From Nostoc punctiforme PCC 73102 (GTDB lineage Bacteria; Cyanobacteriota; Cyanobacteriia; Cyanobacteriales; Nostocaceae), in the NCBI RefSeq assembly GCF_000020025.1, contig NC_010628.1, positions 3,270,001 through 3,302,000 of the forward strand: a stretch of 32,000 bases of DNA, read 5' to 3'. A model generated the notes under the pieces. It searched no databases and was not told the origin of the DNA. It was given only the letters and a program-made list of their open reading frames with translations. The first letter of the stretch is position 1. Each line of letters begins with the position of its first letter. This document shows positions 1-32,000 of this stretch, piece after piece. A program made the translations under genes and the position numbers.

Positions 1-1333
1 TAAAAAGTACCGAACTAACCACTCCGTCTTTAATAATCACTTTTTCTATCAACGCCCGAAATATTACCCGCTTTTCATCATCTGGCAGCGTATGCCAATA
101 CAAAGGATCGGGGAACGATTTGAGCATATCAATTCTAGAATCAGTTTCAACTTGGCGATCGCCCAAGCTATAAACAAATTCATTGATGCGTCGCTGTAAC
201 TTGGTTTTTGCATCCTCAATGTCTGGATCGTACCCTAATTGAGATAAAGCAGTTAGGCGCGATCGCAGTTGCATCAACTCTTGGGGTTCTATGGTGGTGG
301 CGGTAATACCGGCAAAATTAACAATTTCCCTAGATTTTTTGACCAACATTGAAATCACTGCATCTTCCACGATTTCAATACGCGGCGTGCGTCGTTGTGA
401 ACAAGTTTGAGATTGAATGCGCTGTTTGCGGCGGCGACAATAAACATAGATTCTTTCATTAGGGGCAGTTCCCCCGTGTGCCACGGTCATCTTAATTTGG
501 CATTCGCCGCAGAACATCAACCCCCCCAAAGGATACTGTCTAGCGATGCGGTTTTGGCCCCAGTACTGTTTGTTATTTTGGAAAATCTCACAAATGACCC
601 GATATTCAATTTCAGTCATCACCGCTTGATCGGAATGGGTATTGTGAATTATGGTTTCCCATTGTTCGTAGGTGCGATTATAGGGTGTGTGTCCTCGGAG
701 CGTGGGATTAAGCAACCAGCGCCGCAAACCGTTGGCCGTCCACTGCTTACCATATTTCTCATCAATTAATCGGCAAGCGCCTTGGAGCGATCGCACCGCC
801 AAAAATGCCTCAATTTGACCACGGGCGTTGACTTTGGGGTCAAGTTGGTATTTTTCATCTACTCGAATGTAGCCGTAGGGTGGCTTAGGATTAGCTTTTA
901 CCTTTTCACGGAAGTATTCAAACCCCTTTTTAATCCTCATACTCAGCATTCGGCTTTCAAATTCGGCATTTAGCCCAGCTTGACTGCGCTGTAGCCATTG
1001 ATAGGGATTAGCAAGGTCAATCAGTCCGCCAGCATCTAATATCTCTAGCTGCACTTCACACCGAAAAAATGTTTCTAAGATTTGCAAAGTTGTGATTCCC
1101 CGCCTTGTAATGCGATCGTCACGGGTAATGCACACACAACTTACTTGGCGCGATCGCACCAATGCCATCAATTTTTCAAATTCAGGTCGGTCATCATCAC
1201 TCCCTGATTGAATATCAAAAAATATTTCTTGGCAGCCAGCACGCTCTAGTCGGTTAATTTGTTGGGCAGCCGCATGAGTACAATCAGCTTGCTCGTTTGT
1301 CGAAACCCTTCCGTAACCTAGTTTTTGTTTCAT
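1..1333 (-). CDS. Large serine recombinase, XisF-like (partial; C-terminus lies beyond the left window edge)
   Basis: Absent from the supplied ORF track because no stop lies inside the window. My reverse-complement translation from the ATG (1333-1331) is open to position 1 (444 codons, checked row by row). It reads MKQKLGYGRVSTNEQADCTHAAAQQINRLERAGCQEIFFDIQSGSDDDRPEFEKLMALVRSRQVSCVCITRDDRITRR..., which is a resolvase-type catalytic domain (YGRVST nucleophile-Ser motif, SG..RP, DR..R). A recombinase domain (KPPYGY) and a Cys cluster FCGEC...YVYCRRR (zinc-ribbon-like) follow. Track ORFs 407..769 and 782..973 (+) are antisense artefacts of this gene. Confidence 0.85.
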   Translation of the reverse strand, partial: MKQKLGYGRVSTNEQADCTHAAAQQINRLERAGCQEIFFDIQSGSDDDRPEFEKLMALVRSRQVSCVCITRDDRITRRGITTLQILETFFRCEVQLEILDAGGLIDLANPYQWLQRSQAGLNAEFESRMLSMRIKKGFEYFREKVKANPKPPYGYIRVDEKYQLDPKVNARGQIEAFLAVRSLQGACRLIDEKYGKQWTANGLRRWLLNPTLRGHTPYNRTYEQWETIIHNTHSDQAVMTEIEYRVICEIFQNNKQYWGQNRIARQYPLGGLMFCGECQIKMTVAHGGTAPNERIYVYCRRRKQRIQSQTCSQRRTPRIEIVEDAVISMLVKKSREIVNFAGITATTIEPQELMQLRSRLTALSQLGYDPDIEDAKTKLQRRINEFVYSLGDRQVETDSRIDMLKSFPDPLYWHTLPDDEKRVIFRALIEKVIIKDGVVSSVLF

Positions 1334-1370
1334 TTGCCGTTTTAACTCTCACTACAGTGAAGCCTTAGAT

Positions 1371-1931
1371 ATGATGGGAGTTGCTCTCAGTAATAAATGT
1401 AAATATGAAGTTGATAATCATCCTTGGCAAAATCCAATTACTACTGTAGGTATAACTGTGTTACCTAAAGGCGATTTATTGCATCACAAATTTGGTGTAA
1501 TAGATAGCCAAACAGTAATTACAGGTTCTCATAATTGGTCAGACGCTGCCAATAATGGTAACGATGAGACACTTGTAGTAATTGAAAATCCCATAGTTGC
1601 GGCTCACTATGTGCGAGAATTTGCTCGTCTTTATGCCAAAGTTAAACCCGGCTTACCACCAGCAATTCAAGAAAAGGTGAAATTAGAACAAACACGCTGT
1701 CCCCAGATCAAAAGTTCTTCATCAAGTGAACTACAAGCAATTAAACAAATAAATATTAATATTGCAAGTTTGCCAGAATTAGAAACTCTCCCTGGCGTGG
1801 GTAAGAAGTTAGCACAACGGATAATTCTTAGCCGTCAACAGCAAAAGTTTACATCTTTACAAGACTTAGAAAGAGTTCCAGGGGTTAAGGCGAAGACATT
1901 GGAAAAATGGCGCGATCGCGTGGTTTGGTAG
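1371..1931 (+). CDS. PLD-superfamily (single HKD, Nuc-like) nuclease domain fused to a ComEA-type helix-hairpin-helix tail; apparently only the 3' portion of a gene
   Basis: The HKD motif HHKFGVIDSQTVITGSHNWSDAANNGNDE begins only about 38 aa after the called Met. The C-terminal LPELETLPGVGKKLAQRI...LQDLERVPGVKAKTLEKW gives two HhH motifs as in ComEA. There is no signal peptide, and too little sequence precedes the HKD motif for a complete PLD fold. The frame stays open upstream to 1278, across the recombinase start codon. Confidence 0.7.
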   Translation: MMGVALSNKCKYEVDNHPWQNPITTVGITVLPKGDLLHHKFGVIDSQTVITGSHNWSDAANNGNDETLVVIENPIVAAHYVREFARLYAKVKPGLPPAIQEKVKLEQTRCPQIKSSSSSELQAIKQININIASLPELETLPGVGKKLAQRIILSRQQQKFTSLQDLERVPGVKAKTLEKWRDRVVW

Positions 1932-1951
1932 CAGTTTTTGTTTAAAAAATA

Positions 1952-1984
1952 AGATCCCCGACCTCTCAAAGAAGTCGGGGATCT
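1952..1984 (-). terminator. Intrinsic terminator hairpin between convergent genes
   Basis: agatccccgac (1952-1962) pairs with gtcggggatct (1974-1984) in an 11-bp perfect stem with an 11-nt loop. On the minus strand it is followed by TTATTTTTT, which fits termination of the glycosyltransferase gene. It may also stop the + strand gene. Confidence 0.7.
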
Positions 1985-1996
1985 GGGGCACACAAA

Positions 1997-3082
1997 TTAA
2001 ATGCGATCGCTACTTAAAGCAATCAAATTGCGTGAATGCCCATTCCGAGAAAATCGTTCTGCTATTATTTTTTGATAAACCGCTTCATAGCCATCAGTCA
2101 TTTGCTCAACGCTGAAAAGGTCTTCGACATATTGGCGACAAGTATAGCGGTCTAACTCTATTACCCGATCCACAGCACTGATGCACTCTTGAAGATTATT
2201 GCAGAGGAAACCCGTCTTACCGTGGGAAATTACCTCTTCAGTAGACCCCAAGTTCATCGCAATCACTGGCGTACCCGAAGCCATTGACTCAACCATCACT
2301 AATCCAAAGGGTTCCCGCCAAGTAATGGGGAACAGAGTTGCAAATGCGCCTCCCATGAGGGCATTTTTTTGAGCATGATTAGCTTCACCCAAATACTGAA
2401 TTTGCTCTCCGTCGATGTGGGGTTTGATTTCCTTCTCAAAGTATTCCACATCAACGACATCTACCTTGCCTGCCATTTTCAAGCACCAACCGGCTTGTTT
2501 AGCAATTTCTATTGCTAAATGCGCTCCCTTTTCAGGAGACATCCGACCCAAAAACGCTAAGTAAGGCGGATCTTCTGGTTGGGCGTGAAAATTATAACTG
2601 CTGACATCAATTCCGTTGTAGACCGTTGCTATACAGTTCAACCCTAACCTTGGTTCTCGTTGTGCATCAGAAATACTAACGTAGGGTTGTTTTTTACCAA
2701 AACTAAACATCTTTTCGTTGTCAGAGGTAAAAATCCCATGCAACGTGTGAACCGTAGGGGTTGTGACGAGATTTGCGTAAGCCAGTGCCCCATGCCCGAT
2801 ATGGGAGTGAATAATATCAAACTCTTCTGCGCGTTCATACGCCGAAGCGAGATTCAGCGTTTCATAAACGCTGTAATCTTTGATAGTGCGATCGAGTCTG
2901 AGCGCACGGGGATGAACTGACACAAGTTTTGCCAGACTGATAGAATCTCCCGATGCAAATAAAGTTACTTCGTGTCCGCGTCGGACTAATTCATCGGTTA
3001 GTAACCCCACTACTAACTCTATACCTCCATAAGCTGGAGGTGGAACTCTTTCCCATAATGGAGCTACTTGAGCAATTCTCAT
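1997..3082 (-). CDS. Glycosyltransferase, GT-B fold (family 4 / Glycos_transf_1 type)
   Basis: The N-terminus MRIAQVAPLWERVPPPAYGGIELVVGLLTDELVRRGHEVTLFASGDS and the C-terminal EPFGLVMVESMASGTPVIA motif (E-x7-E-type region) are typical of GT4 enzymes. I prefer the ATG at 3082 (SD-like AGGAGG about 7 nt upstream) over the TTG at 3103 used by the track. Confidence 0.85.
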   Translation of the reverse strand: MRIAQVAPLWERVPPPAYGGIELVVGLLTDELVRRGHEVTLFASGDSISLAKLVSVHPRALRLDRTIKDYSVYETLNLASAYERAEEFDIIHSHIGHGALAYANLVTTPTVHTLHGIFTSDNEKMFSFGKKQPYVSISDAQREPRLGLNCIATVYNGIDVSSYNFHAQPEDPPYLAFLGRMSPEKGAHLAIEIAKQAGWCLKMAGKVDVVDVEYFEKEIKPHIDGEQIQYLGEANHAQKNALMGGAFATLFPITWREPFGLVMVESMASGTPVIAMNLGSTEEVISHGKTGFLCNNLQECISAVDRVIELDRYTCRQYVEDLFSVEQMTDGYEAVYQKIIAERFSRNGHSRNLIALSSDRI

Positions 3083-3738
3083 CACAAACCTCCTAAAAAA
3101 CAAAGCTAGAATTAGAAGTTTTTTATTTCTGTTGTCGTAGTGCTTGTAATTAATTAACTTGGCATCAGAAAGTAACTTCGGATACTAAATTTATTAACAA
3201 TTTCCTTCAAATCTTATGCTGCTTCTTCTATATTGTTTGTCTATCTTAGTACGGAAATTACCCACTCCTAAAGAGGTAAATCTATTCCGATATATTAATT
3301 TTTGGTTGTTTGGTGTAATTTTAAATATAGATTTTTTGATGAATAATAATTTTATTAAATTGCCAAAACTCACTTTAAATAGTGATATTAGGCGATAAAT
3401 ATCCAATTTTGCTTATCAAGTATCGTATTTACAAATATTAATTAAATAATAAAATCTGTAGATACTCTTTGGGCGGCTTTCCGTACTCTAAAAGATAAAC
3501 TGTAGCCGTCCAAAAGACATATTTGGGTAAATTAGGTAGTTTGAAATCAAAAACAGCAATTTTATTAGAAGTTCTATCCAAGTTTTTCAAGGTAACAATC
3601 AATTCTGTTCTTGTTGACCTTATTTAAAGGCAATAGGAAGTCACGAGAATTACCTCCATGAGTTGGATTCCCTCGTAGCCAAGAGTGAGAAAACAGAGTT
3701 AAATAATTGACTTATTAGATAAAATATGATATTTTGTA

Positions 3739-4572
3739 TTGCCATCAATAAAAATAATATATATAAACGTGAATATCTCTCCATCTCTCAAAAAACCGCG
3801 TGTCTCATGGCAAGCGGTTTTCTCACTAGTAATATTTGTGTTCATGTACCTGCCTATACTGGTACTTAGCTTTTATAGCTTCAATCAGTCGCCCTATAGC
3901 GCAACTTGGCAAGGATTCACTCTCGATTGGTATCGCAAGTTGTTCAGCGACGATCGCATTTTATCAGCCTTGCAAAACAGTATGATAGTTGCTGGTTGTG
4001 CAGTTGGGGTTTCAGCCGTGCTGGGAACTTTGATGGCAGTTGGGTTAGCGCGTTACGAATTTCCTGGCAAGAAATTGTATCGGGGTATTTCTTACTTACC
4101 ATTGATTATTCCCGACATTGCGATCGCAGTGGCAACCCTAGTTTGTTTAGCCGCCTTTGCCATACCCCTAAGTTTGTGGACGATAGTTGCAGCGCATATC
4201 GTGTTTTGTCTAGCTTATGTCGGACTTGTAGTTGCTTCACGACTTACCAATTTAGATCCCCACCTAGAAGAAGCAGCACTAGATTTAGGCGCTACACCAA
4301 CGCAAGCTTTCATCCAAGTATTATTACCTCAATTGATGCCTGGTATTTTAGCTGGTTGTCTTTTGGCCTTTGTCCTCAGCTTAGATGACTTTCTGATTTC
4401 CAGCTTTACTGCCGGTAGCGGTTCTAACACCCTACCAATGGAAATTTTTAGCCGGATTAGAACAGGAGTCAAGCCTGATATTAACGCGCTGAGTGTCATG
4501 TTGATTTCAGTATCTGCGATCGTTGCATTTATAGCTGAATTAATTCGCGCTTCTGGAGAAAATAAAAGCTAA
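3739..4572 (+). CDS. ABC transporter permease, PotC-like (polyamine-type inner-membrane component)
   Basis: Multi-TM protein with the EAA-loop-like segment LEEAALDLGATPTQAFIQVLLPQLMPGI typical of binding-protein-dependent permeases. The N-terminus resembles PotC (YLPILVLSFYSFN). The start is uncertain (TTG 3739 or GTG 3769). No cognate ATPase, second permease or binding protein is adjacent. Confidence 0.8.
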   Translation: MPSIKIIYINVNISPSLKKPRVSWQAVFSLVIFVFMYLPILVLSFYSFNQSPYSATWQGFTLDWYRKLFSDDRILSALQNSMIVAGCAVGVSAVLGTLMAVGLARYEFPGKKLYRGISYLPLIIPDIAIAVATLVCLAAFAIPLSLWTIVAAHIVFCLAYVGLVVASRLTNLDPHLEEAALDLGATPTQAFIQVLLPQLMPGILAGCLLAFVLSLDDFLISSFTAGSGSNTLPMEIFSRIRTGVKPDINALSVMLISVSAIVAFIAELIRASGENKS

Positions 4573-4892
4573 AAATAAAACTTGCAATTAATAATCAAAA
4601 TTATGGATAACTTGGTTCTCCATGAACTTTTTTAGATGGCAAAAAAAGCTATATTCAAAGAGACGTTGCAATGTAAACACCTCTACATTCTTCATACTTA
4701 TGTATTTGTATTTACCAATAGTTAAAAACGTCCCAACATAGATAAATATATAAAATTTATTCATCTTCTTGTTCTCGTGTTCAAAGAAGTTTAAGCACAT
4801 GAATAAACTTCCGTGTTCGCTTCTGTACATAACTGTTTTCAATTAGATAATATTGGGGCTAACTTTGGAGAAAATGCTATTTCCCCCTCATT

Positions 4893-6731
4893 ATGCAAAT
4901 CTGCCAAAATCCCAATTGCTCAAATCCATTCAACTCTGATAGCAATAGATTTTGCGTGAGTTGCGGACAAAGCAGCTTTGGCAAACTTCTAAGAAGCCGT
5001 TACCGCGTATTAAGACTCTTAGGTGAAGGTGGATTTAGTAGAACCTATGCTACAGAAGATGTAGACAGACTAAACGCGCCTTGCGTCATCAAGCAATTTT
5101 TTCCCCAATTTCAGGGAACCGGACAACGCACCAAAGCAGCAGAATTTTTTAAAGAAGAGGCTTTTCGGTTGTATGAACTGGGAGAAAATCATACTCAAAT
5201 TCCCAGATTACTAGCTTATTTTGAACAAGGTGCTAGTTTGTATCTTGTTCAAGAATTTATTCAAGGAAAAACTCTCTTACAAGAAGTTCAGCAACAAATC
5301 TATGGTGAAAAGCAGGTTTGGGAACTTTTAGCTGATTTATTGCCAGTTCTGGAATTCATTCATACACATAATGTCATTCATCGGGATATCAAACCAGAAA
5401 ATATTATCCGCCGTGCAAGCGATCAAAAACCCGTATTAATTGACTTTGGTGGTGCTAAACAAGTAACACAAACCAGTTTAGGAAGACAGGCTACAGTAAT
5501 TTATACCCTTGGTTATGCCCCAACCGAACAAATGGCTGGATTTGCTTGTCACGGCAGTGATTTGTATGCTTTAGGTGTAACTTGCGTGCGTCTTTTAACT
5601 CGATGTTTGCCTTTGCAGGATGCTTCTGGACAGGTTAATGACCCTATTTATGATGCCATGAATGCTAAATGGTTGTGGCGCGAACGATTACAAGAAAAAA
5701 GTATTACTATCAGCGAAGACTTAGAGAGAATTTTAGAGAAATTACTAAAACATCTACCTAGTGAAAGATATCAAACAGCAGTAGAAGTTATCAATGATTT
5801 GAAATTTGCAACATCGAACATTGAACCGGTTGCCCTGAAAATTGTTTCGATGTCTCAACCCATATTACCGCCGTTACCACAGGAAGTAATAGTACCATTA
5901 CCTCCCTTAGAAACCTTTGAATTTGACGTAGTGACAGTAGACACAGGTGGTAGAGAAGTAAACCGCATGAGTGGTAATGCAAACTTCTTTACCGAAGAAT
6001 TGGGTAAATCTGTCACCTTAGAAATGGTATCGATTCCTGGCGGTACTTACATGATGGGTTCACCGGAATGTGAAGGAGATGCTGATGAACGTCCTCGACA
6101 TAAAGTTACCGTCAAACCGTTTTTTATGGGGAAATTTCCCGTAACTCAAGCACAGTGGAGAGTAGTAGCAGCTTTACCCAAAATCAAACAAGCTTTAAAT
6201 CCCAATCCATCAAAATTTAAAGGTTTAGATAGACCAGTAGAAAATGTATCTTGGTATGAGGCTGTAGAATTCTGTCTCAGAATATCAGAAAAAACTGGAC
6301 GCGACTATCGTTTACCCAGTGAGGCTGAATGGGAATATGCTTGTCGGGCTGGAACTACAACATCCTTCCACTTTGGCGAAACCATTACCTCTGAGTTAGT
6401 CAGTTGCACTATTGAAACAGCAAGCAAATTTCGTAGAGAGACAACCAACGTCGGTAGTTTTGGAGTCGCCAACGCCTTTGGATTATACGATATGCACGGG
6501 CTAGTTTGGGAATGGTGCGCTGACTCGTGGCACAACAATTACAGCGATGCACCTTCAGATGGAACAGCCTGGGAAGTTGGCGGTGATATTAATCGCCGAG
6601 TGCTACGTGGTGGTTCTTGGAGTTTCAATGCCGAACTGTGTCGCAGCGCCAGCCGTAGCTGGAATGAGTCAGACGGTGGACTGAGGGTTTGTGGCTTTAG
6701 AGTAGTATTTTCCGTAGAGGAGATTATTTAG
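4893..6731 (+). CDS. Ser/Thr protein kinase with N-terminal 4-Cys zinc-ribbon and C-terminal FGE-sulfatase (SUMF1/EgtB/PvdO-type) domain
   Basis: N-terminal CQNPNC...CVSC; kinase motifs GEGGFSRTY, VIKQ, HRDIKPENII, DFG and GYAPTEQ. The C-terminal region has RLPSEAEWEYACRAGT, GLVWEWCAD and LRGGSW motifs of the FGE-sulfatase fold. Confidence 0.9.
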   Translation: MQICQNPNCSNPFNSDSNRFCVSCGQSSFGKLLRSRYRVLRLLGEGGFSRTYATEDVDRLNAPCVIKQFFPQFQGTGQRTKAAEFFKEEAFRLYELGENHTQIPRLLAYFEQGASLYLVQEFIQGKTLLQEVQQQIYGEKQVWELLADLLPVLEFIHTHNVIHRDIKPENIIRRASDQKPVLIDFGGAKQVTQTSLGRQATVIYTLGYAPTEQMAGFACHGSDLYALGVTCVRLLTRCLPLQDASGQVNDPIYDAMNAKWLWRERLQEKSITISEDLERILEKLLKHLPSERYQTAVEVINDLKFATSNIEPVALKIVSMSQPILPPLPQEVIVPLPPLETFEFDVVTVDTGGREVNRMSGNANFFTEELGKSVTLEMVSIPGGTYMMGSPECEGDADERPRHKVTVKPFFMGKFPVTQAQWRVVAALPKIKQALNPNPSKFKGLDRPVENVSWYEAVEFCLRISEKTGRDYRLPSEAEWEYACRAGTTTSFHFGETITSELVSCTIETASKFRRETTNVGSFGVANAFGLYDMHGLVWEWCADSWHNNYSDAPSDGTAWEVGGDINRRVLRGGSWSFNAELCRSASRSWNESDGGLRVCGFRVVFSVEEII

Positions 6732-6804
6732 CAATCTAATTCAAAGGCTGTAGAAATTATGAACAACAGATTTTCACCAATGTAAATTCTTTTTTATCTT
6801 ACAT

Positions 6805-7335
6805 TTATACCTCAATCATCTCTGCTGCTATGCTATTGTTTGAATTGCTATTTATTTTGCTATTTTTGAGATATTGCACAACTTCTTGATAGATTTGGCT
6901 ATTAACGCGATCGCCCCGTTGACCATCCTCTAATTTCATATTATCTACAAAAAAATTAAGTTGGAATTTAATATAAGAATTGCCTTCATCGTCATATTCT
7001 ATTGCCTTCACTAAAACTTTAGGCTCTTGCCATTTTTGTCGGGGTTCCTTAAATCGTTCTCGCAACCATTGATTTAACTCCATTACATAATCATCCAAGC
7101 GGGTTTCTTCGCTTTGGGGATTTGAAATTTTCTGATAGAGTCCCTGTGCCCGACGTTTCAGCAGATTAATCTTGCGTTCCCACTCATCAGGAATAACAAA
7201 CGCATCAGTATCGAGTAAATTAGGGTCACGAATACTAGTGCGATACCATAGCCTAATTAGTTCAATTAGGCTATCTTTAGCACGAGTTTCTTCCAATGTA
7301 AAAATAGTACGATTATTTTGAGCTTCTGCGATCAC
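6805..7335 (-). CDS. Hypothetical soluble protein, probably co-transcribed downstream of the bestrophin-like channel gene
   Basis: 176-aa ORF (GTG start) lying 17 nt after the stop of the upstream same-strand gene, with a charged, helical-looking N-terminal half. The C-terminal segment VLVKAIEYDDEGNSYIKFQLNFFVDNMKLEDGQRGDRVNSQIYQEVVQYLK loosely recalls the C-terminal domain of MscS-family channels. That resemblance is an unverified impression. Confidence 0.55.
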   Translation of the reverse strand: MIAEAQNNRTIFTLEETRAKDSLIELIRLWYRTSIRDPNLLDTDAFVIPDEWERKINLLKRRAQGLYQKISNPQSEETRLDDYVMELNQWLRERFKEPRQKWQEPKVLVKAIEYDDEGNSYIKFQLNFFVDNMKLEDGQRGDRVNSQIYQEVVQYLKNSKINSNSNNSIAAEMIEV

Positions 7336-7352
7336 TTATAGTCCAATTAAAC

Positions 7353-8249
7353 TCAAGACATCTCGATATTCTTGCTTGTCCAGTAACATCCAATATCGTA
7401 TTTGATTGTATTGCAAATAGCATCAAGGGGTAAGTCGTTGGTATCGGAACCAAAGGGATTTTCTATTTCAATCCCAATTTCTTCAATGCCAAGTAAGGTA
7501 AAACTAATCAAACTAACAAATGGCCCTGTTCCCCATCCCAAATCTTTAACTAACTGAAAAGGCAATAACAGACAGTAAATTAATAATAGTTGCTTGAGAT
7601 GAATGGAATAAGCTAGGGGGAGGGGCGTTCTTAAAATGCGTTCGCAGTGCCCTAAAGACTCCATCAAACTCTTCACAGTAGTTTGCAAAAAAATTACATG
7701 ACCGTAATGTAATACAGCATTACCACGTTGATACTGCTGTTGTAGATAATCTGCTATCCAAAAAACAATTTGTAATGGCGGCTTTTTGATTTTCTTTAGC
7801 TGTAAATATTGAGATTGAGACACCAATTCTTCTAATTCGCTACTTACAGGCTCTGACCTAAGATGCAATTTACACGCCACAATTAAAGCAGTTACCAGGC
7901 GCATCACGGCAATTCTTTTGGCTTGATCTTCTGGTTCAACTTCGTTCAGTATTGCCCCAATTTGCCAAGCCATGTTACGAGCATCGTTGACTAAGTTTCC
8001 CCATAATCTACGACCTTCCCAAAACCGTTCGTAAGAGGTATTAGTTCGGAAAACCAGTAATAAGCCTAAGACGATGCTGGGAATAATACTTCCCAAAATA
8101 GGTTGGGATACAGGGAGTTTGAAATAGTAGAGTATAGAAATAATAAAACTAAATATACCAAATCCAATAACTCGCTGATAAATGGCTAAAATAACTGACC
8201 CTCTAAGCTGGAAAGCCAGTCTAAACCAGTTTTTTGTTTTTGTTTTCAT
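7353..8249 (-). CDS. Bestrophin-family (UPF0187/YneE-like) ion channel
   Basis: Shows NTSYERFWEGRRLWGNLVNDARN and the RTPLPLAYSIHLKQ motif, with four predicted hydrophobic helices and about 300 aa. These are typical of bacterial bestrophin homologues. Confidence 0.8.
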   Translation of the reverse strand: MKTKTKNWFRLAFQLRGSVILAIYQRVIGFGIFSFIISILYYFKLPVSQPILGSIIPSIVLGLLLVFRTNTSYERFWEGRRLWGNLVNDARNMAWQIGAILNEVEPEDQAKRIAVMRLVTALIVACKLHLRSEPVSSELEELVSQSQYLQLKKIKKPPLQIVFWIADYLQQQYQRGNAVLHYGHVIFLQTTVKSLMESLGHCERILRTPLPLAYSIHLKQLLLIYCLLLPFQLVKDLGWGTGPFVSLISFTLLGIEEIGIEIENPFGSDTNDLPLDAICNTIKYDIGCYWTSKNIEMS

Positions 8250-8545
8250 CCTAACTTCAATGATTGAGCCTGATAAAAATCCATTTAGATTAAATTTATT
8301 TTATTAATCAAATAGATCAGTAGTTGTGTTAAAAAGCTAAAAAGTCAATAGTTATCTTCATTCTTAAAAGTAGTACCTGCGCTATAAGTAAGTCGGTGCA
8401 ATAAAAGCAAACTGCGTGAAGAAAGTAAACAAGGTTAAAACCTTCTTTCCCCCTGCTCCCTGCCTTCAGCAAAAACTGCCTTATCCCAACGATAATTATT
8501 TACGCTGACCTACTTGCTTTGTGTGGCGCAAGCTAAATAATAGAC

Positions 8546-9751
8546 TTATTCTTGCATTCCGGCATAGAGAAGCCGTGTAAACAATCTCGCTCCATCATCC
8601 CGTTTGAGTTGGGCGTAGGAAGGAGGTTCACGCCGACCCACCACCCGCAAATCTGTGAGTAATTCGGGATGGAATTGACAGGTAAAGGAGCGACGAATCA
8701 CCTTACTCTCAAAATCTTTGTAGTTAATGCAGGTGGCAGAACATTCTGTGAGTACTTCGCCCTCATGGGTTGTTGAACATAAAATTTCTACTGCAAAGGG
8801 AAGTTGCATTAGCCAAGATAAGGAACTTCCCGCCAAAATATAACGGTAAGGAATGATTGTGTTATGCAGTAGACGATATGCCCAATTAGCAAATAGCATA
8901 GCTTCTTCGTTGACTTCATCAGAGTGGAACATCGCAATATTCAGTTCATGTTCATACTCGATTGAGGTATCAATCACCCCTTCAAATTCATCGGCGGTGA
9001 CTTCATGTGCTGTGATTAACTGTTGTGGAATTCCAGAGGTTTCACTATCCGGTGATTGATAGTGAAGCAACTGGCGATCGCCTACTTCTTTAAATTCGTT
9101 TGGCCCAACTGTAAATTCCGAATCGTTCCAGTTTGAAGCAACTAGTTGGCCGTTCTTTTTCTTAACTTGGAGTGTCTCGCCAACACTCTGAATCTGCTGA
9201 CAAACATTCTGCAACGCGTGGAGTGCTTTGTTACCTCGATCGCGCTGTAACATTTTCATATCAAGCACTTGCCGTACTGCTCTTTGAATCAAGCTGATGT
9301 GCGCTTGTGCAGCGAGCTGATGCCCTAAACAAATAAAAATAGCTGGCGCACTAGTGGGCGATCGCGACAGTAACAACTTCTCTATAAACAAATGTAGGTC
9401 TTTTAAAGAAGCTTTACTGCCTGCAAATGTAGAAGCATCGCGTACAGAAGGATCGCCTCCTTCAACCACAACCGCTAACCCGGAGGAAATAATAGGAATA
9501 ACTAACTCTGGATCGAGGAGTCCAGACAGACGACCACAAAGGGAAACACAATTGAATCACAATCTGCAATTTTTTGAGCAATATAGGCAACATTAATGGA
9601 GGCACGGACGTGTTCGCCTAATAGGTTATAGCCGACGTGTTTCCAAGGTTCAATAATGGCGATCAGCCAAGAAGCATCCTAATAAAATATGGACTGATTC
9701 AAAATCAGAGTGGCTTTCGCTGAGATAACCGGATTGTGAGCGCCAGTTCAT
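8546..9751 (-). pseudogene. Class I glutamine amidotransferase-like gene disrupted by two frameshifts
   Basis: Track ORF 8546..9469 carries the nucleophile elbow ICLGHQ and the QFHPE His/Glu motif. The rest of the GATase fold continues upstream in other frames. An ATG at 9751 gives MNWRSQSGYLSESHSDFESVHILL... and stops at 9650. A second frame (open 9678 to 9502) reads DASWLIAIIEPWKHVGYNLLGEHVRASINVAYIAQKIADCDS. A third frame (open from 9556) reads FNCVSLCGRLSGLLDPELVIPIISSGLAVVVEGGDPS. The shifts therefore lie within 9650-9680 and 9502-9556. Confidence 0.7.
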
Positions 9752-10255
9752 AGTTTAATTGTGCAACCTGCTTAATTTAGCAAAATTTAATTAACATATC
9801 ATAATTTTTTATACCAGGAATTTATCATACGCCACAAGTAAGTAATAATGACAGAAATAGAGCCTAGAATTCAAGCTAAGTAAATCAACCGTCAGGAGAA
9901 AGGAAACTTTTGGATCGCTATGAATCGAATTTGAATGTGTTTAAGGTGAAATAATTTGCAGTGGGCATAATTAAACCTAACTATATTTTTCTCGTGTTTT
10001 ATGTTTAATAGCTTATGCCTCATACTTTCTGACATATCATGAGCAGTGATATTTATTTTTAACCATCTAATTAAATTTGTATTTTTAACTATAAAACTTA
10101 AATATCCATATTAACTTGATCGTGACTTGATATAAACTTTCAAAAACTATGTTTTTATATTTTGAGTGTAGTTTCTTAACAGTAATGCTTAATTTTTTAG
10201 ATTAAATAAGAGAACTTTCCGATAAAATAAACTACAAAGATCATCAGGGATATAT

Positions 10256-10930
10256 ATGCGTTTTTCTCAGTTTGCAGGGATTGTTGGTTGTACTACCGCA
10301 GCTTTTATGTCAATTGCACCCATGCAGGTAGATGCTGCAACTTTTAAAGTGATATCAGGAGTTACCAGCATCGATCGCGATCACGAAGATATTCTTAAAA
10401 GTATCGGGCTAACCTTGACAGGCAGCAATAATATAGTTGCACCAATTCCCAGCAATTATTTAGTTGGCTTTGACATTGATTCAGCTACTAACTTTACGTT
10501 TAGCGACGAGGGCGGCTTTACTCCGCTATCAGGGACAATCGAACATACTGGTACTGTTATCTTTAATAATCAAATTACTGTTGGTGACTTTTCAATTGGT
10601 TTTGCTCCAGGACGTACCGTTCAAGATGCTAGCGGAGTTGTTTTAAGAGACACATTTTCTTTAAATACAATTTTGTTTGATTTGAGTATTACAGAACCTG
10701 CGGCATTTGATGGTCAAAATTTAACCATCCCTGATGTTAAATTGCTGGTTTCTCCAGAGTTTGCAAAAATACTAGGGAACCCTGACTTGACAGGTTTATT
10801 TGCTGGAACTGCACGAATTGATGCTCAAGTTGCTGCCGTACCCGAACCTGATAGTGTGCTAGCAGTTTTGGCAGCAGGTGCGGCTCTCTTGGCAACTAAA
10901 TTTTATACTCGAAAAATTAAATACAGTTGA
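10256..10930 (+). CDS. PEP-CTERM sorting-domain secreted protein
   Basis: N-terminal signal peptide (AAFMSIAPMQVDAAT). The C-terminus [29 protein letters not shown] shows the VPEP motif, a hydrophobic helix and a basic tail. Confidence 0.8.
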   Translation: MRFSQFAGIVGCTTAAFMSIAPMQVDAATFKVISGVTSIDRDHEDILKSIGLTLTGSNNIVAPIPSNYLVGFDIDSATNFTFSDEGGFTPLSGTIEHTGTVIFNNQITVGDFSIGFAPGRTVQDASGVVLRDTFSLNTILFDLSITEPAAFDGQNLTIPDVKLLVSPEFAKILGNPDLTGLFAGTARIDAQVAAVPEPDSVLAVLAAGAALLATKFYTRKIKYS

Positions 10931-12458
10931 TATCTTGAAGCATTGCTAAATGCTTATTAACTGGTGCAAGGGTATTGGCAGCAATCAGCCCACTAGCGGC
11001 GACTGCTGGTAAACCAATACCGGGAAATGTTGAGTCGCCACAGCACATCAATCCTGGTAGGGGTGTGCTGGGGCTAGGAAACATACCACTTCCTGCCTGA
11101 ATTGCCGGGCCATAAGAACCTTGGTGACGACGGAGATAACGCTCGTGGGTTAACGGTGTACCAACAAGTGTGACTTCGCAACGAGAGCGAATATCTGGAA
11201 TTATCCGCTCTAAAGCTTGCCACATTACTTCTGCACGCGATCGCTTTTGTTCAGCGTATTCTTGACTCCTTCTATCCATTCCCTGCCAGAAAGAGTATGG
11301 CTCATTACCAGGTGTATACACATGAATCACGTGTTTACCTGCTGGCGCTAAAGATGGATCGAGAACTGAAGGGATAGAGATCACCACCACATTTTGAGGT
11401 GCTGTTACGCCCAATTCCCAGTTATTAACTACGATGTAATGACACCGCAAATTTGACTGTAATCCTTGAGCATCGATGCCTAAATGCAGGTGCATAAAGC
11501 TATCACACTCAGGTGTAGCTTGTCTTTTGCTGCGGTACTGTTTGGGTATTGCCTTTTCTGGTAATAATTTCAATGTGTCCCAAACTGAGGCATTAGAAAT
11601 TACTGCTAGTTTGGCGCGAATTTCGGAGCGATCGCGCAGACGCACACCCACCGCACGATTACCTTCTACAAGCACTTCTTCTACATGAGCGCCTAGCATC
11701 AGCTTCCCACCGTGACGCTCTAATCCTTGTACAAGGCTGTCAACTAAAGCACTACTACCACCAATGGGATATTCCAGGATTGCATCTGGGCGATACCAGT
11801 CAGCAAACATAAATGCTACTTCTGCGGCGCTAGTACCATCTGCGGGCAATCCAGAAAGGAGAAAACACAGCAAATTTAGCCAGTTTCGGGTAAAAGAGTC
11901 TTTAACAACCCCATCCATAATCCGGCTGAAGGGACCCGTCAGCTTAATTATATTCGCCACATTTTTTGTCAGAGATGGGACAAACGGGCCCACAGTTCTC
12001 GCTGCACCGAAATCAAAGCGTAATGCGGCTGGTGGTATGGAAGTTGCAGCCCTAGCAAATGGTTCCATAACGCGCTGGAGTTCTTGCCATTCAGCAACAG
12101 CATCATCACCACAGAATTTCATTAGCACTTCACAAAATTGCTCTGCACCAACCGCCGTGTCAAAATCACCTTCTGGTAGACAACAACCCCAAGTATCGTA
12201 GGTGACGCATGGCAATTCAGAACCAATTGCATCTAACACTTGTCGCAAAGGGTTAGCAGAGGGGCTGTAAGATAGTCCAGAATAGAGAGACGGGCCAGAG
12301 TCGAACTTGAAACCATTGCGCTCAAAACCATGAGCAGCGCCTCCAGCAATAGAGTGGCTTTCGCAGACTATCACATCAAAGCCATACCGTGCCAAAAGAG
12401 CAGCACAACTCAAACCGCCAATACCGCTACCAATAACAACTATATCTGTGTTTTGCAT
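10917..12458 (-). CDS. FAD-dependent oxidoreductase of the phytoene desaturase/carotenoid isomerase family (CrtD/CrtH-like)
   Basis: N-terminal dinucleotide fold [38 protein letters not shown], followed by [11 protein letters not shown]. The C-terminal [22 protein letters not shown] is typical of the CrtI superfamily. The 3' end overlaps the convergent PEP-CTERM gene by 14 nt. Confidence 0.85.
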
Positions 12459-12564
12459 ATCCCTGACGTTTGCAACAATAAATTAAAACAGTTGTAGAAA
12501 CTTGGATAATATCATTCGCTCCCCCATCCAGAAACCGCTCTAATTGGTTAATATCATCACTAAG

Positions 12565-12635
12565 GATGGAGAATAGAGAATGGGGAATGGGAAATGGGGA
12601 ATAATTATGCCCAATGACAAATGACAAATGACTAA
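12565..12635. repeat. Heptameric short tandem repeats (STRR-like)
   Basis: A run of gaatggg/gaaatgg-type heptamers (about 12571-12605) is followed by aatgaca aatgaca aatgact (12613-12633). Confidence 0.8.
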
Positions 12636-12655
12636 TTCTTATTGGAGAAAGGAAT

Positions 12656-13504
12656 TTGAAAAATCAGCAATTCGGAAATTGGCAAACCACAGTTTTAGGA
12701 ATTGTGTTAGCAACACTAGTGATTTTGGGGCTAAATTCCTTTATCATTATTAACCCAGGGGAAGCAGGAGTCATCAGCATCTTGGGTAAAGCTAGAGATG
12801 GGGCTTTATTGGAAGGGATTCATGTGAAACCGCCTTTTATCTCAGTGATAGATGTGTATGATTTGACTGTTCAAAAATTTGAAGTGCCAGCCGAGAGTTC
12901 TACAAAAGATTTGCAGAATTTATCTGCGAGATTTGCGATCAACTTTCGCCTCGATCCTATCAAGGTAGTTGAAGTTAGAAGGAAACAAGGAACATTAGCA
13001 AATATAGTATCGAAAATCATTGCACCTCAGACACAAGAAGCATTTAAAATTGCAGCCGCCAGAAGGACAGTAGAAGAAGCAATTACTAAAAGAAGTGAAT
13101 TAAAAGAAGACTTCGATCAAGCGTTAGGCGATCGCTTAGACAAATATGGGATAATTGTGTTAGACACTAGCGTAGTTGATTTAGCATTCTCACCAGAATT
13201 TGCCAGAGCAGTGGAAGAAAAACAAATTGCTGAACAACGGGCGCAAAGAGCCGTTTATGTAGCACGGGAAGCAGAACAAGAAGCACAAGCAGATGTGAAT
13301 CGTGCCAAAGGTAGGGCAGAAGCTCAAAGACTTTTAGCAGAGACACTCAAAGCCCAAGGAGGACAGTTAGTTTTACAAAAAGAAGCAATTGAAGCTTGGA
13401 AGAGCGGCGGCGCACAAATGCCCAAAGTCCTCGTTATGGGTGGCGACTCAAAAAGCGGTGTACCCTTCATATTCAACCTGGGAAATGTCCCAAATCAACC
13501 GTAA
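12656..13504 (+). CDS. SPFH/band-7 (prohibitin-like) membrane protein
   Basis: N-terminal TM helix ([16 protein letters not shown]), then an SPFH-like core ([14 protein letters not shown]...[27 protein letters not shown]). An Ala/Glu/Gln-rich coiled coil follows ([38 protein letters not shown]). The start is TTG. Confidence 0.85.
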
Positions 13505-13750
13505 GGAGTTGGCATTAGATAACAAGCTCTCTATTATAGAATTTGCTCTGACTTTCAGACAAATTCTACAATACTTGGACGATTTGCAATCTAAAATCGT
13601 TCGATTGAGCGACTTGTGCCGAGCATCTCGACTTCGCTCGATGGAGCCAGAGCCGAGGTAAGCCGAAGTCTAAAATCCACAATAGTATAAGTTGGGCTAG
13701 TCCCAACTCAAACACAACAGAAAAACCAACAAGCTCATCAATCAAAGTTT

Positions 13751-14167
13751 ATGTCAACCTCCAATTCTCACAATCTCACCGCCGAAGAAGCGAAAAAATT
13801 ACTGAATAAATTTAACTGTTTAGACATCGCACCTATTCTCAAGCCATCAGAAAAAGAAGTAATTCGTGATGCCTTAATTTTGGTAACTAAACTTGCTGAT
13901 TATCAAATTTTAGGAATTTGTGCCGATACAGCAGAAGAAGGAATACTGGCTATGAAGACCTACTCTTTGGCTTTGGGTTATGAACCACCAAACAATTTAC
14001 TGACACCGGAAGGGCCAGTTTATATCAAATTAAACGGTAAAAATGGCTTGTGCTATCTTGATTCTTATGCTGGACATCATCGTGGAGTATTAGTATCTTG
14101 TCAGTCTTACCACGAAGACGGAATCAACGAAATGTATGGACATTTACCTTTGGATTTATTTGTATAG
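13751..14167 (+). CDS. Conserved cyanobacterial hypothetical protein (possibly DUF1824 family)
   Basis: Clean 138-aa ORF with coding-like composition. The family assignment comes from memory of the ...YGHLPLDLF C-terminus and GICADTAEEG region, and is not verified. Confidence 0.6.
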   Translation: MSTSNSHNLTAEEAKKLLNKFNCLDIAPILKPSEKEVIRDALILVTKLADYQILGICADTAEEGILAMKTYSLALGYEPPNNLLTPEGPVYIKLNGKNGLCYLDSYAGHHRGVLVSCQSYHEDGINEMYGHLPLDLFV

Positions 14168-14238
14168 AATTCGGCGAATGTAGGTAGGGTATGTGCTTTA
14201 CCTACTAACTAACGGTCAATGAAAAATTACTAGATTTT

Positions 14239-16167
14239 ATGAGTATTATTACACTCCAGTCGGTTAAAAAAGACTTTGGCATCAAAGAAGTTTTAAAAGA
14301 TGCCAGCTTTAGCCTTCATGCTACCGATAAAGTTGGCTTAATTGGTACTAACGGTTCGGGAAAATCAACCCTATTAAAAATGATTGCCGGGTTAGAATCC
14401 ATTGATAGCGGTCAAATTATAATTAACTCCGGTTCTAAAATCATCTACTTACCCCAGCAGCCAGATTTAGATGAAAATCACACAGTTTTAGAGCAAGTTT
14501 TTGCTGACAGTGGCGAACATACAGCTTTAGTGCGTGAGTATGAAGAACTATCAGATAAATTAGCTCACTATCCAGATGATAACCAACTGATGTCTCGCCT
14601 TTCTGCGGTGATGCAAAAGATGGATACAAATGATGCTTGGGAACTAGAAACTAATGCTAAAATCATCCTCACCAAATTAGGAATTTCTGACTTTGATGCC
14701 AAGATAGGCACTTTATCTGGAGGCTATCGCAAGCGCATTGCTTTAGCATCAGCATTGCTAGCAGAACCCGATGTTTTGCTCATGGATGAGCCAACAAACC
14801 ATTTGGATGCTCTTTCTGTAGAATGGTTACAAAGTTATTTAAATCGCTATCGCGGCGCACTTTTTCTCATCACCCACGATCGCTATTTTCTAGATCGCGT
14901 CACTAATCGGATCGTGGAAATCGACCGAGGCGACATTTACACTTATTCAGGTAACTACTCATATTACCTCGAAAAGAAAGCTTTAGCTGAAGAATCTGCC
15001 ATCAGTAGTCAACGGAAACATCAAGGCTTATTGCGACGCGAGTTAGAATGGCTCAAAAAAGGGCCAAAAGCTAGAAGTACTAAGCAAAAAGCTAGAATTG
15101 ACCGCGCTCATGCTCTGCGGGATACTGAATTTAAAGAAGTTCAGGGTAAAGTTGATATTTCTACAGTTGGTCGTCGCATTGGCAAAAAGGTTATTGAATT
15201 AAATAACATTTCTAAGGCATACAATGGACGCACCTTAATTAATAATTTCACCTACGAATTTAGTCCAGAAGACCGCATTGGCATCATCGGCGCTAACGGT
15301 GCTGGTAAATCCACTTTAATGGATATTATTACTGGTCAGATTCAGCCAGATTCAGGCGTTGCGGAAATTGGGACTACAATTCACATCGGTTATTTTGACC
15401 AGCATTCGGAAGAATTGCTCACAGCTTTAAACGAAAATCAGCGCGTGATTGACTACATCAAAGAAGAAGGAGAATTTATCAAAATTACCGATGGCACTCA
15501 GATTACTGCTTCGCAAATGTTGGAGCGATTTTTGTTTCCTGGTAATCAACAGTATGCCCCAATTAATAAACTTTCGGGTGGTGAAAAACGCCGTTTATTT
15601 CTATTGCGGGTTTTGATGAGTGCGCCCAATGTCTTGATTTTAGATGAACCGACAAACGATTTAGATGTTCAGACATTGGCAGTATTAGAAGATTATTTAG
15701 AGGATTTTGTCGGGTGTGTAATTGTAGTTTCTCACGATCGCTACTTTCTCGATCGCACCATCGACACAGTATTTTCCTTTGAAGAAGGCGGTAATCTGAG
15801 GCAATATCCAGGTAATTACTCGATTTATCTAGACTATAAGAAGGCTGAAGAAGCACAGCAACAAGCTGCGAACACTAAAGAGAAGCCTAAAAATGCCGAA
15901 GTTCAAAATGGTACGGCTTCACCCAAGGATGTAGAGAATACCAAGCGGCGTAGGTTATCCAATTGGGAAAAGAAAGAATTTGAGCAGTTGGAAGGTAAAA
16001 TTGCCGAGTTAGAGGCTGAGAAAGAAGAAACTGAGAAAACACTAGGGAATGTGTCACCGGGTAATTATAGCGAAGTTCAGAAACTATACGATCGTGTGGA
16101 AAAACTCAAGCACGCGATCGATGTGGCAACTGAACGGTGGTTAGAATTGGCGGAGATGGAGTCTTAA
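14239..16167 (+). CDS. ABC-F family ATPase (Uup-like, two ABC cassettes plus C-terminal coiled coil)
   Basis: Two Walker A motifs (GTNGSGKST, GANGAGKST), two signatures (LSGGYRKR, LSGGEKRR) and two Walker B motifs (LLMDEPTNHLD, LILDEPTNDLD). There is no TM domain, and the tail is charged (EKKEFEQLEGKIAELEAEKEE). Confidence 0.9.
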   Translation: MSIITLQSVKKDFGIKEVLKDASFSLHATDKVGLIGTNGSGKSTLLKMIAGLESIDSGQIIINSGSKIIYLPQQPDLDENHTVLEQVFADSGEHTALVREYEELSDKLAHYPDDNQLMSRLSAVMQKMDTNDAWELETNAKIILTKLGISDFDAKIGTLSGGYRKRIALASALLAEPDVLLMDEPTNHLDALSVEWLQSYLNRYRGALFLITHDRYFLDRVTNRIVEIDRGDIYTYSGNYSYYLEKKALAEESAISSQRKHQGLLRRELEWLKKGPKARSTKQKARIDRAHALRDTEFKEVQGKVDISTVGRRIGKKVIELNNISKAYNGRTLINNFTYEFSPEDRIGIIGANGAGKSTLMDIITGQIQPDSGVAEIGTTIHIGYFDQHSEELLTALNENQRVIDYIKEEGEFIKITDGTQITASQMLERFLFPGNQQYAPINKLSGGEKRRLFLLRVLMSAPNVLILDEPTNDLDVQTLAVLEDYLEDFVGCVIVVSHDRYFLDRTIDTVFSFEEGGNLRQYPGNYSIYLDYKKAEEAQQQAANTKEKPKNAEVQNGTASPKDVENTKRRRLSNWEKKEFEQLEGKIAELEAEKEETEKTLGNVSPGNYSEVQKLYDRVEKLKHAIDVATERWLELAEMES

Positions 16168-16193
16168 CGAGTATTTTACGTTTGGAAATATAC

Positions 16194-16214
16194 CGGGCGA
16201 TTAGAAATCGCCCG
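16194..16214. terminator. Hairpin between convergent genes (possible bidirectional terminator)
   Basis: cgggcgat (16194-16201) pairs with atcgcccg (16207-16214) in an 8-bp stem with a 5-nt loop. The flanking U-tracts are weak on both strands. Confidence 0.45.
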
Positions 16215-16227
16215 ATGCTTCTATTAA

Positions 16228-16700
16228 TCACTGATGCCTGCTCAGTAGGTTGCCGCCAATGATATTGTAAATTGGGTTGTAAAAATAACCAGCCATCGCA
16301 GATTTCAATGAACAGCTTTGCGGCTCAAATTAAAAGGCGCAATCAAATTTGTTTCGATTAGCTGACGCACTGCATTCAGTTCAAATTCAAATAACTGACG
16401 GCGATCGCGCATTCCCACATTATTAACAAGTATATCTAACCGCCCATATTTATCTTTAATTTCTATGAATGCTTTTTCCACGGCTGCTTTATCAGTAATA
16501 TCTAACTGTAATGGTGCAGCTTTTCCACCCAAAGAATTAACCGCCACAACTACCGATTTTAGTGTTTCTAAACTTTGTGCATTCACTAGCACAAACGCGC
16601 CAGCATTGGCTAGCGCCTTAACTGTTTCTAGCCCTAGTCCGCGATTTTTTCCAGTCACCAAGACAATTTTATTTTTCAATGAAAATGTAGTTTGTGTCAC
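16228..16700 (-). pseudogene. Short-chain dehydrogenase/reductase (SDR) remnant with internal deletion
   Basis: The 131-aa ORF (16305..16700) carries only the N-terminal Rossmann part (KIVLVTGKNRGLGLETVKALA...NNVGM) and stops before the catalytic Ser/Tyr-x3-Lys region. Immediately downstream, in another frame, ...AMAGYFYNPIYNIIGGNLLSRHQ* (ending 16228) resembles the SDR C-terminal ..TGq.i.vdGG.. tail. About 90-100 codons of the middle appear to be missing. Confidence 0.6.
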
Positions 16701-16749
16701 AGTTACTTTTACATTGAATTTTGGATTTTAAATAGTCCCCAGTCGCCGG

Positions 16750-17394
16750 CTATAGCAGTTGAGCAAGCTGCCGCATATCGTTAAAAACTATCTTAGCTCC
16801 TACCTCAGCCAGAGCAGTGCGATCGCTCTGATGGGCATAGCCAAAAACTGTCATTCCTGCCGCGTATGCTGCTTGTACACCTGGTACAGAGTCTTCAATT
16901 ACAGCACAATCTTCTGGATTAGTGTTCATTTGCTCGGCTGCATAGAGATACACATCAGGAAAAGGTTTGGGGCGTGAAACATCATTAGCACTATATAACT
17001 TGCCATCAAATTTATCCAGAAGCCCCGTTAATTTCAATACCATTTGAATATGGCGGTGGCTACTATTTGATGCCACACATTTGGGTAATGTAATTTGCTC
17101 CAATATTTCAGTAATTCCTGAAACTGGCTGTAATTCTTGCTGCAAGGGAGCAATTTCTCGTTCCTTGCAAAGTTCGACAAAGTTTTTGGGCAATGGTTTC
17201 TTGTAAGATGCTTCGATAATCTCTAAACAGGTTTTTAGAGACTTGCCGATAAATTTTTGAGTTACTTCTGCATGGGTGATAGGAAAACCAGCTTCCGTGA
17301 GCGTTTCTGCAAAAATACGATTGATGATTGGTTCACTATCAACCAAGACTCCATCACAATCAAAAATTACAAGCTTGAACCGATTTTTCCCCAT
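16750..17394 (-). CDS. HAD-superfamily hydrolase, subfamily IA (phosphatase/beta-phosphoglucomutase-like)
   Basis: Motif I VIFDCDGVLVDSE, motif II CVASNSS, and motif III/IV KPFPDVY...VIEDSVPGVQAAYAAGM. Confidence 0.85.
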   Translation of the reverse strand: MGKNRFKLVIFDCDGVLVDSEPIINRIFAETLTEAGFPITHAEVTQKFIGKSLKTCLEIIEASYKKPLPKNFVELCKEREIAPLQQELQPVSGITEILEQITLPKCVASNSSHRHIQMVLKLTGLLDKFDGKLYSANDVSRPKPFPDVYLYAAEQMNTNPEDCAVIEDSVPGVQAAYAAGMTVFGYAHQSDRTALAEVGAKIVFNDMRQLAQLL

Positions 17395-17840
17395 GTTTTC
17401 GCCTCAAATTTAGCATTTTACCATAGGAGTAATAACTAAATATTCTTAAATATTTATGAGCGATCACCAAGGAATTTCCTATCTCAGATATTGCACTTAG
17501 AAATAGTAATGTCAATTCTGTGACCAAGTGCTAGAGGTCTTATCAGACGTGACAAATCGCGTCTTTACATGAGGCTTTTTGGTTTAACTGAACGGTATTG
17601 TATCTAAACTAGCTTTTTCTATAAACATCTTTTCGATGCTTGCACTGCAAAATTTGCACGAGTTGACAAGCCCAAAGTCTTTAAGTTGTATTTCACGCTT
17701 GTGGGGTCAGCGCAGCAATTGGATTTATCTAAACTGCGATCGCACTTCCACAACACGCTACTATCTTTCATAAACTGCGTAGTTTACCACCACAGCCATC
17801 GCCTACAAAAGTTTTACCTACGACACTCCCAATAAATTGA

Positions 17841-18061
17841 AGCAGTTTCGCAACTTATGGGAGCAGCTTCGCAACTTACGGGAGCAGGTTCGCAACTTAT
17901 GGGAGCAGCTTCGCAACTTATGGGAGCAGGTTCGCAACTTACGGGAGCAGGTTCGCAACTTATGGGAGCAGCTTCGCAACTTATGGGAGCAGCTTCGCAA
18001 CTTATGGAAGCAGGTTCGCAACTTATGGGAGCAGCTTCGCAACTTATGGGAGCAATCTCCC
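17841..18061. repeat. Tandem array of a 21-bp unit, about 10.5 copies
   Basis: The unit is agcagNttcgcaacttaYggg. Ten full copies run head-to-tail from 17841 to 18050, plus a partial copy. Variation is essentially confined to position 6 (c/g, t in copy 1) and position 18 (t/c). The array is stop-free in 5 of 6 frames, which explains track ORFs 17818..18087(-), 17837..18073(+) and 17857..18099(+). Confidence 0.95.
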
Positions 18062-18375
18062 TTAAAGTTTTGATGAAACTTAGACAATTATCTCTATAAA
18101 TACCAACATTTAGTAATTAATACCAATTCTGTATGAAGATGCATAGAATATTAAACGAACCGCCAAGTCGCCATCGCGTAGCGTCTCGTTAGAGAAGAGG
18201 GCCAAGAATATAGAGTTACTCATTTAGTGCAGCTTCACGTTAAATTGGTATAAGTTACGAAAAATTACTGTTATCAATCAAAAACTTTAGTAAAAATATT
18301 TGCGACTTTTACTGAACCGGAACGTAGTTTAATTGAGGCAAGCTAGCTCTAGGAGCATCTTAAAGGAGTAATTTT

Positions 18376-18792
18376 ATGTCTCGAAAAAAACGCACATCCC
18401 GCATTTTAGAAAAAGCTCAGTTAAGATCCGCCGGACTGAAATCGATTGTTCCAAGCATCAAATTTGATGAAGATTATAGTCTAGAAAAATTAGTTGAGTC
18501 AATCGACCAGTTACGCAACAAAATTGATGTTTATAATACTGCTCTGTCTGTAGTTGACTCTTCTAAAACTGAAATTGAAGAGATGGAAAAAAACTTGAGT
18601 CAGCTTTCTGAGAAGATGCTGATGGTGGTTGCAATCAAATACGGCAAAGACAGCCGTGAATATGAGATGGCAGGTGGTGTTCGCTATAGCGATGCCTGCG
18701 GCGGGCTACGCCTACGCATCCGCAAAATCAGGTCGAGCCGCTTGAAAAATGTTGCAGAGCAAGCATCAGATGAAAATGCTAAAACTGCATAG
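18376..18792 (+). CDS. Hypothetical protein (coiled-coil-like, basic N-terminus)
   Basis: 138-aa ORF with a strong SD (AAAGGAG 7 nt upstream of the ATG). No recognisable catalytic motifs. Confidence 0.7.
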   Translation: MSRKKRTSRILEKAQLRSAGLKSIVPSIKFDEDYSLEKLVESIDQLRNKIDVYNTALSVVDSSKTEIEEMEKNLSQLSEKMLMVVAIKYGKDSREYEMAGGVRYSDACGGLRLRIRKIRSSRLKNVAEQASDENAKTA

Positions 18793-18897
18793 AGGGGCTT
18801 AAATCTGTTGTCTGACAAATTGGACGTTAGCACGCTAGCAAAATCAGCACATAATACATATAGTCAATAACAGGCTAGCGTCCACCAAAAGCTACTA

Positions 18898-19656
18898 ATG
18901 CCGCAAAATAACCAAACCGCCGTTGAATTCCGCGATGTCACCTTTAGCCGCAATCATCGCCCCTTGGTGTCAAATCTCAATTTCAACATCCGCCAAGGAG
19001 AAGCACTAGTATTACTTGGGCGCAGTGGTAGCGGCAAAACCACCACAATGAAGTTAATTAATCGCCTATTCACACCTACACAAGGCGAAGTTTTATTTGA
19101 TGGCATTCCCACAACTCAATGGGATGAAATTAAACTGCGGCGAAAAATTGGTTACGTCATTCAAGAAATTGGTTTATTTCCCCATTTTACAGTTGAACGC
19201 AATGTGGGTTTAGTCCCGGCTTTGGAAGGTTGGCAATCGAAACAAATAAAAACGCGGGTTTATGAGTTGTTGCAATTAGTGGGTTTAGAACCAGCACAAT
19301 TTGCAGGGCGTTACCCGCACGAACTTTCGGGTGGGCAAAGACAAAGAGTCGGGGTAGCCAGGGCTTTAGCAGCAGATCCGCCTGTGTTGTTGATGGATGA
19401 ACCCTTTGGCGCACTCGATCCGATTACGCGCTTAGAACTGCAACAAGAGTTTCGGCGTTTGCAGCAAGAGTTAGGGAAAACTGTTGTGTTTGTCACCCAC
19501 GATATTCAAGAAGCCTTGGTTTTGGCATCGAGAATTGGTTTAATGTATGGCGGAGAATTGGTAGTATTGGGGACAACAGATGAATTTATGCGATCGCAAC
19601 ACCCAGAAAGCCTAGCCTTTCTTAAATGTCTGCGTTCCTTCCAAGACAATTTATGA
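18898..19656 (+). CDS. ABC transporter ATP-binding protein, osmoprotectant (glycine betaine/choline, OpuC/OsmU-type) uptake system
   Basis: Walker A GRSGSGKTT, signature LSGGQRQRVGVARAL, Walker B VLLMDEPFGALD and H-loop VTHD. It is first in a three-gene operon with overlapping stops and starts. At 252 aa it lacks the C-terminal CBS pair seen in many ProV/OpuCA proteins. Confidence 0.9.
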   Translation: MPQNNQTAVEFRDVTFSRNHRPLVSNLNFNIRQGEALVLLGRSGSGKTTTMKLINRLFTPTQGEVLFDGIPTTQWDEIKLRRKIGYVIQEIGLFPHFTVERNVGLVPALEGWQSKQIKTRVYELLQLVGLEPAQFAGRYPHELSGGQRQRVGVARALAADPPVLLMDEPFGALDPITRLELQQEFRRLQQELGKTVVFVTHDIQEALVLASRIGLMYGGELVVLGTTDEFMRSQHPESLAFLKCLRSFQDNL

Positions 19657-20285
19657 AAAATTTCTTCCTTGTTAAGTATGCCCCAGAAATTCTTCAGCAT
19701 ACTCTAGAACACTTGTTTTTAGTAGGCATCGCTATTGGAATTGCCATACTTATAGGCATCCCATTAGGTATTTTAATTACACGTAAAACTTATCTCCGCC
19801 AACCAATTCTCGGCATAGCGAATATTCTCCAAACTATTCCTAGTTTGGCACTTTTTGGTTTACTTATTCCTGTTCCTATAATTGGCGGAATTGGGGCTGT
19901 ACCAGCAATTGTTGCTCTGACTGTATATTCTTTGCTACCGATAATTCGTAACACTTACACAGGTATTACTGGTGTAGATCCAGCAATTCGAGAGGCTGGG
20001 AGAGGTATGGGAATGACGGATAGACAATTGTTATTGCAAGTTGAGATTCCCTTGGCAATGGGGGTAATTTTAGCAGGTGTGCGAGTTGCAACGGTAATTG
20101 CGATTGGCATTGCAACCATTGCCGCCGCGATCGGGGCTGGTGGCTTGGGAGTCTTTATTTTTCGCGGCATATCAGTAGTTAACGATCAGTTAATTTTAGC
20201 TGGTGCAGTTCCGGCGGCGTTAATTGCATTATTGGCTGACTTTGCAATTGGCTGGTTGGAGAATAAATTAAAAATTAAAAGTTAA
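19653..20285 (+). CDS. ABC transporter permease, OpuCB/OsmW-like
   Basis: Multi-TM protein with the EAA-type loop DPAIREAGRGMGMTDRQLLLQVEIPLA. I prefer the ATG at 19653, which forms an ATGA overlap with the upstream stop. The track's alternative start is 19626. Confidence 0.85.
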   Translation: MKNFFLVKYAPEILQHTLEHLFLVGIAIGIAILIGIPLGILITRKTYLRQPILGIANILQTIPSLALFGLLIPVPIIGGIGAVPAIVALTVYSLLPIIRNTYTGITGVDPAIREAGRGMGMTDRQLLLQVEIPLAMGVILAGVRVATVIAIGIATIAAAIGAGGLGVFIFRGISVVNDQLILAGAVPAALIALLADFAIGWLENKLKIKS

Positions 20286-21187
20286 TGAAAAGATTTTTGG
20301 CATTTTGCTTTTTAACTTTTGCTTTGTTATTACTAATCACTAGCTGTACACCAAATGTAAATAGTAGCAGTGATGGCAATATTATTGTTGCTTCCAAAGA
20401 TTTTACTGAACAAGATATTTTAGGTGAATTTTTAGCACAACAAATAGAGGCAACAACTAATTTAAAAGTATCTCGTCGTCCCCGTTTGGGTGGTTCTTTT
20501 GTTTGTCATAACGCGATTACTACTGGCAAAATTGATGCGTATATTGAGTACACAGGTACAGCTTTTACTGGAATTTTAAAGCAAAAAGCAGTTAATGACC
20601 CTAAAGAAGTTTATGAAAGATTAAAACAAGCATACTCCCAGCAATTTAAACTAGAAGTAATGCCAAGCCTGGGTTTTGAAAATACTTTTGCAATGATTGT
20701 CCGGGGTGATGATGCTAAACGCTACAATATTCAAACTCTCTCGGAAGCTACTCAATATACACCACAGTGGCGCGGCGGTTTTGGTTATGAGTTTTTAGAA
20801 CGGGAAGATGGTTTTCCCGGATTAGCTAAAACTTACAATTTACGTTTTGCCAAATCTCCCCAAATCATGGACTTGGGTTTGATATATCGTGCTTTGATTC
20901 AAAAACAAGTAGATATGGTGGCGGGGAATTCTACTGATGGGCAAATTTCTCGCTTGGGTTTAGTTGTCTTAAAAGATGATAAACATTATTTTCCACCTTA
21001 CGAAACTGTGCCAATTATTCGGCAAGAAATATTAAAAAAATATCCCGAATTAAAAACAGCGATCGCTTCACTCGCCGGAAAGATTTCGGCAGATGAAATG
21101 CGGCAATTAAACTATTTAGTGGAAGGGGAATTACGTGATGTTAAAGATGTTGTCCAAGAGTTTAGAAAATCGAAAGGATTAAAATAA
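20285..21187 (+). CDS. Osmoprotectant (glycine betaine/choline-type) substrate-binding lipoprotein, OpuCC/OsmX-like
   Basis: The start overlaps the upstream stop (TAATG). Signal peptide with lipobox LLLITSC. FTEQDILGEFLAQQIE...IDAYIEYTGTAF...GNSTDGQI matches the OpuAC/OpuCC-type binding-protein fold. Confidence 0.85.
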   Translation: MKRFLAFCFLTFALLLLITSCTPNVNSSSDGNIIVASKDFTEQDILGEFLAQQIEATTNLKVSRRPRLGGSFVCHNAITTGKIDAYIEYTGTAFTGILKQKAVNDPKEVYERLKQAYSQQFKLEVMPSLGFENTFAMIVRGDDAKRYNIQTLSEATQYTPQWRGGFGYEFLEREDGFPGLAKTYNLRFAKSPQIMDLGLIYRALIQKQVDMVAGNSTDGQISRLGLVVLKDDKHYFPPYETVPIIRQEILKKYPELKTAIASLAGKISADEMRQLNYLVEGELRDVKDVVQEFRKSKGLK

Positions 21188-21213
21188 TTCGTAATTTGTA
21201 ATTTGTAATTAAG
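21186..21213. repeat. Heptameric STRR-like tract
   Basis: aattcgt aatttgt aatttgt aattaag lies directly after the operon stop. It is followed by the common hairpin repeat gttacggaagccgtaac. Confidence 0.75.
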
Positions 21214-21272
21214 CGTTAAGTCACGCACTGAAAAGCTGAAATGGTGCGTTACGGAAGCCGTAACACACCCTA

Positions 21273-21911
21273 CTATTGTCTCGGCAAAAAGTTTTTTAAC
21301 CACCTAATGACTTCACTTGTTGATTGCTCATTAGACATTTGGAGACATTGCTGCACAATTTCTTTGACGTTAGGATAGTAGCTGCTTTCTGTAAGCACAT
21401 AACTTTCTGCCTGCAATCTATAAATTAACAACCCATTACTCTTTAATATCCAAACTTCTGGCACTCGATAAGGTAAGTAATCATTAATATCGGTGTAGCT
21501 TGTCACATCTATTTCAATTGCTAAATCTGGTGGTGGATCTGACTCCCAATCAATTCTTTTTTTGCCTACTACTGCTCTGCAATTTTCAATGTAAAAGGAA
21601 TAGTCTGGTTCAATACCACTAATTTCTGGCAAGCTCATGGTGATGGGCGTAAATGACTCGTATATGCGGTTTAAATGATCCAGCAAAACCTTAGCAATAT
21701 CTGCCAGCAAACTCGCATCTCTTCCATGTTCTGGTAGCGGTGCCATCAGTAAAATCTCTCCAGGTCGATATTTAATGCGAGGTGAAGAGCGATTGCTTAG
21801 TTGCTGACTCAATACTTGATAGTCTTGCCAATTTCCCAAAAGCTTTAACACCGCGCCAGGTGGTAACTCGATTTTTTCTGGTGTAATTACGGTATCCATA
21901 TTACCTTGCAT
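21273..21911 (-). CDS. Uma2-family (DUF820) putative endonuclease
   Basis: EPDYSFYIENC...DPPPDLAIEIDVTSYTDINDYLPYRVPEVWIL matches the PD-(D/E)xK-like core of Uma2 proteins. The track start at 21980 adds MRCLATSRFSTRGYANAS, which is the translation of a dispersed intergenic repeat. I therefore prefer ATG 21911 (MQGNMDT) or 21899 (MDT). Confidence 0.75.
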   Translation of the reverse strand: MQGNMDTVITPEKIELPPGAVLKLLGNWQDYQVLSQQLSNRSSPRIKYRPGEILLMAPLPEHGRDASLLADIAKVLLDHLNRIYESFTPITMSLPEISGIEPDYSFYIENCRAVVGKKRIDWESDPPPDLAIEIDVTSYTDINDYLPYRVPEVWILKSNGLLIYRLQAESYVLTESSYYPNVKEIVQQCLQMSNEQSTSEVIRWLKNFLPRQ

Positions 21912-22032
21912 TGTAGATATTGCCGTAGACGCGTTGGCATAGCCTCTTGTAGAGAAGCGACTTGTCGCCAGACATCGCATTACATGGAGGATGAGAAATA
22001 AAAGGATTCATGAATTTAATGAATAGATTATA

Positions 22033-22764
22033 TCAAAGGTTTTTACTTACAAATACAAAGCCACGGCTCTTTTTAGACGCTGGATCATTTGTGAGCATTG
22101 CTTTCCATAAATCTGTTGTTTTTACCCACACTGGTGGATACTTGGAACGAGAAACATCCAGAATTAAAAATCTATCTGTTTGCTCATTATATGCTGCTAC
22201 AGGGGAAATATGTCCTCCTTTTTCTTGACCTATCTCTTTGCGTAGATAGTTTATTAAAATAAAATTTTGCGGTTGTTTTAAATTTTCTGCCGCTTGTTTG
22301 CGGAACTGCTCTAAACTAGTATCGGTAGCGTGGTAAACATTAACTTTAACACCATAACTGGATAGTAATTTTCCTAACTCGTCTAAAGTCATACCTTGGC
22401 GAGACACAACTTCAGGAGTTAGTACTTTTTTGGTATTATCATTACTAAAAAAGTTTTCTTGAGTAAATACCCGATATGGCTTGTACTGCGATGCTTCTGG
22501 TGCTGGAATTTGTAACCCATTCAGTACCATAACCATGCTAGCAACACCACAATATGCCTGATTATTTTGAGTGGTGAATTGCATACTCAGTGAAAAGAAG
22601 TCTTGATTTGACTTACTCTCAAATAATAATTTTTCACCTTCAGGTGTATTAAAGCCTATTAAGTTAGAGGAAAGCGGTAATGTTTGAGAAAGAACGCTTC
22701 CATTAGAGATATATAATCCAATAGTTAAAGCTTTGAAAAGTGTTTTACTTATTTTTCGCAACAT
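22033..22764 (-). CDS. Phytochelatin synthase-like papain-fold enzyme (NsPCS/alr0975-like gamma-glutamylcysteine transferase/GSH hydrolase)
   Basis: Catalytic-Cys context QAYCGVASMVMVLNGL, and the His/Asp region GGHISPVAAYN...DRFLILDVSRSKYPPVWV (compare GHFSP...LILDVARFKYPPHWV in PCS). It is about 240 aa with an N-terminal signal-like sequence, like the characterised Nostoc half-size PCS. Confidence 0.8.
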   Translation of the reverse strand: MLRKISKTLFKALTIGLYISNGSVLSQTLPLSSNLIGFNTPEGEKLLFESKSNQDFFSLSMQFTTQNNQAYCGVASMVMVLNGLQIPAPEASQYKPYRVFTQENFFSNDNTKKVLTPEVVSRQGMTLDELGKLLSSYGVKVNVYHATDTSLEQFRKQAAENLKQPQNFILINYLRKEIGQEKGGHISPVAAYNEQTDRFLILDVSRSKYPPVWVKTTDLWKAMLTNDPASKKSRGFVFVSKNL

Positions 22765-23127
22765 AGTATTTTATAAGTATTGTAAAATTTTTAAATCATA
22801 TGATATTAATAATCTCACACTCAGATACTAAAGGGACTTCCAGTTAAAAAAATATCCCATACCTGCGAGATGCTCCATGTTCGCGTAAGTTAAATGGGCG
22901 GTTGCATCTACACGAGGCTTTACCCACCTCCGTGGGTTTCAAACACTCAATTTTTTTAGACTACTCTGCGGGAAAGCGCAAGTGTCTATGTTTGTGTAGC
23001 TGCGAATTCCATTCACTGGGGCTTAAGTTGACACCGATGAATGCCTTGCGCCCCTACATAATATACAAATAATTTGGGATAATCTATTTTTTGCAAGTCC
23101 CTAAACAAGTATAAAATTTTAGGATAA

Positions 23128-24951
23128 ATGGTAATAAAAATGCTTACTGTTGTTAAACCCAAGCGAGTTGCGCTCGCAATTTTTTCTTTCACCCTCGTTG
23201 TTTACAGCCAAGTTGCATCAGCCGCCCTAACTTTACCCCTACGCAGTAAAAAGGGAATGGTGGCTTCAGCTCATCCCTTAGCAAGTGAAGCGGGAATTTT
23301 AATGTTACGCAAAGGTGGTAATGCAGTAGATGCAGCTGTCGCCACAACTTTTGCAATCTCTGTAGTTGAGCCTTTTTCAGCCGGAATCGGCGGCGGCGGA
23401 TTTTTGCTGATGCACTCTGAGAAAACTGGCGATATGAAAGCGCTAGATTTCCGCGAACGCGCACCCTTGAAAGCCACAAAAAAGATGTATTTAGATGCAG
23501 AAGGAAAGGTGCGTCCCAATGCAAGTATTAATGGTTATTTGGCAGTAGCGACACCAGGAACGGTGGCGGGACTTTATGAAGTGCATCGTCGCTATGGTAA
23601 ACTTCCTTGGCAAGAGGTGATGAAACCTGCGATCACACTCGCTAAAGATGGCTTTATAGTTAGCGATGTGGTAAATTGGCGTTCTCTGCAAGCAAACGAT
23701 TCCCGTAAGGAAGCAGTTCTCAACAATCCAGCCGCACGGGAAATTTTCACTCACAACGGTGAATTTTATAAACCAGGGGAGAAACTGGTGCAGCGTGATT
23801 TGGCACGCACTTTAACAGCAGTTGCCGAAAATCCCCAAAGTTTTTACACCGGAAGTATTGCTCGTGCGATCGCTTCTGATATGGTAAAAAATGGTGGTTT
23901 AATTACTTTAGAAGACCTGAAAGCCTACAAACCAATCTGGCGGACTCCTATTTGTGGCAATTTTCGCAAAGCTAAAGTTTGCTCAATGCCACCCCCATCA
24001 TCGGGAGGCGTTCACCTATTGCAGATTTTAAATATTATTGGTGACACTGATTTAAAATCTTTGGGATGGCATCATCCTGACGCTATTCACCTAATGGTAG
24101 AGGCAATGAAAATTGCTTACGCCGATCGCTCAGAATATTTAGGCGATCCTGATTTTGTCAAAGTTCCTGTACAAGAACTACTCAGTCCAGCTTACGCCAA
24201 ACAACGCCGTCAAGAAATTAATATGCAAGTGGCTAGACCCTCGACCAAGGTCAAGCCAGTAGATAGAAAGACACTACAACGTTTTAGTCAGGCTAATAAT
24301 CGGAGTTTAGGAGAAAATACCATTCCTTTATCTCATCAATCTCTTAAACTACACGCGACGCGGTATGAATCCACTGAAACCAGTCATCTTACTGTTGTGG
24401 ATGAAGAACGCAACGCTGTAAGTCTGACTTTCACCATTAACCTCAGTTTTGGTGCTGGTGTGGTGACACCGGGAACTGGAATTATCCTCAACAATGAGAT
24501 GGATGATTTTGCTGCTGCGCCAGGAGTGCCTAACGCCTTTGGTTTAGTTGGTAACGATGCCAACAGCATTGCACCCCGCAAAACTCCCCTATCCAGCATG
24601 ACTCCCACAATTGTCACAGAAAATGGTCATTTTCGGATGGCAGCAGGTGCGCCTGGTGGTAGCACCATCATCACTCAGGTTTTGCAAGTCATCCTAAATG
24701 TGCTGGAATACAACATGAATGTTGGTGCAGCTGTTTCTGTTCCACGCATACATCATCAATGGCTTCCAGATGAGTTGCGCGTAGAACCTTGGGGTTTGGA
24801 TGCTTTGACTCTAGAAGAATTACGCCGTCGGGGGCATAAAATTAAGGAAAGTACTCCTTGGGGTAATGGTAATGCGATCGCGGTTACATCTGATGGAACT
24901 CTAGAAGGCGCGGCAGATCCTCGCGGTGAAGGTTCCCCCAGAGGTCTATGA
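23128..24951 (+). CDS. ggt: Gamma-glutamyltranspeptidase
   Basis: N-terminal signal peptide. The autoprocessing/nucleophile site is ETSHLTVVDEERNAVSLTFTIN. PLSSMTPTIV, the GAPGGSTII oxyanion region and the C-terminal DPRGEG are all GGT hallmarks. Confidence 0.9.
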   Translation: MVIKMLTVVKPKRVALAIFSFTLVVYSQVASAALTLPLRSKKGMVASAHPLASEAGILMLRKGGNAVDAAVATTFAISVVEPFSAGIGGGGFLLMHSEKTGDMKALDFRERAPLKATKKMYLDAEGKVRPNASINGYLAVATPGTVAGLYEVHRRYGKLPWQEVMKPAITLAKDGFIVSDVVNWRSLQANDSRKEAVLNNPAAREIFTHNGEFYKPGEKLVQRDLARTLTAVAENPQSFYTGSIARAIASDMVKNGGLITLEDLKAYKPIWRTPICGNFRKAKVCSMPPPSSGGVHLLQILNIIGDTDLKSLGWHHPDAIHLMVEAMKIAYADRSEYLGDPDFVKVPVQELLSPAYAKQRRQEINMQVARPSTKVKPVDRKTLQRFSQANNRSLGENTIPLSHQSLKLHATRYESTETSHLTVVDEERNAVSLTFTINLSFGAGVVTPGTGIILNNEMDDFAAAPGVPNAFGLVGNDANSIAPRKTPLSSMTPTIVTENGHFRMAAGAPGGSTIITQVLQVILNVLEYNMNVGAAVSVPRIHHQWLPDELRVEPWGLDALTLEELRRRGHKIKESTPWGNGNAIAVTSDGTLEGAADPRGEGSPRGL

Positions 24952-24987
24952 GCGAGTGAGGGACTGGCGAGACACAGGGACGCACAG

Positions 24988-25029
24988 AATAACAAATAAC
25001 AAATGACTAATGACTAATTACCAATAACT
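24988..25029. repeat. Heptameric STRR-like tract
   Basis: aataaca aataaca aatgact aatgact aattacc aataact, six head-to-tail heptamers. Confidence 0.8.
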
Positions 25030-25291
25030 ATTGATTTTGGATTGTTGACTCTACGTAGCTACTGCTGCCAAACTCATTTGCGCGTGCGCTAGGTACTAGT
25101 GTCCAACCTGCTTTGAGAAGTTTTTGATAAGTTGCCCAACCTTTAGAACCACCTGGTATTTGATAATCTGGGACTGTGAAATGTCCAAAAGCCGTGTAGG
25201 GCCGCCAAGGCTGATTTGGTTCTGTCTGCAAATACAAAATTTTCTCGCCGTCGCCACCAGACTTAGATAACCAGCACATTTGTCGATGCAT
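25028..25291 (-). CDS. Small hypothetical protein (87 aa)
   Basis: The ATG at 25291 is preceded by a strong SD (AAAGGAG, 7-nt spacer). Trp/Pro/Gly-rich sequence with no recognised motif. The overlapping ORF 25096..25296 in another frame is rejected. Confidence 0.6.
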   Translation of the reverse strand: MHRQMCWLSKSGGDGEKILYLQTEPNQPWRPYTAFGHFTVPDYQIPGGSKGWATYQKLLKAGWTLVPSARANEFGSSSYVESTIQNQ

Positions 25292-25380
25292 TGCAAACTC
25301 CTTTGCTTTTAGCTAACAACTAACGCATAATATCAGACTTTTGTCAAGTTACTTCTCACCCTTGTGAGCTATTTTTGGAC

Positions 25381-25450
25381 ACGCGGATAAACAAATTTAC
25401 CTCACCTTATGTATTAGGGTGAGATTTTTCTAATGTTATCCGCGTTTTTT
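25381..25450 (+). terminator. Nested double hairpin with U-tracts (+ strand orientation)
   Basis: Outer 10-bp perfect stem acgcggataa (25381-25390) / ttatccgcgt (25436-25445), followed by TTTTT. Inner stem ctcacc (25401-25406) / ggtgag (25418-25423), followed by ATTTTT. Confidence 0.45.
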
Positions 25451-25524
25451 GCGACCGTGTGTAACAATAACTACTGTTTTCAGCGTGGGTTGGGAATTTG
25501 CAATCTGCTGTATTTTTAACAAAC

Positions 25525-25711
25525 AGAAGTCAGGAGCCAGGCAATACGGTTCGGTTAAAGGTGAAAAGGAAAAGGGGAAAGGTTTTGAATACATCCTTTA
25601 ACCCTTACCCGCAAGCCCATTCCTCAGACCACAAGGAAAGTGAAAAGTGTTTATCCGAACCGTATTGAAGAGCCAAGAGCAGAAGTTAGAACTGAATTCT
25701 GGCTCCTGACT
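25525..25711. mobile_element. MITE-like element with nested inverted repeats
   Basis: Outer perfect 13-bp IR agtcaggagccag (25528-25540) / ctggctcctgact (25699-25711). Inner perfect 13-bp IR caatacggttcgg (25542-25554) / ccgaaccgtattg (25655-25667) encloses a purine-rich core (ggtgaaaaggaaaaggggaaagg). The terminal sequence is shared with the element at 28346. Confidence 0.7.
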
Positions 25712-25868
25712 AGTGGATAGTGCAGCGTGCGATCGCTGTAGAAAAACTCTAAATATTGAGTGGGCGAGTTTTTTTGCGAGCGAATAGGGCTTTAATCGGG
25801 TTTTCCAAATACCATAGCCCTCTTTTTTCTCTGTAAATTAAAGAACTTAGCAGCAATACAACCGAGGT

Positions 25869-26495
25869 TTAGCTAAAGGTCGAGTTGTAATTGAGCATGT
25901 CAATCTTTCTGGCCATTTTGTCGCCGACAATGCCGCGAATTGTCTGTACTAATTGGGTGTATGCAAAGTCAGACAAGGCTGGTGTCGTTTCTTGCAAGTT
26001 AATGGATTGATCTAAATCAATCCATGATTTGCAACCACCGTATTTAGGATGATAAGGAATTTCTTGGTCTTGGGTTAGTTTATATGTCCGCAGGAGGAGA
26101 ATATAAAGGGGCTGACGTGGTTTCCATTTAAGGCGATCGCTAATAAAATGCTCATTCCAAATATGGAACGGAAGCAAGGCGTTGACAAGAAATTCGTCAC
26201 TAATTGGCAAAATATCTGTAATCTCAGCCCAACTGCCGATGCGAACTGTCTCTGGATGCCAACCTGATGTTACTGGATAAACACGATTAGCATACTCAGG
26301 TTTTAGCATGAAAGCTTGTTGATGTTCATAAGTAGGGTAAAGCAAAATTTGCTTATGGGCAACTTGGAAATTTCCATTTCGTTCATGAATACCCCCTTTG
26401 CGGAGCAACATAATTGTTTTGCCACTTTCCAAAGCATTTACGGCGACTGCCCATTCTTTGAGAGCATGAGAAGTTGTAGTCAATTCCATCAGCAT
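25869..26495 (-). CDS. Conserved hypothetical protein (DUF1802-like)
   Basis: The N-terminus ALKEWAVAVNALESGKTIMLLRKGGIHE matches my recollection of the DUF1802 family. The ORF is 208 aa and compositionally coding-like. Confidence 0.65.
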   Translation of the reverse strand: MLMELTTTSHALKEWAVAVNALESGKTIMLLRKGGIHERNGNFQVAHKQILLYPTYEHQQAFMLKPEYANRVYPVTSGWHPETVRIGSWAEITDILPISDEFLVNALLPFHIWNEHFISDRLKWKPRQPLYILLLRTYKLTQDQEIPYHPKYGGCKSWIDLDQSINLQETTPALSDFAYTQLVQTIRGIVGDKMARKIDMLNYNSTFS

Positions 26496-26515
26496 CTACT
26501 GTAACTCTGATTTAA

Positions 26516-26830
26516 TTCAAGCTAAGATCGATAAAGTGTGAAACTGTCCAAGGGAATGAATTAGAAAGCAGTTATAAAGAAACGATCGCTAGCAACCCAG
26601 CAGATAATCGTGCTAAAAATAAACTGTTTCAACGCGAAAACTTTGAACATGCTCAACAAGCGCTACAAAAATTACGTCCCATAGCTCTTATTTATAATTG
26701 TACCTCTGCTCTGTTAGCTTTGCTGTGGTTAATTGCCCAATTCCAAATTAATGCTATTGCAAGGGTGCGTTATCCCCAACAAGCACGAGACAAAGCCTTA
26801 GCTGCCGAAATTAAGCTTTATCCTGTCTAA
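26516..26830 (+). pseudogene. C-terminal remnant of an aldo/keto reductase gene
   Basis: Frame open 26516..26830 with no usable start codon near its 5' end, so it is not in the track. It reads ...NRAKNKLFQRENFEHAQQALQKLRPIALIYNCTSALLALLWLIAQFQINAIARVRYPQQARDKALAAEIKLYPV*. This resembles the AKR C-terminus (..aqlALaWll.q..v.a.IpGar...q..en..a..i.L). The N-terminal roughly 220 aa of a normal AKR are absent. Confidence 0.5.
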
Positions 26831-27316
26831 TTGGTAAAAATTGATGAAATTGGATGTATTATCGTCAATTATCTGGATGACAGCCAGATTATATGGAATT
26901 GATGACAATGCAGTTTGATTAGCTATGCCGATCTCTCGAAGATCCCATTAAATATCTTAAAAAGATAGTCAGGGATCAAATATCTGGAGCTAGATTGCAA
27001 AATCTAACAAAACATCAACTTTAGTAAACTAAGAGTTGCAACTTAGAAACTGAAGTGATAACTTAAATAGTAGGACACCAAACAAAATAAAACCAAAACA
27101 AAAGGGTAAATGACTTAGTGTCCCCTGTCATCAACCCAAGCAAATATCAGCATATCAAAATTACAAAAGTGGCAAAAGCCTAATGTAGAAGGCAATGCCA
27201 AATCCCAAAGCGGAAAAACGCAAGAATGCTGAGTTTGTTAGTTATTTAGTCCACCCTAGTTATTAACCTTCAATTACTTAATTAGTTTAACAATTTGAAA
27301 TCTGTGAACTCGATAA

Positions 27317-27348
27317 AACCTGGTCAACCCTGACCAGGTTTTTGGTAT
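27317..27348 (+). terminator. Intrinsic terminator-like hairpin (possibly bidirectional)
   Basis: aacctggtca (27317-27326) / tgaccaggtt (27331-27340) form a 10-bp perfect stem with a 4-nt loop, followed by TTTGGTATTTTATT. An A-run upstream gives a shorter U-tract on the other strand. Confidence 0.55.
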
Positions 27349-27355
27349 TTTATTG

Positions 27356-27364
27356 TGATATAAT
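27356..27364 (+). promoter_or_regulatory. Extended -10 promoter element TGaTATAAT
   Basis: ttgTGaTATAATtttctcag is an exact TGnTATAAT. No good -35 is present, which extended -10 promoters tolerate. The predicted TSS is about 27370-27372. Confidence 0.35.
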
Positions 27365-27370
27365 TTTCTC

Positions 27371-27536
27371 AGTACAGTAGATACTGCCGGAATTCATGCT
27401 TAAGAAGATAGTTGGGAAACTAGAGTCTTTTTAACAAAAGCTAGTTAATGTGCCCAATAAATGTCAAACCTTTTAGTTGGGTTACTTTATTTAGTTTTTA
27501 TATATAAGAAAGCCCACTAATATGGGCTTGTTTTTT
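27371..27536 (+). ncRNA. Candidate small RNA, or terminator-containing 5' leader of the downstream lipoprotein gene
   Basis: Bounded by the extended -10 box above and the terminator at 27510-27536. Only 8- and 11-codon ORFs lie inside. This is a purely structural prediction. Confidence 0.3.
27510..27536 (+). terminator. Intrinsic terminator
   Basis: aagccca (27510-27516) / tgggctt (27523-27529) form a 7-bp stem with a 6-nt loop, followed by GTTTTTT. Confidence 0.55.
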
Positions 27537-27616
27537 AGAATATAAACTCAAATTAACTAAGTAATTTCCAAGCAGCGAAGAAAATAGAATAGCAATGTAT
27601 CCTGTTAAAAAAATTG

Positions 27617-28330
27617 ATGAAATATAATAGATTTCTAAATAAAATTACTACAGCTATTATTATCACGCTCCTTTCTTTTTCTTGTAAATCTTCTACTAGC
27701 ACAAAAGCAGAACAGGCACAAGCAACAGATAAATCGAAATCCGAACCGAATCTTGTTTATGGAGATTTAATTATTAAAGAGCAATCAGATTATATAATGA
27801 TTCCCGTTGTTCTTCCAGAGCAGAATGAAGATAAAAAAACTGATTTAAGCCTATCACGTTCTTATGAGAGAAACAACCAATTATCTAACATTATCTTTTA
27901 TCGCAAGCAAGATGGCGAAGCTCATATTTTATTAAATAAAAAAGCCATTATCGCCTCCTTTGATTTATTAGAGGTAAAAGCTGTAGAGAAGCTGCCTACA
28001 AGAGTTTGGTTTTATAAAATCCTTGACCAAGACACAAACATAGATACAAAGCTCAACAGCGAAGATGCCACTGTTGGTTATCTTTCTGATTTATCAGGTA
28101 AAAGTCTCCAGCAAATTACCCCAAACAATACTCAAATCATCAATTGGGTTGTTGTTCCAAGTCAAAATGCAATTTTTATAAAAATTATCAAAGACTCAGA
28201 TAATGATAAAAAATTTACAGGGAAAGATAAAACTAATTTTGTTAGGGTTAACCTAGATAAACCTGCTATGGGATCTGAGATTGTTAGTAATCAGATAGAG
28301 CAAGAAATTAAGTCATCCGTTCTTAAGTGA
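27617..28330 (+). CDS. Hypothetical lipoprotein, low G+C
   Basis: Signal peptide with lipobox LLSFSC. The protein is Lys/Asn/Ile/Asp-rich with no recognised domain. Lines I hand-counted inside the gene are about 30-38% G+C, visibly lower than the flanking genes. I prefer ATG 27617 over the TTG at 27614. Confidence 0.7.
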   Translation: MKYNRFLNKITTAIIITLLSFSCKSSTSTKAEQAQATDKSKSEPNLVYGDLIIKEQSDYIMIPVVLPEQNEDKKTDLSLSRSYERNNQLSNIIFYRKQDGEAHILLNKKAIIASFDLLEVKAVEKLPTRVWFYKILDQDTNIDTKLNSEDATVGYLSDLSGKSLQQITPNNTQIINWVVVPSQNAIFIKIIKDSDNDKKFTGKDKTNFVRVNLDKPAMGSEIVSNQIEQEIKSSVLK

Positions 28331-28345
28331 TTAGGTTTATCAAAA

Positions 28346-28697
28346 CAGAATTCAGAAGTCAGGAGCCAGAATAATGCCTCCGGCACGCTCCGCGAACAGA
28401 ATTTAATTCTGTATGACTGGCAGATAGCGCAGCGTAAAGCCTTCTCTACGAGAGGCTGCGCCAACGGCATGGCTTCTCTACGAGACGCTACCACGAACGC
28501 TTAGAGCGACTCCGCGAGCGTCTGAATCAAAGGGTTTAGGTGAATTCTAGTAATAAATTTACCATAGCCATTGGTTTCGACTTCGCTCAACCAACTGAGT
28601 GGTCGAGAGTTGAGCGAAGTCGAATAGCGATAGCATAGCGTTCGCGCAGCGTCTCGTAGAGAGGAACGAGCGTCTTGATTCTGACTTCTGAATTCTT
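28346..28697. mobile_element. Composite MITE-like palindromic element
   Basis: Terminal perfect 15-bp IR gaattcagaagtcag (28348-28362) / ctgacttctgaattc (28681-28695). Inside are copies of dispersed Nostoc-type repeats: cttctctacgagaggctgcg, cttctctacgagacgctacc and, in inverted form, gcgtctcgtagagagg. There is also a 15-bp perfect hairpin tcgacttcgctcaac (28576-28590) / gttgagcgaagtcga (28609-28623). The left end cagaagtcaggagccag matches the 25525 element. Track ORF 28291..28494(-) is a translation of this repeat. Confidence 0.7.
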
Positions 28698-28895
28698 CTC
28701 TTTAATTTATGGAGATGTCTAATTATCTGGAATCAGTGACAATGCAGTTTAGATAGTAAAAACTTATCCAAGCCATGATAAATAAGATTGTGGAAGCTCA
28801 GGCATGAGTAATGGATGTGAATGGTAACATTACCCTGGTAGCCCAAACACTTAGAGTAAATCCTGTGCGTTCCTGGTTATCAATTACCTCTTGTC

Positions 28896-31619
28896 ATGCT
28901 TATGGCTAAAACAACTAGGATTTTTGGCGCGAATTCTGTAAAAGTTAAAATACAGAAGCAGCCAGGGCGTTGGCGTAAAACCACACTGGCTCACTTTTTA
29001 CGTTTGCCTTTGTACTTCCTGATAGCTTTGCTATACATCTTGGGTTCACCCGTGCTAGCAAAAGTTTCTGGCTCAATTAATTCCTCATCTCAATCACAAA
29101 TTAAGAATTTGACATCGCTAGCTGTAGTTGCTGACCCAGGCTCACTACTAGAACAGGGCAAATTTTTATACAATTCTGGTAACTTTGCTAAGGCAGTGGA
29201 AGTGTTACAACAGGCTGCCCAAGCATATAAGCAGCAAGGAGAAAACCTCAGACAGGCAGCGACACTGAGTAATCTTTCCCTCGCTTACCAGCAACTTGGT
29301 TTATGGAGTCAGGCACAACAGGCAATTACAGAGAGCTTAAACTTACTCAAAAGACAAGATAAAAACCAAAATCTCCAGATTTTAGCCCAATCACTGGATA
29401 TTCAAGGTCGTCTTCAACAGAAAATGGGACAAGCCGAGGCAGCTTTAGCAACTTGGCAGCAGACAGAAGAAATTTACAGGCGAGCGGATAATCAAAGTGG
29501 TGTGGTGCGATCGCTAATCAATCAATCACAGGCGTGGCAAACCCAAGGATTTTACCCCCGCGCTGTCAAAACACTCGATCGGGTAAGTCAGACATTAAAA
29601 TCTCAACCAGATTCTATAGAAAAGACAGTGAGTTTGCGATCGCTCGGTGATGCTCTTTTAGTAGTGGGCGATTTGGAAAAGTCACGTCTGGCGCTAGAAG
29701 AAAGTCTGACGATTGCTCGAAATCTGCAATCAAGCGCAGATATTGCGGCCAGTCTGTTCAGCCTGGGGAATAATGCCCGTAAACAACAAAACAACCTACT
29801 GGCGATCGCCTATTATCAACAAACAGTTGCAGCATCTCCCTCACCCTTAATAAAAGTCCAAGCCCAACTCAATCACCTGAGCCTACTGATTGAAGCTCAA
29901 CAATGGACAAAGGTTCAAACTTTCTTACCGTTGATTGAGTCCGAACTCGCTCAACTTCCTCCCAGCCGTGCTAGCATTTACGCTCACGTTAACTTTTCCC
30001 AAAGTTTGGTAAAAGTCAAGGGTGGTATATTGCAAGCATCTAGTCAGCATTACTACTCAGGATTCAGCACCAAAGAATCAGCAGTATTACTCGCTAGGGC
30101 TATTGAACAATCCCGCAGTTTAGGGGACAAGCGGGCAGAAGCATACTCACTAAAGAGTTTAGGCGGCTTGTATGAAGAAACCGGACAATTGTCATACGCG
30201 CAAGAGCTTACCCGGCAAGGATTAGCTTTAGCACAGAGCAGCAATGCACCAGAAATCACCTACACCTTAGAGTGGCAGTTAGGTAGATTACTGCGGGCAA
30301 AAAAAGATATGAATGGTGCGATCGCAGCCTATGATGCTGCTGTAAACACTCTCCAATCCCTTCGCAGAGATTTAGTAGTCAATAAAGACGTAGTTAACCA
30401 GGATGTACAATTCAACTTTCGGGACAGCGTAGAACCCATCTACCGAGAGTCAGTAGAGTTACTACTAAAATCCCAAGCAGGAAAACCAGATGAAAAAATA
30501 TTGGAGAAAGCACGCCAACGCATTGAAGCACTCCAACTAGCAGAATTGGACGACTTCTTTCGAGAAGCTTGCCTACAAGGAAAGAGAGTAGCTCTCGATC
30601 AAATAGTGAATAAAGATAATCCTACGGCTGCCATCCTTTATCCAATTATTCTTCCTGACGAACTTCAGGTAATTGTCAAAATTCCCAAACAACCCCTGCA
30701 AAGCTACACTACTCAGATTTCTCATACAGAAGTAGAGAAATTGTTAGTAGAACTGCGAAAAAATCTTGTCAATCCCACCGCTACCAAAGTCGTCCAAACC
30801 CAGGCGCATGAAGTTTACAACTGGCTGCTTCAACCCATTGAGTCAAAATTGCAAAACAGTGGGGTAGATACCCTAGTGTTTGTTCTAGATGGTTCGTTAC
30901 GCAATTTACCAATGGCAGCTCTATATGATGGTAAGCAATATTTGGTAGAGAAATATGCAATTGCTCTGAGCGTGGGTCTGCAACTCCTCGATCCTAAACC
31001 ACTGGTAAAACAGCAGCTAAGAGCGCTAACCGCAGGACTGACTCAGCCACCACCAGGTTTTTCTAAGTTTGCACCGTTGCTTGCGATCAAATCTGAATTC
31101 GACGGCATTACCAAAGCAGGAGTCTCGACAACTAGTTTACTAGATGGAAATTTTAAGAAAAAGAATTTAGAGGGTGAAATTAGTGCCGCTTCATTCAACA
31201 TAGTGCATTTAGCAACCCACGGTCAGTTTAGTTCCCGCATTGAAGACACTTTTATTTTGGATTTCGATGGTCAGATCAATGTCAAAGATTTTGATACTCT
31301 TTTTCGCAGTCAGGGTAAAACTATAGTAGAGTTACTAGTTTTGAGTGCTTGCCAGACAGCAGCAGGAGACAGCCGCGCAGCACTGGGCCTTGCAGGAGCA
31401 GCTGTCCGAGCTGGCGCACGCAGTACCATCGCCTCACTGTGGCAGATTGATGATGAATCCACGGCAATGTTTGTTAGTGCCTTCTATCGAGAACTCAAAA
31501 GTGGCAAAACCACCAAAGCCAAAGCTGTCCACCGTGCCCAGCTACAACTGCTGCAACACCCTAACTACAAAGCACCAAGCTTTTGGTCTGCCTATGTGTT
31601 GATTGGCAATTGGTTGTAA
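28896..31619 (+). CDS. TPR-repeat / CHAT-domain (caspase-like) protein with N-terminal membrane anchor or signal
   Basis: N-terminal hydrophobic segment LRLPLYFLIALLYILGSPVLA, then multiple TPR-like repeats (e.g. GNFAKAVEVLQQAAQAYKQQG, RQAATLSNLSLAYQQLGLWSQA). The C-terminal CHAT domain has the His/Cys dyad contexts IVHLATHGQF and LVLSACQTAAGD and ends PSFWSAYVLIGNW. Confidence 0.9.
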   Translation: MLMAKTTRIFGANSVKVKIQKQPGRWRKTTLAHFLRLPLYFLIALLYILGSPVLAKVSGSINSSSQSQIKNLTSLAVVADPGSLLEQGKFLYNSGNFAKAVEVLQQAAQAYKQQGENLRQAATLSNLSLAYQQLGLWSQAQQAITESLNLLKRQDKNQNLQILAQSLDIQGRLQQKMGQAEAALATWQQTEEIYRRADNQSGVVRSLINQSQAWQTQGFYPRAVKTLDRVSQTLKSQPDSIEKTVSLRSLGDALLVVGDLEKSRLALEESLTIARNLQSSADIAASLFSLGNNARKQQNNLLAIAYYQQTVAASPSPLIKVQAQLNHLSLLIEAQQWTKVQTFLPLIESELAQLPPSRASIYAHVNFSQSLVKVKGGILQASSQHYYSGFSTKESAVLLARAIEQSRSLGDKRAEAYSLKSLGGLYEETGQLSYAQELTRQGLALAQSSNAPEITYTLEWQLGRLLRAKKDMNGAIAAYDAAVNTLQSLRRDLVVNKDVVNQDVQFNFRDSVEPIYRESVELLLKSQAGKPDEKILEKARQRIEALQLAELDDFFREACLQGKRVALDQIVNKDNPTAAILYPIILPDELQVIVKIPKQPLQSYTTQISHTEVEKLLVELRKNLVNPTATKVVQTQAHEVYNWLLQPIESKLQNSGVDTLVFVLDGSLRNLPMAALYDGKQYLVEKYAIALSVGLQLLDPKPLVKQQLRALTAGLTQPPPGFSKFAPLLAIKSEFDGITKAGVSTTSLLDGNFKKKNLEGEISAASFNIVHLATHGQFSSRIEDTFILDFDGQINVKDFDTLFRSQGKTIVELLVLSACQTAAGDSRAALGLAGAAVRAGARSTIASLWQIDDESTAMFVSAFYRELKSGKTTKAKAVHRAQLQLLQHPNYKAPSFWSAYVLIGNWL

Positions 31620-31750
31620 TTTGGGCACTTGGGCTCATACAGAGCATGGGAATGGCTGATTAAAGGCAATACTTGTCGGGTTTTGGGGAAAAGGGGAAGA
31701 TGGGGTCCCCTCTGGGGATAAGGGGCGGGGGAAAGGAAAGAAAAAGCCTT

Positions 31751-31853
31751 TACAGCGCTTCCGGCTATTATGCAATACAGTTTTTCTCCTTGCCCTCTCC
31801 TATCAAAGCTTTCAGATTTGAGGATGTACCTCATAGCTGCCGGAAGTGCTGTA
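31751..31853. repeat. Imperfect inverted repeat (MITE-like) preceded by a G-rich tract
   Basis: tacagcgcttccggctattatg (31751-31772) versus catagctgccggaagtgctgta (31832-31853): 18 of 22 positions are complementary. Upstream, 31681-31736 is a purine/G-run tract similar to the core of the 25525 element. Track ORFs 31592..31834(-) and 31673..31888(+) lie in this repeat and are not credible genes. Confidence 0.5.
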
Positions 31854-32000
31854 ACCCTCTTCTGTCACTCTCCGGAATAACCAATTAGTAAAGAAGCTAA
31901 ATCATCCAGAAGCAAAACAGGGTTTAAATTGATTCATTGCGGCAATTAAATGATTGAATCCCAGTAACAAATCTGAATTTGGGAAAATACTTAACCAGGG

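Follow-up and report, generated by a model that had tools for sequence, protein, structure and literature searches.

Large serine recombinases move several elements that sit inside a host gene and rebuild that gene by precise excision. Prophages A118 and phi10403S of Listeria lie in the competence gene comK, where excision restores the gene ('active lysogeny'), and in Bacillus subtilis the skin element, with its recombinase SpoIVCA, does the same in sigK. A further case in B. subtilis is SPbeta (recombinase SprA) in spsM (PMC4191935). In heterocyst-forming cyanobacteria the known interruption elements leave a gene in two fragments bracketed by direct repeats, with a recombinase inside the element near one end. 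Among these is the fdxN element of Anabaena/Nostoc sp. PCC 7120, which is tens of kb long, intragenic, and carries the recombinase XisF at one end and a 5-bp core; for Nostoc sp. PCC 7107, TATTC is listed as the core of its fdxN element (PMC4874684). The locus described here resembles the bacillary and listerial cases in having a large-serine-recombinase element in a host gene, the interruption elements in all of the points named, and the fdxN element also in the HMM family of its recombinase.

The DNA analysed here, referred to as the window, is a stretch of 32,000 nucleotides from Nostoc punctiforme PCC 73102. A preliminary description, made from the letters alone, held that the window begins inside a gene-interrupting element. 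This proved correct, as the right junction, the missing 5' fragment and a shared core were all found, and positions 1-1351 are the right end of an integrated element of 72.7 kb. The same element is listed as '#1' in Table 1 and S1 Table B of Hilton, Meeks & Zehr (2016, PLoS One 11:e0156034; PMC4874684), with one occurrence, one variant and a size of 72.656 kb (NC_010628 3198696-3271351). That entry gives the target as "phospholipase D/transphosphatidylase", the direct repeat as CTACA at nt 1053 of the orthologue, and the xis gene as Npun_R2637, of serine type, 18 bp from the element end and in opposite orientation. Every feature visible in the window agrees with it (repeat, 18-bp distance and recombinase locus tag). 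Because entry '#1' is this same locus, a non-nif target has been in print since 2016; the locus is already known, and as a discovery the split gene adds nothing beyond the catalogue. The entry, being that of a catalogue only, holds no excision evidence, att-site anatomy, domains of the intact gene or link to ComEA. What is added here is the rejoined gene in read sets, the quasi-palindromic attP, a distant element at the same site, and other elements in the same gene. A literature search for Npun_R2637 and for the run numbers carrying the rejoined gene returned nothing, as did a search of the resequencing paper PMC5313495 and a diel-expression preprint for deletions or excision.

The split gene and its junctions

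Table 1. Features at the left edge of the window (positions are those of the window).
Feature	Position	Strand	Basis or remark
Large serine recombinase gene Npun_R2637 (ACC81191.1/WP_012409185.1)	2..1333	-	Translation, Pfam, NCBIfam, PHROG; exact identity to ACC81191.1
Element-derived attR arm ATTTGCCGTTTTAACTCTCA	1332..1351	.	Overlaps recombinase start codon
Core CTACA	1352-1356	.	Common to both junctions and the rejoined gene; left copy at L001 11053-11057
3' fragment of PLD-ComEA gene, codons 352-543 and stop: rest of PLD domain 2 with HKD, and helix-hairpin-helix DNA-binding domain	1352..1931	+	Alignment to intact 543-aa orthologues
Annotated 186-aa ORF ACC81192.1	1371-1931	+	ORF list, exact sequence look-up
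Candidate recombinase promoter, integrated state (TTGCCA, 17-nt spacer, CATATT)	1402..1430	-	Weak consensus match
G+C-rich hairpin, 15 pairs, terminator-like	1952..1984	.	Terminator scan

The intact gene encodes a protein of 543 aa with a lipoprotein signal, two PLD/Nuc domains and a ComEA helix-hairpin-helix (HhH) domain. In the rejoined protein the lipobox LAGC occupies residues 20-23, the Pfam matches are PLDc_2 at 72-250 and 304-444 and HHH_3 at 480-541, and the PDB matches include ComEA and Nuc structures. The gene is broken after codon 352, within the second PLD domain. The missing part had been put at about 80-100 aa; it is instead 352 codons, roughly two thirds of a protein with two HKD domains, and it is the second HKD motif that the window contains.

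The annotated 186-aa ORF uses as its start a Met internal to the split gene, at 37 bp from the ATG of the recombinase. As had been described, its HKD motif lies close to this Met (H38/K40/D45), it has no signal peptide, and its fold is truncated at the N-terminus, since of the 132 positions of the PLDc_2 profile only 66-131 are matched. Upstream the plus-strand frame does stay open through the recombinase start, but only as far as 1317 and not to 1278, as a TAA stands at 1314-1316. Homology to intact 543-aa orthologues continues upstream of the ORF Met through YSEALD and ends at the core. The 5' part, which was expected elsewhere in the genome, is there as a 355-aa ORF (P0109) that ends in FAYRPY followed by three element-encoded residues. 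Both gene halves are intact, and joining them gives an ORF that is almost the same as the one in N. punctiforme UO1.

We consider it scarcely conceivable that nothing is interrupted here and that the 186-aa ORF is a short PLD-HhH gene in its own right, with a recombinase beside it by coincidence. Several database proteins of about 186 aa do share the start Met, as such a reading would have it, and the preliminary description had named them as evidence against an interruption. Their existence is a fact, but those inspected are frameshifted or broken at the same site: P0001 and P0013 come from frameshifted low-quality assemblies, and in P0003, P0049 and P0033 homology to the intact gene ends at the same place. 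This context check left out P0005, P0009, P0012 and P0020, which are on contigs under 1.4 kb, and P0032. A complete short gene is further contradicted by the upstream homology that stops at the core, by a PLDc_2 match that lacks the first half of the fold, and by the matching 5' fragment in the same genome.

Two other candidates were set aside. P0001 (97% identical, 186 aa) was considered as a second interrupted case and rejected, its contig holding the whole gene in three frameshifted pieces. Homologues of about 295 aa starting at MWGDG were taken as full length until the 543-aa form was seen; the two shorter homologues that were checked lie downstream of another element (P0006) and of a frameshift (P0013). 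Beyond the gene, the hairpin of Table 1 stands between the convergent PLD-ComEA gene and a glycosyltransferase gene (1997-3103, minus strand). An Rfam search of the whole window gave no match.

The right junction is at 1351/1352, inside the predicted interval of 1334-1420, and the core repeat that was to be looked for at both junctions is CTACA in each, its right copy being separated by 18 bp from the start codon of the recombinase at 1333. The attR arm is the mirror of the left-end element arm AGGACGGTTAAGGCGGCAAAT. The reconstructed attP is a quasi-palindrome in which 17 of 25 symmetric positions are complementary, a score reached by 3 of 5000 shuffles, and the best symmetry centre is +2.5 in both attP and attB. 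Since this centre falls between A1354 and C1355, AC would be the crossover dinucleotide. The att sites thereby appear to have the form used by large serine recombinases, with imperfect inverted arms around a central dinucleotide and a cleavage position predicted from symmetry.

The recombinase and the visible ends of the element

The minus-strand ORF that had been reported from 1333 is real, with 444 stop-free codons from 1333 to 2. Complete Npun_R2637 has 446 aa, the remaining two codons and the stop lying outside the window, and its start is fixed at 1333 by an in-frame TGA at 1349-1351. The protein has the Pfam domains Resolvase (PF00239, 7e-24, residues 5-142, with catalytic Ser S11 in YGRVST), Recombinase (PF07508, 21.7 bits against a cut-off of 21.1) and Zn_ribbon_recom (PF13408, 45 bits). 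It scores 470.1 bits against the NCBIfam model recomb_XisF NF041201 (equivalog cut-off 375) and 1.7e-50 against the PHROG integrase family phrog_95. These domains and the score of 470 bits against 375 bear out its earlier assignment to the large serine type and to the XisF model family. Two other identities were tried and rejected: an IS607-type transposase (model score 38 bits, cut-off 110) and a small resolvase, from which the C-terminal Recombinase and zinc-ribbon domains set Npun_R2637 apart. As the gene is located in the PLD-ComEA element and not in the fdxN element, its product belongs to the XisF sequence family without being the fdxN enzyme, and RefSeq, in naming it 'fdxN element excision recombinase XisF', transfers a more specific name than is warranted.

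As the ATG is just 18 bp from the junction, the recombinase promoter in the integrated state would lie beyond the junction. The candidate in Table 1 falls on the host side and runs antisense to the 3' part of the gene, and promoter matches are not above chance, the scan having found 6 sites where 5.1 were expected.

The visible part of the element amounts to about 11.8 kb of 72.7 kb, its ends only. It encodes a DUF5131/phrog_2045 protein, an HD phosphohydrolase, an endolysin-like domain, Rep_1, PNK3P and an HTH_3 regulator, a cargo that looks phage- or plasmid-like. Within these 11.8 kb no capsid, terminase or tail genes were found, the PHROG matches being to non-structural families, and no directionality factor was recognised. 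Searches of IMG/VR with the recombinase and the exact attP, and of the deposited phage genomes of INPHARED by blastn with 7.9 kb of element cargo, gave no match. With so little of the element visible, no structural genes and no match in IMG/VR or the phage genomes, the term 'prophage-like' is weakly based.

The rejoined gene in public data and the case for excision

The rejoined product that the preliminary description called for exists. The exact 543-aa protein (P0092) is encoded in five Logan contigs, from five independent read-set assemblies, and the flanks of the gene are identical to those of the split strain. One rejoined contig (L005) matches the left flank over 11,057 nt and positions 1349-11931 of the window at 100% identity, except for one mismatch within the 8-bp overlap; it contains the reconstructed 85-nt attB exactly. 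Rejoining is scar-free and leaves an intact reading frame. Since the exact rejoined gene occurs in five assemblies with the flanks of the split strain, excision is precise and takes place in cells that go on to reproduce. Heterocysts are terminal cells, and cultures fixed for the rejoined gene therefore point to excision in reproducing (vegetative) cells. The element can thus be excised, and cleanly.

Public assemblies mostly have the split form: 51 indexed blocks contain its 5' fragment and 105 its 3' fragment, whereas the rejoined gene is in five contigs. Runs with P0092 include SRR6394276, SRR12750589 and SRR14512088, and SRR16479522/26 and SRR8435122/33 are examples of runs with the split gene. 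The five rejoined runs could represent a single cured laboratory lineage, that is one excision event, or a cell-type-enriched sample. Element-free and element-bearing versions of this model strain coexist in public data, so laboratory stocks of N. punctiforme may differ by 72.7 kb and one functional gene.

In our assessment the element is very probably an integrative one of phage or plasmid derivation, which carries its own large serine recombinase, uses a conserved gene segment as its attachment site and reversibly knocks out the 543-aa PLD-ComEA gene. It is read as integrative and not strictly heterocyst-programmed because whole cultures carry only the rejoined form. The recombinase gene is 18 bp from the right end of the element and reads outwards. 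Its product would bind as dimers to attL and attR, probably aided by a directionality factor, cut at the central AC, rotate and religate. Religation would restore the PLD-ComEA gene and free a circle carrying attP, in which a gene for a Cro/CI-type regulator would come to lie upstream of the recombinase gene and in the same direction.

The prevalence of the split form, together with recombinase promoter matches no better than chance, might suggest a dead remnant, fixed and immobile, with the nuclease gene permanently off in the strain. This is highly improbable. The recombinase ORF is undamaged and lacks none of its domains, the two intact gene halves combine into an ORF that differs little from the UO1 one, and the scar-free rejoined gene in split-strain flanks contradicts a dead remnant directly.

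A second alternative, which we regard as unlikely, is that excision is developmentally programmed, restoring the gene only in one kind of cell (a heterocyst, hormogonium or akinete), and that the element-free cultures are rare escapes. N. punctiforme does form several differentiated cell types, Npun_R2637 passes the XisF equivalog model, and the anatomy is that of the catalogued heterocyst elements, with an end-located xis in opposite orientation, a short direct repeat and intact gene halves. Against this, cultures fixed for the rejoined gene need excision in reproducing cells, and there is no NtcA-type GTAN8TAC site within 1.8 kb upstream of the recombinase. Neither XisH (PF08814) nor XisI (PF08869) is among the precomputed Pfam hits of called genes in the 10 kb beside the recombinase and the 1.9 kb at the other end, and we know of no heterocyst role for the PLD-ComEA gene. 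Heterocyst-specific excision is not supported by the present results, and an integrative element that is not strictly heterocyst-programmed remains our preferred reading.

Other breaks in the gene, its probable role in competence, and comparison with known systems

In a scaffold from a distant cyanobacterium, an 18.5-kb element with a recombinase 50% identical to Npun_R2637 sits at this very codon site. The break at this site recurs in a second Nostoc genome, where the element arm is conserved too, and the gene is also broken elsewhere along its length by elements of other kinds. With a related recombinase at the same site and other elements elsewhere in it, the gene looks like one that mobile DNA hits repeatedly, a point relevant to how mobile elements and DNA uptake conflict. 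In the scan of species-representative genomes with the PLD-ComEA alignment, the gene is unbroken at this site in all 80 of the 80 best-scoring copies. A scan of the same collection with the recombinase alone found no relative, so the strain's own element-bearing genome is evidently outside it. A metagenome scan with the recombinase alignment gave four loci, none adjoining a PLD fragment.

From its sequence, the interrupted gene probably encodes the cyanobacterial competence protein ComA/ComEA. ComA (Slr0197) has been described as having DNA-binding and endonuclease domains, and the rejoined protein combines a ComEA-type HhH with nuclease domains and a lipoprotein signal, the domain set of ComA/ComEA. 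The published ComEA BLAST quotient is 0.9 for N. punctiforme and 1.3-1.4 for other Nostocales, about 65% of their value, which is about 355/543. If it is the ComA/ComEA gene that is interrupted, this could explain the strain's sub-threshold predicted natural competence score.

A bolder and rather doubtful proposal is that the element acts as a reversible switch of DNA uptake. Integrated, it would leave the cell without its ComA/ComEA-type DNA receptor-nuclease and without natural transformation, and excision in some cell type or condition (hormogonia, symbiosis or stress, for example) or in cured lineages would restore competence. On this view a whole family of serine-recombinase elements, spread over distant cyanobacteria, would have the conserved codon site as its dedicated landing pad. 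If true, the switch would parallel, in a cyanobacterium, the one that the comK prophage provides in Listeria.

The likeness of the rejoined Nostoc protein to Synechocystis ComA/ComEA (Slr0197), to Nuc (1byr) and NucT, and to Zucchini/MitoPLD is one of domains only, namely the lipoprotein signal, two HKD nuclease-type domains and the ComEA HhH. The Listeria and B. subtilis elements are proven prophages or remnants of them with a demonstrated condition for excision, whereas the N. punctiforme element shows no phage structural genes in its visible ends and has no known trigger for excision. From the fdxN element it differs in its target, a PLD-ComEA gene with no known role in N2 fixation, and in being evidently excisable in reproducing cells; in the visible part, the precomputed Pfam hits beside Npun_R2637 include no XisH or XisI family.

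The interrupted gene and its recombinase

The plus-strand ORF at 1371-1931 encodes 186 aa, is identical to ACC81192.1 of Nostoc punctiforme PCC 73102 by exact look-up, and carries a ComEA-type helix-hairpin-helix domain as well as a PLDc_2 match confined to profile positions 66-131 of 132. A protein search sorted its homologues into length classes. In the alignment the longer ones read ...FAYR(P/S)YSEALDMMGVALSN where the window reads ...FNSHYSEALDMMGVALSN, and homology extends upstream past the ORF methionine and ends at about 1352. The preliminary description had proposed a 5'-truncated PLD/HKD-ComEA gene, which the partial domain match and the upstream homology bear out; it had also predicted that the missing 5' part lies elsewhere, and this was found in PCC 73102 as P0109, a 355-aa protein whose C-terminus reads FAYRPY, after which element DNA supplies KDG and a stop. 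Its statement that the upstream frame is open to 1278 was wrong, as a TAA at 1314-1316 closes the frame, which is open only from 1317. The intact gene product has 543 aa; among PDB structures its parts are related to Zucchini/MitoPLD, the Nuc endonuclease 1byr and ComEA. The element breaks the gene after codon 352, at a point in the second PLD domain that precedes the second HKD. The rest of the window, 1997-32000, holds ordinary chromosomal genes, none element-related, including a glycosyltransferase, an ABC permease, a Ser/Thr kinase with an FGE-sulfatase domain, a bestrophin-like protein and an amine oxidase; an Rfam search of the whole window gave no matches.

The recombinase reading frame runs from 1333 to 2 on the minus strand, with 444 sense codons in the window and the start MKQKLGYGRVSTNEQ. 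An in-frame TGA at 1349-1351 makes the ATG at 1333 the sole possible start, and exact look-up identifies the protein as ACC81191.1/WP_012409185.1 (full length 446 aa). Its domains are Resolvase, Recombinase and Zn_ribbon_recom. With the NCBIfam model NF041201 (recomb_XisF; cut-off 375) it reaches 470 bits, and it falls well under the cut-offs of the IS607 transposase and small resolvase YneB models. The protein is therefore, as the preliminary description had claimed, a large serine recombinase, and neither a small resolvase nor of IS607 type.

The preliminary finding is thus correct, and the locus is already catalogued. Hilton, Meeks & Zehr 2016 (PMC4874684) list it as element '#1' of PCC 73102 (72.656 kb, NC_010628 3198696-3271351), interrupting a phospholipase D/transphosphatidylase, with CTACA as direct repeat (nt 1053 in the orthologue) and a serine-type xis, Npun_R2637, 18 bp from the element end in opposite orientation. 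In the window CTACA stands at 1352-1356, exactly 18 bp from the recombinase ATG, and nt 1053 falls on the last base of codon 351, consistent with the homology break in the alignment. The window would accordingly correspond to about 3270001-3302000 of NC_010628.

Transformation of Synechocystis requires ComA/ComEA (Slr0197). In Nies et al. 2020 (PMC7292380, Table 4) the ComEA score quotient is 0.9 in PCC 73102 as against 1.3-1.4 in other Nostocales, and solely through this low score the strain is not flagged as potentially naturally competent. The ratio of the quotients, about 0.65, equals 355/543, as expected were the best ComEA match the 5' fragment. The split gene is thus probably the ComEA orthologue of PCC 73102 and would account for the value of 0.9.

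Features of the intact protein, the left element end and the related metagenome element
Feature	Position	Located in
Lipoprotein signal	LAGC, Cys23	Intact 543-aa protein
First PLD domain	residues 72-250 (HKD at 190-210)	Intact 543-aa protein
Second PLD domain	residues 304-444	Intact 543-aa protein
HHH_3	residues 480-541	Intact 543-aa protein
Hairpin	~11082-11152	L001 (left-junction contig), left element end; adjoins left attP arm, overlaps HTH_3 gene 3' end
KERN20-1 scaffold_16 element	9047-11308	L097
KERN20-1 scaffold_16 element	7941-8684	L094

Attachment sites, excision and cargo

The left junction reads ...cgtccCTACAaggacggttaaggcggcaaat... and the right junction ...catttgccgttttaactctcaCTACAgtgaagcc.... 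When the element ends are joined, the resulting attP has arms ATTTGCCGyyTTAAC and 17 of 25 symmetric complementary positions, equalled in 3 of 5000 shuffles, about a centre between the A and C of the core; the best symmetry centre of attB is identical. As read from sequence, this is the anatomy that large serine recombinases are expected to use, and AC is the putative crossover dinucleotide at which cleavage would occur.

We built the predicted rejoined protein from P0109 minus KDG, SEALD and the 186-aa ORF, and exact-sequence look-up matched it to P0092, which is encoded on five contigs from read-set assemblies. In the three retrieved (SRR6394276, SRR12750589 and SRR14512088) the 543-aa gene lies between the same neighbours as the two fragments of the split genome. 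One such contig, L005, matches the left flank at 100% identity through 11,057 nt and is identical to window 1349-11931 except for one mismatch within the 8-bp overlap (TCcCTACA/TCaCTACA), and it contains an exact match to the reconstructed 85-nt attB. This flank identity indicates that the rejoined-gene runs come from the same strain, unlike N. punctiforme UO1, which has several residue differences within the gene itself. Because the contigs are continuous through the junction, the element appears to be absent or rare in those cultures, which would place excision in cells that reproduced, beyond terminal heterocysts alone. A single laboratory lineage that had been cured would suffice to account for all five runs. 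This evidence of excision is new relative to the catalogue.

The element-side att arm overlaps the recombinase start codon, so any promoter must lie beyond the junction. For the integrated state host DNA offers a sole candidate, at 1430-1402, which fits the consensus weakly, and sites of this kind are no more frequent here than chance. In the circular form the gene upstream of the recombinase, in the same direction, is an HTH_3 (Cro/CI-type) one, and between them is an extended hairpin with imperfect pairing (-37 kcal/mol, z = -3.0) that could be a terminator separating the two. Nothing supports programming of excision in heterocysts, although it may occur: the 1.8 kb upstream of the recombinase lacks an NtcA site of the GTAN8TAC type, the PLD-ComEA gene is without a known heterocyst role, and excision in reproducing cells also argues against it.

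Cargo was viewed in 10 kb from the right end and 1.9 kb from the left end. It comprises DUF5131/phrog_2045, an HD phosphohydrolase, a protein with an endolysin-like domain, Rep_1, a PNK3P phosphatase, the HTH_3 regulator and many small ORFs, and looks phage- or plasmid-derived. No phage structural genes were seen in these stretches, nor any XisH/XisI homologues among the precomputed Pfam hits of their called genes. IMG/VR held no match to the recombinase or the exact attP, and INPHARED none to 7.9 kb of cargo by blastn.

Other interruptions of the gene

The gene is uninterrupted at the CTACA site in all 80 best-scoring species-representative genomes, none of which has a recombinase relative within 10 kb of it. 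A single continuous full-length match was obtained in 71; the other nine deviate only near residue 480. These nine orthologues (including L076 11458-11643, L077 11446-11584, L078, L079, L082, L083 and L085) differ near residues 478-488, at an AT-rich boundary before the helix-hairpin-helix, with insertions of 130-185 nt in some and loss of the match in others. The differences fit database proteins of 474-501 aa that lack the HhH domain, and the region may be a further insertion hotspot or mark a natural short form.

The same break, FAYRPY/KDG, with the conserved element arm AGGACGGTTAtAGGgGCAAAT, occurs in Nostoc assembly GCA_006365015.1. A distant cyanobacterial metagenome scaffold (ERZ28597905 KERN20-1 scaffold_16), whose PLD protein is 42% identical, is interrupted at the same codon by an element of 18.5 kb. 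There the 5' fragment runs up to the core TACAG, 31 nt beyond which, on the same strand as the fragment, comes a recombinase 50% identical to that of the window; the 3' fragment restarts 18.5 kb away at PY/SEGLD. Its arm is similar to that of N. punctiforme, and its cargo likewise has HTH_3 and PNK3P genes. An Aetokthonos recombinase, 49% identical, is not beside a PLD-ComEA gene, so the recombinase clade is not confined to one target. In a JGI 3300049486 contig (L008 325-2536) a 68%-identical orthologue shows homology from SEALD on, thus from the same site (junction ...CTATCTAA/AGTGAAGCC); its neighbour is a same-strand ORF of 471 aa that weakly matches an IS110-type DEDD transposase, and the 1.9 kb up to the contig end holds no serine recombinase.

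Breaks also occur elsewhere in the gene. In L011 217-5249 (SRR31831159, like Calothrix membranacea FACHB-236) it is broken at about residue 205-212, just past the first HKD. In Anabaena lutea (GCA_014698305.1; L012 1-8483) the break is inside the second HKD (HHKFAVID to IDKNFAVVD), a third insertion site in the gene. Upstream of it are unknown ORFs and, some 6-8 kb off, DUF6262 and an HTH_3/Peptidase_M78 gene; the Anabaena sphaerica gene (P0027/P0208) is also broken within this motif. Truncated ORF calls by themselves are no evidence of interruption. Two candidates, P0001 (186 aa; L009 4930-6561) and P0013 (296 aa; L013 7253-8891), were rejected, the whole gene being present but frameshifted in low-coverage assemblies.

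Relation to known elements

Overall, the observation is confirmed, its interpretation as an element interrupting the gene is supported, and the locus was already known. Most likely, a phage- or plasmid-derived element carries a large serine recombinase that would integrate it and excise it precisely at the AC of CTACA, reversibly disrupting a comEA-type gene. Useful leads beyond the catalogue are the apparently cured stocks, the anatomy of the att sites and the relatives at the same site.

At the first-HKD break, the adjoining two tyrosine recombinases (360 and 623 aa) and DUF6262 protein resemble the gene set of Tn554. The KERN20-1 recombinase differs from that of N. punctiforme in lying at the element start on the split-gene strand, thus in opposite polarity relative to the core; on established serine-integrase biology, this would be the outcome expected from a flipped central dinucleotide. 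RefSeq names the product of window 2-1333 'fdxN element excision recombinase XisF' because the protein passes the equivalog model, yet it resides outside any fdxN element; the two PCC 73102 entries seen in the Hilton supplementary table are the PLD and nifD elements, the fdxN element not being among them. The XisF name is therefore an over-specific transfer.
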